From Octopus vulgaris (lineage: Eukaryota): a DNA stretch of 64,000 nucleotides. Under the pieces are notes generated by a model. That model made no database searches. It was given only the letters and a program-made list of their open reading frames with translations, and had not been told where the DNA came from. This document shows, in pieces, positions 1-64,000 of this stretch. The DNA lies in the NCBI GenBank assembly GCA_951406725.2, contig OX597819.1, positions 119,908,001 through 119,972,000 of the forward strand, in the 5' to 3' direction. The position numbers and the translations under genes are program-made. Each line of letters opens with the position of its first letter. The first letter of the stretch is position 1.

Positions 1-24
1 CATCTATATATGTTTATGTATATG

Positions 25-82
<58 letters not shown>

Positions 83-105
83 TAGGATATATATAACCTT
101 GTATA

Positions 106-154
<49 letters not shown>

Positions 155-212
155 CAAACCAAAGTATGGGGTATATATATATATATTCAGTTCATACATA
201 AACATATATATG

Positions 213-292
<80 letters not shown>

Positions 293-295
293 ATA

Positions 296-646
296 TAATC
301 CCTGACGAAACCGGTATGACGTTTATACTTAGCGTGCATTTTTTTACCATATATACATATATATATACACACATTAGAAACAGGTTTCAAAGAAAAAAGA
401 CTACACGTGGTATAAATAGGAGAAAAGTAAAAAGGAACAAAGAAAATTGGCACGAGCTATAAAAGTATCGGCTTCTTTTGTATATACGAAAACAAAGATG
501 TTTACATACAAATAAATGATTATTGGTCGAATTAAGAAAGATGAAAATCATTATCGGGAATTAATATAGAATGTCATACCGGTTTCGTCAGCGATTACGA
601 AACCGGTATGACGTTTATACCTAGCGTGATTTTTTTTACTTTTCCG
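296..646. mobile_element. Short PLE pseudo-LTR-like fragments with hammerhead 3' halves (GAAACCGGTA), partly inverted, between (TA)n tracts
   Basis: CGAAACCGGTATGAC occurs at ~306 (+), ~599 (+) and inverted at ~574-588; palindromic ACCGGT; a CTGANGA half with a proper stem II is not evident. Confidence 0.5.
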
Positions 647-669
647 ATATATATATATATCTGTATGTA

Positions 670-710
<41 letters not shown>

Positions 711-2237
711 CTGTGTGTAATTACAAAGTGGAGAAGAAAAAGAGAAAAAACAACAACGCAAGGACGTGACACATAGAAATTGCATACATAAGGCACTTAG
801 AGAAGGAAAGAAAATACTTCTCCATTTCGCATCACTGTCTCTCCTTTCCTTCTCTGTCTCTTTATATATACAGTGGCGGACAAAATGGGTTTTGCAGTAA
901 ATCACTAAATCATCCATAACTTTTGTATTATCCTCTCAAATTACGCCGAAATCTCAGACAATAACAATTAATATTGTATGTTTAGTCTGTGAAAATTATA
1001 GAATTTAAAACAACTTTGATAAAAACTTATACTTACTTTTCTGACGAAAACAATGCTGTTCTGAACATTTTGGCCGCAACTGTATATATATTTAAAGAGA
1101 GAGCGGAGAGGGAATGAGAGACGAATGAGTGAAATCAAAAATGTAACATATGACACTCAACATACTTGGTTGCAAGTAGGTATTTGATAGAAGTTTTACT
1201 CGTCTCCACATTACTTTAATCTTATTTTCTTTCAACTAACCGTTGGTCTTTGAGGTTCAATCTCAAGTGTTTCTTCCACTTATAACTTAAGAAACTAAGC
1301 TTTTTTTATTCGTTCGCCATCTAAGACGGCTGTCGATTGCTTTGTCCTATCACGCTACGTATCCAACCACCTTCTCTCTTTGTAGCCTATCTCTCACAAA
1401 AAACATATTGCAAACACTTCAACTTCTAGATCTCATCCACTACAAATCCTTCTTTAATCTATCTCATATCATTATAACATATATTATTTAAATCTGAATT
1501 GCTGCCATCCAGCGATTCATTCAACACACTATTCCTTCTGGAATCCATTGAAGACGGACGAAGTGCTAAGCGGCATTTCATCCGGCATGCTAAAACAGCA
1601 ACAATAGTAATTCATTTACGTGTAGAATTATTTTAACTCGAGAATTACACTTGAATTGTGTGAGAAAAAGTGTGTGTGTATGTGTGTGTGAGTATGTATG
1701 TGTACGCGTGTGCCTATGTGTGTGTGCGTGCGAATATAAGTGTGTGTGTGTCAGAGAAAGTGAGAGAGAGAGAGAGAGAGAGAAAGCGAAATGGAGAAGT
1801 ACTTAATTTTAGAACTGGTTGATCTTACACACATATTCTTACAAAAACCTTGTTTCTAATAGATGAGAAAAACTAATATTTCTTGAATATTCGAAATTGT
1901 ACATATTAATAACATGTTTTAAGACGCCACAATTATACTTTTCCCCCAAGGCCTTCATCACAACTTCATCTAACTAGACTTTCTCGCTCAGGGAATTCGA
2001 TGGTATATCTCAGTTATTAATACAGATGATTACATGTGCGACTCGTGTGAAAAAACAATCAAAATGTATAAACGTACCATCTTTAAGCATGTTATTACAA
2101 AACACACAACTCCAAACACGTACAGACGTCATAACAGGAGCTTCTTGAAGGTTTTGTCTTTGTTGTTGTTGTTGCCGCTGCTGCATCTGTTACCGTTGTT
2201 GTTGTTGTTGTTTTGTGAGAGTGAGTTAATTCATATA

Positions 2238-2448
2238 CTCTTTTCTCTCTTTTACTTGTTTCAGTCATTTGACTGCGGCCATGCTGGAGCACCGCCTTTT
2301 AGTCGAGCAAATCGACCCCGGGACTTATTCTTTGTAAGCCCAGTACTTATTCTATCGGTCTCTTTTGCCGAACCGCTAGGTGACGGGGACGTAAACACAC
2401 CAGCATCGGTTGTCAAGCAATGCTAGAGGATCAAACACAGACACACAA

Positions 2449-2513
<65 letters not shown>

Positions 2514-2671
2514 TACGACAGGCTTCTTTCAGTTTCCATCTACCAAATCCACTCACAAGGCTTTGGTCGGCCCGAGGCTATAGCAGAAGACACTTGCCCA
2601 AGGTGCCACGCAGTGGGACTGAACCCAGAACCATGTGGTTGGTTAGCAAGCTACTTACCACGCAGCCACTC
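2238..2671 (-). mobile_element. SINE family A (tRNA-like head, internal (TA)n/(TG)n, GAGTAAAA-type tail)
   Basis: Near-identical to copies at 15652-16133, 43175-43640 and 51954-53248; A/B-box-like head GTGGCTG.GTGG...GGTTCAGTCCC. Confidence 0.85.
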
Positions 2672-2729
2672 TAACAAATTGTTATAATGCCTTCGCATCT
2701 TATGTTCATATTTTCGATATTTTACACGT

Positions 2730-3110
2730 GGAGGCGCAATGGCCCAGTGGTTAGGACAGCGGACTCGCGGTCATAGTATCGCGGTTTCGATTCCCAGACC
2801 GGGCGTTGTGAGTGTTTATTGAGCGAAAACACCTAAAGCTCCACGAGGCTCCGGCAGGGGATTGTGGTGATCCCTGCTGTACTCTTTCACCACAACTTTC
2901 TCTCACTCTTACTTCCTGTTTCTGTTGTACCTGTATTTCAAAGGGCCGGCCTTGTCACTCTCTGTGTCACGCTGAATATCCCCGAGAATTACGTTAAGGG
3001 TACACGTGTCTGTGGAGTACTTAGCCACTTACACGTTAATTTCACGAGCAGCTGTTCCGTTGATTCGGATCAACCGGATCACTCGTCGTCGTAACCGACG
3101 GAGTGCTTCC
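2730..3110 (+). mobile_element. SINE family B (tRNA-derived head)
   Basis: GGCGCAATGGCCCAGTGGTTAG...GGTTTCGATTCCC A/B boxes; repeated at ~23425, 23803, 24421, 36321, 55499. Confidence 0.85.
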
Positions 3111-3617
3111 ATTTTACACGTCTTCCAATTCACGAGATGTTATCTCATATAACTCTTACTGCCTGGTGCAATATTCTGTTTAACGCCAATTATAAGCAGG
3201 GAACTAAATAAATTAAACTGTTTTAAATTGTCATGTGGTGATAGTTTATGAATAGAACGTAATAAATGTCTCAGAGTATGCACGCATCGAAAACATTTAA
3301 TTTGTCTCATTTTAATTTCTTTTGTCACGTGTTTCTTTGCTTATGCCTACTTTATCGTTGGATATATGTGGTGTGTGCGTGCGTGTGTATGTGTGTGTGT
3401 ATGTGTGTGTACTTCATTTGTTTCATTTTCATTTCGTTTGTGGCGTATTTTTGTTTACTCCCTTTTTAGTTGTTAATTATACACACACACACACATATAT
3501 ATATATATGCACAAGCATACATACAAACATAGACATACGCATATATGCGAATGTACACATACATACATACATACATGATACACACATATACATAGTTGCA
3601 TATGCCAACACGCAGTC

Positions 3618-3676
<59 letters not shown>

Positions 3677-3743
3677 AAGAAGAAGAAGAAGAAGGACAAC
3701 TATGCTGCTGCTGATAATGATAATAATAATAGTAATAATAACA

Positions 3744-4404
<661 letters not shown>

Positions 4405-4427
4405 CAATAATAATAATAATAATAATA

Positions 4428-5110
4428 ATGTGATTTAAAACTGGAAACGGGGGCTCTAATCTGTGCTGCCCAAGAACAAGTACTAAGAACAAACTACATA
4501 AAATACAGAATAGACAAGACATCAGAAAGGGATAAATGCAGAATTTGTTAACAAAATGGTGAAACCGTATAGCATATTGCCAGCCAATGTACGTCACTAG
4601 CCTACAAGGAATATAGAAGATGCCACGACAATATAGCCAGGCTTGTCTACTGGACACTTTGCAACAAGTAAAGAATTGACAGAGTAAAACATTGGTACGA
4701 CCACAAACCCGAAGGCATAATCGAAAATGATAATGCAAAGATCCTGTATAATTTTATTATTCGGTGCATCCATGAGATAGAGGATAGGAAGCCAGACATA
4801 GTGTTATGTGACAAAGAGAGCAAACTATGCTGTCCAGCTGACAACAAGGTATGCAATATGGAAGAGAAAAGTCGAGAGATATGACAGGTTAATTTGGGAG
4901 GTTAAGCAGTTGTGGTCGATGAAAAAAGTGAGTTCTACATGGAAGAAATGGGGGGCTGCAATAAGGGTTGAGCATTTGCAGAAAACAGCACTGCTTGGAA
5001 CCGCTCGAATATTCCGAAAGGTGCTCGAAAAATAAAATGTGTTACCTTAGTTCAATGGTAGTCAACACCTGACACCGTAGTACATCTCCAGTGTAAGAAA
5101 CTGTGCAAAG
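4428..5110 (+). mobile_element. 5'-truncated, decayed R4/Dong-like non-LTR retrotransposon (zinc knuckle + RLE)
   Basis: Translates to LICAAQEQ.LRTNY, C..C knuckle, RHD, KPDIV, LQKTALLGTARIFRKVL; flanked by (TAA)n. Confidence 0.85.
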
Positions 5111-5141
5111 GCAATCAACAATAACAACAACAACAGCAATG

Positions 5142-5220
<79 letters not shown>

Positions 5221-5279
5221 TAATAATAATAGTAATAATAATAATAATAATAATAATAGTAATAATAATAATAATAATG

Positions 5280-5325
<46 letters not shown>

Positions 5326-6276
5326 GCGCACGAGCAATTGGCTGATAGGTGGGAGGAGAAACCTCTGCACGGCAAATATGTGACCCGCAGCAAACAAGCT
5401 GATGTTGACCAGAAGCAAACCCATCAGTGGCTGCGGAGCTCAGGGCTAAAAGCAGAGAGCGAAGGTTTCATCCTGGCTGCTCAAGACCAAAGCCTATTAA
5501 CCCGGAACTACCAGGCCAATGTGATGAAAATGGAGCAGACCCAAAATGCCGATTCTGCAACGACATGATTGAAACAGTGGACCACCTAATAACTCTGGAT
5601 GTAAAGTCTTAGCACCAGTGGAGTATAAATTAAGACATGACAGAGTTGGCCAATATCTCCACTGGCTAATAAGTCGGCATTACAATATCAAAACTGCCGA
5701 CAAGTGGTATAATCACCACCCTGAGGCTGTAACTGAAGGAGAAAATGTAACCATTCTGTGGGACTTTCCAGCACATACAGACCGAACCATCAAGGCCAAT
5801 AAACCAGATATTGTTGTGAAAGACCAAAACAATAAAGTTTGCTTATTGATCGACATGAGCATCCCCTGTGATCATAATATCTCAGCGAAAGAGTTTGACA
5901 AGCTCAGAAAATATAAAGACCTACTCATTGAAATTGAGAAAATGTGGCATCTCAAGGCGGTTACAATACCAGTGATCGTAGGAGCACTAGGAATGATCAA
6001 GAAGGGAACCGAAAATTATATGAGAATGATCCCTGGCTTACCATCCCTGCAAGAAGTGCAAAAGATTGTCTTAACTGGTACATCACACGTATTGAGAAGA
6101 GCATTGTCGAACTGTTGCTGCTCATGTATTTTAATTTAACTTAAAAAAAAAAAAAATGAACGAACTACTGAGTTTGGTTTAATGGCCTACCAATATACAC
6201 TATGAGTTTCTTTGCCCTAGGAGTCGGGAAGACACTCGGCAAGAAATGGAAGAAAATTTGAAAGAAGAAAAAAAAA
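5326..6276 (+). mobile_element. 5'-truncated R4/Dong-like non-LTR retrotransposon
   Basis: ORFs 5338-5568, 5427-5612, 5618-6139: LHGKY, AAQDQSL, CRFC..ETVDHL, RHD, KPDIVVKD..LLID..K..KY (PD-(D/E)xK RLE), IPVIVGALG; (TAA)n on both sides. Confidence 0.92.
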
Positions 6277-6321
6277 GTAATAATAATAATAATAATAATA
6301 ATAATATTAATGATAATAATA

Positions 6322-6384
<63 letters not shown>

Positions 6385-6405
6385 GTAATAATAATAATAA
6401 TAATG

Positions 6406-6461
<56 letters not shown>

Positions 6462-6464
<3 letters not shown>

Positions 6465-6992
6465 CATGCCTACAGAGTACCTCAGTAGGCATGATAGAGC
6501 TGCAGAATATATTCACTGGGTAATTTGCAAAAACCTGGATTTGCCCCATGAAAAAAACTGGTGGGAACACAATCCACCTCCTGTGCTTGAAAATGACCAC
6601 ATCTCACTCCTCTGGAACTTCACCATTCAAACTGACAGGAAGATAGATGCAAATAGGCCAGACATCATATTGAAAGAATTCAGACAAAGAACATGCCTCC
6701 TCATTGATATGACTGTCCCAATCGATATAAACGTATCTGTCAAGACCTACCAAAAACTGAGCAAATATAAAGATCTTGAAATAGAAATCAGCAAAACGTT
6801 GGAACCTGAAGACTAAAACAATACCTGTTGTCATAGGTGCCCTGGGAATGATAGCGAAAGGGACTGATTGCTACCTAACTCAGATACCAGGAAACCCCAA
6901 AATGGCAGAAATTCAAAAGATAGTGCTCATGGGAACTGCTCATATCCTACGCAAAATACTCTCTATGTAATCCCAAGGTTTAAAACAAACTT

Positions 6993-7025
<33 letters not shown>

Positions 7026-7190
7026 ATTTTTATGTATTAGACATTCACTAGTACAACACCAAAAAAAAAAGAAAAAAAGGAAAAAAAAACCAAATATATG
7101 GCACAGAACTTCCAACCTTTTGTCTCTTGATGTCTCTGGGTGAGACTTGGAGCCAACTTGTACAGACATAAAGCAAAAGTCAAACATAGA
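6462..7190 (+). mobile_element. 5'-truncated R4/Dong-like element (RLE domain)
   Basis: EYLSRHD..YIHW, LLWNFTIQTD, NRPDIILK, LLID, K..KY; (TAA)n flanks. Confidence 0.9.
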
Positions 7191-7208
7191 ATAATAATAC
7201 TAATAATA

Positions 7209-7266
<58 letters not shown>

Positions 7267-7292
7267 TAATAATAATAATAGTAATAATAATG

Positions 7293-7349
<57 letters not shown>

Positions 7350-7374
7350 GTAATAATAATTAATCCTTTCTACT

Positions 7375-8234
7375 AAAGGTAATGGATGATTGCAAAGATA
7401 AAGCAATGTACAAGCAGGTGAAAATGAATGAAACTGAAAATAGGTGGATATAGAAAAGGATATATAGCCTAAAAGTGATTTATAGACGGAAGCGGAAACT
7501 CCAATCTGTGCTGCCCAAGAGCAAGCATTAAGAACAAATTAATTCAAATACAGAATAGACAACACAACAGAAAGTGCAAAATGCAGAATGTTTTGATAAG
7601 ATGGTGAAACTGTAGGGTATATTACTAATCAATGTACGCCTCTAGCCCAGAAGGAATATAAAAGACGCCACGACAATATAGCAAGGCTTGTTCATTGGAC
7701 ACTTTGCAACAAGTATGTACTTGACAGAGCAAAAAATGTGGTACGAACATAAACCCTAAGGCATAATCGAAAATGATAGTGCAAAGGTCCTATGGTATTT
7801 TATGATTCAGTGCGACCATGAGATAGAGAATAGGGAGTCAGACATAGTGTTAATTGACAAAGTAATTAAAAGACGCTGGATCATAGATATAGCATGCCCA
7901 GCTGACAAAAAGGTGTGTAATAAGGAAGAGTGAAAAGTCGATGGATATGACAGGTTAGATTGGGAGGTTAAGTAGTTGTGGCTTCTGATAAAGGTGGTGG
8001 TGGAACCAATAATTGTCGGAGCCCCGCAAACAGTGGGTAATAATCTTGAGAAGTACATTGAACAAATAGGGGCTGCAATAAGGGTGGAGCACTTGCAGAA
8101 AACAGCACAGCTTGGAACCGCACGAATACTCCCGATGGTGCTCGAAAAATAAGGAGTGTTAACTTACTTCTCTGGTAGTGAACAGCTGGCACTGTAGTAC
8201 ATCTCCAGCGTTAGCAACTGTGCAACGACAATAG

Positions 8235-8235
<1 letters not shown>
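7375..8235 (+). mobile_element. Decayed R4/Dong-like element, same subfamily as 4428-5110
   Basis: Nucleotide similarity to 4428-5110 and 9987-10560 including the 3' UTR (gtagtacatctccagcgttag); stops and frameshifts. Confidence 0.85.
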
Positions 8236-8297
<62 letters not shown>

Positions 8298-8334
8298 AAG
8301 AAGAAGAAGAAGAAGAAGAAGAAGACGAAGAAGA

Positions 8335-8399
<65 letters not shown>

Positions 8400-8619
8400 G
8401 ATGGTGATGAGTTAGAAATATTTCACAAGGGCAGCAATTTTGGAAGAGATGTAAGTCGATTACATCTACTTCAGTGTTTGACTGGGACTTATTTTACGAA
8501 AGAACGAAAAATAAATTTGACCTTGACGTGATTTGAACTCCGATCGTAAAGACAGACGTAATGTCGCGAATCGTTTTGACAGTCCCAGTAACGATTCTGC
8601 AATTTCATAAAATAATGAT

Positions 8620-8960
8620 ATCGACCATCTGTTAAGTGAATGCTCTAAACTTGCTCAAATATTGTATTAGGATGTCAGCCAAGTGTGTGGATTGAAAGCA
8701 GAGAATGTAATGGGGTGAGAACGAGCCAAAAGTTGTGATTTACAATGATAATTATATGGCTTTAGCAAATTTCCCCATAAAGAAAAAAGAAAACTAGATA
8801 TGGTAATAGAGGCCAAAAAATGAAAAATGCGATGCCAAATAATTATGGGGTTGATACCAAAGAAATTCTTAAAAATTGAGAAATATCAGGATCTAATTAG
8901 CGATTTGAAGAGATTGGGGATGCTAAAGGTTAATGCTTGTTTGTGTAGTGCTCCTAGAAC
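8620..8960 (+). pseudogene. Highly decayed RLE fragment
   Basis: Remnants DHLLSECSKLA, KLDMVIE, KIEKYQDL. Confidence 0.45.
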
Positions 8961-9337
8961 AACACATGGCGGCCTCTGTGTGAATTACTCTTCGTGGCTA
9001 CACAACAATGTATTTGAATTGCAGCAAATATATGGAACCAATTTCGTCTGACTCGTCACCTGAATCAGACGTTTTCCAGGTCCATATGGAAGGTTTCAGT
9101 GTTAATGACTATCACTATTTTCTGAGATGCTGAAGATTATACAAATTTAATATTAAACTATCCAGCTCCATCCAGCTCCATCCAGGATTAGGACCCGAAT
9201 GACCATCGTGATTTCTTCAAGTTCACATTAGCACATTATCGAAATGGCAGCAGAACCAGTCAAATGTTTGAAATACAGATGAATGTTTAAAGGTTAATGT
9301 ACCCCAGCACATAATAGCTATTCTCACACAGGTTTGT

Positions 9338-9570
9338 TATTTCTTTACTGCCCACAAGGGGCTAAACATAGAGGGGACAAACAAGGACAGACAAACGGAT
9401 TAAGTCGATTACATCGACCCCAGTGCGTAACTGATATTTAATTTATCGTCCTCGAAAGGATGAAAGGCAAAGTCGACCTCGGCGGAATTTGAACTCAGAA
9501 CGTAACGGCAGACGAAATACGGCAACACATTTCGCCCGGCGTGCTAACGTTTCTACCAGCGCGCAGCCTT
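9338..9570 (-). mobile_element. SINE family C
   Basis: Matches 22277-22725 and 56449-56785 (GTTCTGAGTTCAAATTCCGCCGAGGTCGACTTTGCC core). Confidence 0.85.
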
Positions 9571-9986
9571 AATTCTCACACAGGTTTGTGTCCTGCCACT
9601 AACGTTACGGAATGATATACTCCAACGAGTGCCTCCAGGAGTCTGGAAGAATCTATTTTCTACGTTTTGCAGCAGAATTGACCTCTAGTCTCAATATTTC
9701 AAAGACCCTTACAGCACAAGTCAAATTACATGGTTTTCGGACCTGCGGCCACGCCTTTCGTTCAGGACCGACCTAAATGAGTGTAAACGGCATAGATGTC
9801 CAGGAGGACACCGTGATATCGCATTTTGGATCAATGGTCTTGTTATTTCTTACTGCGTCCTGATATATTGACCTGAGGTTAAAACTTCGGTGTCACAATC
9901 GCCCCACGGTTATAAGCTTCATAAATTCTATTCTAAGTAGAAACATAATAATAATAACAACAATAATAATAATAACAACAACAACA

Positions 9987-10558
9987 CCCAGAAGGAATAT
10001 AAGAGACGCCACGACAATATAGAAAGGCTTGTCCATTGGACACTTTACAACAAGTATGGACTTGACAGTGGTACGACCACAAACCCGAAGGCATAATCGA
10101 AAATGATAATGCAAAGATCTTGTGGGACTTTTTGATTCAGTGCGATCATGAGATAGAGTATAGGAAGTCAGACATAGTCTTAATTGAGAAAGAGAGCAAA
10201 CTATGCTGGATCATAGATATAGCATACCCAGCTGACAACAAGGTATGCGATAAGGAAGAAAGAAAAGTCAATCGATATGATATGTTAGTTTGGGAGGTTA
10301 AGCAGTTATGGGCGATGAAAAAAATAGAAGGAATAACAATAATTTTCGTAACCCTAGGAACAATGAGTAAAAATCTTGAGAAGTACATGGAACAAATAGG
10401 GCTGCAATAAGAGTTGAGTACTTTCAGAAAACAGCACGGCTTGGAACCGCTCGAATATTCCCGAAGGTACTCGAAAATTAAGAGATGTTACCTTAGTTCA
10501 CTGATAGTGAACAGCTGACACTGTAGTACATCTCCAGCGTTAGAAACTGTGCAAAGGC

Positions 10559-10560
<2 letters not shown>
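9987..10560 (+). mobile_element. 5'-truncated R4/Dong-like element
   Basis: ORF 10120-10410: WDFLIQCD, KSDIVLIEK, CWIIDIAYP; ends in (TAA)n. Confidence 0.85.
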
Positions 10561-10618
<58 letters not shown>

Positions 10619-11499
10619 TTAAGATTTTGACACAAGGCCGGCAATTTCGGAATCGAAGATAAGTTGATTACATCGACCGAAGTATTCTACTCGTATATAT
10701 TTGATCGGCCACAAAAGGATAGAAGGCAAATTCAACCTCGGTAGAATCTGAACACAGAACGTAATGAATCGGAAAAATTGCTGGTAAGCATATTGTCTGA
10801 CGCGCTAAACATTCATTCAGATAATGAAGGGGAGAACGCTGTTGCAGAAGGAGGAGGAGGAGGAGGAGGAGGAGGAGGGAGAAGTGGAGCAGCAGAAGAC
10901 GAAGAAGAAGGAAACGAAGAAGAAGAAGAAGAAGAAGAAGAAGAAGAAGAAGAAGAAAAAGAAGAAGAAGAAGAAGAAGAAGAAGAAGAAGAAGAAGAAG
11001 AAGAAGAAGAAGGCGATGATAATGATGGCGATGATGATGATGACGAAGACGAGGATACTGCTAACTAATAGGAGGAAGAACCAGAGGAAAAAAAGGTAAT
11101 GAGCCGATTCATAAAAGAGAAGGTAATTTCCTTCTACTCAGCCTAGAGATATAACTAATCAGCTTTTTGTAATTAACAGGTAATAACCCAAAACAACATT
11201 CTTGCAGTAAACACGAAGTTTTAATAGTGAAATATGAATAAAAGCAACAGAAATGTTTGATATAAAACATATTACATGTATCTTGTTACTTTTCCCTCAA
11301 AATATATAATTATGTTTTCGAAAATCCTTCAGGAAAAGAATTCATGGATTTTTTTTTTCACAATTATTATTTGTATTACATATAATTCTGGCCAAATGTA
11401 TGCTACGATAAACAGAATTATGAATTTATCGTCTCTCACGAGACGATAATGCATATCATTAATCCAGAGTTATTGGGAGTGTGACTTTCAGTTTAGATG

Positions 11500-11900
11500 T
11501 TGGTTTCAAATTTTGGTATAGAGCAAGCAATCCTTTAGGGGGAATTAAGACAATTACATCGACCCCGGTGATCAACTGGTACTTATTTTATCGACCATGA
11601 AAGCTTGCAAAGCAAAGTCGAACTCGGCGGAATTTGAACTCAGAACGTAAAGACAGACGAAATACCTATTTTTATTTCTTTACTACACACAAGGGGCTAA
11701 ACACAGAGAGCACAAACAAGGACAGACAAACGGATTAAGTCGATTATATCGACCCCAGTGCGTAACTGGTACTTATTTAATCGATCCCGAAAGGATGAAA
11801 GGCAAAGTCGACCTCGGCGGAATTCGAACTCAGAACGTAGCGGCAGACGAAATACCGCTAAGCATGTTACCCAGCGTGCTAAAATTTAGCCAGCTCACAG
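11500..11900 (-). mobile_element. SINE family C, tandem/dimeric
   Basis: Two successive copies of the family C core. Confidence 0.75.
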
Positions 11901-12917
11901 CTTTACTTTTCTTCTAAATATCGGTTTCAAATTTTATCACAAGGCCAGCAATTTAAAGAGGCAGGGCAGAACGATTACATCGACACGAGTGCTCAACTGG
12001 TATTTATTTTATCGACTTCCACATTCGTTTATAATTGAGTACGTGCATATCTGTTACAGCTCACAGAAGAAAACTGCAGTTGAGTTGGAACAATTCGTTA
12101 GAGCAGAAGGGAATTCCCAGAAGTACAACGGTGTTTGTTTATGTTCCCGTAACGTAGAACTTCGGCAAAAGAGAAAGAGACGATAAATAGCAGACATTAA
12201 AATAAGAAATTCCAGGGGCCAATTTAGTTGTATAAACCCTTCAATGCAGCGTCTTAGCCTTGCTACAAACCAAGAAGCGGAAGACGTGTAAAGCATAAAA
12301 CTTAGATCTGACTTTACTCTAAGTTTATATGTGTAGTTAGGTTTTCCATTGACAAGTTTGACGCCTTTGTGTTTCGTTGGTTGAACGCTTTCTGGGGCTG
12401 CAGATAATTTCTTTCAAACCGTGTAATCACACTGATCCGTGTATAAACAAATTTGAAAACTTTATAGATACAATTAAAAGCAGCCGTTTATTTGTGACCA
12501 TTCTCTTTGGTAATTGGTATTAATGTTACAAATACGACCTTTACAATTAATTCATATGTGAAAATACTTGGCCTTTGTTAATGTGCTGTCTGTTCGTTAA
12601 AACTATGAAAGTTAATTTCAATTTAATGTTTACTGTTTATTCTCGATATGTGACAGGAATCACAATAACTTCAAATATTACTCTCAAATGATATTTAAAT
12701 GTATTTGAAGTAATATTTAAATATTAGATGAGGATGAGTTCATTTATGCTTTCAAGCTAGAAAAATGCTTACAATATTTTCACAAATTCATTACTTCATT
12801 AATTCCTTGAAATTCTTACTGTTGCTTGTGAGTGGATAATGATTAACAGAGACAGAGTGCTGAACAGAATGACCACTCTCACTTTATAGGTTTCGTGCCT
12901 ATATGGAAAATATTATC

Positions 12918-12971
<54 letters not shown>

Positions 12972-12974
12972 GTC

Positions 12975-14598
12975 ATTTACTTTTAATCTGCATGTTTGAT
13001 GCAATCACTTGCCGGGGCACACCCAGCGCCCTAGGGCAAGTGAAGGTTAAGAGTTGTTGAAATATAGCTGAAAGCTTGGGGAGGGGAAGTAGAGAAATAT
13101 CTTCATGTAATGCAACACAAACATTTACATTGATAGGGTTTTTCTAAGGATGTGGGCAATACTTGTTAGCACAATCTTTTGGATTTCCTTGCGACATGGT
13201 TCTCCAGGGATATTGTCTAGGTGTTTCTGACATCCCATTTTTATGATACCTAGGGCACCTACAATAACAGGAACAGTTTTTGTTTTAAGATTCCACATCT
13301 TTTGTATTTCGATTTCCAGGTCCTTATATTTACTAAGTTTGTCAAATTCCTTTACAGATATATTTTTATTAGTGGGGACGCTTACCTCTATTAGTCTGCA
13401 GGTATTTTCTTCCCTGTCTTTATCAATTATGTCTGGTCGATTAGCCTTGATCGTTCTGTCAGTGTTGACTGGAAAATCCCAGAGGTTGGTAACATTTTTA
13501 CCTTCAACAACTGGCTGAGGATGGTGTTCATATCAGTTAGCAGGAGTGCCGAATTTGTAGTGTTTACATATCTTCCAATGTATATACTGTCCTACCCTAT
13601 CGTGGCGACTTTTGTATTCGTTTGGTGTCAGCACAGGACATCCTGAAACGAGATGGTCTATCGTTTCGTCAAATGTGTCGCAGAATCTGCATTTAGGGTC
13701 AGTATCGTTTCGGAGAACGTTAGCCTGATAATTTCTGGTAAACAAGCTTTGATCTTGTGCTGCCAGTATGAAGCCTTCAGTCTTTGCTTTCAATCCTGAA
13801 CTCTTCAGCCACTGATGGGTTGTTGTTTGGTCTACATCAGCATTTTGGCTTCGGAGAATATATTGTCCATGCAGGGGCTTCTGGCTCCACCGCCTCTCAA
13901 TTTGATTCTGCCCGTTCTTTTTTGCAGTCTGCTTGATTCGCTTTGCTTGCGTGGTAGCAGTGGTTTCCGGCTCTTCATCTGATTCAAGGTTAATGTCTAG
14001 TTCCCTTTCAAATTTATAAGCTTCCTTGACAATAGAATGCAGCTTTTTGCTGCTTTCGTGTTCGCACACAAGTCGCAGCATCCAGTCCTTTGTACTAGAT
14101 AGGTACCTGTTCATTCCTACATTGGAGGTCTTATAGCACAGCTCTAATTGCATCATTCCTCTCCCCACCGCTGCTTCTGGGTAGGTACAGGCGGTCTACA
14201 TCTGCCTTAGGGTGGTGCATGTTCTTGGATGTCAGTAATTTTCTTGTCTTCCTGTCCAAGCGTTGGAGTTCCGTAAGGTTCCAGTTAATGTTAAAACTGT
14301 ACTGGTCTACTGGAAGTACCAGGGTGTTAATGGCCTCAATGCAATTTTTGGAGTTGAGTTCAGTCTTCAGTACAAGCCTTATACTCCTATAGTATTCCTT
14401 TCTTATTTTTTTCCTTCATAGTAGCATGATGTATACTATCTCCTTCGTTGATTCCTAGGTATTTGTAACTTTCTTGTGGGTCAAGTTCCTTGATGGTAGT
14501 GTCAATATCTAATTTAACAGAAGCTGTTTGCCTGATCTTGCCTCTTACAAAAGTTGCTTTAGCACACTTATCAAGGCCAAAATCCATTCCGATATCAT
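12975..14598 (-). mobile_element. R4/Dong-like non-LTR retrotransposon, RT C-terminus to RLE, frameshifted
   Basis: MDFGLDKCA, YKYLG, HHPKADVDRLYLPR, LHGQY, AAQDQ, CRFC..DHLVSGC, RHD, RPDII; flanked by (TTA)n. Confidence 0.93.
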
Positions 14599-14612
14599 TG
14601 TTATTATTATTA

Positions 14613-14683
<71 letters not shown>

Positions 14684-14684
14684 A

Positions 14685-15494
14685 TTCAGTAGTTTTATTT
14701 TTATAGCGTGCTTTCACTTCACTACCGAGCGCAGCTCTGTGTGCCTTAGGTATGTGCTGTGATTTGTTGTGATGCTCTGATGGTTATTGTATGGAAAGTG
14801 TTCTGCGTAGGATGTGCGCAGTGCCTAGTAGTGCACTTTTCTGTATGTTATATGTGTTTGTAAGTCCTGGTATTTTTGTTATGTATTTGTCTGAATATTT
14901 TTTTATCATACCTAATGCACCTACTATGATAGGAATTGTTTCTGTTTTCAGATTCCACATTCTAGTTACCTCTATTTCCAGGTCTTTGTATTTTGAGAGT
15001 TTCTCCATTTCTTTTAGAGACACGTTGTCATCTGCCGGTATTGATACATCAATTAGAAAGCATTTATTTTCTTTATGGTCTCTGACAACTATATCTGGTC
15101 TGTTGGCCTTAATTTCTCTATCTGTGTGTATCGGCATATCCCAGAGTATGGTTGCTTTCTCGTTTTCTGTGACCTTTTCTGGTGTGTGCCTATACCATCT
15201 TTTTTCTGTTGTTATTCCATAATGTTGGCATAGCTTCCAATGTATGTAGGTTCCAACTCTGTCATGTCTGTGAATATATTCCTTCTTAGCCAGGACTGAG
15301 CAGCTAGAGATAATATGATTTATTGTTTCTTGTCCATCTCCACATATTCTGCAGTTACTTGTAATATTTCTTTTCATTACATGTTTTTGGTAATTTCTGG
15401 TGGGGAGGCTTTGGTCTTGTGCTGCAATTAAAAATCCCTCTGTTTCTGCTTTCAGTCCTGAGCTTCTCAACAATTGCTGGGATTTTCCTTTGTC

Positions 15495-15495
<1 letters not shown>
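14685..15495 (-). mobile_element. 5'-truncated R4/Dong-like element with open knuckle + RLE frame
   Basis: ORF to 14784: AAQDQSL, CRICG..ETINHIISSC, RHD, NRPDIVVRD, FLIDVSIP, K..KY, LLGTAHILRR. Confidence 0.93.
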
Positions 15496-15536
<41 letters not shown>

Positions 15537-15577
15537 CATTATAATTATTATTATTATCATCATCATCATCATCATCA

Positions 15578-15650
<73 letters not shown>

Positions 15651-15651
15651 A

Positions 15652-16133
15652 GCAGGAGTGGCTGTGTGGTAAGTAGTTTGTTTACCAGCCACATGGTTCC
15701 GGGTTCAGTCCCACTAGGAGTGGCTGTGTGGTAAGTAGTTTGTTTACCAACCACATAGTTCCGGGTTCAGTCCCACTGCGTGGCACCTTGGGCAAGTGTC
15801 TTCTACTATAGCCTCGGGCCGACCAAAGCCTTGTGAGTGGATTTGGTAGACGGAAACTGAAAGAAGTCCGTCGTATATATATATATATATATATATATAT
15901 GCGTGTGTGTGTTTGTGTATCTGTGTTTGTCTCCCTAGCATTGCTTGACAACCGATGCTGGTGTGTTTATATCCCCGTTACTTAGCGGTTCGGCAAAAGA
16001 GACCGATAGAATAAGTACTGGGCTTACAAAAGAATAAGTCCCGGGGTCGAGTTGCTCGATTAAAAGCGGTGCTCCAGCATGGCCGCAGTCAAATGACTGA
16101 AACAAGTAAAAGAGTAAAAGAGTAATAGAGTAA
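15652..16133 (+). mobile_element. SINE family A with tandemly duplicated head
   Basis: Head GGAGTGGCTGTGTGG...CAGTCCCACT present twice (~15654 and ~15717). Confidence 0.88.
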
Positions 16134-16229
16134 AGCCTCACGGATAGTTCTTAATTACTGGTTATTCATTACTTGAAGGTAGACAACAACAAATCACCAA
16201 AGGTTTCAAGTAGTGACTTCTCCTCTGAC

Positions 16230-16990
16230 TCAAAGAAAAAATACTCTCCCCTTAGTATGCGAGCTGTTTTCTAGATCACCTCCAGCCTGACAGCTGCTCC
16301 AATATTCTTAATATGTTTTTCAAATCCCTTGGAAACTGCTCCTAATGTTTCCATTACCACCGGTTTGATCATTACTTTCCTCATGCTCCATAACTTTCCT
16401 ATCTCGTCCCGCAGTGGCTGGTATTTTTCAATCTTTTTTCTGTTACTTGACATTTCACTCTCGAATCTACTGGTATTGCAACATCTATTATATTTACTTC
16501 TTTTTCATCTTTATGGATGAACCCGATATCTGGTCGTCTCGCCTCTATGACTTTATCGCACTGCATGCTAAAATCCCAGAGTATTTTGTAATGTTCCTTT
16601 TCCATTATTCCACTGTGGCGAGTCAGTGCTTTTATCAATGTGATGTTTGGAGAAGTTGGTTCTGAGAGCTTGTTCTCGAACGCTGCACACTAATGCCTCA
16701 GTGGACCCTTTTAAGTCCCAATTCTGCAGCTATTGTCAGGTTCTATTCCAATAAATTTCCTCTTTATTATTCAAGAACTGACTGTGCATTTTCTTGTCCT
16801 GTCAAATTTTCTTCATCTGTTCCCTCTAGTCTTTTTAAAATTCTATTGGATCTACGGCTTCGTTCACTTTAAAGGTTCTTTACAAACAATCTAAACACAT
16901 CACACTTGGGGTGTAGTTCCTTGTTCATTGTCATTAATTTACGTGTTCTCCGTTCTTTCTCTTGTAATTCATGTTTCTTCCAAGATACTA
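16230..16990 (-). pseudogene. Decayed R4/Dong-like RLE fragment
   Basis: KILWDFSMQCD, RRPDI, IIDVAIP, KIEKYQPLRDEI. Confidence 0.75.
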
Positions 16991-17039
16991 TTCCTGCCCC
17001 ATATCTCATCAAAGCAACATCTCACTTGTTAATTGTTCT

Positions 17040-17482
<443 letters not shown>

Positions 17483-18103
17483 GGCGAGAAGCTAGCATAC
17501 TCCTTAGGGCGCTGTTAACGGCATTGTGTTCGTCTCTATTTTCGGAGTTCAAATTCCGCCAAGGTCGACTTTGCCTTCCACCTTCCAAGTATGGAGCTCT
17601 ATGTAATCGAGTAGCATCATACCTGTGTAGTACTATAGGACTTGCGCCTATAGTAGACAGGATGAGGCCATTTACATCTGGTAGAAAGGATCATCATATT
17701 CATCATCATCATCATCATCATCATCATCTGCGCTGATTGTCGGAATTGCTAGAACATCGAACAAAATATCTTGCAGAGTTTGTCCCGGCACTTTCCGATA
17801 TGAGTTCAAATCGCTATGAGACTGTCTCTTGGCAGAAATATTAACACGCTGGAGGAAATGTTTAGCGACAATTTGTTCTTCTTTATGTTCTGAGTTCGAA
17901 TTTTAACGTGGTCGACTATGCTTTTCAATCTTTCGGAGGCGATAGTATAAGCAACCCCTCTCAAGTACTAACTAGGATCGCTGTAATTGATATCCTCTTC
18001 CCCTCAAAAATTCCTAGCCATGAACCAAAGTTTGAAACTATATTTATTGGTGATGTTGAGGGACTGCTGGTGCTGCTGCCCGTAGTAGTAGTAGTAGCAG
18101 CAA

Positions 18104-18197
<94 letters not shown>

Positions 18198-18215
18198 GGT
18201 GGCGGCGGCGGCGGC

Positions 18216-18256
<41 letters not shown>

Positions 18257-19410
18257 GCGAGGGGGAGGAGGACGACGACGACGACGAGGAGGTGGATGAG
18301 AGTAGGAGACAGAGTTGATTTTTGCTTATATTTTTCGGTTTCTCGTCAAACAAATTTCACTCCAAGATTTTAAATGAAAGCAAAATACGGTAAAATATTT
18401 TTTTGTTGTGTGTTAAAGTCCTTTAAAAAAAAAATCAATTGTTTAATTCCTGCGGCGTATTGACACAGGTTCAAGGAGGAAACCACATTTGAGTGCGTTG
18501 TCATCTACCAGCTTTGTTTGTTAAGAAAATAATATATTTTTCTATTAGAATGGCGATGAATCTGAAGTAAAAAAAGAACTCATTTCAAGGAGTGAAATGA
18601 ATGAAGCAACCATGTGTATGTAGTTGGAATTTGGGGTTTGCTGTCTTTTTGGGGTTTTTTTTTTGTGTGGAACAATGAAACCGAGAACAATAAGAACAAG
18701 AACACTTTATGAGAAAATGCATAATAGAACAATAATATAATAATAAACTGAGAAAATAACATGAGGCGAGCACCAAAGGGGACATGTTCAATAAAAGAAG
18801 GATAATTAAATCGACAGCAGCAACAATAAGAGCGGTTATATTGAAGTGGGAATTCGAGAACTAAAAAAAAGGAATTAATATCATACCATTATGCAACGAA
18901 AATGAATTAGCAGCAAAAGATAGAATTTTCACAGCAATATAAAGGAGAGGGACCTATTAACCAAAATCTGCCACCGCAATACATCAATTAAAATTGTAGA
19001 GAATTGCTTAATATATCAGAGAAATTAAGAAATGAAGCAGGTATTTTTTTTACCCACTTTCAGAATCGTGGATATCGATGTAGTGGGATCGCATGGGAAA
19101 AGAAAGCAATAACTCATTCGAGGGCAAATGCGATTACCACTGTGACTGGTTTAACACAAGGCAAGATGCATGGAAAAGTTGATAAATCTCACGTGAACTT
19201 TCTTGACCAATCGCAAGATAACTTCGAGTAATAAACATTGATTCTCTTCAATCGAAATCTCATTCAGACCCCAATGACCGAAGACCACATGCTTGAACGC
19301 CATAGCTCCAAGGAGTCTGAGTCAAACTGTTTTGATCTATGCGTGTAACGCCCAATAAATGTGTGGAGTGCCATCCGTTCGTTTGTCTTCTCACTCGTGT
19401 ATATCTATCA

Positions 19411-19482
<72 letters not shown>

Positions 19483-19504
19483 GTATATATATATATATAT
19501 ATAT

Positions 19505-20061
19505 AATTAATCAATATAGGGTGGCAAAAAAAATTTTGTAGAATTCTTTTGCCACCAGCGGCCTAGTGGGAAAAAATTAAATAGTCATAAACCATTTTTA
19601 AGTTCAACATCAACAATCAAGGAACGGCCATAATAGGCCATTCACCCACTAGAAATAACAGCCAAAAGCTTTAACCGCAAAATAACGTTAATTCCGTAAA
19701 CCAGGAGAAAATTGAAAAACATTTACCCTGTAATTTCTTAGACGATGCACCGTTTCATCTTCTGTTTAATGGAAAACTAACCTGATTAAATTAAATCAAG
19801 CCAATCTACCATAGGCCCTTAGATTCATCAGTAAGAAATAGCCAAAACCGGAACAGATATTTTTCACGAGGCATTCTCATTGCTACCTCGTCAATATCTG
19901 ACCTAAAATTTTCAAATCGTCGCACTCGCTAAGAAATTACAGGGTAAATGTTTTTCAATTTTCTCCTGGTTTACGGAATTAACGTTATTTTGCGGTTAAA
20001 GCTTTTGGCTGTTATTTCTAGTGGGTGAATGGCCTATTATGGCCGTTCCTTGATTATTGAT
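19505..20061 (-). mobile_element. Retrozyme-like non-coding element with ~130 bp inverted arm, in (TA)n
   Basis: ~19610-19741 is the reverse complement of 19929-20060; hammerhead at 19733-19839; TA tracts on both sides. Confidence 0.75.
19733..19839 (-). ncRNA. Type I hammerhead ribozyme with large stem II insertion
   Basis: Minus strand: ATTTCTTA-CTGATGA-ATCT[~60 nt]AGAT-GAAA-CGGTGCATCG-TC^TAAGAAAT; 8 bp stem I, canonical core, GUC site. Confidence 0.8.
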
Positions 20062-20080
20062 ATATATATATATATATATA

Positions 20081-21996
20081 TAATAGAAATATTAAAATTA
20101 CTAAGTTTCTCTAAAAGAGAACAACGGCAGCGTTCCCGGAAAATAATAGTTATCGCCATACTAATATGGCATTCTTATAAAAATAAGAATAAAGCTGTCC
20201 GCTTATTAGCTCCATGAGGCCATCGCCTTAAGTTAGCTATTTGATACACAAACTGTATCCATATAACCTTTGAACAAGGGAGGTCAGTCGCTCCACACTA
20301 CTTGGCCGGCAGCTACAGACGCGTTTCGGGGTATTGCCCCTTTTCAATGCAGCGTAGCCAGACCAGTAGGTGTCGCTTCTGACAATCTCTGTTCAAAGGT
20401 TTTATTTACCTAGCTTCGGTGGGATACATCCACTTGTTTTCAATAATAGAAATATTAAAATTACTAAGTTTCTCTAAAAGAGAACAACGGCAGCGTTCCC
20501 GGAAAATAATAGTTATCGCCATACTAATATGGCATTCTTATAAAAATAAGAATAAAGCTGTCCGCTTATTAGCTCCATGAGGCCATCGCCTTAAGTTAGC
20601 TATTTGATACACAAACTGTATCCATATAACCTTTGAACAAGGGAGGTCAGTCGCTCCACACTACTTGGCCGGCAGCTACAGACGCGTTTCGGGGTATTGC
20701 CCCTTTTCAATGCAGCGTAGCCAGACCAGTAGGTGTCGCTTCTGACAATCTCTGTTCAAAGGTTTTATTTACCTAGCTTCGGTGGGATACATCCACTTGT
20801 TTTCAATAATAGAAATATTAAAATTACTAAGTTTCTCTAAAAGAGAACAACGGCAGCGTTCCCGGAAAATAATAGTTATCGCCATACTAATATGGCATTC
20901 TTATAAAAATAAGAATACAGCTGTCCGCTTATTAGCTCCATGAGGCCATCGCCTTAAGTTAGCTATTTGATACACAAACTGTATCCATATAACCTTTGAA
21001 CAAGGGAGGTCAGTCGCTCCACACTACTTGGCCGGCAGCTACAGACGCGTTTCGGGGTATTGCCCCTTTTCAATGCAGCGTAGCCAGACCAGTAGATGTC
21101 GCTTCTGACAATCTCTGTTCAAAGGTTTTATTTACCTAGCTTCGGTGGGATACATCCACTTGTTTTCAATAATAGAAATATTAAAATTACTAAGTTTCTC
21201 TAAAAGAGAACAACGGCAGCGCTCCCGGAAAATAATAGTTATCGCCATACTAATATGGCATTCTTATAAAAATAAGAATAAAGCTGTCCGCTTATTAGCT
21301 CCATGAGGCCATCGCCTTAAGTTAGCTATTTGATACACAAACTGTATCCATATAACCTTTGAACATATAACCGAAGCTAGGTAAATAAAACCTTTGAACA
21401 GAGATTGTCAGAAGCGACACCTACTGGTCTGGCTACGCTGCATTGAAAAGGGGCAATACTCCGAAACGCGTCTGTAGCTGCCGGCCAAGTAGTGTGGAGC
21501 GACTGACCTCCCTTGTTCAAAGGTTATATGGATACAGTTTGTGTATCAAATAGCTAACTTAAGGCGATGGCCTCATGGAGCTAATAAGCGGACAGCTTTA
21601 TTCTTATTTTTATAAGAATGCCATATTAGTATGGCGATAACTATTATTTTCCGGGAACGCTGCCGTTGTTCTCTTTTAGAGAAACTTAGTAATTTTAATA
21701 TTTCTATTATTGAAAACAAGTGGATGTATCCCACCGAAGCTAGGTAAATAAAACCTTTGAACAGAGATTGTCAGAAGCGACACCTACTGGTCTGGCTACG
21801 CTGCATTGAAAAGGGCAATACCCCGAAACGCGTCTGTAGCTGCCGGCCAAGTAGTGTGGAGCGACTGACTCCTTGTTCAAAGGTTATATGGATACAGTTT
21901 GTGTATCAAATAGCTAACTTAAGGCGATGGCCTCATGGAGCTAATAAGCGGACAGCTTTATTCTTATTTTTATAAGAATGCCATATTATATGGCGA

Positions 21997-22003
<7 letters not shown>
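20081..22003. mobile_element. Retrozyme-like array: ~3.5 direct copies of a 363 bp unit, then ~1.75 inverted copies, in (TA)n
   Basis: Unit starts at 20081, 20444, 20807, 21170; inversion junction ~21366-21371; one hammerhead per unit; no ORF. Confidence 0.88.
20312..20353 (-). ncRNA. Type I hammerhead ribozyme, U3:A8 core variant (also 20675-20716 and 21038-21079 on -, 21437-21478 and 21800-21840 on +)
   Basis: GCTGCA-TTGAAAA-GGGG caata CCCC-GAAA-CGCG-TC^TGTAGC; palindromic stem III ACGCGT; stem I extends further. Confidence 0.82.
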
Positions 22004-22040
<37 letters not shown>

Positions 22041-22276
22041 CACACATATATATGTATAAATATATACATTATACACACACACACTCACACTTATATGAGC
22101 TTTTGTTTCTGCATTTGTTTCCCACCGCCGCTTAAACAACCGACGATGGTTTGCTTATGTCCCCGTAATAGATCGGGAAACATTAAACCATAGAATAAGT
22201 ACCAGGCTTTAAAAAATACGTATTTGTGATGACTCATTTGAATATCTATCTATCTATTTATCTAAATCTTTCAATC

Positions 22277-22725
22277 TTATTTCTTTACTGCCCACAAGGG
22301 TCTAAAACATAGAGGGGACAAACAAGGACGGACAAACTGATTAAGTCGATTATATTGACCCCACTGCGGAACTGGTACTTATTTAATCGACCCCAGTGCG
22401 TAACTGGTACTTATGTAATCGACCCCAAAAAGATGAAAGGCAAAGTCGACCTCGGCGGAATTTGAACTCAGAACTTAGCAGCAGACGAAATACCTATTTC
22501 TTTACTACCCACCAGGGGCTAAACACAGAGAGGACATACAAGGACAGACACACGGATTAAGTCGATTACATCGACCCCAGTGCGTAATTGGTACTTATTT
22601 AATCGACCCCGAAAGGATGAAAGGCAAAGTCGACCTCGGCGGAATTTGAACTCAGAATGTAAGGGCATACGAAATACCGCTAAGCATTTGGCCCGGCGTG
22701 CTAACGTTTCTGCCAGCTCACCGTC
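22277..22725 (-). mobile_element. SINE family C, dimeric
   Basis: Two tandem family C bodies. Confidence 0.85.
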
Positions 22726-23424
22726 TTATGAAAAATAAATATTATATATTAAATATTGTAACGAATGTTATGATCGCCCAGAACACAACCGCACAGAAAC
22801 ATTCCTACAAACATGTGTGTGTAAATAATAGACAGACGCGCAAACTTATATTATGTTTTATCCTTTACTTGTCCAGTCATACTTGTTCAATCATTAAACT
22901 GCGGCATGATGAGATTTGCTTCCTACGTCACGCAGGGCCAACGACCACCTAGAGATTCCCTCAATGGCTCGTGTAACGTATACTTAGTATCATTGATTCA
23001 AATACCGTAGAGTTTGAAACGATGAGAATATTTTCAGACATTTTAATCGGTTGTTTAATCAGTCGTTTGGACAGCAACAATTTCTGCAACCTTCACAAAT
23101 ATCTCCAGCAGCAATAAAACCAATTTACTAACCGGCAAGGGAACCTTTACTTAATCGCTTGACATGCAGGAGATAGCAGCCAAATATCTATCAAATTAAT
23201 TGTATTTTTTAAGAAGGAAGATAGGAAGGATAAACTGCATAAGGAGATTCTATACGTAATATCTGAATAAAACACAGAGAGGTCACACATGGAACGCCTT
23301 TGATCATGGGCCAACTGGAAGAGAGGTGAAATGAGTCTAATCTGCAACAACAACCACAACAACGACATACTATATAAAACATCATCTTTGTCGCCATCAG
23401 CTGTAGCAACTGCATAAATGTGGT

Positions 23425-24000
23425 TAGGCCCAATGGTTAGGGCAGCGGACTCGCGGTCGGAGGATCGCGGTTTCAATTCCCAGACCGGGCGTTGTGTGTG
23501 TTTATTGAGCGAAAACACCTAAAGCTCCACGAGGCTCCGGCAGGGGGTGGTGGCGACTCCTATTGTACTCTTTCGCTCCAACTTTCTCTCACTCATTCTT
23601 CCTGTTTCTTGTCCCCGACTTCCTACGTAACCGCTAAGCCTGGATGCTCATTCATCCATCCTTCGATGCTCTCGGTGTCGGGGTTGAACTGCTTTCTCTT
23701 CTGCGGGTGTTACGAATAGCAAAGGACAACGTTTCGGACTTCTCACACCTTGCGAGCTCTGGGACGAAGACCGTTTGCTCAACAGCAGCAGCAACAGCAG
23801 AGGAGGCGCAATGGTCCAATGGTTAGGGCAGCGGACTCGCGGTCGTAAGAACGGAGTTTCGATTCCCAGACCGGACATTGTGATTGTTTATTGAGCAAAA
23901 ACACCTAAGCTCCACGATGCTCCGGCAGGTGGTGATGTTGAACCCCGCTGTACTATTTCACCACAAATTTCTCCCACTCTATCTTCCTACTTCTGCCACA
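23425..24000 (+). mobile_element. Two adjacent SINE family B copies
   Basis: Heads at ~23425 and ~23803 match 2730. Confidence 0.8.
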
Positions 24001-24420
24001 AAGCAGAGGCACCATGGCGTAACCCACTATGGTGTGGTAAACTTTCAGACCCTAGTCTTGATTACGAATCCTCTGTACCCGAAGATGGTTCAGCTTTCCA
24101 CCCGTTAAAAGCCACCGTTTACGGAATGAGGAAAACAACGTAGCTTTCGCGCCCGTGCAACCGCCAGTCTATGGACAGTGGTGGGTGGATCTTCAAGTTG
24201 CCAAAAGCATTCTTTGTAGCTTAGAGTAGGCTCGAATTCGAGATATTTCTATGCGGCAAATGGCGTGAGTCCTGATTGGAAGAAGAAGAAGAAGAAGAAG
24301 AAGAAGAAGAAGAAGAAGAAGAAGAAGAAGAAGAAGAAGAAGAAGAAGAAGAAGAAGAAGAAGAAGAAACAACAGCAAATTTCAGGGAAGCCAAACAAGG
24401 GAGGAAATATTTGAAGTTGT

Positions 24421-24740
24421 GAAGGCACATGGCCTAGTGGTTAGAGCAGCGAACTCGCGGTCGTGGCATCGCGGTTTCGAATCTCAGACCGAGCGATGTG
24501 TGTGTTTATGAGCGAAACGCCTTAGCTTCACGTGGCTCCGGCAAAATGTAATGGCAAACTTCTGCTGACTCTTTCGCCACAGCTTTCTCTCACTCTTTCC
24601 TCCTGCATCTTGCAGCTCACCTACGACGGACCGGCGTTCCGTCCAGATGGAGAACCTATACGCCAAGGAGACCGGGAAACCGGCCCTTATGAGCCAGGCA
24701 TGGCTCGAGAAGGAACAAACATATTTGAAGTTGGCCACCC
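24421..24740 (+). mobile_element. SINE family B variant
   Basis: GGCACATGGCCTAGTGGTTAGAGC...GGTTTCGAATCTC head; body shared with 55499-55740. Confidence 0.75.
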
Positions 24741-25087
24741 GTGTAACGACTGAAACCCCAATGTTTATCAGTTTGAGCCAGATATTTATTTTATCTGTCA
24801 TATCTATCTATACTGAACAGCTAAATGCACCAAGATCAGTCAACAAGCGGAGGTAGAATTACAAAGACACACTCAAAGACGCACACAAGCACATACATAG
24901 GTACATGTATATATATGTGAATATACGCGACAGACTTCTTCCAGTTACCATCTTACGAACTCGCACACAAAATTTGACCCAAACACTTGCGCAAGGTGTC
25001 ACGCGGTGATACTGAATACCATACACAACCACGCCTATAAGCAAATTGACTAGGTAATTTGAGAGGCAAAAACTTCAATATATCCAT

Positions 25088-25153
25088 ATAGTTCCACTGA
25101 TGAAGGCAGAGTATTTCTTAAGCAGAGCCAGAAAATCCGGGATCTGGAATTAT
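25088..25153 (+). ncRNA. Type I hammerhead ribozyme in a short retrozyme-like fragment (~25050-25300)
   Basis: ATAGTTCCA-CTGATGA-aGGC..GCCa-GAAA-ATCCGGGA-TC^TGGAATTAT; 9 bp stem I; slightly imperfect palindromic stem III. Confidence 0.68.
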
Positions 25154-25423
25154 CCAGTATTTTTTTTGCTAGTTCATTTTGCCTCTTTGCCTTCTCTCCT
25201 GGTACTGTATGAACATTTAATGTAGTTTTTGAGTCAGGTTTTGGCTGATATTTCCAGTGTGGTGGTATCTCTTTATATTCCCTAAAGTATTACTTTAATA
25301 TATGTATGTGTGTGTGTGTGTGTGTGTGTATAAGAAATTAAAAAAGGAAAATACGCACACTTACATAGTTATAATATAATTTTTAATATATCGACCGGTT
25401 TCGCTATCGCTATTAAAACTAGT

Positions 25424-25727
25424 TTCACCTGTGCCTCTGAGAACCTGATTTATGTAATAAACTGCTCGGTTTGCGGACACCGGTTATTGGACAAACGAGT
25501 ATGACCTTGAGAAAGAGAACAATTCTACATAAGTGCAAATCCGTTTCCTGTAATACAGACAAATTCCCCTCAGTGAACACATAGAAAAATGTGCAGGTAA
25601 CATCAAACCAAATTTCACCGTCTTCCCTTTCTACCAGTGCAAAGACGCAATCACTCAATTGGAACGTTTAAATAAAGAAACCTTTTTCATCGAAAAATAC
25701 AAAACACGTCTCAATATGCACTCATAA
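25424..25727 (+). pseudogene. PLE GIY-YIG endonuclease remnant
   Basis: FTCASENLIYVINCSVCG..IGQTSMTLRKR...PLSEHIEKC...FYQC...RLNKETFFIEKYKTRLN (frameshifted). Confidence 0.85.
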
Positions 25728-26004
25728 CCAACTTTTATCTTTTTACATATTTCAATTCACGATTACATCACTGTACATAAATCCTCTACTAAACAAGGTT
25801 TTTGAACACATATATAATCCCCACCCATTACCGAAAGCTGAACAGTTATCTACCTTACCCACAACAATAACAATAATAATGACAACCAATTACCTCCCTT
25901 TATTTATCTACTTGTGATGTCATTGACTCGTGAATTTCATCACACACAACATGGACCAAATTTCTTCTTAAGAAAAAATATATATTCAAATAATTAAAAC
26001 ATAT

Positions 26005-26037
26005 TATCATGAATAGCGATAGCGAAACCGGTCGATA
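26005..26037 (+). ncRNA. Minimal PLE hammerhead, A3:U8 core variant
   Basis: TATC-ATGAATA-GC gata GC-GAAA-CCGG-TC^GATA; palindromic ACCGGT. Confidence 0.6.
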
Positions 26038-26154
26038 TATTAAAAATTATATTAAATCTATGTAAGTGTGCGTATTTTCCTTTTTTAATTTCTTATATAC
26101 ATTACAACTCACCACGTGGGGATAATCGAAGTTCCTCTTTTCTGTTACTACTAT

Positions 26155-26228
<74 letters not shown>

Positions 26229-26632
26229 TATATGTATATATATACCAATCATATTCGAGTGCAATCTTCTTCACTTCAGTTTTTCACATATTCACCCATA
26301 TTCATGTACAGACACGCACACACGCACACGCACATATTAGTATATGGATAAATAGCATTTAGTCACAAACCTAATAGTATGCTTTACAAACCTCGCTCCA
26401 CTTTGATGGAGTGTAGTCATTACATAATATGTTAAAGATATCATCTCAGCAAAGTAACATGAGCAGAAACAATTGTAGCATCTTATATACATGTGTTTGC
26501 ATTTGTGTATGTGTGCATGCGTGCGCGCTCGTGTTCGCGTGTCTGGTGTGAACATCAGTGTATGAACATGTGTTGAATATATGTATACATATGTGTATAT
26601 ATAAACACACACACACATACACACACACACAC

Positions 26633-26688
<56 letters not shown>

Positions 26689-26923
26689 CAAGGACACGCA
26701 TACATTGTTTATATACATGTATGTTTCTGTGTATCTATGTGTGTATGTATGTATATATGTATACATGTATTTATGCATGTATGTATGTATATTATGTTAT
26801 GGTGTTTAAACATGCCTATGTGAACGGGCTGGAAGAAGTAATAGACTAAAGTACGTGTGTATTCAAGTATATATACACATACACACACACTCATCAAGCG
26901 CGCGTGCACACACACGTACACAC

Positions 26924-26979
<56 letters not shown>

Positions 26980-27012
26980 GTGTGTGTATGAATGTATATA
27001 TATACACACACG

Positions 27013-27060
<48 letters not shown>

Positions 27061-27199
27061 TATATTCTTAAAAGTTTTATGGTCTCAATTGTATTTTGTT
27101 TTTCATCGACGCCCTCTTGCCCCATTGCACTCAATCGATTCTCTATCAAGAAATCCTCAAACAATACCCCGCCGCATGCGCGCACACATACATCCACAA

Positions 27200-27240
<41 letters not shown>

Positions 27241-27703
27241 AACACACACGCACACCCCTCGCACTCTCACACACATAAAATCCTCTATTTCAGTTCAGAG
27301 AGAAATACAAGTTTTAAACATGCCGAAGTCCATTATCATTTCTCATTCGAATCGAGGCGCCGATGATTACATTACAAACGGACGTTTTAAGCTTATTTTT
27401 TGCCTTTCGTAAATTGCAGTCAGACAACATTGATTGCGTCAGGATTCTTTGTGTCATGTAGGCGCCACTTCGATCTGTGAAAAGATGATTCGTTGCCTCG
27501 CCATACGATACACTGCTGCCATCAAACGTACGTTATACAAGCACTTGCACGCTTACATATGTATATAGAAGCGTACATGAGTACACTGCTGTTTCTGCGA
27601 ATACGCACACATGAACGCATAACTCAAACCCATAGACACATACACGCATATATATATATATGGGGGAGGTGTATGTGTCTGTGTCTTTATGCGTATGTAT
27701 GTC

Positions 27704-27742
<39 letters not shown>

Positions 27743-28060
27743 ACATGCATGTGACTATACATTATACGCATTCCAATGTGCGTTTGTGTGAGTGTGTGTA
27801 TGTATGTATGTATGTGTGTGTAGTCTGTACGTGCGCACGTTTTCATCCTAGGCGAGCGCTGGAGGAATCGTTAACGCACCGGAGAAAATGCGAAGATGTA
27901 TTTAGTCCGATCTTATGTTCTATGTTCATGTACCTCCGAGATCAACTTTGACTTTCATTGTTTCGTTGTTGATAATGCCAGTTGTTTACTGGAGTCGACT
28001 TTTCGTCTGCTCTCAAATTTAAGATTTTGTACCTATACTATATTATATGTACGTACACAC

Positions 28061-28110
<50 letters not shown>

Positions 28111-28216
28111 TAGATAGATAGATAGATAGATATATACATATATATAGACCTCGTGAGTACCACTGGCGATTTTTTTTCCTCTGTCTTCCCTTCTCGGGAT
28201 CTTTCTTTCTCCTATG

Positions 28217-28249
28217 TTTCCGACGAAGAGCTCCGCTCGAAACGTTAAA
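28217..28249 (+). ncRNA. Minimal/degenerate hammerhead-like motif in a short TA-flanked insert (~28146-28330)
   Basis: TTT-CCGACGA-a-GAGC tcc GCTC-GAAA-CG-TT^AAA; related motifs at ~28772-28805 (-) and 60597-60630 (-). Confidence 0.5.
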
Positions 28250-28424
28250 CCCTCCTACTTCCCTTCTTTTCTGAGCGTCCAATAATACTTTATTTGTTCC
28301 ACGTCCTCGCGTTGCTGTGTTTTTTTTTATATAATAAATAAATATAATAAATAAATAATAAATAAATATATGTATATGTTTGTATGTGTGTGTGCTATGT
28401 ACATAAACGCATATATATAAATAG

Positions 28425-28473
<49 letters not shown>

Positions 28474-28665
28474 TTTTAGGATTTGGTTTGCAAGATTCTT
28501 TATATGAGTTCGTGTGTTGAAGCATATTCTGTTGTGTTTGGGGAGAGTCATTTTCTTTTTGTGACTTATAATATAACACACTCACCGGTAAAATTTCCAC
28601 TTTTTTCTTATTATTATTTTCCTAAAACTTTCGTTGGGTCTTGCAACCTTTTCTATAGTTTTTAA

Positions 28666-28725
<60 letters not shown>

Positions 28726-29069
28726 GGGGAATTCACAAAAAAAAACCAAAAGACGAAGAAAGGTGGTGTAGACTGTTTCGAGCCTATGCTCGCTCTTCCA
28801 CAGAAAGAAACACAGAAAGAAACAAGGTGAGAAAATAAAGAATGTGTAGTGGTTAGCTATCTATCATATATTTATAGACGTATATATATATATGTCTATC
28901 TACTCCACATTTAGAAATGTGGAGTAAATAGTCAGCCGACAACTGATGAAGAGTCGTTCTCTGTGCTTACTTGTTCTGTTTTCCAGTCTTTTTCTCTTGG
29001 TATTTGCATATTTAACACTTGTTTTACGTATTTCCTGTTTACGCAGTTGGTGACGCACAGTATGCATAG

Positions 29070-29995
29070 CTCAAACACTACAGACCTATCTCTCTGACCT
29101 CACACATCAGCAAGGTCATGGAATGAATAGTCAGAAGAAAACTAATCACCTCCCTGAAGAAAATGACTTGCTGACTGACACCCAACATAGTTTCTGACCA
29201 GGAAGAAGCTGCCTGACTCAGCTCTTACAACACTATGAATGAGTACTGAAACAAGCTGCTCAACCACTGAAATGTGGAAGTGTTATATCTCGATTTTGCA
29301 AAGGCCTTTGATAAGTCGATCATGGAATGATATGTCACAAAGTGCGTGATCTCGGCATAGTCGGAAAATGGGGAGAATGGCTTCATGACTTTCTGAAGGA
29401 TAGAAGTCTGGTGGTAGTAGCCAAATAATGAGCGGTGTTCTGCAAAGCACTGTTTTGGACGACTACTGTTTATAATGGCCCTCTCAGACATGCCCCAGCC
29501 GCACAGAGAGCCAGGAACACAAGTTATGCAGATGATACAAAAGTCTCACAATACAGAAACCTGAAGACACTATGTACCTGCAATATGAGCAGGATGAAAT
29601 ATACAAGTGGGTGGAAAAGAATAACCTGCAGTTTAATACTGAAAGGTTTCAAGCTTTGTGCTATCACCATGCAAATCTAAAAGCAAAAGCAATTAAATAC
29701 ACTGGACCTGGGGGGATTGCAATCCCATAGGCACAGTCAGTGCGAGACCGTGAGTAATGATGCATCCTTCCATGTGCATGTTGGTAAATTGGCAATGAAA
29801 TGCAGGTGGCTGACCGCATAGATTCTTACGACTTTTAGAAAAAGAGACAGGGCAACCATGTTTCTCCTCTGGAGGACACATGTCTTAAGCCAGTTTGTCT
29901 ATTGCACTCAGCAATGGTGACCAACCAGTGTCAAATTAATTACAGAACTTGAGTCATTCCACGAAGCTACAGGAAGAAGATAGCTTCTACGCAGC
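29070..29995 (+). pseudogene. Decayed CR1/L2-group LINE reverse transcriptase fragment
   Basis: YRPISLTSHISKVME, QHSF..GRSCLTQLL, YLDFAKAFD, SYADDTK with stops and frameshifts. Confidence 0.88.
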
Positions 29996-30019
29996 GAGAA
30001 CAAATCAAATAGCCCTCAC

Positions 30020-30325
30020 AGTTTGTTTTTACTGTTTTGTTCTTACTGTTCTGTTTTTGTTACCATTTTCACCCTCCGCAAAAAAATCTAAAATTATTTA
30101 ATTTGCTTTGTGGGAATCACTGATTTTACGAAATCGCGGAGTAGATAAAACAGGGGACAGCTGATAAAGGGGATGTTCTTTATGTTGCCTGTCTCGTGTG
30201 TCTGTTTCTTTCGTTGTTCCCAAAAAAGTCCGTTTTCTATATTTTTCTGTTTTATGTTCTCGTTTCTCATTTTGTCTACGTTTCTTTGATGCCCTGTACC
30301 CATATATGCATGTATATATACACAC

Positions 30326-30382
<57 letters not shown>

Positions 30383-30480
30383 GATATGTAGCTATGTACA
30401 TATATGTATGTATATATTCATATATTTATATTTTAGTTATATTATTATATGATCGAACGCCACGCATCAATTTCCAATAT
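30020..30480. repeat. Dispersed repeat shared with 36915-37350 and ~28915-29060
   Basis: Shared blocks (tttactgttttgttct, acaggggaca, cctgtacccatatatgcatg, gatcg.acgccacg). Confidence 0.65.
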
Positions 30481-32391
30481 TGACGAATCACTACTGATTA
30501 GTGTGTGGGTGTGTATGTGTATGGGCCTCTGTGTGTGTGTATGTATTTCTTATATACTTATATACACACACATACGACAGGCTATCGATTTACTTTTGTT
30601 TATCAAATTAACTTAGTAGGCATTGGATGGGTAGTCGGTTAGGAGCTATATTAAAAGACCTTTACTTAAGATACCGTGTAGTGGGCCGTCGGAAAAGTGT
30701 TTACGACTGTAACCCGTTGGAACAAGTTTGCAGAACCACCCGAAAGATTATGACTGTAAAGCCACGTTTTTAGCAACACATTGATGTCTATGTCTAGCAA
30801 AGGTCAGTGCCTTCTTGGTGTTTTATCTCCTCTTGTGAATTTGGATATCAAATTGTATATTCCAATATATTTAATTACCTTGTCCAAACTGCCATTGGTG
30901 TTATATTCAAACATTTCAAGACCACGGAAATTCTCAGCAACATGTTAAATATATGATATTAAATTATATAAACGCTACCTTGAGATAAACTATACAAATT
31001 GCGCTTTGGCGAATTGAAAACCAATATTTCCGTCACTTAACACCATTACCGCCTTACCGAATCTACTACATATCGGTAGCTGTTATTATTCCTCCAATTA
31101 GATTCTTTTAATTAGATAAATTGTTTCTGCTATTTTAAGTATTGTATTTTATCCCCCTAAGAGAGAACATTAGTCTATTAGCGTTAGCGTTACAGGCTGT
31201 TCTACTTAGGGCTAAGTAATTACCAATGCTGGAAAATACTAGAAGACAAAATTACATTGGCAATTATTTATTCAAGAGTAGGATATTACTTATACACTTC
31301 TACGTTTTGTTCAATTAGATGTTACACTACTGCACTATAATTCTGCGATAGTTCTTCAGACGTTTAAGTCATCTTAAATATAGGTTGGTGCTTCCTTAAG
31401 TAATTCTGATATTCGCATTTTAATCATGTACTTTTTACACACAAGTGCAGAGTGACTTCTCTTCAACCATTCTATGATGTGTTTTCTCTAAGGTTATTCA
31501 AATACAAATATATTGAACATGCTTCCGATGTATGTAAGTAAAATACTTTTCAAACCAGGCATCGTGTGAAGTATGTGAACCGGCAGATGCAATTTACGAT
31601 GCATTTTTGTTAGGCTTGTCATTAGCGAGCGCGTTAGCAGTATATTTAAGCTTGCGGTCTCCAAACAGAAATTCTCTCTTATTCGCTTCTATTGCAATGA
31701 TTTGCCAATGTGTCTCTTTGATGCCAGTAAAAGCAAACACAAAAGAATAAGAATAATAGGATCGATGCAATTTCATCTTGCTGTAACGATATCCTCAATA
31801 TTTACTTACAGAATGAAATACTTCGAGGCAAGTTTCTTTATGCTAACAGATCATAATACATTCCCTGAGAGATCATGATACATTCCCGAATGGGAATTTG
31901 AATAAGTGTCTAGGTACGAATGTAGAATGTTTGCCTTGGAAGAGCAAACTCTTATATGTATTCGATTGCACAACAGATGGTCGTTATTCAGTATGCCTGA
32001 TATGTGAGAGATTCTTCTATTGTTTTTTGGGGGCCTGTATTAGACCGAACTGAAAGCATATCTGAAGGCAGATATATAAAATTGTTATTAAATAATGGGT
32101 CAGAAATCCTGTTGGGATTTACATTGACATAATTTATATTTAATTAAAATATGAAAATTGAGGAACATATCGAATATACACTACAAATAGTGTATACATC
32201 GCATAAATACAATAATGGTTTGACTTAACCCCGCATTACGTAGGGATTCGTGGACGTGGAACACGTCCAAATCTTCAGATATTAGGAGTCAGAGTGAAAC
32301 TGTTATTAAAAACATGCAACTCTAGACAATTATGTTGGGTACTACTCCCTGTTTTATGCTTACACTCAGATACATATATATATGTGTGTGT

Positions 32392-32437
<46 letters not shown>

Positions 32438-32442
<5 letters not shown>

Positions 32443-34070
32443 CTCACAGAAGTAGTTACACCTCTTAAAAATTCCAGTAAAATTGCCATTACTCTAATAA
32501 TATCGAAGAAAGTAAAACGAAATTTATACTGAATAAAATATATAAGACATGCAAACATTATACAAATTGGAACACAAAACAATAAACATTTTCAATGATA
32601 TGAACAGAATACTAATTTTCAAACGATACAAAAATATGTACACCCTAAAAAGATTATTCCCTATACCCAATATATGGTGTGGCTGCCTTTGCTTTCAATG
32701 TATGATTTAAGCCTTCTGGGGATAGAGTCAACTAAATTGCCGCATATAACCGATGAAAACGACCCCGAGTTATCCTGAATGTTGTATTTCACCTCTGTTA
32801 CGTTGCGGGGTTTTTCCTCCTCAACCTTGCTTCTCAAAACACCCCAAAGATATTCAAGTGGGTTTAAATCAGGTGACATAGTAGGCCAAGGAAATACCTT
32901 CAACATTCTATCTGATAAAAAGTCATCGTTTTTGTGTTTTGTTTAGGGTAATTTTCATGCTGAAACATAGAATGTCTTTTCCGTTCCTTGATGCTGTTCA
33001 ACATCGTTTTCTCTGACATTTCACAATAAAGCCTTGAAACCATTGTTCTCTCAATAAATGTGAATCCTCCCACACCAGCTGCACTCATGCATCCCCAAAG
33101 AGTAACAATTCCGCCGCTGTGTTTCACGTTACGTACAGTGCGCTTGTCGGTATTTTCTTCACGTGGTCGTCACCATACTCGTTTAATACCATTCTGACCC
33201 AAACAAGATGATTTTAGTCTTGTCAGAAAAAAAGTATTTTATTCCAAAACCCTTTCCCTTTACTCACGTAGGTTTCGGCAAAAAAAGACGACTTGATTTA
33301 TGCCTGGTAGTAAGAAGATGCTTCCTACGAGGAATGCGTCCATGAAGACCACACTGGTTCAAACATCAGCTAACTGTTTGGGTGGATACATTCTTTCCAG
33401 TTCTTGTGTCAAAGATGAAGCGGTGCGACGCCTGTCGTCCATCACGCAACGTTGGATGTGACGCATATCACGCGCAGTTTAAATAGAAGAACGACCTGGA
33501 CGATGTTTATTCCTTAGAGGTCCACAAGCTATGTACTTCTTAATTACTTTGGCAATTGTGTTTATGCTAATATGTATTCGTTTGCTAATTAACTTGAATC
33601 CTAAACCATTCTTGTGCAAATTAAATTTTTTTTTTTTTTTAATTTTCAGACAATTCTTTTCCTTTTGATGCCATATTAATCACAATGAAGCTTCTCACCG
33701 CGGTACTACGGTACACAAATCAGAATTCCTGCAGATGCAGTAACAACGATTGGTGCAAACATGCCAACAGAAATAATTTATTAGAATTAAAATTATCAGC
33801 AAAATCTGCATTTAATAGAAGAATGTGGATAAAATATTAAATATAGCAAATTTTACTTTCGGGTGTACATATTTTTGTGACGTTTAAAAATTAAGATTTC
33901 CTTGATACCTTTGAAAATGTTTACTGTTTGTATTCCAAATTTGTACACTGTTTGCATTTATAATATATTTTATTCAGTATAAATTGCGTTTGATTTTATT
34001 CTATATTATCAGAGTAATGGCAACTATACTCAAATTTTTAAGGGGTGTACATATTCTGTGAAATACTGTA
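32438..34070 (-). mobile_element. Tc1/mariner DNA transposon with ~210 bp TIRs (IR/DR type), decayed
   Basis: 32440-32650 is inverted-similar to 33857-34068; GGTGTACATATT repeated within the TIR; right end ...TACTG-TA. Confidence 0.88.
32661..33674 (-). pseudogene. Tc1-like DD34E transposase pseudogene
   Basis: MASKGKELSE start, KHSGGIVTLWGCMSAAGVG, FQHENYPK, WPTMSPDLNPLEYLWG; frameshifts. Confidence 0.9.
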
Positions 34071-34399
34071 TATATCGTCGGTAAGACATAAATCGAAACA
34101 GAAGCACCTTCTACGTTATAGAGCAATATATAATATAAATAAAAATAAAGTTTTAAAATGCCAATTTATGGGGTTACCCTGGGTGAATCGTACATAAAGT
34201 GGTTAGTTTTACAACATGTCATCAGATCCAAAAATCTGTTGGCTTCATGCCTCTCTAGCGAGTGGCCTCTCTAGAATACGGAGGAGGAAATGTCCTCGCT
34301 ACTTAATGTCAACAACATGGAATTGTTCCGCTTGGCTATCGACCGTAAGTCACCCTCTTATCTGTGTATCTATCTATCTACCTACCTACACACACACAC

Positions 34400-34450
<51 letters not shown>

Positions 34451-34586
34451 CATGTGCATGCGCACGCGCGTGTACGTACATTTATATATGTATACGTTAT
34501 CTATATTATATAAATAAAAATATGAGAACGATAATATTTCTAAAAATGATATCCTTGGTGGCCGCGAATATAAGTCGCACAGGAAT

Positions 34587-34726
<140 letters not shown>

Positions 34727-34910
34727 CACATATACATATATATACATATATGTACTTTATTAAAAATCTGCAAAAATATCACAAAAATTGTTACTCAAAG
34801 TTTCACGTTCCACTTCGTCGGACAGTTTTGTTTAGAATATTATCACTCTACTTCTGGCATTCGAGTACAACTTTTTCATCTTGTTCCGCATCTATGTGCT
34901 TACCCTGGTG

Positions 34911-34972
<62 letters not shown>

Positions 34973-34998
34973 TATATACATATATATATATATGCATA

Positions 34999-35046
<48 letters not shown>

Positions 35047-35049
<3 letters not shown>

Positions 35050-35165
35050 GATGGTTCAAAAGTCATAATACAAAAGAATTTTTTTTTTATCAGAAACAGT
35101 TAAAAAAATCTGTTTCTTATAGAAAATAATTTTCTCTTATGTATGGCAACATTTGAATCACCCTG
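35047..35165. mobile_element. MITE-like element with mariner-type ends in a TA tract
   Basis: CAGGATGGTTCAAA ... TTTGAATCACCCTG imperfect TIR, AT-rich interior. Confidence 0.55.
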
Positions 35166-35166
35166 T

Positions 35167-35218
<52 letters not shown>

Positions 35219-35977
35219 GCGTATCTTTGTGTGCAACTGCATTATGCTACACGCTACTATATTACTTATACACGACAATAATAAAAGGGAATATAGACTA
35301 TGTGTTAATCAGTTCTGAAGTATGTCAGCGCCTCTCCTCACAGATGAAAAGTAGAGATTATTGAAACTCACTAAATCAGTATCTCTGCACGATTGTCCTC
35401 ACCAAACCACAATGAAGATCATAAAGGCTTGCTTGTGCCATGGCGAGAAATGTGTTTTACGTTACAGAGAGGAACACAGAATGTTATTTATAAGTAGATA
35501 TTGACCATGTTCGGTCTCTTATTTGATATACACGATTTCCATTCGAAAGCAATCGATAATGCCTTTATGCACAAGCAACAAGAATCAATTGATGAACACT
35601 ATGTGACCTAAGGGACAGAAAAATCGATATTTTAATCTAGGCAATAGATTGGAACTTCATAGAAATAGTATGGTTAATCAATGCAGGTTTCAGTTTCAGT
35701 AACAGAAAAAGATGCAAAACCTATCTACTTTACGGTAATAGGTTTTTGTAAGAGAATATCACTCCCTTCTTTGTGTCTCTTTACAACACATTTTCTCTTT
35801 CACTTATCTCTGTGTTTGTATCTCGCTTCTTATATAAATATATGCGTTGGTGCGTGTTTAAGTGTGTGTGTGTGCGTGTGTGTTCAAATAAGTGTGCACA
35901 GACATACTCGCGTGCACATATACGCACACTGACTCATACATGTTTCTACATGTATATGTATCCATGTGTATATATCA

Positions 35978-36029
<52 letters not shown>

Positions 36030-36129
36030 GTGTGTGTAAATATATGGATTTATATTTGTAGATAGAGATAAATTTATATATTTATATAAGTACATTTAAA
36101 TATACAAATACACACACACAGATATATAT

Positions 36130-36188
<59 letters not shown>

Positions 36189-36200
36189 ATATGTATATAT

Positions 36201-36247
<47 letters not shown>

Positions 36248-36251
36248 GTAC

Positions 36252-36293
<42 letters not shown>

Positions 36294-36320
36294 TTATTTA
36301 TGTAATTATATACATGTATG

Positions 36321-36620
36321 TGAAGGCGCATGGCTTAGTGGATAGAATGTTGCGCTTACGATCGTGAGATTGTGCGTTCGATTCCCGGACCGGGCTGCGT
36401 GTTGTGTTCTTGAGCAAGACACTTTATTTCACGTTCCTCTACTTCAGTCAGCTGTAGAAATGAGTTGCGACATCCTTGGTGCCAAGTTGCATCGGTTTTT
36501 GCCTGTTCCTTGGAGTGGAGAGGAGAGGCTGGTATGTATGGGCGACTGCTGGAGTTCCATAAAAACAACCCTACATTGTGCGTTCGACGGGGAGGCGACT
36601 CTCTGCCCAGACTTGTAATC
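36321..36620 (+). mobile_element. SINE family B-related
   Basis: GGCGCATGGCTTAGTGG...GTTCGATTCCC head. Confidence 0.7.
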
Positions 36621-37390
36621 ACGCATTCTTTTCCAAGTACGTTTTATCTTTGCGCACTCTTATTCTATCTCTTTTCTGTCTAGCTCTCTCTCTTTCTCTT
36701 GTTCTTCCTTTCTGTTTTTCACTCCCACCCTTTCCCTATTATTCTCCTCTCACCTTCACCGTTCTCTATCTTTCTCTCTCACTCGTCCTCCTTGACTCTA
36801 TCGTTCCTGACACGTGACTAACAGCCAATCTCTCTTTCACTTCCTTAATAAAGACAACACGTGCTTTTATCTGTCTCTTCTCAAAGCTCGCTTTTCCAAA
36901 CGTTCAACACTTCACGTTTGTCTTTACTGTTTTGTTCTCACCGTCCTGTTTTTTGTTACCACTTTGACCCTCCACAAAACATCCCAAATTTAATTTAATT
37001 TGTTTTGCGAGAAGGACTGTTTTAACGAAGGCGCGTGTTGTCCTTACCTTCGAACGCAGAGTATATAAAACAGGGGACAACGCGGAGTATATAAAAGAGG
37101 GGACATTTCTACAGCTGTTTCTCTGTTTGTTTGCTTTTTTTCGTTGTTCGAAAACATGTTCGTTTCTATGTTTTTGTTTTTTAAGTTTTCGTTTCTCACT
37201 CTGTCCAAGTTTTGTTATGTCCTGTACCCATATATGCATGTATATATACATATATATGTATGTATGTACATATATGTATGTATATATGCATACATTTATA
37301 TATTATTTATATTATTATATGATCGCACGCCACGTATCCTTTTCCAAGTATGTTTTATCTTTTATATATAAATATATATATATATATATA

Positions 37391-38174
37391 CTAAATAATT
37401 AAGGGTTTAGCAACGATTTGCTTCACCACACACCGAATTTAGAAATAGCAGTCAAAGAGTTTTGGCTATTCTTTCTACTTAAAAGGGAGATCCCAGTAAA
37501 ACCACACCACCTAAAAGGCAAACAACGCAGGCAAAAGAGAAAGAAATGACGACAATCATTCTATATTAAGTCACCTACGGACGTACGTTTCGGAATTAAG
37601 TCATAGGAAGGCATAAAAATTAAATAATTATGTCTTACCCAACTATCTTCCTCTTCAGCGTAGGACTCTTCAATTATAAATAATTGCGTCTCAATTATTA
37701 ATAATTGTGTATTAAATTTGAAGGCACTAGAAGACATCACCTCAACTCATGGTATCAGAGCGAGCGTAAGCCATTACCAGTACCACCAAATTCAAAGGGT
37801 GAATGAAAGTATGTCACCATCCCCCCTCCGCCAGCGTGCTGCCAAAAATAAGATGCTACGGTTTTTTACTGGGATGAAATATAATTATCAATAATAATAT
37901 AGGGTGAAATTAATTAATTTGGAATAATCATTAATTTCACCAAGTAGATTTCGGCATGTAAAAGCCCCATTCAAGGAAGGTTTAAGTAATACTAAGTAAT
38001 TAAGGGTTTAGCAACGATTTGCCTCACCACACACCGAATTTAGAAATAGCAGCCAAAGAGTTTTGGCTATTCTTTCTACTTAAAAGGGAGATCCCAGTAA
38101 AACCACAGCACTTAAAAGGCAAACAACGCAGGCAAAAGAGAAAGGAATGACGACAATCATTCTATATTAAGTCA

Positions 38175-38178
<4 letters not shown>
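37391..38178 (-). mobile_element. Retrozyme-like element: 601 bp unit plus ~187 bp partial repeat, in (TA)n
   Basis: 37391-37577 repeated at 37992-38178; hammerhead at 37574-37664; TA tracts on both sides. Confidence 0.82.
37574..37664 (-). ncRNA. Type I hammerhead ribozyme with extended stem II
   Basis: CCTACG-CTGAAGA-GGAA[~52 nt]TTCC-GAAA-CGTACG-TC^CGTAGG; palindromic ACGTACGT. Confidence 0.85.
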
Positions 38179-38250
<72 letters not shown>

Positions 38251-38606
38251 CCTTTCTACCACTTCTACACATTACTTTCCTTGGATAATGGAAATGTAAC
38301 TATAACATTTTTATATATTTTTATTTCTTCGTTCTTTCCCTTATTTCCCTCTATATGGCGAATGGAAGATAGAAGATGGAATATACGAGAATATATTAAT
38401 CCCGACAATTGTTTCGACACATCTAACATCGATACCTCACGGGTGGGATACTCAAAAACTGGTTCAGGAGCATCCGGTGGTGTAGATGTATCTCATCGGG
38501 TGGTAAATAGACACAAGTGGTTAAAATAACAGTTCCCCAATGTAACTTCTTTTGTAGAAGAAAAGTAGCCAGTGGGAAGAAATATATTTCGTGTATATAG
38601 ATAGAC

Positions 38607-38768
<162 letters not shown>

Positions 38769-38830
38769 ATAGACAGATATATAAACAGATATATAGAAAG
38801 ATAAGTCGGTAGATTGATAAATATATATAT

Positions 38831-40208
38831 ATATATAGATATAAGAAAAGGGACAGGTTGCTTGACCGCATACTGAAAAATAGAAATAGCAGTCAAGAAT
38901 GCTTATTTCTATCAAAGTTGGATTCTGGCATGACAAACCCTGTAATTCACATATACAAAACAGAAGGAATAGATAACGAAAACGAAGTCTGGCGGTTATC
39001 TGTGAACATCATGTTTCTGGATTATAAACATATTGAATATATATTTCATATATATATTTGATATATATTTCATATACATTGCATATATATTTCACATCCT
39101 TCTTCAGCTATTGCTTTCCATTGAAAAAGATTTATCATAGATTTATCAAATGCTACGTACTCAAACCTTCTGAGACATCAAAATATTTGAAGAAGTGAGC
39201 AAAAGCTAAACCTACATAGACGTTTGAATTCGTAAATCTTCCTCCAAAATTTTGCCATGCGCACTACAAAATAGTTCCATAAGATTGGGAACTATTAGTT
39301 GTCATAATGGAGTGAAAAATCCAAATAGTAATATAATAATAAGAGTAAATAATTTCTATAAAGGCTTTTAAAAAAAACCCAATTATTTAAATAATTGGGT
39401 TTTTTTTAAAAGCCTTTATAGAAATTATTTACTCTTATTATTATATTACTATTTGGATTTTTCACTCCATTATGACAACCCAATAGTTCCCAATCTTATG
39501 GAACTATTTTTGTAGTGCGCATGGCAAAATTTTGGAGGGAAGATTTACGAATTCAAACGTCTATGTAGGTTTAGCTTTTGCTCACTTTCTTCAAATATTT
39601 TGATGTCGCATGGTCAGAAGGTTTGAGGTACGTAGCATTTGATAAATCTATGATAAATCTTTTTCAATGGAAAGCTGTGCTGAAGAAGGATGTGAAATAT
39701 ATATGCAATGTATATGAAATATATATCAAATATATATATGAAATATATATTCAATATGTTTATAATCCAGAAACATGATGTTCACAGATAACCGCCAGAC
39801 TTCGTTTTCGTTATCTATTCCTTCTGTTTTGTATATGTGAATTACAGGGTTTGTCGTGCCCGGAGTCCAACTTTGATAGAAATAAGCATTCTTGACTGCT
39901 ATTTCTATTTTTTCGGTATGCGGTCAAGCAACCTGTTTGCCTGTCCCTTTTTCTTATATACAATATATATACTGAACTTTACAGAAGTTCCTGCCGGTAA
40001 TCGGCTATATTTACATACCGAATTCTACCAGTAAATAATTGGGGTTTTTTTTAAAGCCTTTATAGAAATTATTTACTCTTAGTATTATATTACTATTTGG
40101 ATTTTTCACTCCATTATGACAACCCAATAGTTCCCAATCTTATGGAACTATTTTTGTAGTGCGCATGGCAAAATTTTGGAGGGAAGATTTACGAATTCAA
40201 ACGTCTAT
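38831..40208. mobile_element. Retrozyme-like element: spacerless ~560 bp-arm palindrome plus 644 bp tandem unit
   Basis: Palindrome axis at 39388/39389; unit restarts at 40033; hammerhead at 39675-39787; TA/GATA flanks. Confidence 0.75.
39675..39787 (+). ncRNA. Type I hammerhead-like ribozyme with AT-rich stem II insertion and GUU site
   Basis: CTGTG-CTGAAGA-aGGAT[~70 nt]ATCCa-GAAA-CATGATG-TT^CACAG; damaged mirror copy at ~39000-39110. Confidence 0.62.
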
Positions 40209-40413
40209 ATATACAGATAGATAGATAATACATAGATAGATACATACATAGATAGGGAGATAAATAGATACGTAAATCGATGGATAGATAAATAGATAGA
40301 CAAGCAGATGAATAGATGGACAGATAGATCGATAGATAGAGAGAGAGATAGTTAGATAGATACATACATACATACATACATACATACATCCATACATAGT
40401 TAGATAGATAGAC

Positions 40414-40501
<88 letters not shown>

Positions 40502-41020
40502 TGATCAGTTTCTTTTTTAAATTCTCTTAAGTATAATGTTTTCACGTATAGCGAAAGAAATAAAGTATGGCTCTACGTGTATGTTTGATGAATGGCTGGT
40601 GTATTGATGGGATGTTTGACTTTATTGTTTGTATTCATTTTTACTCGCGTAGATGTGTTTGTGTTCATGTGTAGGCTGTTAATCTCTTCGTATTTGGATT
40701 GGCTAAAACGCTGTAGAAGCAAGTTATGTCATTAAGAATGATTTGTACTGTTACAACTGAAGTAAGAATAAATTTTAAAACGCTGCGATATTTTCGATTC
40801 AAACCGCAAAATACGTGTTTCTGTGTGAATACACCTTCTTAACGATATTTTTTTCTGTGCTAATAATATTTATTCGAACGGTAAAAGCACGAAAAATTTG
40901 AAGAAAAATAATAAACATAGAGCTATGTCGAAGATGTTTTTTATATATAGTTTTATATATACATACATAATATGTACATATATATATACGTACATAATGC
41001 ACGTACACATACATGTATAT

Positions 41021-41066
<46 letters not shown>

Positions 41067-42180
41067 GTGTGTATATGTGTGTGTGTGAGTATGTGTATGT
41101 ATGTATGTATGTATGTATGTATGTATGTAGATATGTATGTATTTATGTAAATGCATAACTCAATAATAGATATTAGGTATGAATTATTATATTTAGCCGA
41201 GTTTACAAATGCATCGCTCGTTCGAGAACTTACATCACCCACTCTTCTTCCTTCTCTTTCTTTCTTCTACTTTTTGACTCTCTGTTTCTCCCACTCGCTC
41301 TTTCTCTCTCTCCTTCTCTCTCTCTATCTCTCTGAATAAACATACATACATATACATACATACATACATACATACATACATACATACATACATACATACA
41401 TACATACATACATACATACATACATACATACATACATACATACATACATACATACATACATACATACATACATACATACATACATACATACATACATACA
41501 TACATACATACATACATGCACGCATACATACATACATACATACATACATACATACATACATACATACATACATACATACATACATAGAGATTATATATAG
41601 AGAGATGTAGGTATAGGCATATTACACAAACGACTGAATGTTATGACAGCATGGAAACTTTAAAACTGGCATGTCGCTTGGAGTATGTTCACTGAAATGC
41701 ATGTCCAGAAGAAATTATACGATGTCGTTGCAACGTGTGTGCAACTACTATGAGCAATATTGCAGTTCATCCTAGAAGAAAAAGAAGAAGAAGGAGAATG
41801 AGAAGAAGAAGAAGAAGAAGAAGAAGAGGAAGTGGAAGAGGAAGAAGAAGAAGAAGAAGGAGAAGGAGAAGAAGATGAAGAAGAAGGAGGAGGAGGAGGA
41901 GAAGAAGAAGAAGAAGAAGAAGAAGAAGGAGATGAAGAAGAAGAAGGAGGAGGAGGAGGAGAAGAAGAAGAAGAAGAAGAAGAAGAAGGAGATGAAGAAG
42001 AAGAAGGAGGAGGAGGAGGAGGAGAAGAAGAAGAAGAAGAAGAAGAAGAAGAAGAAGAAGAAGAAGAAGAAGAAGAAGAAGAAGAAGAAGAAGAAGAAGA
42101 ACGGAAACAACATTAATATCAAGGCGCAGGGGATGTGGAGGAGGAAAATCATCATCATCATAATAATAATAATAATAATA

Positions 42181-42215
<35 letters not shown>

Positions 42216-42439
42216 TGATGATGATGTTGATGATAGGAGAATGCGATCTGCATCCACAGAAGCGGAAGGGTTGTTTACAGCAATATGAACAAAAGTTCAT
42301 TTAGCTGTAAATATCAATTATTGATCAATAAATCTATAACTGTATATTGCCGATTGAAAATGATGGATGTTGTCATGGTATGAATTCAGTACCCGAAATC
42401 TTTTGATAGGATTCTCGGCACGTGAATCCTGCAACCATT

Positions 42440-42900
42440 AATCATACGTAGGGCAACAATAATGACAGATAAATCATTTCCTGAGTAAATCGTAACTCTT
42501 TTTCATTAATAGTTATAAAAGGGAATTGTAGAAGGCAACGCAGCTCCATTAGAAGCGGAAAATTCCAGGTATATTCTCTTACCCCACTCCATTCCATTCT
42601 GCCGTTGATGACTTTGGCTGACAACTTAAGAGGTACTGGGTTTAGACGCGAATACTATGGTATAGAAATGAAAAATGTTTTGTACATGCACGATCTCAAG
42701 TTATATAGAACAAAAGAAATAATAAGAAACACTACTGCAGAAGGTACATGGATATGCGACAGAAATAAGCATGAGATTCAGCAGAGGAAAATACCGCAAA
42801 TTTACCTTCAATAGAGGGAAATTAATAGTAATTATGTTACATTCGATAAAGTATCTGAGATAAGAGAATTAAACTGAATATAAACACAAATAATTAGAAA
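42440..42900 (+). pseudogene. Highly decayed R4-like RT fragment
   Basis: GIFQV.SLTPL, NVLYMHDLKLY (resembles the HLLYMDDLKLY motif). Confidence 0.5.
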
Positions 42901-43174
42901 TCAATGTTTGTGTCTCTACTCGATATTCGCATCGCTATTATTTGCTAGACTAATCCCACTCTATGTTGCAGTTGCAAATCACGCAACTATCATTGCTGTT
43001 CCTGTTGTTGCTGCCATTCTCGTCTTTTTACTGTTCATGTTCTTTACGGTGACATCATGTTGTTATTGTTGATGCAAATCGTGTTTTCCTTGCTATCGCA
43101 ATAGTTTTCTCTGTTGTTACGTCTGATGTCGATGATGTCAGTGATAACAACTTTATTATTGTTAGTTTTTTTTA

Positions 43175-43640
<466 letters not shown>

Positions 43641-44530
43641 TTGTTATTTTTGTTTCTTTGTTCCTGGCGATGTTGCTGTTGTTCATTGTTCATTGTTCTT
43701 CTTGTGTGGTCTTTCTGAGGAAACATGCGCTGTCTTAGAAGAATTGGTTACTGTTATTGATAACAATAGGAATAGAGCACGAGTCTTTACAGGGTCCAAT
43801 TTTTGATCAAAGAAAGGATAAAAATATACATCAAACCATATTCCTCGATTGCCTTTTCACTAGTATACAATACTAGATGGGCTGTTTTTGGTAATTCTTT
43901 CCAAACAAACGATTTGTTTGACTGAAATAGCAGCAACCCGTTAGGTATTCAAAAACGAAACGGAGAATATCTTCACCATTTCCCTGGATATCTTTGGAAA
44001 ACAAACGTAATATTTCAGATGACAAAGAGGAAAACTAAATCGATTTCTTCTAAATAATAAAACTGCGAGCATAAAAATACATTGGATAATAAGACCTGGC
44101 TGAATAATATGCTTATAGAAGCATAGGTCTCCTTAAAGTCAAATACGGATAAATCTAGCTGCAGCCGTAAAGATTTACGCCAGCGTGTAGAATGAATCTC
44201 TTAGTCTGAATGCGTTCTGATCACAATATGAATTCTGTAAAACATAGTTCAAAGTGATGTTCAAAAGGGAAAACTCTGATAAAAAAAAACTTGTCTCAAC
44301 TCCTTGCTTCCCTAATTAAATCATTGCTTTTTGTTTTCATTATTGTAATTTTCTCATAAATCTGTCTGTACTTCGAGTATTATTACATTTGTAATCTGCT
44401 TTTTACATAAACCTATTTCACCTCTACTCGTTTTTGGCATATATAACATTTTTATCCTCCAGAATTGTAAATGCTATTGTCCGTGCCATTCATTATATCG
44501 TTTTGAGGTCCTGTAGTTATTGAAGAATGG

Positions 44531-44642
<112 letters not shown>

Positions 44643-44699
44643 TTATTATTATTATTATTATTATTACTATTATTATTATTATTACTATTATTTTTGCTG

Positions 44700-46075
44700 T
44701 TGTTGTTTTTGTTGTTACTTTTCCTCTGCATGTTTGTTGCAATCACTTGCCAAGACACACATAACGCCCTAGGACAAGGGAAGTATAACGGATATTACAG
44801 TATAACTGAAAGCTTGGGGAGGGGAAGTGGCAGCGGGAGTAGCGAAATACCTCCATGTAAGACAACACAGATATGTGAATTGACAGAGGATGTGGTCAGT
44901 ACTTGCCAGCACGATCTTTGAATTTCTCTGAGACATGATTCTCCTGGGATGTAGTTTAGATATTTCTGATATCCCATTTTTATCACATCTAGGACACCTA
45001 CAATAACAGGAACAGTTTTTTCTTTAATATACCACATCTTTTTTATTTCAATTTCCAGGTCCTTATATTAACAAAGCTTGTCAAATTCCTTTACAGATAT
45101 ATTTTTATCAGTGGAAACAAATCTATAATCTACAAGTATATTTTTCCTTGTCTTTAATAATTATTTCTGTTTGATTATCTTGGATCGTTCTGTCAGTGTT
45201 TCCTGGAGAATCCCAGAGGATGCAAACATTTTTACCGTCAATGACTAGCACAGTATAATGTTCATACCAGTTAATAGGATTAGCGATTTCGTAGTGTGTA
45301 TATATTTTCCAACGTAAAGATGCCCTTCACTATCGTGGAGAATTTTTGTATTCATTTGGTGTCATCACAGGGTATCCCAAAACGAGATGGTCTATTGTTT
45401 CATCAAGTGTTTGCAGGCTCTGAATTTAGAATTAGTACTGCTTTGAAGAACATTAGCCTGGTAGTTTCTCATAAACGAGCTTTGAACTTGAGCCGCCAAT
45501 ATGAAGCTTTCAGTCTCTGTGTTCAGTCCTGAATTTCTCAGTCAGTGATGCGTTGCTTCTTCATTCACATCAGCATCTTGAATTTGAAGAATGTACTGTC
45601 CATGCAGGAGTTTCTGACCGTTCTTTTTTGCAGTTTCCTTGATGCGTTTTGGTGGTGGGGAACCAGTGGTTTCAGATTCTTTATCTAATTCAGGGTTAAT
45701 ACCAAGTTTACTTGCGACTGTATAAGCTTCCTTGACAATAAAATGTGATTTTTTGTGGCTCTCATGTTTGCAGACAAGTCGCAGCACCCAGCCCTCTGTA
45801 TTAGATAAGTACCTGTTCACTGATATTGTAGGGGTCTCATAACACAGTTCTAACTGCATCATTCCACTTCCCCCACTATTTTTAGGTAGATACAGACGGT
45901 CAGCGTCTACATTTGGGTGGTGCATGTTCTTAGATGTCAATAAATTTCTTGTCTTCCTTTCCAGGTTTTGGAGCTCCGTAGGAATCCAGTAAATGATGTT
46001 AAAACTGTAATAGACTACTGAAAGTGTCATGATGTTAATGGCTTCGTTGTGACTTTTCGAGTTGAGTTCAACCTT
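44700..46075 (-). mobile_element. Decayed R4/Dong-like element, same subfamily as 12975-14598
   Basis: HHPNVDADRLYLP, MMQLELCY, LHGQY, TVPVIVGVL; shared 3' UTR (gaaagcttggggagggga); (TTA)n at the 3' end. Confidence 0.88.
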
Positions 46076-46419
46076 CTTCTTCTCATTCCTTTTCTTCTTA
46101 TGATTTCTGTTGTTGCTGTTGTTGGTGTTGTTATCATTATTATATAACTGTTCAATTTTTTATAGATCGCGGCAAATTTATACTGCATCACCTGCTGCAC
46201 TAACGTGTTGCTGCAGTGTGTGCAGCATTGTGTGTTATTTTCTGTTGTTGGGAGAGTGTAAACTCTTCCCGAACTGTATTCAGGTGTCGTGCGGTCATTT
46301 GTCGTGTTACTCTTGCTTGTATTGTGTGTTGAATGTATAATGTTTTGATTTTCTGGATTGCTGGTTGGAGTTCATTTCACTGGGTAAATGTTGTATAGAG
46401 TCTGTCTTTTATTCGTGAG

Positions 46420-46960
46420 TTTTGTTTAGGTTGCATTATTGGTTTGATAGTGTCTTGCGTAGGATGTGGGCTGTTCCTAGGAGGGTTATTTTCGGACAGT
46501 GTGTAGAGTTGGGGATCCAGTTGTAGCGTCTACATTTTTGTTCATATATTTTTTATCATACCCAATGCTCTAATTATTATTGTTATTGTTTTTATCTTCA
46601 TGCCCTATATATTCAATACCAATTTCTAATAGCTTTGTACTTCGACAATTTCTCTACCTCTTTATTTTGATCAGAAAGGACTGCAATGTCTATCAGTAAG
46701 CAGGTGCTTTTTCCCCAATCCTTGATTATTATGTCTGGGCGATTAGCTCTTATTTCTTCTTTTGTTTGAAGTAGCATATCCCAGATGATTGTGGGCTAAT
46801 CATTGTCGTAAACCTTGCTTGGCTCATGCTTATACCACCTACTATCAGTTTTGATGTTTTGTAATGTTGGCATATTGTCCAGTGGATATAACTGCTTACT
46901 TAGTCGTGTCTGCGTACATATTCAGACTTGGCAAAGATTGGGCAGCCAATGTGACATACA
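46420..46960 (-). pseudogene. Decayed RLE fragment
   Basis: IIWDMLLQT..IRANRPDIIIKD..CLLIDIAVL, LLGTAHILRKTL. Confidence 0.75.
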
Positions 46961-48874
46961 CAACCTGTTGCTGAACGAATTTTGTTGGCGGAAACCTTAT
47001 GGAAGCCCATCGGTTATATGTATGTGTGAGTATGTGTATGCTTTGTTTCTGTATTTATCGCACAACTGCTTTGCAACCGGGCATTGTTTGTTTACATTCC
47101 TCTAAGTTCGGCTAACGAGATGGAGAGGAATCGATTTTCGAGTAGAAGCATTCAAGGCACTGCTCCAGCATGATCGAAGTGCAGAGACTGTAACAAAAAG
47201 ATACAAATATAAAACAAAGAAACTCTAATGAATCAGTAGATATATTCTTTAGAGAATATTGCAAAATTTATGTGCCGTTAAACAGTTGAGAACAAGTCTT
47301 TCACCCAGTAGAATGGTAGTCTTTCTCAAGCAAACTTTTATACCAGAAAGAATTAAACAATGCGCAGCAGATCAACGAATTACTCGTCTGGTTTTGAAGT
47401 AGAACTATTGTTTACAACGATGAATTAAATCATATTGTTGTTCATATTTAGAAATTTACAAGAAATGTTAGTCCTTTGAGTATTACGTGTTATAAGCCTA
47501 GCGTCTTCTATTCTGGTTGACTAATACACACTTTCTATAAGATTTCTCTCATGAACAAGTATATTATCGCTGAAACTATTCTCCCGTGTATAAAGGAATA
47601 AACAGCTTCACAGTTTTCTCAGCGTATATTGATAATATTGAAACTAATTTCTCCTTCCCCCTTTTTCCGTATATCTAGATTTGAGACAGAACATTTAAAA
47701 TTTAGGGAAAAATATATATATACGTAATGTCTTAAGAGAGATACATATGTTGGCGCCATTAATATATTTACTGTTTGCTTTTTTTCTGCATTTTGTTATA
47801 TTCAATTTGATGAAATATACGCATGAGTTTGTTCGGTCAAGGCTTGTTGCTAAGAATAACAATTCTTCGTCCCTCAAGAGCATTGCACCGTAAAATACCA
47901 CTGAGTAAGTGAATTACTTAAACTAGATGTAGCGGTTACATACATAATCGATGCAGTGAAGACCGGAAGGTCAAATGTAACATTGAAAGAAGTTAATGTT
48001 TTGTCGACGCCAATTTTTATATAAGTTTGATTTGATTGTTTCTGCTATTGTTATTTCATTATGCGTTGTTTTATTGTATTCTCCTGTTTATAAGATACAT
48101 CAATGTTCCTGCTAAACTCTCCACAGTTCCCTCTGCGATGATACTTCCAGGAAAACGAAAATAACAAAAGTGAGTGTTGCATAAACTATAGAGCAAATGG
48201 TTTTGTTTTTCAAATCAAATAGCTACACTTTTGTTCTTGTCGTTGCTGTTGCTCTTTCTGTTGTTGTTGTTGTTGTTACTGTTGTTGTTTGTTGTTGTTT
48301 AAAAGATTCCAGTTGGAAATCATTCTGCCTTTTCTCCCAAATATGGTGTACATATAATCACGTTATTTGATGTATCTTTCCTGCCTAAGCCAGTAGACTA
48401 AGTTTGAAGGCCATTGGGTTGCTATTTGAAGAAGCTCAATTACGGGGTAAGAGGCATCATTTCTCACTCGAGACTCATCATCGTCGTGTTGTTCTTGCAA
48501 CCTGCTGCATATCCATTCAGGATCTGGTGCCTACAATATAGAAAAACATCGAATAATACATCCACAGCAAATAATAATGCATCCCAATAACCGTTGCGCT
48601 GAAAGATATTGTGAACAGCTCCAGCATAGAAGCCGAGATGTTTGGACATGTTGGGACCAAACACCATTGCTATGGCTTAAAAAGCAGAAATGCCTCTAAC
48701 GCTCTCTTTTGTAACTGTCAGTGATGTTTTCCGTTTTCTTCCTATGCATATTGTGTTTGTACAAAGAATATTCCAGCTAAAAATATCACTATTGGACATG
48801 AAGGGATACCCCTGTGCAAAACATGCAAATACCTAAACAGTAAAATAACGCATAGGCTAGGGAAATCACATACA

Positions 48875-49300
48875 AAATGAGCAGAGCTAGGGTTTTATTT
48901 GGCAGATTTGGCAAGGACTATGGAAAAATAGGTGTGTCTTTGTACGTGTCAAATGTAAGGTTTGCCAACCTATAGAGCTTTCTTCTCTGCCGTATGGAGC
49001 TGAAACCTACACAGCTTTTAAACCTCGAGTAGACAAGTTACATGCATCGATGATGAGAGATATACGACGAATTATGAATGTTATTCTTTCTAAAAATATC
49101 AGGAATAAAGAGGATCTACGGTGTGCTGGTCTGCCTCTTGTGATGGAAATCTTCGTTGATAGAAATTTACGTTAGCTGGGTCACGAACAGAGGATGGGCA
49201 ACAACAGACACCCAAGACAAATCTTTTACTTACAACTATGCAATGGGAAAGAAACCATGGAATGACTAGACTGCAAGGATATTGCAAAAGGAAGGTGAAA
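48875..49300 (+). pseudogene. RTE-clade LINE C-terminal fragment
   Basis: SSLPYGAETYT..KLHA..MRDIRRIM..R*LGH..RM..RHPRQIFY.QL. Confidence 0.75.
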
Positions 49301-49937
49301 TGGAAAGGAAGTGATCATAAAGACAAAGCCAAGCGAGAACCCGACTATTATAGAGAAATCTTATCAAGTCATGCCAAACACATGAACAGTTATAGTTGCG
49401 ATGATACATCGAATATCTATAACAACTTTTACCTCGGACGAAAACTACAGTGATGTGCTTGTCAATACTGTATATCAAGTATGATACATAGATGGCAATT
49501 ATAATTTGATATTACTTCACCTGCGCTGATCGGATGAATATGCATGCTTTTGCTTATATATGACAAAAAATATTGGTAACCGAATATTATTACTTAGTAC
49601 GCAAATTACAGTTAAATAATTGTTTCTTTAAAAAAGAAGCTTTAGCTTCATTTTCTAAAATTTGTGCTTCAAACTGTATATTGCCCCAAAATGATGTTAT
49701 TCATGTATATAACAAACAGTAATACAAATAAGTATAGTAGTCGGAGAATCGATATCGATAACAGTTAATGCAAAATTCAAGTGACACGGCCAAACGGAAG
49801 TTGAGTTCAAAATCTAGCAACACAGAAGAGACAAAATGAATTTAAAACTACATAAAATAAACTTTAGGAGAACAAATAAGAGAGTATTATGGTAAACAAT
49901 TAATGTGTGTTTAAAAATATTTTATGTATATTTTATA

Positions 49938-50496
49938 CACTTGCGTCGGAAATTAATTAGCACTTCTCAAATTTCTACATTTTCTTACATTTTCTTAATT
50001 TAATTAACTTATTATCAGAAACGAACTCGTTTTTAATCAAAAATTTATTAAAACATATCCCAGCACACCACATAATTGTTATTAATCGTGAAATTTAGTC
50101 AATATCTTGTTGCTCCTACTTTGGCAGCAATGACAGCTGCTACGCGGGTCGGCATGCTGTCTATGAGTGCCTGCAGGTACTGTGCAGGGATGGCCCCTCA
50201 TGCAGCAAGAAGTGCCCCAAACAGCTCGTGTCGGTTCCTGCACATTCAAATCCCTACCCAATCGACTCCAGAGGTTCTCAATAGGGTTCAGGTCAGGTGA
50301 CTGGCCAGCACGTACTCCTCGCCATCAAAGAGGTATCCCGTACTATCTCAACGTACTTTGCTGCGTTGATGTTGCCTTCGACGGCATAGAGCCGCCCAAC
50401 ACCACTGTAGCTGAACGCCCCTCATACCATCAGACCACCCCCACCATGCTTCATGGTGAGCAAATCAAGGGTGCTAATTAATTTCTGACGGTAGTG
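49938..50496 (-). mobile_element. Internally deleted Tc1-like transposon
   Basis: TIRs CACTTGCGTCGGAAATTAATTAGCAC / GTGCTAATTAATTTCTGACGGTAGTG with TA on both sides; SPDLNPIENLW and DSMPTRVAAVIAAK..TRY on the minus strand. Confidence 0.88.
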
Positions 50497-51922
50497 TATA
50501 TACATAAAATGTTAAACATTTTATGGAGAGAGATTATCAAATTTGGAAATAGTATATTTGTTTCGAATGAAATAGAGCGGAAACGGAGAGGAATCGCTGG
50601 AGCAATTATAATAGTGTTCTATTTCATCGTAGACTGGAGGTTAATCTTGTTTCTAATGCGTAACAATGACTGAGATTAAAATACACTCCTTGAACGAGAC
50701 AACAGCCGACCGTAGAATTACATCCCCGTTATTGTTGGAACTCATTTACATTTGAATGAACTGGAAAAAAATGAAATGAACAGTTTTATTCAACCATGAC
50801 CAAACCGAAGCTGAGTGCAATATCCTAACCATTACGCCATTAAAATATTCGATTTTTGAAACGTTTATATTCTAGTTATAAATATTTCCAAGTGCCACTA
50901 AAGTTGGAGTGAAATAAGTTTAACAGAAATCTACTCAGTGTGGAATACAAAAACAATATATATTTGAAGAAAAGTCTTTATGTCGTGTCTATGTCGACTA
51001 AATACGTATGCGATTTTTTTTTTTTAGCAATAATGAATGTGTTTATTCAGTCTTTTTGAAATAGTTTAAAAAGTAAAATTTTATATGAAATATAAGTAAA
51101 CAAACCAACAGCAATAAATTTCTTTGGAAATGATGTTTTATTTATACGTATAGAGATAAGAATAAGTTGGAAATACTGTTGCTGTTATTATTTAGATTAA
51201 ATTGCTAACAGACCATCGTTATAGGAATGTACATAAACAAATAATGAGCTATAAGTCTTTTCAGTAAGAAAAAACATAATGCTTTCAATAATTTCAAAGA
51301 GAATTTTACGGAAATAAGTTTGAATTATCGTTTGTGTTATTATTTCTGTTAAATATATTATCACACCCTGAAACAATTTAATAAAGAATTTAGAAATTAT
51401 ACAGCGTAGATGAAACTCATAAAGTTTATTTGCTATAGTGTTTTAAAGAAATTTGCTTAAACAGTTATATTCATCGTGTCTATTTTGACTTTATAATAAC
51501 AGATTTTGAACGAAATCTCAAGTCATTACAACGAAACACTGAGGCAAGTGCTTTGGAAAATATGGCCTTAACGTCTGCGCTGAGTAGTTATGGTGTGCTT
51601 TATCAATGTATCGGAAATTTCTCGGCCACTTACTTTCAATTACCTCTCGGACGAATTTCAACGGCGGTCTCGTTTAGTATTGTCCGCAACCACTATGTTA
51701 GAAAGACTTCTACTTTGCTCTGTGCGTATCGTCAGTTGGAAATCTTCTTTATTCAGGCGTCTAGAGTGTAACTTCAGAGAATAAATTCATTTATTATCTA
51801 TAATTATCGCGGCAAGATGGGAGAGCACGGCAGACAAGAACTTTAGCCACATTTCTTTGGACTAATTTTGTTTTGAGTTCATATCCCTCTACGAGTTCAG
51901 CGTTATCTTTCAGCTCTAGAGT

Positions 51923-51958
<36 letters not shown>

Positions 51959-52127
51959 CTGTGTGGTAAGTAGCTTGCTTAATAACCACATGGGTTCATT
52001 CCCACTGCGTGGCACCTTGGGCAGGTGTCTTCTACTATAGCCTCGGGCCGACCAAAGCCTTGTGAGTTGATTGGGTAGATGAAAACTGAAAGAAGCTAAT
52101 CGTATATATGTATATATATATATATAT

Positions 52128-52968
52128 ATAACATAAGGGGGATCAGCCATCTGAATGTGGCTAGGGACAGGGCGGGTTAGTGGGGGGGGTTACTGATGCA
52201 TTTAGCCCCAGGCGATCATCGACGTCACCAGAAGGACCGACACCATCTCGGTGTCCTTGCCAGCCTGCAAAGGGAGATCAGCCTCCCCGAAGATACGGAT
52301 ACTAAATACGGACCGGTTTCGAGGTATTTGCCTCTTATCAACGCATGGTAAGTACCGTTTTTCGTTGAGGGACTTCCTCTACAGGCTGGATATATATGGA
52401 TTTTCACAGTAACCACAGTCACTGATGTGCAAAAACCGTTCAACAACAATAATAAATCTCTGAGCGAGATATAAACAGTAACTGCTCTATAACATAAGGG
52501 GGATCAGCCATCTGAATGTGGCTAGGGACAGGGCGGGTTAGTGGGGGGGGGTTACTGATGCATTTAGCCCCAGGCGATCATCAACGTCACCAGAAGGGCT
52601 GACACCATCTCGGTGTCCTTGCCAGCCTGCAAAGGGAGATCAGCCTCCCCGAAGATACGGATACTATATACGGACCGGTTTCGAGGTATTTGCCTCTTAT
52701 CAAAGCATGGTAAGAACCGTTCTTCGTTGAGGGACTTCCTCTACAGGCTGGATATATATGGATTTTCAAGGTAACCACAGTCACTGATGTAGAAAAACCG
52801 TTCGACAACAATAATAAATCCCTTCTGGTGACGTTGATGATCGCCTGGGGCTAAATGCATCAGTAACCCCCCCCACTAACCCGCCCTGTCCCTAGCCACA
52901 TTCAGATGGCTGATCCCCCTTATGTTATAGAGCAGTTACTGTTTATATCTCGCTCAGAGATTTATTAT

Positions 52969-52972
<4 letters not shown>
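52128..52972. mobile_element. Retrozyme-like array: ~1.9 direct copies of a 361-362 bp unit plus ~150 bp inverted arm
   Basis: AACATAAGGGGGATC at 52130 and 52491; inverted segment 52821-52970; one hammerhead per unit; TA flanks. Confidence 0.86.
52295..52358 (-). ncRNA. Type I hammerhead ribozyme, U3:A8 core variant (second copy 52657-52720)
   Basis: ACGG TACT tacca TGCG-TTGATAA-GAGG caaata CCTC-GAAA-CCGG-TC^CGTA ttt AGTA t CCGT. Confidence 0.82.
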
Positions 52973-53027
<55 letters not shown>

Positions 53028-53255
53028 TGAGTGTATGTGTTTGCGTGTCTGTGTTTGTCCCCCACCATCGCTTGACAACCGTTGGTGGTGTGTTTAGGTC
53101 CCCGTAACTTAGCGGTTCAGCAAAAAGCGACTGATATAATAAGTACTAGGCTTACAACGAATAAGTTCTGGGGTCGATTTACTCGACTAAAAGTGGTTTT
53201 CCTGCATGGCGGCAGTCATATGACTGAAGCCAGTAAAAGAGTAAAAGTGCAAAAG

Positions 53256-53308
<53 letters not shown>

Positions 53309-53317
53309 TGTGTGTGT

Positions 53318-53970
53318 GTAAAATACAAAGATGGGACAAGAACGCAAAACATCCAGGCAGACGATACACAGAAAACAAGGACGGGTCATTCGGAATTTTC
53401 TTTCCTCAGTTGAGTTCCAGATTATCTTATTAATTTCGGCCGGTTATACTCCAGATAGCTCCAATCTGGCCAGCCTTAATGAAAAACTAAGCTAACAGCA
53501 CCAGATTCCTTGGAAGAAAGCAGGGAATGTATACGAAAACAAGAACGAAAAAAAAAACGGAGAAATGGTGCACAAATACAAATAACAGGACATTAACAAC
53601 GGGTCTTATTCGACTAAGGATGAATTAAAGTAATCTGGGGTGTATGGAAGTAAAGCCTTACGGCAGGGACATAAAGTCTGACAGGCACAAGGAGGAATAT
53701 AGACTTTGCACGGATGGTAGTCGAACCAAGAATGAAACGTCAGGCTTGGCCGAACACCGGACATGTGGGGAGAGAGAGGTAGAGGCAGATTGATGGAAGA
53801 ATTAAGGAAGGGCGAGAAAAGAAATGAAATCTCGACTATAACCAACCGAAATTGCAAAGATAATCTGGAACACGACTGAGGAAAGAAAACTACGAAGGAT
53901 CCATCTTTGTTTTCTTTGTATCATCTGTCTGGTTGTTTTGCGTTCTTGTCCCATTTTTGTATTTTTTATA
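53318..53970. mobile_element. Element with diverged ~140 bp inverted ends between microsatellites (probably PLE-derived); related to ~57485-57805
   Basis: 53320-53455 is inverted-similar to 53828-53965; acgggtcattc...tttc.tcagt shared with ~57571. Confidence 0.6.
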
Positions 53971-54001
53971 TAAAAAATATAGCAGCAAACGTACACTTTG
54001 G

Positions 54002-54093
<92 letters not shown>

Positions 54094-55498
54094 CATATAT
54101 GTGTATGTATGTATAAATGTACGTATATATACACACACCTATATATATATATATATATATATATACGTGTTTGTGTGTGTGTGTACATATATTTATATGC
54201 TTGCATATATATGTGAATGTGCGTATGTGTACATATGTGTATGTCCATATGTGCGTGTGTGTGTGTATGTGTCTGTGTGATGGTATTATTTTCTATATTT
54301 TCAGATTTATGTAGCTTATCTCTGTATATGTTTAAGTGTTTATGTTATATTCATACATAGATTTTTCCTAAATTGCTATTTTTCTTTGCTATTCATTCCA
54401 GAAAGACTCTTAGACTCAGAATCAACTGATGTTTTATTTTCCTATATTCGTTGCTTTACAGTCTAACATTACGCAATATATCTTATTCAAAAGGAAAACG
54501 AACTTCTTTATTGATTCCTATGTATAGTCTTATGATTAAAAAACATCTTATTAAATTCTTCAAAGTTCTTTTAGTACTTAAATCCAAATAATAATAGTAA
54601 CGTTGATTCATATTCATTTTTCCGTAAGGAATATTTTTTCTCAAAAGATAAACCGCCGTTGGTTTGTTTATTATCTTTTACATCTAATTGGTCCATTAGT
54701 ACTTTTTACAAAATAATACTAATAACTGGTTGTCATTCATAGTTATTCATATCTCTATAAATTTCTCGTGTAAATAAAAGAAAAAATCGTTTTTGCTTTA
54801 AAGTCTTATTGCTCCTAGTTTGTTTACATTTATTTCACCAAAAAAATCGGTATGTTAGTACATTTAATCGAGATAATAATAGCAACCGTTATTCAGTCTA
54901 ATTTTTATCTTTTAGCTATAGAAATATAGGAAAAAACCACTGTCATTAGAAAAGTACATATCGCCCTTACTTTGTTTATATGCATACATTTCGTATAAAA
55001 TTTTACTTTTTAAACTACCTTAAATAGATAGAAAACACACGGTGTTACAAATACAAATTTACATTAATGATTTAGCTTACACAGTTAATTTTGTTTAAAT
55101 GTAATATTTAATAAAATAATATTTTCTACATTTATTTCATAAAAGCAAACTTTAAAACTAGATATTGCTTTCAAATGTTGATACAAGGTCAACAATTGCG
55201 AGGAAAAGGGTGGGTAAGTCTACTACTTAGAACCATGTGCTTAAATGGTAAGTATTTTATTATCCTTTGAAGTATATAATGCAAAATGACTCTGTGGAAT
55301 TTCAACTGAAAACGTAAAGATGGACGAAATGCAGTTTGTCCGGCGGGCTTTCGATTCTGCCCAATTGCCGCTTTTTTTTTTTTAATTTCAAGTCTATCTT
55401 TCCGATCTTTAGGGCAGCGATCTGGAAGAATTGTTACCACACTGAGCAAAACCCAGCGGCTTCTGTCCGTCTTTACGGTCTGAGTTCAAATGCTACCA

Positions 55499-55740
55499 GG
55501 CGCATGCCTTAGTGATTAAGGTGTTGAACTCATGATCATAAGCTTGTGGTTTCGATTCCTGGATCGGGTGGAACGTTGTGTTCTTGAGCAAAACACTTCA
55601 TTTTACCTTGCTCCAGTTCACTCAGCTGGCAAAAATGAGTAATCTTGTGACGGACTGGCGTCCCGTCCAGGTGGGGAATTTCTACGCCACAAAAACCGGG
55701 AAACCGGCCCTTATGAGCCTGGCATGGCTCGAGAAGGATA
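55499..55740 (+). mobile_element. SINE family B-related within a cluster of old SINE fragments (~55150-56410)
   Basis: tRNA-like head and accgggaaaccggcccttatgagcc block shared with ~24671. Confidence 0.7.
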
Positions 55741-56448
55741 CCTCCTACCAGCATCGGCTTCGCTGTATATCCTTTCGCGGACTCATAACGTGAAGGCAGA
55801 TGAAATACTGCGAAGCATTTGGCTCGGTACAGCCCGATCACCGCTTTTCTTTAAACCTAATATTACTTCAATCTTTAAGGACGTAAGCTAGAACAATTGT
55901 TATCTCACCGAACAAAAAGCTTCTCGGCTTTCGTCCGCCTCTACGTTCTAAGTTAAAATGCCGCCAGGGTAAACGATCAAATAAGTACCACTTAAACGCT
56001 AGGGATGATGTAATCGGCTCACCCCATCCATCCAATTTGCTGGCCTTGGTCCAAAATTTGAAATCAATAATATGTTAATCTATAAACTTGGAAGAAAAAA
56101 GTGACGAGCAAGCAGAATCGTTAGAATGCCTGGCAAAAAGTCCCTAGCGGCATGTCGTCCGTTTCTACGTCCTAAGTTCAAATGCAGCCAAGGTGGCCGT
56201 TGCCGTTCATCAATCCGGGGACGCTAAAATAAGAAACAATTCAGCAATAGGATTGTTGTAATCGAGTTACTTTTCTGAGTAGAACTGGAGCAAAGTGAAA
56301 TAAAGTGTCTTGGTCAAGAACAGAACTTACAGCCTGGTTCGGGAATCGAAATCACTACCTCATGATTCTGAACGAAACGCTCTAACCACTCAGCCATGCG
56401 CCTTCATAAACGTTATACATATTATGTTAATATATATTGACATACCTA

Positions 56449-56785
56449 AGGCGGCGAGCTGGCAGAAACGTTAGCACGCCGGGCGAAATGCGTAGCCGTA
56501 TTTCGTCTGCCGCTACGTTCAAATTCGGAGTCGATAAATTAAGTACCAGTTACGTACTGGGGTCGATATAATCGACTTAATCCGTCTATCTGTCTTCGTT
56601 TGTCCTCTCTGTGTTTAGCCATTTGTGGGTAGTAAAGAAATAGGTATTTCATCTGCCGTTACGTTCTGAGTTCAAATTCCGCCAAGGTCGACTTTGCCTT
56701 TCATCCTTTCGGGGGTCGATTAAATAAGTACCAGTTACGCACTGAGGTCGATGTAATCGACTTAATCCGTGTGTCTGTCCTTGTT
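56449..56785 (+). mobile_element. SINE family C, dimeric
   Basis: GGCGGCGAGCTGGCAGAAACGTTAGCACG head followed by two bodies. Confidence 0.85.
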
Positions 56786-57371
56786 TTCATTGTGGAAATG
56801 CAAGCGTTGGTGTGTTTGTCCGTGTGTGTCTTTGTGCGAGTGAGTTATTGTGTTTTTTCTTTATGTCTTTGGAGTAGTCCACCTGGGGGAAAACAATGAT
56901 GACAATAATCTCTGCTGTTATTCAGAAATTTTTGGCTAATCATATATAACTTCACCTCATTTGCTAGAAGACGTATATTACTGCCGCTATTGTTTGTTGT
57001 CCTTATCTAACCGGAACAGATAATTATATATACAAAATATTCACTACAGCCACAAGAGATTTCTATTGAAAGGAAGACGTACATTGTATATTCACGAATC
57101 GACGTCTAATCGTGTTCTGTTGTAAGATATTAAATGTCTATATTGGTACCCTCATTTTACTTGAGATATCAATACTACTGAGTGTTTGTGTGTCAGTCTC
57201 GTTTTGTTGCGATGTTTACGTAATGTATATATGCATATATTAATTTATAATGTTCATTATTTGAATATATGTGTTTGTATAAACATGTATGCATATATAT
57301 ACACACACACATACGCACCCACGCTTATACAAAAATACATACATGCATCTATATCTATATCTGTATCTATG

Positions 57372-57420
<49 letters not shown>

Positions 57421-57439
57421 ATATATATATATATATATA

Positions 57440-57486
<47 letters not shown>

Positions 57487-57809
57487 GGAACAAAAATGCA
57501 ATAGAGGGCATTCAAACGTTCGGATAGAAAGGCGGACAAGATAAACAATTAGTAGGACAGGCAAAAAAAGACGGGTCATTCTTGGCTTTCTTTCATCAGT
57601 CAAGTCAAGTCCCAGAAGTCATGACCACTTCGGGCAGTTACACTTGAGATAGTTCGATCTGGTTGCTCCCCAAAAAAGTCTAAGCTAAGAGCATTAAATT
57701 CCTTTGTAAGAAAGCTAGCGAATGTGTACGGTAACAAAGAAAAAAAACAAATAAACAAAAAACGGAGAGCATGGTACACAATTACGAATGCAAACAACAA
57801 TAACAGTCA

Positions 57810-57851
<42 letters not shown>

Positions 57852-58114
57852 TTGTAAATATAATATGTGACAATTATTCTGTAGGCATGATATATCTTCG
57901 AGCTTCGGAAGTCGGAGCGGAAAACCACTCCGGCATATCTTCAGTTATCGGGAAAATTTTGCTATGAAAATGGCCGTTAAAACAAAGGGAAATTACTGTG
58001 TGATTGACCGTTATTAAGACAAAAGGGTTATTAGAATAACCTCTAGGTAATCGGAAGGAGTAAAGGTAGGAGAGTAAAAATGTTCATAGTAATCGCGTAA
58101 GCGCACATGTCCAC

Positions 58115-58410
58115 ATATACACGGGCCTTACAGAGTGTAATTTCAAGGTCAGGTTCATTAATCACACCTTCAGCTTCAGGCACTGGGATAAAAGGAAAAG
58201 GACCAAATTATCCAGTCATATATGATCCTTAAAAGATAAAGGTGTCAGTTACAACATCCATTGGAAGATCTTAGCCAAGTGTAAGCCCTATACCAACGGC
58301 AGTGGAAAGTGCGGTCTTCGTGATATGGAAAGATGGTTCATCTAGAAAAGCAGCTTTGACCCCGCCACATGTCTAAATTCAAGAACTGAACTTTTCGGGT
58401 CATGTCCTTT
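58115..58410 (+). pseudogene. PLE GIY-YIG endonuclease C-terminal remnant (second PLE type), preceded by a probable inverted pseudo-LTR (~57849-58110)
   Basis: IYTGLTECNFKVRFINHTFSF..TKLSSHI*SLKD..IHWKIL..Y..KCGL..E..I..LNSRTELFGSC; degenerate hammerhead CTGAAGA...GAAG at 57889-57949 (-). Confidence 0.78.
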
Positions 58411-60020
58411 ATGGCTAAATATTAATTATTGCAGTAGTCTCGCAGGAGAGTTATGTAGTATAACTTATATAATATTAAAATAGTACAGACTTAGTAACAT
58501 ACTGTTATTATACGTCGGCAAACCAATGGCTGTTTTATTGCTTCGATCGCAAACGTAGAAGCATGACAATGAAATGAATGAAAAGAAATCTTTGATGAAT
58601 GTGAGTTTTTAAACATAGGACAGCTAAATGGTGCCTTCAAAACACGGCACCGAATGGATAGACACTGGGAATTATTTTGAGATGAATTATAAAGAAAATA
58701 ATTTGCATTGGTACTGGTAGAAACTTGATGCGGAAGAAAGGAAGACCATGCCTAGATATTTCCTTGTAAGAGCTTTCCATTTTCCTGCAATTGTCTTAAT
58801 TTGTTATGAACAGTTTTAAGTAACATTCTCTAGTTACATTCAGTAGTTCGTGAGTTCATATAAGATAACGCTAATCAATTTTGAAATTCCAAACTTGTAT
58901 TTTCCTATATAACATTAACATCGCTTACTCTTTTGTAATATTAGTTTCAAAATGTTGCAGTTTCACATTTCGTTTTTACTCCATCCTTTATTCTTTAAAT
59001 TAAGTATTATCAAATCTAACCGAATACATTATTAGCGATGAATTTCTATTCTAATTTACTATACTTTTATCTCCCATTCTTCAGGCATTAAGTTCGAACT
59101 TTGATACTTTATAGGCAACATAATAAAAGTAATTCCACTTTTCATTGAGATAGTAATTGTTACTCAATCTAACCGTTCTTTCGATAATTTAACGTGACTG
59201 AAATTAAAACTGACATCAAAGAATTTCGATATATGTAATCAGCAGCCTTTTCAGAGTCTTTCTTTACGAATTATTTTCACAAGAAAAGAATTCCCAATAT
59301 CTTATTACGCATTTAACTCTATGTGATCGGTACTACCAATTCCTTAACTGAAATTTCAAATTTGGTCGACACAATTCCCTTATGGTTTTAACCGCCAGAA
59401 TACTCTCTTTGTCTTCATTAAACACAAATAGTTACCAACAAATAATTACCAAAGTTCAGTGTCATTATCAGTTCGTCCTGTGGTCTCGAGCACATTGGGC
59501 AGCAAGTTGACGCCACTGGCTTTTGATGGATGAGGTTTCGTGCACTGTCACGTCTGTTACGAATGTTCTGCATCATGGAGCTTTTGATGTTTCCTTCTTT
59601 TTTCACTTTGGTAAACTCATTCTAAGAATGGGTTATTTTGGTCACGGAGCATGTGATCTGGTAGTTTTAAACCCCCCCCCTGCATGGTAATTTCGCTAAG
59701 TGGTCTTGTGTTAACTATCTTTAGAATGTTTTCATTAGTTATATGGTCTTACCAGTAAATTTATAGAATCCTGCTCAAACATCATTGGAGGAGCACTTCT
59801 AGGTTGTGTGCATTTTCACGGTGGCCTTTAATTTCTTACTGGCATACATAACTGTTGGTAGACCTATGCTATTACAGAGCCGGTGTGTGTTATTGTCTTT
59901 TCCTAACTATTTACGAAGTATGTCCCTTGTTTTACTCATTTTTAAAATTTTATTTTCCCTTCCTCTAGACTTTAATAAAACACGTTTCATATTTTTCATT
60001 TTGACTAGATATTTTACACC

Positions 60021-60097
<77 letters not shown>

Positions 60098-62906
60098 GCT
60101 AATCATGCTTCGTCTCTGCAGGTACAGGAAAACGGCTTTGGGAAAGTAATGCATAGATATACACACACGCACACTCACACACACACACACTCTCACACAC
60201 GCACACATATGTGTGTGTGCATATAATAACATTTTGACTTATCTCCACATGTTTTAATTTTTCGTAAACGTACTGGTCAGATCCATTTCATCAGATTTCA
60301 ATAGAACGTAGATTTAAATATTCCCATTTTCCTTCTGAAATTCAAGAAGAATTGTTGTGTCAACCTTTTCATCATAACGTTTGGTGTTGGTCGTTAGCTG
60401 TAAATGCAGTGTCAGCTGACAAGAAAATGTTACCACTATGTGTTCGATGTAACAGTTTTTGTTACAAAATTCACAACTTCTATGTTTGCATTGAAATATA
60501 TATAAGGATAATTTACGAAAAAAAGCAAAACATGAAGACAGGTGGTGTACAAAACAAACAGATGTATTAGTATAATGCTCAGGGATAGAAAAAGTCTTTT
60601 ACGTTTCGAACCTACGCTCTTCTACAGAAAGGGACACAGAAAAAACAAGGAGAGAAAAACAGTAGAAAAAAAAATATATATATATATATTATATTCGTTG
60701 ATTAAAATTATTTCTGTGCTCTAATTGGTGGCTTTGCGTTTATGAGGGGCTTTTCCATTCTGGTGTTAATGTAATATACACTATTGATAAGTTTGCGGTT
60801 ATCAGTGATACGTGTGTTAAATGTGTTTGTGGATTATCCTTGCATTCTCTCCCATACACTCAAAGTGTTCATATAATGTTCCTCTTCCTCAGTAAGATAT
60901 AAAACGACAGGCACGTCCATTCACTGAGATTTCTTCAAATGCTTTCAAGAAACAAACATCGCACTAGATGTAAATTTTTAAGTGTTGCGCCAATCAGCGC
61001 TGACAAACATTTGGTTGCAATGAGTATTTCATTAAACTTGAACAACATCAACGACTGGAACCATTTCGAAAATGCAGACAGAACAAAATCTTCTCTTATG
61101 TTAACCTTATTGATGTAAATAAAAGTGCAATTCATGCAAGATAATTTGTTGTATGCGTGGCAGACAAGACAAAATGCAACAAGACATTAGATCAACCCAA
61201 CGTAAAAAGGCGGTGAGCATCATCCGACCCATATAAGAAAGGAACAATCAGAAGGATTCGCAGCTATGATATATTGGTTGATAGTTTTAAATACGGTGTA
61301 TCTTAACAACCTTTTGCATCTCTGGCGAAATTGTGAATATAGACATCAAGCAAACAAGAAAGTTTGAATTTTTCAGTGATTGAGAGTTTCATTGAGGTTA
61401 ACAACTGACCACCTCAATGTTATACTATGTTTTTGAAACACTGCTCAATCAGAAAACCCTACACTTTAATCTCCATAGATAAGAGAAAAGCTTCTGAATT
61501 CAATGCAAGACAATTTAGTTAATGGCTCAGGAAACTTCAGATTAAGGCCAGCATTTTGTTACCGAAAGAAATATCATAGATAAATCTGCCAGCGATTTGA
61601 AAATCAAAAAAATAAGAGACATGTGCGTGAATAGAAAGTTTCATACAAGAGATTACATCTTTCAGTGTGAAAGAACAGTTTGGTGATTGTTATTGCTACA
61701 AGTCTTCGTCCTAATCCTGATCCTAATCCATTCAGACTTTCATTCTTGTCAGATTACTTCCTTATTCTGAACAGTGCATTTATGTGCACTTTCTAATGTC
61801 GAAGTCGACAACACACTTTCAAACGATTTTTGAAGAGACAGATGGCGAGGGTAAATTTTCTATGACGTACAATTTTAAATCTACTATATCCTAAAACTTT
61901 CAAATTATATCGAAGTGCTTGGGGTTACGTAACGATAAAACCGTGGAAAAGTTGAAAGAAACCTTCTAGAATAATAAAGATTTCCTGAAATTTAACGAAA
62001 TAGTTCAGTCTTAATGAATAACATTTTTGAGCTGATCGATGAAGGGCAAATACAAATATTCGCAGTCTCCATTCATTATTCTGAGTTGCACTGTCACAGG
62101 CAAACTTGAATTTTCACCGGAAGATTTGAATATAAATTTGTTTCATTGTATCAGAGTTTATCTATTGAAGGATGCGTGAGTTAGAACAGCAACATATCCA
62201 ACATAAGTCTGAAAATCTTAGGCTTTGGAATTACCCTAAAGCCACTAAGATTACAAAAAATTATTCCTACTGAATTTCATAATATCAATATCATCGACTT
62301 AAGATCAGTGAATAGGTTAGAGAGAATAAACTTGAAGGGCAGCAGCGATGCGGCAAGACGCAGAGTGTTGTCGTTTTGTTTCTGTGCATGATATTTGCCA
62401 ACCACACCCTGTTTGAATATGGAGGACACGTGTCAATGCATGCAACATTAAATGAATTCTTCAAAAACAACCTATGTGTGAGAACGATCCACATCGAATA
62501 CCTTCATCCAAAGACAGCATCTTCAAAACCAGTTCACACTGCTTATTTTTATTCAAATTAATATCGTGTAGGCCTGTTTACTGAGATTAAATTTAATCAC
62601 TTTGAAGTGTTTAGTAATTTTATAAAAGCATTAGATATTCATTAAAGCTGTTTTCTAATTTCACTTGGCTTTGGATCACACTGAGTAACACCAAATTATT
62701 AATTCCAAGGTGTGACACTGAATCACTGGATCTTCAGTCATTTGATGATATTTATCGCCTCGCTTTTATGTGCAAGTCACTGTTAAAACAGACTATTAGG
62801 AATGTATGTGGGTTCATGCTAATTGTATAATCTTCCCAGTTGGTGAAGCATTTTCAGGAACGAGTTAAGAGTATTAAATGGCGTAATGGTTTATTACTGT
62901 ATAAAT

Positions 62907-62985
62907 ACAGGAGTTGAAAAAAATAATGGAAACACCTAACATCGTAGCATCATAATTTTGAAATATCTATAAAATTGTCAAAACC
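62907..62985 (+). mobile_element. Possible orphan Tc1-like terminal repeat
   Basis: TA-CAGGAGTTGAAAAAAATAATGGAAACACC resembles Tc1 ends; no partner found. Confidence 0.35.
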
Positions 62986-63243
62986 TTGTTTATTTTTATG
63001 CGTTTTGTTTTTATTTATTTTTTGTGTCTCTTAATATGTTTTGCTACAATTGCTTTTCCTTTGCTGCCGATCCGTTCGTTCGCCCTCTCCCAATCGAACG
63101 TTCGCTTTCCGCCCGCGCCTGGGCAGGGTTTTGTTTTTTCTTTTCGTTTCCACTTTCTCGCGCCTCCTTCCTCGCATCCGACCCCCGGCCTCGTCTTCGT
63201 TTTCTCTTCGCAGCCGAGGACCCAGTCAGTCGCGTACCCATCG

Positions 63244-64000
63244 CAGCCCCCTCCTTTGCCAACCTAGTCATGGGATATCTAGAAATCAGTCTGTATCGTA
63301 AGGTTCTAGAAAGATATGGCAGCCCTTTCTCCCTCTACATAGAAAACAACTGGAAGAGATACCTAGATGACTGTTTCATTCTTTGGCATGAAAATATAGA
63401 GAAACTCAAAGAATTCCACGCAATTTTAAATGGACTGGACGTAAACATCCAATTCACGATGGAATATAGCCAGCAACAACCCCCCTTCCTCGACATCCTC
63501 ATTAAGAAATCTAATAACGTAATAAAAACAGATATATACTACGGATTCCAAGCAATATCTACCATTCAATTCATGCCACCCCAGACACACCAGAATGATT
63601 ATCCCCTTCAATCTAGCAAAAAGGATATGTACTATAGTTTCTAATGCAAACACCAGAGACACACGACTGCATGAACTAAAAGATACACTCATCACCAGGA
63701 ACTACCCACCTTCACTAATTGGCATATGCATTCAACGTGCCCTTCAACTCAACATCCAGGAACTCAAACATCTCAAATTAAAGAAAAATTTACAACCAAA
63801 AGCCTTACCATACATCTCCACACACAACCCTCTCAACAAGGAAGCCTTCGACACCATCCTCCAAAACATATCCCTGCTATAAAAGGACCACTGAATGAAC
63901 TTAATCCCCCAAACACACACGATCATAAAAAGCAAGAGACAGCCCAAATCAATGAAAAGTCTCGTAACACAAGCCCGAATACGCTCTTCAACACTGAAGC
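63244..64000 (+). pseudogene. Penelope-like element reverse transcriptase C-terminal half, running off the window
   Basis: APSFANLVMGYLE, WKRYLDDCFILW, IQFTME, PFLDILI, TDIY; after a frameshift YLPFNSCHPRH..IPFNLAKRICTIVS..L..RNYP. Confidence 0.9.

What the first reader, a model, noticed from the sequence alone, without database searches (positions are those of the whole stretch)
20081..22003. 363 bp tandem-plus-inverted array with U3:A8 hammerheads and a densely hairpinned unit
Copies are nearly identical, so the array is young. The core reads UUGAAAA rather than CUGANGA, which preserves the established 3:8 Watson-Crick pair as U:A and would be missed by standard motif searches. Stem III ACGCGT has essentially no loop and is palindromic, the arrangement known to work through dimeric hammerheads, which a tandem transcript supplies. 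The rest of the unit has several hairpins (GATAC/GTATC, TTCTTAT/ATAAGAA, GCCATA/TATGGC, TTCTCT/AGAGAA) and a long-range ACCTTTGAACA/TGTTCAAAGGT pair enclosing the ribozyme. A multimer fits rolling-circle reverse transcription of a 363 nt circle (inference).
Basis: partly seen in the sequence, partly recalled or inferred. Interest (0 to 1): 0.82.

Follow-up and report, generated by a model that had tools for sequence, protein, structure and literature searches.

The report
Penelope-mobilised hammerhead RNA-circle retroelement
This is one of thousands of copies of a small non-coding jumping element with a self-cutting RNA motif, and the shape of its insertions suggests that a Penelope-type enzyme copies one RNA circle round and round onto both strands of a cut, which until now was mostly a proposal.

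Summary
Observation confirmed: 3.54 units of 363 bp, a 4-nt joint, 1.76 inverted units, between (TA)n tracts; five type I hammerheads with U3:A8 and palindromic ACGCGU stem III. It is one insertion of a dispersed non-coding family (1,265 exact ribozyme cores): a non-LTR retrozyme. U3:A8 is real (86-87% identical siblings of a second family carry C3:G8) but already described in Schistosoma Penelope elements. The informative part is insertion anatomy. Two arms point outwards; one ends at unit position ~1, the other at ~63 (51 vs 1 loci); 12-13 bp target duplications; both arms share one haplotype (298 vs 5); arms run through the cleavage site up to seven times without indels; units differ mostly by singletons (190 vs 8 shared). 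A Penelope-like element in this genome has U3:A8 ribozymes, (TA)n targets and the same one-tail rule. Best reading: a Penelope RT/endonuclease primes both strands of a staggered cut from two fixed sites on one RNA, probably a circle. Not shown: expression, cleavage, circles, dimers, read support, which Penelope family is the partner.

The parts
20061..20080 (.). (TA)n target tract, left side
   Evidence: sequence; 64 of 96 two-armed loci have (TA)>=4 at both edges
20080..21365 (-). Left arm, 3.54 units; RNA (ribozyme) sense is the minus strand, so the RNA 3' end faces the left flank; begins at start site S1 (unit position ~1)
20081..20142 (-). 62-nt 'tail' between the two inferred reverse-transcription start sites, present at this end only
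20312..20353 (-). Type I hammerhead 1 (U3:A8 core, stem III ACGCGU); predicted cleavage between 20318 and 20317
20675..20716 (-). Hammerhead 2
21038..21079 (-). Hammerhead 3
20265..20401 (-). Long-range stem of the predicted rod (unit 185-196 paired with 310-321) in copy 1; one compensatory A-U/G-C change among haplotypes; inner arm ends cluster at its foot
21366..21369 (.). TATA joint between the two 5'-truncated arms
21370..22005 (+). Right arm, 1.76 units, RNA sense on the plus strand; ends at start site S63 (unit position 63)
21437..21478 (+). Hammerhead 4 (one C>U change in stem II, G-U pair)
21800..21840 (+). Hammerhead 5 (one G missing in stem II; mutation or consensus error)
22003..22036 (.). 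(TA)n target tract, right side
52127..52972 (.). Second retrozyme family (B): 361-362 bp unit, UUGAUAA core, ACCGGU stem III, same two-armed layout (52127-52823 and 52821-52972), ~45-nt tail, in (TA)n

Best explanation
A non-autonomous, non-coding retroelement (non-LTR retrozyme) mobilised in trans by a Penelope-like element (PLE) protein. Inferred cycle: a multimeric transcript is cut by the U3:A8 hammerheads (probably as dimers, because stem III is only the palindrome ACGCGU) into 363-nt monomers that are ligated into a compact circle. A PLE RT/GIY-YIG complex makes a staggered cut about 12-13 bp apart, usually in (TA)n, and extends BOTH DNA 3' ends on the same RNA, one from a fixed site at unit position ~1 and the other from a fixed site 62 nt away. 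Each cDNA runs around the template for 0.1 to 7+ turns, often stalls at the foot of the long stem, and the two cDNAs are joined head to head by microhomology or a few added bases. Shown by sequence: ribozyme motif, family, two fixed ends, one of each per insertion, target duplication, haplotype sharing, precise passage through the cleavage site. Inferred: transcription, cleavage, ligation, circular template, dimers, identity of the enzyme.
For: Family: 1,265 exact ribozyme cores, control 0; 4,027 exact hits of a 22-mer, control 0. End rule: of 62 two-armed insertions, 51 pair S1 with S63, 1 pairs S1 with S1, 10 have one end off-site (score-picked set 26:1, chromosome-order set 25:0). Same rule in subfamily A' (10:0 of 14 pairs), family B (8:1 of 11), C3:G8 families (10 of 10 loci, one in three pieces) and in a coding PLE of this genome (7 clear two-armed loci of 41 examined, read by eye). 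Target duplication of >=8 informative nt in 13 of 32 loci with a non-TA edge, shuffled mean 2.5, maximum 8; the clearest are 12-14 nt. Arms share haplotype at 9 diagnostic sites: 298 concordant, 5 discordant in 59 loci; shuffled 37% discordant; 7 variants fixed in both arms of a single sampled locus, including the window's own. Within loci: 153 site-cases fixed in all copies, 190 singletons, 8 shared by some copies; two of the 8 alternate with period 2 (L055 in register in both arms, L030), as a dimeric circle would give. In-register minor alleles shared between arms 1, not shared 82. 107 of 133 arms cross the cleavage site, up to 5 times, one array about 7 times; 0 indels there in 182 passes; inner ends not enriched at the cleavage site (4 vs 4.4 expected) but at unit 184-200 (31 vs 6.2). 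60 distinct joints among 62. Core positions 3-9 nearly invariant in ~176 copies except position 7. A full-length PLE with RT, CX4CxxC linker, C-terminal GIY-YIG-type region and U3:A8 minimal hammerheads in both pLTRs exists here (14,286 first-look candidates). Literature: a purified PLE cuts and extends both strands, starts at two internal RNA sites that define the tail, prefers AT-rich DNA and is predicted to be a dimer (PMC11167929); PLEs show inverted 5'-truncated copies, a tail often at one end only, and (TA)n bias (PMC8557442).
Against: No RNA or read evidence was obtained. The unit has no significant DNA similarity to the PLE pLTRs compared (best E 0.59 for family A; other PLE 3' ends inspected), and its 62-nt tail is longer than the 30-40 bp reported for PLEs and the ~42 nt of the PLE found here, so the partner is unidentified. 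In vitro the anole PLE used uncleaved RNA, did not need hammerhead cleavage, and showed no difference in start site between strands, which favours a linear multimer and does not predict a strict one-of-each rule. Haplotype sharing between arms could also come from a homogeneous RNA pool of one active source. One locus (L004) shows local duplication after mutation; L057 is S1/S1 and L066 may be a second such case; two joints recur in different loci. Eight of nine Xenopus retrozyme dimers did not cleave in vitro, so a motif does not guarantee activity. Covariation support is thin: 7 compensatory pairs, 4 of them probably one register shift in two related sequences.
Confidence: 0.72

Rival explanations
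1. Same PLE-driven two-strand insertion, but the template is an uncleaved linear multimer transcribed from a few long, homogeneous source arrays; the hammerhead matters little for copying.
For: Uncleaved RNA was the main substrate of the anole PLE in vitro. Long arrays exist (about 7.6 units). A young source is homogeneous, so the singleton pattern does not exclude it.
Against: At least ten haplotypes are each fixed across all units of their arrays (one array has eight otherwise unseen variants in all 5-6 units), which needs repeated monomer bottlenecks followed by re-multimerisation; linear copying only shortens arrays. No arm was seen to run through a parent's inversion joint in 80 stretches. 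Period-2 alternation in L055 and L030. The catalytic core is conserved and covaries at 3:8.
Confidence: 0.2
2. Monomer insertions or orphan pLTRs that later grew into tandem minisatellites by unequal crossover or slippage (the model favoured in bioRxiv 2026.07.22.740005), with inversion by later rearrangement.
For: L004 has three variants shared by two adjacent units only. The preprint discusses this route.
Against: Shared-subset variants are 8 against 190 singletons; fixed complementary outer ends with variable inner ends; target duplications enclose the whole two-armed structure.
Confidence: 0.05
3. The inverted arm is an assembly artefact (fold-back chimera in long reads) or the element is a Helitron/MITE-like DNA element.
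For: Four 1-nt gaps in the outer right copy; no reads laid; a few joints are perfect fold-backs at a short palindrome.
Against: Fold-back chimeras would give mirror-image arms and mirrored flanks; here the arms have different phases and ends, flanks are direct duplications, and the rule holds in five element groups.
Confidence: 0.03

Closest known systems
Metazoan non-LTR retrozymes (coral, mussel 350-390 bp, axolotl; PMC7229834, read: results and discussion, parts 2-4 of 6, plus term search)
   Same: Non-coding 150-450 bp tandem units, one type I hammerhead per unit, GC below 50%, compact predicted circle, weak palindromic stem III as in axolotl, target duplications longer than 4 bp; PLEs proposed as the mobiliser.
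   Different: U3:A8 core; inverted second arm, two fixed ends and microsatellite targeting are not mentioned in that paper's main text (0 hits for inverted, tail, microsatellite, octopus; supplement not read). Circles were shown there, not here.
bioRxiv 10.64898/2026.07.22.740005, retrozymes as non-autonomous PLE derivatives (read: abstract to discussion, parts 1-3 of 5; term search; supplements closed)
   Same: Same conclusion on PLE dependence.
   Different: Its evidence is co-occurrence and pLTR homology in vertebrates, and it invokes local tandem amplification. Here there is no detectable pLTR homology; the evidence is the insertion footprint, which argues that multimers are made at insertion.
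Penelope-like elements, Neptune/Nematis type (PMC8557442, passages); Poseidon PAc biochemistry (PMC11167929, main text parts 1-2 of 4)
   Same: Inverted 5'-truncated copy, tail at one end, AT-rich or (TA)n targets, two internal start sites, both strands extended.
   Different: No ORF; canonical-size hammerhead instead of a minimal one; 62-nt tail; the strict one-site-per-arm pairing and one haplotype per insertion were not reported in the passages read.
Schistosoma Cercyon PLE minimal hammerheads with U3-A8 (PMC4209133, parts 1-2 of 4)
   Same: U3-A8 covariation, palindromic stem III, dimer model, proposal of circular templates for more-than-unit cDNA.
   Different: There the variant occurs mostly as single minimal motifs (~1,300); here it dominates the genome for this pattern (4,360 U3:A8 hits, control 70, against 174 C3:G8 hits, control 231) in both retrozymes and PLEs.
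Non-autonomous Chlamys PLEs such as MRC1 and Chlamys-N4 (PMC8557442 and PMC9977147, passages)
   Same: Non-coding partners of PLEs, multicopy head-to-tail insertions, microsatellite targets.
   Different: They resemble their partner at the 3' end and that clade lacks canonical hammerheads.

Membership tests
Non-LTR retrozyme | 150-450 bp tandem unit with one type I hammerhead per unit | tested here: met
Non-LTR retrozyme | No LTR/PBS/PPT layout, non-coding, GC below 50%, dispersed multicopy | tested here: met
   GC 0.40; dispersed on many contigs; no PLE protein match inside the units. PBS/PPT were not searched separately.
Non-LTR retrozyme | Target duplication longer than 4 bp when visible | tested here: met
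   hidden by (TA)n at the window locus itself
Non-LTR retrozyme | Self-cleavage and accumulation of monomeric circular RNA | not testable with these tools
   no read data were laid; cleavage needs a bench test
Type I hammerhead ribozyme | Core N3 U G A N N8 A ... GAAA ... UH with a Watson-Crick 3:8 pair and stems I-III | tested here: met
   stems I and II probability 0.94-0.99; C3:G8 in 86-87% identical siblings of family B
Type I hammerhead ribozyme | Match to an Rfam hammerhead model | tested here: not met
   expected for this variant, but it is a miss
Type I hammerhead ribozyme | Catalytic activity as monomer or dimer | not testable with these tools
   bench test
Autonomous Penelope-like element | ORF with RT and GIY-YIG endonuclease | tested here: not met
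   no ORF match in the array
PLE-mobilised non-autonomous element | PLE insertion footprint: inverted truncated copy, tail at one end, microsatellite target | tested here: met
PLE-mobilised non-autonomous element | Sequence similarity to the pLTR or 3' end of an autonomous partner | tested here: inconclusive
   none found against 17 loci of two or three PLE-type families and six other 3' ends; the genome's PLE families were not surveyed fully

The most novel reading that the evidence does not exclude
One circular RNA (a monomer, sometimes a dimer) is held by a two-subunit Penelope RT/endonuclease whose subunits are each committed to one of two start sites; each primes one strand of a 12-13 bp staggered cut and rolls around the same circle. 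The strict one-tail rule, the head-to-head arms and the pseudo-LTR tandems of Penelope elements would then be one mechanism, readable from these non-coding passengers, with an RNA that shares no recognisable sequence with its enzyme's own element.
Probability: 0.45. Interest if true: 0.82.

Novelty: new variant of a known kind. Interest (0 to 1): 0.64.

Why it matters
How Penelope-like elements make their tandem/inverted insertions, and what mobilises animal retrozymes, are stated as open in the papers read. These short, young, haplotype-marked insertions give countable footprints: two start sites used once each, one haplotype per event, multimers made at insertion. They also offer a 363-nt defined template for an in vitro test. 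Because U3:A8 cores outnumber C3:G8 cores about 25 to 1 for the pattern searched here and Rfam misses them, standard surveys would undercount retrozymes in such genomes.

Tried and rejected
Sequencing runs: 24 listed, 20 hold the stretch in part, none on record as RNA: no RNA holder listed; no reads or contigs were laid, so nothing is claimed on expression or on other species. Rfam: no hammerhead. Search for the partner PLE by DNA similarity: nothing significant. Earlier scan findings: none. Arms stopping at the cleavage site, as a cut linear monomer predicts: rejected. Arm length does not differ by start site (medians 390 and 408 nt, 25 loci, p 0.49). Folding as strand evidence: rejected. Back-junction reads as a circle test: rejected on logic. 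Literature searches: hammerhead/retrozyme/metazoan/Penelope, internal initiation/tail/pLTR (22), octopus+hammerhead ribozyme+Penelope (38; one paper, on Naiads), dimers/palindromic (39), retrozyme/rolling circle/inverted/microsatellite (55), Neptune/non-autonomous/circular RNA (56), C3U/G8A (70; none), PLE/target duplication/both strands (83). None of the listings or passages read reports this family or the strict pairing rule; subscription papers (including Arkhipova 2006 and Lunse 2017, the latter not held) and all supplements were not seen and may contain either. Rows left out of counts: duplicate loci of one array; 10 two-armed loci with an off-site end (listed); six near-identical contig C31 copies of family B.

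Full report
What is there. The region is a single insertion between two (TA)n tracts: 3.54 head-to-tail units of 363 bp (20080-21365), a TATA joint, and 1.76 units inverted (21370-22005). Each unit carries, on the strand that points out towards the flank, a type I hammerhead with stem I GCUGCA/UGUAGC, core UUGAAAA, stem II GGGG-CAAUA-CCCC, GAAA, and stem III reduced to the palindrome ACGCGU. As a circle the monomer folds into a rod with the ribozyme at one end and a branched domain at the other (-119.8 kcal/mol, z -7.0); stems I and II form with probability 0.94-0.99; the opposite strand folds almost as well, so this does not choose the strand. Rfam does not detect the ribozyme. The genome is 2.8 Gb in 227 contigs; from recalled repeat content it looks like an octopus, which I did not test.

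It is a family. The unit has 1,135 first-look candidates, the 40 scored being 97-100% identical; the exact ribozyme core occurs 1,265 times and a 22-mer 4,027 times, controls 0. A subfamily at about 86% identity exists. A second family lies in this window at 52127-52972. Its monomer is 86-87% identical over its whole length to two families whose core is CUGACGA: a natural U3:A8 / C3:G8 swap in homologous elements. With one pattern, U3:A8 cores number 4,360 (control 70) and C3:G8 cores 174 (control 231, so that count alone is not above background, although many hits are visibly tandem families). U3-A8 itself is published for Schistosoma Penelope hammerheads (PMC4209133). Among 14 aligned monomers, 7 of 103 pairs show two-sided changes; three lie in the rod, four are probably one register shift, and the structure came from the same alignment, so this is modest support.

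Insertion anatomy. I mapped 40 score-selected loci and 40 stretches covering 42 of the 62 clusters listed in order on contig C1 (three were already in the first set, and most others skipped were the diverged subfamily). Of 62 two-armed insertions, 51 have one outer end at unit position ~1 and the other at ~63, one has both at ~1, and 10 have one end off-site, one of which may be a second exception. The rule repeats in subfamily A' (10:0), family B (8:1) and the C3:G8 families (10 of 10). Both outer ends are RNA 3' ends, where target-primed reverse transcription starts; inner ends vary (60 distinct joints of 62) and mostly overlap by 1-6 nt or carry a few added bases. 64 of 96 two-armed loci have (TA)n at both edges; of the other 32, 13 show an informative duplication of 8 nt or more (shuffled mean 2.5, maximum 8), the clearest 12-14 nt.

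One template per event. At nine diagnostic sites the two arms agree 298 times and disagree 5 times (shuffled: 37% disagreement). Seven variants, including the window's own, are fixed in both arms of one sampled locus only. Within loci, 153 site-cases are fixed in all copies, 190 are single-copy, and 8 are shared by a subset; two of these alternate with period 2, one locus shows local duplication, and one is a junction double count. So the units were made together from a uniform template rather than grown stepwise. 107 of 133 arms pass the cleavage site, up to five times (about seven in one array), with no indel there in 182 passes, and they do not stop there; they stop preferentially at unit 184-200, the foot of the long stem (31 vs 6.2 expected). 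A homogeneous pool from one active source could mimic part of this; the repeated fixation of new variants across whole arrays is what favours a monomer circle.

The likely enzyme. The loose ribozyme search also returned minimal U3:A8 hammerheads downstream of a GIY-YIG-type frame. That family has 14,286 first-look candidates; locus L168 is full length, with pLTRs, an RT domain (Pfam RVT_1), a CX4CxxC linker and a C-terminal endonuclease region recognised by eye from its motifs, the coding region lying in two frames in this copy. By the linker it is Neptune- or Nematis-like (PMC8557442). It inserts in (TA)n, has a tail of about 42 nt, and its 7 clear two-armed loci among 41 examined have one tailed and one short end. 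It shares no significant DNA similarity with the 363-bp unit, so it shows the mechanism is present, not that it is the partner. A purified Penelope protein cuts and extends both strands of AT-rich DNA, starts at two internal RNA sites that define the tail, and is predicted to dimerise; but it used uncleaved RNA and showed no strand preference of start sites (PMC11167929).

Verdict. A non-LTR retrozyme (PMC7229834) of a U3:A8 variant, very probably mobilised by Penelope machinery (about 0.85) and probably from a circular template (about 0.65-0.7). The class, the PLE link (also bioRxiv 2026.07.22.740005), the core variant and the one-sided tail are each known. What I did not find in the searches listed is the combined footprint: strict one-site-per-arm pairing, one haplotype per two-armed insertion, and multimers formed at insertion. 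Expression, cleavage, circularity, dimer dependence and read support for this locus remain untested; supplements and subscription papers were not seen.

Noticed in passing
window 52127-52972: Second retrozyme family (361-362 bp, UUGAUAA core) with the same two-armed layout; 86-87% identical to C3:G8 families elsewhere (L198-L207).
   Followed up: yes
L168:966-5560 (G000:C3:86383500-86390500): Full-length Neptune/Nematis-like Penelope element with U3:A8 minimal hammerheads in both pLTRs; very high copy number; coding region in two frames in this copy.
   Followed up: partly
window 25382-25990 (+) and 63243-63990 (+): Fragments of other Penelope-like families, 55-65% amino-acid identity to the L168 protein; the first ends in (TA)n with a short/tail-like end and a degenerate GAAACCGGUC motif.
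   Followed up: partly
window 19609-20061: Palindromic element with 133-nt arms at 99% complementarity (inner arms continue), directly left of the array's (TA)n; possibly another head-to-head insertion or a MITE.
   Followed up: no
L074, L077, L078, L081, L088, L094, L096, L099-L101: A third U3:A8 minimal hammerhead family with a long A/U stem II, ending in (TA)n with short and tailed ends; its coding partner was not traced.
   Followed up: no
L055 and L030: A variant alternates with period 2 along the array (in register in both arms of L055), as expected from a dimeric circular template.
   Followed up: partly
L176:1445-4414 (G000:C1:162626000-162635900): Longest array seen, about 7.6 units, preceded by a partial copy in the same orientation rather than inverted.
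   Followed up: partly
window 22278-22700 and 23425-24500: Dispersed SINE-like repeats, some tRNA-like; resemble octopus SINEs from recall, not tested.
   Followed up: no
PLE 3' ends in L168, L028 and window ~25.9 kb: Tails of three different Penelope-like families contain CCACGTG; the tails of retrozyme families A and B do not.
   Followed up: no

What the first reader, a model, noticed from the sequence alone, without database searches (positions are those of the whole stretch)
37391..38178. 601 bp unit whose genomic boundary lies 2 nt from the cleavage site
The right end (...GTCACCTA then TA repeat, 38178) corresponds to GUC^CG|UAGGUGAC, so the RNA 5' end of the insert matches the self-cleavage product. 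The insert then reads through one complete uncleaved ribozyme plus ~187 nt. This independently echoes the 19.9 kb breakpoint. The unit is longer than the roughly 150-400 nt monomers usually described for animal retrozymes.
Basis: partly seen in the sequence, partly recalled or inferred. Interest (0 to 1): 0.72.

Follow-up and report, generated by a model that had tools for sequence, protein, structure and literature searches.

The report
Penelope-mobilised ribozyme repeat, misread end
This is a truncated copy of a 601-base, protein-less jumping repeat carrying a predicted self-cutting hammerhead RNA; about 96% of its relatives run straight through the predicted cut site, so the end noticed here is likely an ordinary truncation, while the opposite end is fixed at two sites that likely mark where a Penelope-type reverse transcriptase starts copying.

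Summary
There is a 190-nt direct repeat at a 601-nt offset and one complete type I hammerhead on the minus strand. The right end lies 2 nt (2-4 with TA ambiguity) short of the predicted cut site.

Genome-wide, 8 of 199 passages (4%, this copy included) stop at that site. In 100 sampled passages, ends scatter 0-892 nt past it. The excess over chance is about 2-3 fold (P 0.014-0.073, depending on baseline).

The fixed end is the other one, the RNA 3' side: site A (37388) or site B, 110 nt further out, mostly on (TA)n. All 37 classifiable inverted two-arm copies pair A with B, never AA or BB. The two arms share rare alleles. A sister lineage forms near-identical arrays of 4.3 units.

This is the insertion signature of Penelope-like elements (PLE), here on a non-coding retrozyme, likely copied from a circular or multimeric RNA. 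A 601-nt unit is within published sizes (51-972 bp; 150 to >1000 nt). This copy has only one whole ribozyme, so it would not release a monomer itself. No autonomous partner was found and expression was not shown.

The parts
37388..38178 (-). Whole insertion, 1.3 units of a 601-nt non-coding repeat; RNA sense is the minus strand
   Evidence: family of dispersed copies
37388..37391 (-). Fixed end A (RNA 3' side; inferred reverse-transcription start), abutting a TA run
   Evidence: 101 of 194 arms start at q-8..6; 55 of 165 at exactly q-2
37440..37455 (+). Motif TAGAAATAGCAGTCAA about 50 nt inside end A, shared with several other TA-anchored families (inferred protein-recognition site); second copy at 38041
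37570..37665 (-). Complete type I hammerhead with long stem II and palindromic stem III (ACGUACGU; predicted to act as a dimer); predicted cut 37580|37579
37879..37988 (-). 110-nt 'tail' between fixed end B (37879) and the periodic copy of end A (37989)
   Evidence: 66 of 194 arms start at B; 37 of 37 classifiable inverted copies are A+B; TA-joined loose ends at 37879 in DNA contigs
37578..38178 (-). One full 601-nt period; folds as a circle at -183 kcal/mol against -129 +/- 4 for 30 shuffles
38168..38178 (-). Variable (RNA 5') end: only the 3' strand of stem I of a second hammerhead; stops 2-4 nt short of the predicted cut site
38177..38248 (.). (TA)36 run, right half of the likely target site; left half 37378-37390

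Best explanation
This is a 5'-truncated copy of a 601-nt protein-less hammerhead repeat (a non-LTR retrozyme) that was likely inserted by the enzyme of a Penelope-like element, with the right end likely an ordinary truncation joined through a shared TA rather than a ribozyme-cut end. Shown: fixed ends A and B on the RNA 3' side, scattered ends on the 5' side, (TA)n flanks, strict A+B pairing in inverted copies, both arms and both passes from one sequence variant, read-through of the cut site. Inferred: transcripts of copies with two whole hammerheads are cut by the dimeric ribozyme and closed into a ~600-nt circle. A PLE protein, likely a dimer, binds near the shared motif and nicks both strands of a TA run. 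It starts cDNA inside the RNA, at A on one strand and at B on the other, and copies round the template through the junction until it drops off. The cDNA end is joined by microhomology to the target (one-arm copy, as here) or to the other cDNA (inverted copy). This copy holds one whole ribozyme and would be a dead end.
For: Of 194 arms from 155 loci, 101 start at A, 66 at B and 27 elsewhere; variable ends take 165 different values. 133 of 167 A/B ends abut a TA run; a 15-nt target duplication at L018. 53 two-arm loci: 37 A+B, 0 AA, 0 BB, 16 with an unclassified end; in 21 of the 37 neither arm contains the other, which argues against simple fold-back there. Two arms of a locus differ by 2.3% against 5.7% between loci, with 23 rare alleles shared and 148 unshared (41 loci). 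Two passes within a copy differ by 2.3% against 4.7% between copies, and no difference is seen more than twice (40 copies). Sister 593-nt lineage: 4.3 units from end A, 0-2 differences per unit. Hammerhead: N7 is the free core column, and a stem II pair switches G-C/A-U (67 and 42 of 112). In vitro a PLE cuts and extends both strands at AT-rich DNA, starts at two internal sites that define the tail, and mainly uses uncut RNA (PMC11167929).
Against: No autonomous PLE carrying the shared motif or this hammerhead was found in 50 motif loci or next to the window. The tail is 110 nt, not the 30-40 nt described for PLEs (PMC8557442). No RNA evidence exists for a circle. In the 601 family the longest arm is 1.8 units, so a linear read-through transcript of an unseen array is not excluded. 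Covariation outside the hammerhead is mixed: several common variants break predicted pairs. Ends at the cut site are about 2-3-fold in excess, and two further copies stop 5-6 nt short of it (L007; L288).
Confidence: 0.72

Rival explanations
1. Same element and same enzyme, but this copy belongs to a minority made from the ribozyme-cut linear RNA (or stalled at the ligation junction): the enzyme ran off the 5' end and 2 nt were trimmed back to a TA that pairs with the target.
For: 7 of 198 other passages stop at q187-189 against 2.5-3.6 expected (P 0.014-0.073). Two of them (L128, L129) show a short slip-back re-copy at that point. In the 492 family, 9 loci (10 arms) end at the cut site among 14 A/C-next matches, against 2 of 10 and 6 of 11 at two control TA sites. 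L007 and L288 stop 5-6 nt short. The 19.9 kb arm stops within 1 nt.
Against: Only 1 of 199 passages ends at the exact cut position (L140). Other TA sites are as hot (4 of 50 at q378-379). One control site in the 492 family is close to the cut-site count (6 against 9-10, with control denominators not counted). The hammerhead body itself has a raised drop-off rate (0.56% per nt). No reads begin or end at the hammerhead site for the anole PLE (PMC11167929).
Confidence: 0.27
2. One reading: the family's 5' boundary is set by self-cleavage, as for R2 elements with a 5' ribozyme (recalled), so full-length copies end at the cut site.
For: This copy and the 19.9 kb arm end at their sites.
Against: 191 of 199 passages read through. 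10 of 12 arms reaching q780 pass the second site. 30 of 30 sampled passages of the 492 family read through.
Confidence: 0.02
3. The template is a linear read-through transcript of a tandem master array, and the ribozyme is only an inherited passenger of a PLE terminal repeat; no circle is involved.
For: Uncut RNA is the main substrate in vitro and ribozyme mutants still insert (PMC11167929). 8 of 9 predicted frog retrozymes did not cleave in vitro (10.64898/2026.07.22.740005). Multi-unit arrays exist in sister families.
Against: The core and stems are kept across subfamilies and a sister lineage about 83% identical. Units within one array are nearly identical and share variants private to that locus (L235-L237; within-array 0-0.7% against 0.6-8.5% between loci). 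No array of two full units turned up among 155 loci of the 601 family, though only 40 of 3634 candidates were scored.
Confidence: 0.25

Closest known systems
Metazoan non-LTR retrozymes (Cervera and de la Pena 2020, PMC7229834; Li, Clavereau and Pollet 2026, 10.64898/2026.07.22.740005)
   Same: Type I hammerhead with palindromic stem III, no ORF, low GC (36%), periodic unit, size within the published range, proposed PLE mobilisation from circular RNA.
   Different: Here the PLE insertion signature (two fixed starts, one per arm, inverted arms, TA targets) is read directly on the retrozyme copies. The parts of those papers that I read argue from co-occurrence and terminal-repeat homology. This family is mostly partial monomers, and cleavage and circles are untested.
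EN+ Penelope-like elements, e.g. Poseidon of Anolis (PMC11167929); general PLE anatomy (PMC8557442; PMC4209133)
   Same: 5' truncation, adjacent inverted truncated copy, tail at one end only, AT-rich or (TA)n targets, hammerhead upstream of the two reverse-transcription starts.
   Different: No RT or GIY-YIG ORF; the tail is 110 nt rather than 30-40 nt; the hammerhead is a canonical type I with a long stem II rather than the minimal form.
Non-autonomous Chlamys elements such as MRC1 (PMC8557442, passage)
   Same: Non-coding PLE dependants with pseudo-LTRs and head-to-tail multi-copy insertions.
   Different: Those resemble autonomous families at the 3' end and that clade lacks canonical hammerheads; no autonomous partner was found here.
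R2 retrotransposons with a 5' ribozyme (recalled, not read)
   Same: A self-cleaving ribozyme on the 5' side of the template.
   Different: In R2 the cut defines the full-length 5' end; here about 96% of passages read through.

Membership tests
Non-LTR retrozyme | Type I hammerhead in the repeat unit | tested here: met
   Core, stems I and II and palindromic stem III in 112 copies; 81 of 112 have the exact core plus palindrome; compensatory pair in stem II. No Rfam hit at gathering threshold.
Non-LTR retrozyme | Head-to-tail periodic repeat | tested here: met
   Period 601; 1.3 units here, up to 1.8 in the family; 4.3 units in a sister lineage.
Non-LTR retrozyme | No protein; low GC; no LTR, PBS or PPT | tested here: met
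   Longest stop-free frame 76 aa, longest ATG frame 58 aa; GC 36%. A PBS-like 12-mer lies mid-unit and is absent in sister lineages. PPT not searched.
Non-LTR retrozyme | Two consecutive whole hammerheads (the 2026 preprint's definition of an active copy) | tested here: not met
   This copy has one whole ribozyme; 6 of 12 arms reaching q780 span two.
Non-LTR retrozyme | Self-cleavage and accumulation as circular RNA | not testable with these tools
   Only assembled contigs of runs not on record as RNA were available.
Non-autonomous PLE dependant | Fixed 3' end with variable 5' truncation | tested here: met
   167 of 194 arms start at A or B; 165 different variable ends.
Non-autonomous PLE dependant | Inverted truncated partner with a tail at one end only | tested here: met
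   37 A+B, 0 AA, 0 BB among 53 two-arm loci; tail is 110 nt, longer than described.
Non-autonomous PLE dependant | AT-rich or (TA)n target | tested here: met
   133 of 167 A/B ends abut four or more TA.
Non-autonomous PLE dependant | Homology to the terminal repeat of an autonomous PLE | tested here: inconclusive
   No PLE ORF continuous with the motif in 50 loci; two nearby GIY-YIG remnants (L110, L291) are not joined to the unit.
Plant-type LTR retrozyme | Type III hammerhead in LTRs, PBS next to the LTR, 4-bp target duplication | tested here: not met
   Type I topology, repeat length varies between copies, PBS-like 12-mer not conserved, duplications longer or hidden in TA.
R2-like element with ribozyme-defined 5' end | Full-length copies end at the ribozyme cut site | tested here: not met
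   8 of 199 passages end there; 10 of 12 long arms pass the second site.

The most novel reading that the evidence does not exclude
A PLE protein dimer copies a retrozyme RNA circle by rolling-circle reverse transcription, with a strict division of labour: one subunit starts at A and the other at B, 110 nt away, each on its own target strand. It is recruited by a 16-nt motif shared by many small hammerhead families in this genome (32,918 matches in all, part of them in an unrelated repeat). The small excess of ends at the cut site is the trace of the linear, ribozyme-cut form being copied too.
Probability: 0.4. Interest if true: 0.65.

Novelty: new member of a known kind. Interest (0 to 1): 0.42.

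Why it matters
How animal retrozymes are put back into genomes is stated as open in the papers read (PMC7229834 Discussion; 10.64898/2026.07.22.740005 Discussion). This family gives base-level coordinates for a test: two start sites, a candidate binding motif, a target and a template. The 37:0:0 pairing of A with B also says something about PLE mechanism that the in vitro work did not resolve, since it saw no strand difference in start site.

Tried and rejected
Rfam scan: no hit.

Local fold z-score: not significant.

Whole-window repeat search: swamped by microsatellites.

L144, two copies 2.9 kb apart, was tested as terminal repeats flanking an ORF; it is a local duplication.

The plant tRNA-Met PBS-like 12-mer at 37751-37762 (label recalled) was rejected: it lies mid-unit and is missing in sister lineages.

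Fold-back as the general source of inverted arms was rejected for 21 of 37 loci.

Pfam scan of three PLE-like frames: no hits.

Search for the autonomous partner through the shared motif: none in 50 loci.

Covariation over the whole 601-nt fold: inconclusive.

Sequencing runs: no RNA holder listed; contigs laid say nothing on expression, strand or ends, and showed no empty allele.

L137 (= L074) first looked like an end at the cut site; it is a gapped relative that reads on and was not counted as an end. L121 and L126 are not family members and were dropped. The class with C then not-G after the anchor was not searched. over-merged loci (39 pairs); one search replaces it.

Earlier findings: none returned.

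Full report
Coordinates: q1 = window 37391; period 601; the predicted cut lies after q189 and after q790. The window is in a 2.8-Gb animal genome, G000. Its size and repeats recall an octopus; that is from memory and was not tested.

Observation. A 190-nt direct repeat (37388-37577, 37989-38178; 6 differences) gives a 601-nt period. The minus strand holds one whole type I hammerhead at 37570-37665, with the predicted cut at 37580|37579. The right repeat stops at 38178, 2 nt short of the equivalent site; its last TA is also the first of a (TA)36 run, so 2-4 nt. Rfam finds nothing and the local fold is not unusual (z -0.8). Across 112 copies the core is conserved, N7 is the free column, and one stem II pair switches between G-C (67) and A-U (42). 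Stem III is a palindrome that can pair only between two ribozymes; its common variant keeps the predicted duplex (-9.8 and -8.8 kcal/mol). This is the dimer architecture described in PMC4209133 (part 1 of 4 read). The unit has no ORF above 76 aa and folds as a circle at -183 kcal/mol against -129 +/- 4 for 30 shuffles. Covariation outside the ribozyme is mixed.

A DNA search gave 3634 candidates, 40 scored; in the 30 loci returned the right ends scatter. An anchor ending at q187 has 196 exact matches. In the first 100 listed, ends lie 0-892 nt further on, median 190; 4 stop at the anchor, this copy among them.

Genome-wide counts for a shorter anchor: 178 read on as CGG, 15 have a non-C next and 8 have CG then non-G. 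Of those 23, 12 read through with a point change, 2 are not family, 1 is a gapped relative that reads on, 7 end at q187 (this copy included) and 1 ends at q189. So 8 of 199 passages end at the site, or 7 of 198 without this copy. Expected: 2.5 (uniform rate), 3.3 (local rate) or 3.6 (TA-site rate); P = 0.014, 0.051, 0.073. Of 12 arms that reach q780, 10 pass the second site. The class with C then non-G was not searched, and ends just before q187 are invisible to this anchor.

The 19.9 kb echo. That element belongs to another family, with a 492-nt unit and 2279 anchor matches. Its inverted arm ends within 0-1 nt of its predicted cut. All 30 sampled passages read through. Among 14 matches with A or C next, 9 loci (10 arms) are true ends; 3 more continue with TATA. 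Two control TA sites give 2 of 10 and 6 of 11 true ends, with denominators not counted. The cut site is therefore a mildly favoured break point at most.

What is constrained. The other end is fixed. Of 194 arms from 155 loci, 101 start at A (q-8..6, mostly q-2 = 37388), 66 at B (q-114..-95, mostly q-112 = 37879 in the period) and 27 elsewhere; 133 of 167 A/B ends abut a TA run. These loci include top-scoring ones and ones picked for ending at the cut site. Of 53 two-arm inverted loci, 37 are A+B, none AA or BB, and 16 have an unclassified end; independent choice would give about 48% A+B. In 21 of the 37 neither arm contains the other, so those need two starts on RNA rather than fold-back.

One template per insertion. 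The two arms differ by 2.3% against 5.7% between loci, sharing 23 rare alleles (148 unshared; 41 loci). Two passes within a copy differ by 2.3% against 4.7% between copies, with no difference seen more than twice. A sister lineage of 593 nt runs 4.3 units from end A with 0-2 differences per unit. Arrays of the 492 family differ by 0-0.7% within a locus. A 16-nt motif about 50 nt inside end A is shared by three families in the window. It has 32,918 matches in the genome against 9 for the control; roughly half of those inspected lie in TA-anchored small families and the rest in an unrelated abundant repeat.

Mechanism. PMC11167929 (parts 1-2 of 4 read: main text and start of methods) shows that a PLE protein cuts and extends both strands at AT-rich DNA. 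It starts at two internal sites whose interval is the genomic tail, mainly uses uncut RNA, and no reads were found ending at the hammerhead site. PMC8557442 (12 of 24 passages) describes 5' truncation, adjacent inverted copies, a 30-40 bp tail at one end and (TA)n targets. The family matches this, with a 110-nt tail. I infer PLE-driven, target-primed copying from A and B around a circular or multimeric RNA, random drop-off, and joining by microhomology. The right end of this copy is then a truncation on a TA (about 0.7) or run-off at a cut end trimmed to that TA (about 0.27). With one whole ribozyme it would not release a monomer; 6 sampled arms span two. Not shown: cleavage, a circle, expression, or the partner enzyme. 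A decayed RT plus GIY-YIG frame at 62973 onward lacks the motif, and none of 50 motif loci led into a PLE ORF. Sequencing runs were uninformative.

Known context. PMC7229834 (12 of 22 passages and the Discussion) proposes PLE mobilisation of retrozyme circles and gives 150 to >1000 nt. The preprint 10.64898/2026.07.22.740005 (parts 1-3 of 5; supplements not seen) gives units of 51-972 bp and derives them from PLE terminal repeats. So 601 nt is ordinary. Five literature searches (listings only for papers not named above) showed no description of this family or of strict A/B pairing on retrozyme copies. The library lacks most subscription papers and Repbase was not searchable, so that absence is weak.

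Verdict. A new member of a known kind. The claimed cleavage-defined boundary is not a family rule. The value lies in the paired start sites and the shared motif, which make retrozyme mobilisation testable. Interest 0.42.

Noticed in passing
window 19505-20060; L156-L253: 492-nt hammerhead family, 2279 anchor matches, in arrays of up to 10 units, often as two inverted arms; shares the A-side motif and a B-side word with the 601 family.
   Followed up: partly
window 20080-22000: 363-nt tandem repeat (3.5 copies) with an inverted arm in a TA run; carries a hammerhead-like core with an altered CUGANGA box near 21430-21480.
   Followed up: no
window 38840-40210: Another palindromic TA-anchored element with the same 16-nt motif (38881 and 39907) and hammerhead-like remnants.
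   Followed up: partly
window 52127-52820: 362-nt two-copy repeat with a hammerhead-like CTGATG...GAAAC arrangement.
   Followed up: no
window 62973-64000; L254:1974-3440: Decayed, frameshifted Penelope-like ORF with RT, a Cys-rich linker and a GIY-YIG-like domain (Neptune/Nematis-like by recall); no Pfam hit; lacks the shared motif.
   Followed up: partly
L255-L304: The 16-nt motif also lies in a very abundant repeat that is not TA-anchored (SINE-like by appearance); why the two groups share it is unexplained.
   Followed up: no
L288:2796-5337; L286; L300: Younger sister lineages (593 and 584 nt) with the same hammerhead core; L288 holds 4.3 near-identical units and stops 5-6 nt short of the cut site.
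   Followed up: yes
window 5573-16000: Several broken non-LTR retrotransposon frames beside (AAT)n runs.
   Followed up: no
window 36912-37303 and 30016-30377: The left flank is part of an older repeat, 73% alike to a second copy in the window; the element sits in a TA run beside it.
   Followed up: partly

Follow-up and report, generated by a model that had tools for sequence, protein, structure and literature searches.

A non-coding 362-bp tandem repeat of Octopus vulgaris whose units each bear a U3:A8 hammerhead motif: a probable non-LTR retrozyme, probably copied by Penelope-like elements

The window analysed here is a 64,000-nucleotide stretch of the Octopus vulgaris genome (assembly GCA_951406725.2, contig OX597819.1, forward-strand positions 119,908,001 to 119,972,000), and all coordinates are counted from its first letter. 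Positions 52128–52972 hold one full 362-bp unit, a 5′-truncated second unit and an inverted 152-bp arm, flanked by (TA)n tracts (Table 1). Tandem Repeats Finder reports a period of 362 with 1.9 copies and 96% matches at 52127–52820. Over their common ~331 bp, copies 1 and 2 differ by 12 substitutions and one indel. Positions 52821–52972 form an arm in inverted orientation and do not represent a third tandem copy; the arm has the sequence of copy 2 save for one base in a homopolymer run and two bases at the end of the tail. The longest ATG frame inside the element encodes 51 aa, and there are no LTRs, the flanks being (TA)n. The locus is a slightly decayed copy of a minor family, with private substitutions and probably no host role. 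A very abundant repeat at 51955–52100, which we take to be SINE-like, stops in the left (TA)n tract where the element inserted.

Table 1. Features of the 52 kb locus, in window coordinates.
Feature	Position	Strand	Details
Left (TA)n target tract	52102–52127		Adjoins the 3′ end of copy 1
Unit copy 1, full	52128–52489	−	3′ end at 52128, the first of two preferred end sites
GCCA-N8-UGGC hairpin (helix 11)	52145–52165	−	Directly upstream of the first 3′ end site; kept in both lineages
Bulged stem I of copy 1	52294–52358	−	5′ strand 52342–52358, 3′ strand 52294–52310
Hammerhead core 1	52311–52341	−	U3 52341, C17 52311; U3:A8; 4-bp helix II, CAAAUA loop
Palindromic helix III hexamer ACCGGU	52312–52317 (copy 1); 52674–52679 (copy 2)		Predicted pairing between copies
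45-nt “tail”, bounded by both preferred 3′ end sites	52445–52489	−	Also 52928–52972 on +; as defined in the available text of PMC8557442 and PMC11167929
Unit copy 2, 5′-truncated	52489–52823	−	Unit positions 29–362; 96% identity to copy 1
Hammerhead core 2	52673–52703	−	U3 52703, C17 52673; core sequence as in core 1; adjacent G2.1U at 52704
Inverted 5′-truncated arm	52821–52972	+	Unit 255–362 plus 1–45; stops at the second of the preferred 3′ sites
Right (TA)n target tract	52972–53024		Tandem Repeats Finder

Both units carry the same hammerhead core on the minus strand, UUGAUAA GAGG-CAAAUA-CCUC GAAA CCGG UC, starting at 52341 and 52703. The features of a type I hammerhead are present: UUGAUAA, GAAA and GUC in both units, a Watson-Crick 3:8 pair, an NUH site and, from folding and alignment, three helices of which helix I is open and helix III is stable only between copies. 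This agrees with a sequence-only reading of the stretch, which had described here a second ~362-bp U3:A8 unit with a UUGAUAA core, a 4-bp stem II and a CAAAUA loop. From the hammerhead consensus, core 1 is predicted to be cut between 52311 and 52310. U3 and A8 are retained in all 42 family motifs, drawn from 30 partly overlapping loci. The pair is a described natural covariation (available text of PMC3088659 and PMC4209133), and Perreault et al. 2011 (PMC3088659) state in vitro activity for natural hammerheads with this compensatory core pair. Rfam returned no hammerhead match at the locus, neither at the gathering score nor at E values up to 10, presumably owing to the variant core and the short helix III; such a match is a database proxy and not a defining property of a type I hammerhead.

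Helix III forms at most two pairs within one unit, and the ACCGGU hexamer self-pairs at −8.3 kcal/mol. According to the available text of PMC4209133, a dimer is the accepted mode for hammerheads with such a short palindromic helix III. The unconstrained minimum-energy fold of the two-copy transcript pairs both hexamers and forms a double hammerhead (−176.8 kcal/mol free compared to −176.7 forced), and the monomer fold beats 100 of 100 shuffles (z −3.4). When the sequence is folded singly, one hairpin (columns 93–110) competes with a long stem I extension. The sequence-only reading had also pointed to several substitutions between the copies, one of them beside the core in stem I of copy 2 and predicted to weaken it. 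This change, 52342 C compared to 52704 A, is G2.1 to U on the RNA strand of copy 2, and it is private to that copy (U2.1 in one of 42 family motifs, G2.1 in 40). The calculated energies likewise predict a weakening: stem I of an intact paralogue reaches −14.1 kcal/mol, compared to −11.0 for the 5′ strand of copy 1 with the site of copy 2 and only −6.4 for the mutated 5′ strand of copy 2 with the site of copy 1. Because each half of the predicted double hammerhead combines the 5′ strand of one copy with the cut site of the other, the copy-2 lesion should impair cleavage at the copy-1 site and not at its own. At stem I positions 52305/52667 and 52353/52715, both window copies depart from the paralogue majority, each with a different base; two such double changes are not expected at this divergence.

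The family at 52 kb is small. A genome-wide collection of paralogues, which that reading had proposed as a check, recovered about 40 family cores: the core pattern has 47 exact genome matches, of which 40 come from the 52 kb family and 7 from related families (hand count). The pattern is non-random, since the reversed control gives no match. Full units at 92–97% identity occur on many contigs among the best 40 of 1,851 candidates in a DNA search of the 2.8-Gb genome. The copies are dispersed over at least 20 contigs, and their truncation and inversion points differ from copy to copy. Seven copies on C31 (L003, L004, L007, L008, L011, L013 and L023) share common flanks and, as these are identical, are segmental duplicates of a single insertion. 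In two DNA-like sequencing runs, the depth of one family-specific contig exceeds that of the unique flank contig ~28-fold and ~17-fold, ratios loosely consistent with tens of family copies.

At the 3′ side of these copies, 32 of 34 ends lie at unit positions 357–362 or 41–45, two sites 45 nt apart, and 23 of the 34 adjoin ATAT. The tally covers 22 distinct loci, after removal of overlapping loci and of all but one C31 segmental duplicate; these loci are the best full-length hits, a choice biased towards long copies, though not towards these particular ends. The 5′ ends vary freely, and copies are 5′-truncated and often inverted. In 9 of the 12 loci having two outward 3′ ends, each of the two end sites is used once (hand count). 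The 20 kb family, also a tandem family of the window, shows the same arrangement, 19 of 23 inverted loci (25 distinct loci) ending once near 280 and once near 343, two sites 63 nt apart (hand count). Target duplications of ~9 bp are found at L010 and L014, two copies outside microsatellites. In the available text of PMC8557442, EN+ Penelope-like elements (PLEs) are recognised by partial tandem copies, a truncated arm in inverted orientation, (TA)n targets and a tail that may be present at one end; the accessible part of PMC11167929 explains this tail as the distance between two internal start sites of reverse transcription. The end pattern of the 52 kb family is this published “tail” signature. 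Classical twin priming on a single RNA was considered for the arms and rejected: the 3′ end of the inverted arm is fixed, independently of where the other arm stops.

The head-to-tail 362-base non-coding repeat, with its U3:A8 hammerhead motif in each unit, is very probably a non-LTR retrozyme, predicted to act as a double-hammerhead cutter and likely copied into (TA)n by the reverse transcriptase and endonuclease of a PLE. The unit would likely be a non-autonomous passenger of these retrotransposons. In the proposed cycle, read-through transcription would produce multimers, in which neighbouring ACCGGU palindromes are predicted to pair as a common helix III, so that each half cuts after GUC and releases a 362-nt monomer. 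By analogy with coral, mussel and axolotl, a host ligase may then circularise the monomer. The copy ends suggest that a PLE protein nicks AT-rich DNA and that reverse transcription starts at either of the two internal sites 45 nt apart. These starts would often occur once per strand, giving 5′-truncated tandem arms that stand head to head with their 3′ ends outward, as at 52128–52972. The window copy has since gained private substitutions.

Candidate sources of the required proteins are present in the genome. An 850-aa frame combines an RVT_1 match, a CX4CXXC linker and a weak C-terminal GIY-YIG match (E 0.0037, under the cut-off), features that suggest a Neptune/Nematis-like PLE by the available published description. 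Many intact 781-aa GIY-YIG frames represent a second PLE family. The 3′ regions of these PLEs carry putative U3:A8 hammerhead-like motifs (638 exact matches compared to none in the control; 18 of 30 loci), with short or weak helices. Two abundant PLE families (L140:5181–5520; L116–L139; L163–L186) combine U3:A8 motifs in the 3′ region with a pair of alternative 3′ ends adjoining (TA)n; in one of these families, helix II is only 2 bp long and an extra U precedes U3.

The presence of this core in PLEs, one of which also has ACCGGU, is what might be expected if the unit were a pseudo-LTR that had come loose from a single PLE family and multiplied locally as a minisatellite, and not an independently mobile RNA, a route proposed for Xenopus retrozymes (available text of bioRxiv 10.64898/2026.07.22.740005). 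We regard this origin as improbable, given that the copies lie on at least 20 contigs with truncation and inversion points of their own and that the unit has no homology to the PLE 3′ regions examined. The tail profile beat shuffles in none of 8 PLE 3′ regions, and among 30 GIY-YIG loci it found no homologue, its sole strong hit lying on the opposite strand and being read as a separately inserted retrozyme. By BLAST, 29 of 30 PLE loci likewise lack a unit-like 3′ region, and L115 has an adjacent A-like copy. The PLE loci sampled for these comparisons cover few of the PLE families of the genome. A PLE fragment beside L087, considered as a pseudo-LTR link, proved to be a neighbouring insertion.

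The sequence-only reading had further proposed that the 52 kb unit parallels the family at 20 kb in size and structure with no obvious primary similarity elsewhere, and that this reflects conservation of an RNA class. The 20 kb family has the core UUGAAAA GGGG-CAAUA-CCCC GAAA CGCG UC, with 1,327 exact genome matches compared to none in the control. Its locus in the window (20080–22000) is more than a tandem array, comprising 3.5 minus-strand units and an inverted 1.8-unit arm (21370–22005) that ends at the other tail site. When the 52 kb and 20 kb units are aligned directly outside the ribozyme, the local score is 23, equalled by 114 of 500 shuffles. In a direct comparison, then, the lack of primary similarity stands; with sister families brought in, it does not. 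A looser hammerhead pattern gives 2,116 genome matches compared to 53 in the control, and most of the 100 matches listed are C3:G8. From this superfamily 17 representatives were sampled, of which the long-branch family L155 was excluded from the alignment and trees. A profile built from eight C3:G8 families scores 81.8 bits on the 52 kb body (maximum of 300 shuffles 4.2) and 26.0 bits on the 20 kb body (maximum 8.8).

The 16 remaining representatives align colinearly, both end sites included, and a 48-pair structure is paired in 92.7% of their cells, compared to 33–46% in slid controls. None of 500 shuffles reaches this value, although related rows inflate that control. The pairs of the structure fall in stem I, at positions 3 and 8, in three hairpins of the body and in a long-range helix that encloses the GCCA-N8-UGGC hairpin and the first end site. 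Two-sided changes occur in 25 of the 48 named pairs; because the alignment itself yielded the structure and its rows are related, this covariation is supportive and not a probability. The parallel in size and structure is supported, with structural correspondence outside the core; a structure shared without common ancestry, or an unnamed RNA class, is not, since the families are diverged homologues and fit the described non-LTR retrozymes (PMC7229834). On the sequence evidence, the 52 kb and 20 kb families are distant homologues, linked via the sister families. That they are instead unrelated and converged on the same size and structure would fit the chance-level pairwise score and the low score of a direct 20-kb-lineage profile on the 52 kb family (6.7 bits). 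Such convergence is very improbable and largely refuted already, because one C3:G8 profile scores both bodies above all 300 shuffles and the alignment is colinear through both end sites.

The same 16 representatives bear on whether the ribozyme still cuts. Mobilisation by PLEs would also be compatible with a ribozyme that no longer cuts, or does so only with a protein, the uncut multimer serving as template and the motif persisting as a protein-binding fold. According to the available text of PMC11167929, the hammerhead of an anole PLE needed protein in order to cut, and insertion in vitro could proceed without ribozyme cleavage; in Xenopus, one of nine predicted retrozyme dimers cut in vitro and the other eight were inactive (bioRxiv 10.64898/2026.07.22.740005, text available in part). 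In addition, both window copies are weakened in stem I, as the energies above show. However, the 3:8 pair covaries (C:G in 8, U:A in 7 and unpaired in 1 of the representatives) while core positions are otherwise invariant across diverged families, and the reported in vitro activity of U3:A8 ribozymes (PMC3088659) likewise speaks for cutting. A non-cutting or protein-dependent ribozyme is accordingly a possible but rather unlikely reading, and a unit that is cut as a double hammerhead remains the preferred one.

The core and the body of the 52 kb unit appear to have different closest relatives. By body, the closest sister (100/100) is a young family of 360-bp units whose core is C3:G8 with U4C and whose helix III is ACCAUGGU. 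This sister family (L025:2648–3007 and paralogues) has copies 98–100% identical in arrays of ~10 units. Its core reads CCGACGA (C3:G8, U4C), its helix II has U-U at the base, and the insertion at L025 lies immediately next to a copy of the 52 kb family. Grouping the 52 kb family with the U3:A8 lineage is rejected for the body (p-AU 0.019) and for stem I (p-AU 0.005). By contrast, the 52 kb core is 2–6 changes from the cores of the U3:A8 lineage and 10 from that of the sister, and with the structure-aligned core alone sisterhood is not rejected (p-AU 0.22). The core-only tree included one stem I column, which slightly weakens the swap signal. Enrichment of core sites is weak (5:3 compared to 15:46, p 0.04), and the sister family is mixed too (3:3). 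With a C3:G8 sister by body and a core close to the U3:A8 lineage, the tree implies two or more changes of core type, which either a swap or convergence would explain. Tentatively, the unit could be a chimera, in which a body and stem I of the C3:G8 lineage received the 31-nt catalytic module (U3 to C17) of the 20 kb U3:A8 lineage, possibly with one swap breakpoint at the cleavage site; retrozymes would then swap cores, and PLEs would recognise the conserved tail fold and not a sequence common to a pseudo-LTR. We consider this doubtful as it stands, and convergence of the cores stays plausible or likely since both architectures recur in the axolotl. If the chimera were real, retrozymes would exchange ribozyme cores among themselves.

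Several published systems are close to the 52 kb family, all compared here from the available parts of their sources. Non-LTR retrozymes of animals are tandem non-coding units of 170–400 nt with a type I hammerhead, and those of mussels measure 350–390 bp (Cervera and de la Pena 2020, PMC7229834). The 52 kb family fits this description as far as it can be checked in DNA, sharing a head-to-tail unit in the ~170–400 nt range, a hammerhead in consecutive units, a non-coding sequence, no LTRs and dispersed multiple copies. Of the two axolotl hammerheads described there, HHR_Amex1 (one base pair and a palindromic tetraloop, active as a dimer) resembles the 52 kb family, and HHR_Amex2 (longer helix III, U-U at the helix II base) resembles the C3:G8 sister families. 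In contrast to those retrozymes, the 52 kb family has a U3:A8 core (the terms C3U and G8A are absent from the main text of PMC7229834), and is low in copy number; the PLE tail and inversion signature is likewise not described in the available text.

The Cercyon PLEs of Schistosoma mansoni have minimal hammerheads with the U3-A8 variant, which is recorded in ~1,300 schistosome PLE motifs (available text of PMC4209133). They share with the 52 kb family the U3-A8 covariation, a palindromic helix III, the dimer model and opposite-strand copies 100–700 bp apart. The 52 kb ribozyme, however, is of canonical size (6-bp helix I with a bulge, 4-bp helix II, CAAAUA loop) and lies in a short tandem unit without a reverse transcriptase frame. 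With EN+ PLEs and their non-autonomous derivatives, the family has in common partial tandems, an inverted 5′-truncated arm, an optional tail, (TA)n targets and two internal start sites (available parts of PMC8557442, PMC11167929 and bioRxiv 10.64898/2026.07.22.740005). The tail measures 45 nt in the 52 kb family and 63 nt in the 20 kb family, compared to 30–40 in EN+ PLEs. Pseudo-LTR homology, present in 24 of 57 Xenopus families in the available text of the same preprint, was not found for the 52 kb family among the PLE loci sampled. The U3:A8 pair is the one known from PMC3088659, and in this one genome it is fixed in whole retrozyme lineages (the 1,327 exact 20-kb-type cores) and in autonomous PLEs.

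In the available texts of PMC7229834 and the Xenopus preprint (bioRxiv 10.64898/2026.07.22.740005), the mobility of animal retrozymes has been argued on the grounds of co-occurrence and of similarity to pseudo-LTRs. In the 52 kb family, the PLE two-start-site signature is read directly at the copy ends, and a covarying fold around these sites is kept across diverged families. Together with the intact PLE frames, this makes both trans-mobilisation and RNA recognition testable with a published assay (PMC11167929, available in part). A literature search that covered subscription journals incompletely returned no account of these families, from cephalopods or octopus or elsewhere, or of the tail and inverted end signature in retrozymes. 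Lunse et al. reportedly treat dimeric PLE hammerhead variants; that paper or the supplement of PMC7229834 may already cover U3:A8 retrozymes. The genome offers natural C3:G8, U3:A8 and apparently A3:U8 cores, and its more than 1,300 U3:A8 cores would escape CUGANGA-based searches.

Assembled contigs from putative RNA runs cross the predicted cut site and reach a depth of 13–31 over the ribozyme region; they match paralogues and not the window copy, and their depth on the unique flank 54259–55400 is zero. As such contigs cannot distinguish ends, strand, circles, multimers or carried-over DNA, they are not counted as RNA evidence. A 359-nt contig with a depth of ~140 (run X1 record 5, X2 record 14) resembles the C3:G8 sister family and is near one unit length; it could be a circle or a collapsed tandem.

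Two further PLE fragments lie in the window. On the plus strand at 63243–63990 there is a fragment of another PLE reverse transcriptase, ~55% identical to the 850-aa protein, and at 25382–26150 (+) a 3′ fragment whose GIY-YIG region is 58–65% identical to it. The 3′ region of the latter contains AUGAAUA GC-GAUA-GC GAAA CCGG UC, an apparent A3:U8 hammerhead-like core that is also found in L177; an A3:U8 motif with ACCAUGGU is present in L047. No description of an A3-U8 hammerhead was found in the literature searched. The helix III palindromes of some retrozymes and PLEs agree (L047, L140, window 52312–52317 and L025), with ACCGGU matching ACCGGU and ACCAUGGU matching ACCAUGGU. Such matches would allow mixed retrozyme-PLE dimers, and the probability of a chance match is high (1 in 4, 1 in 16).
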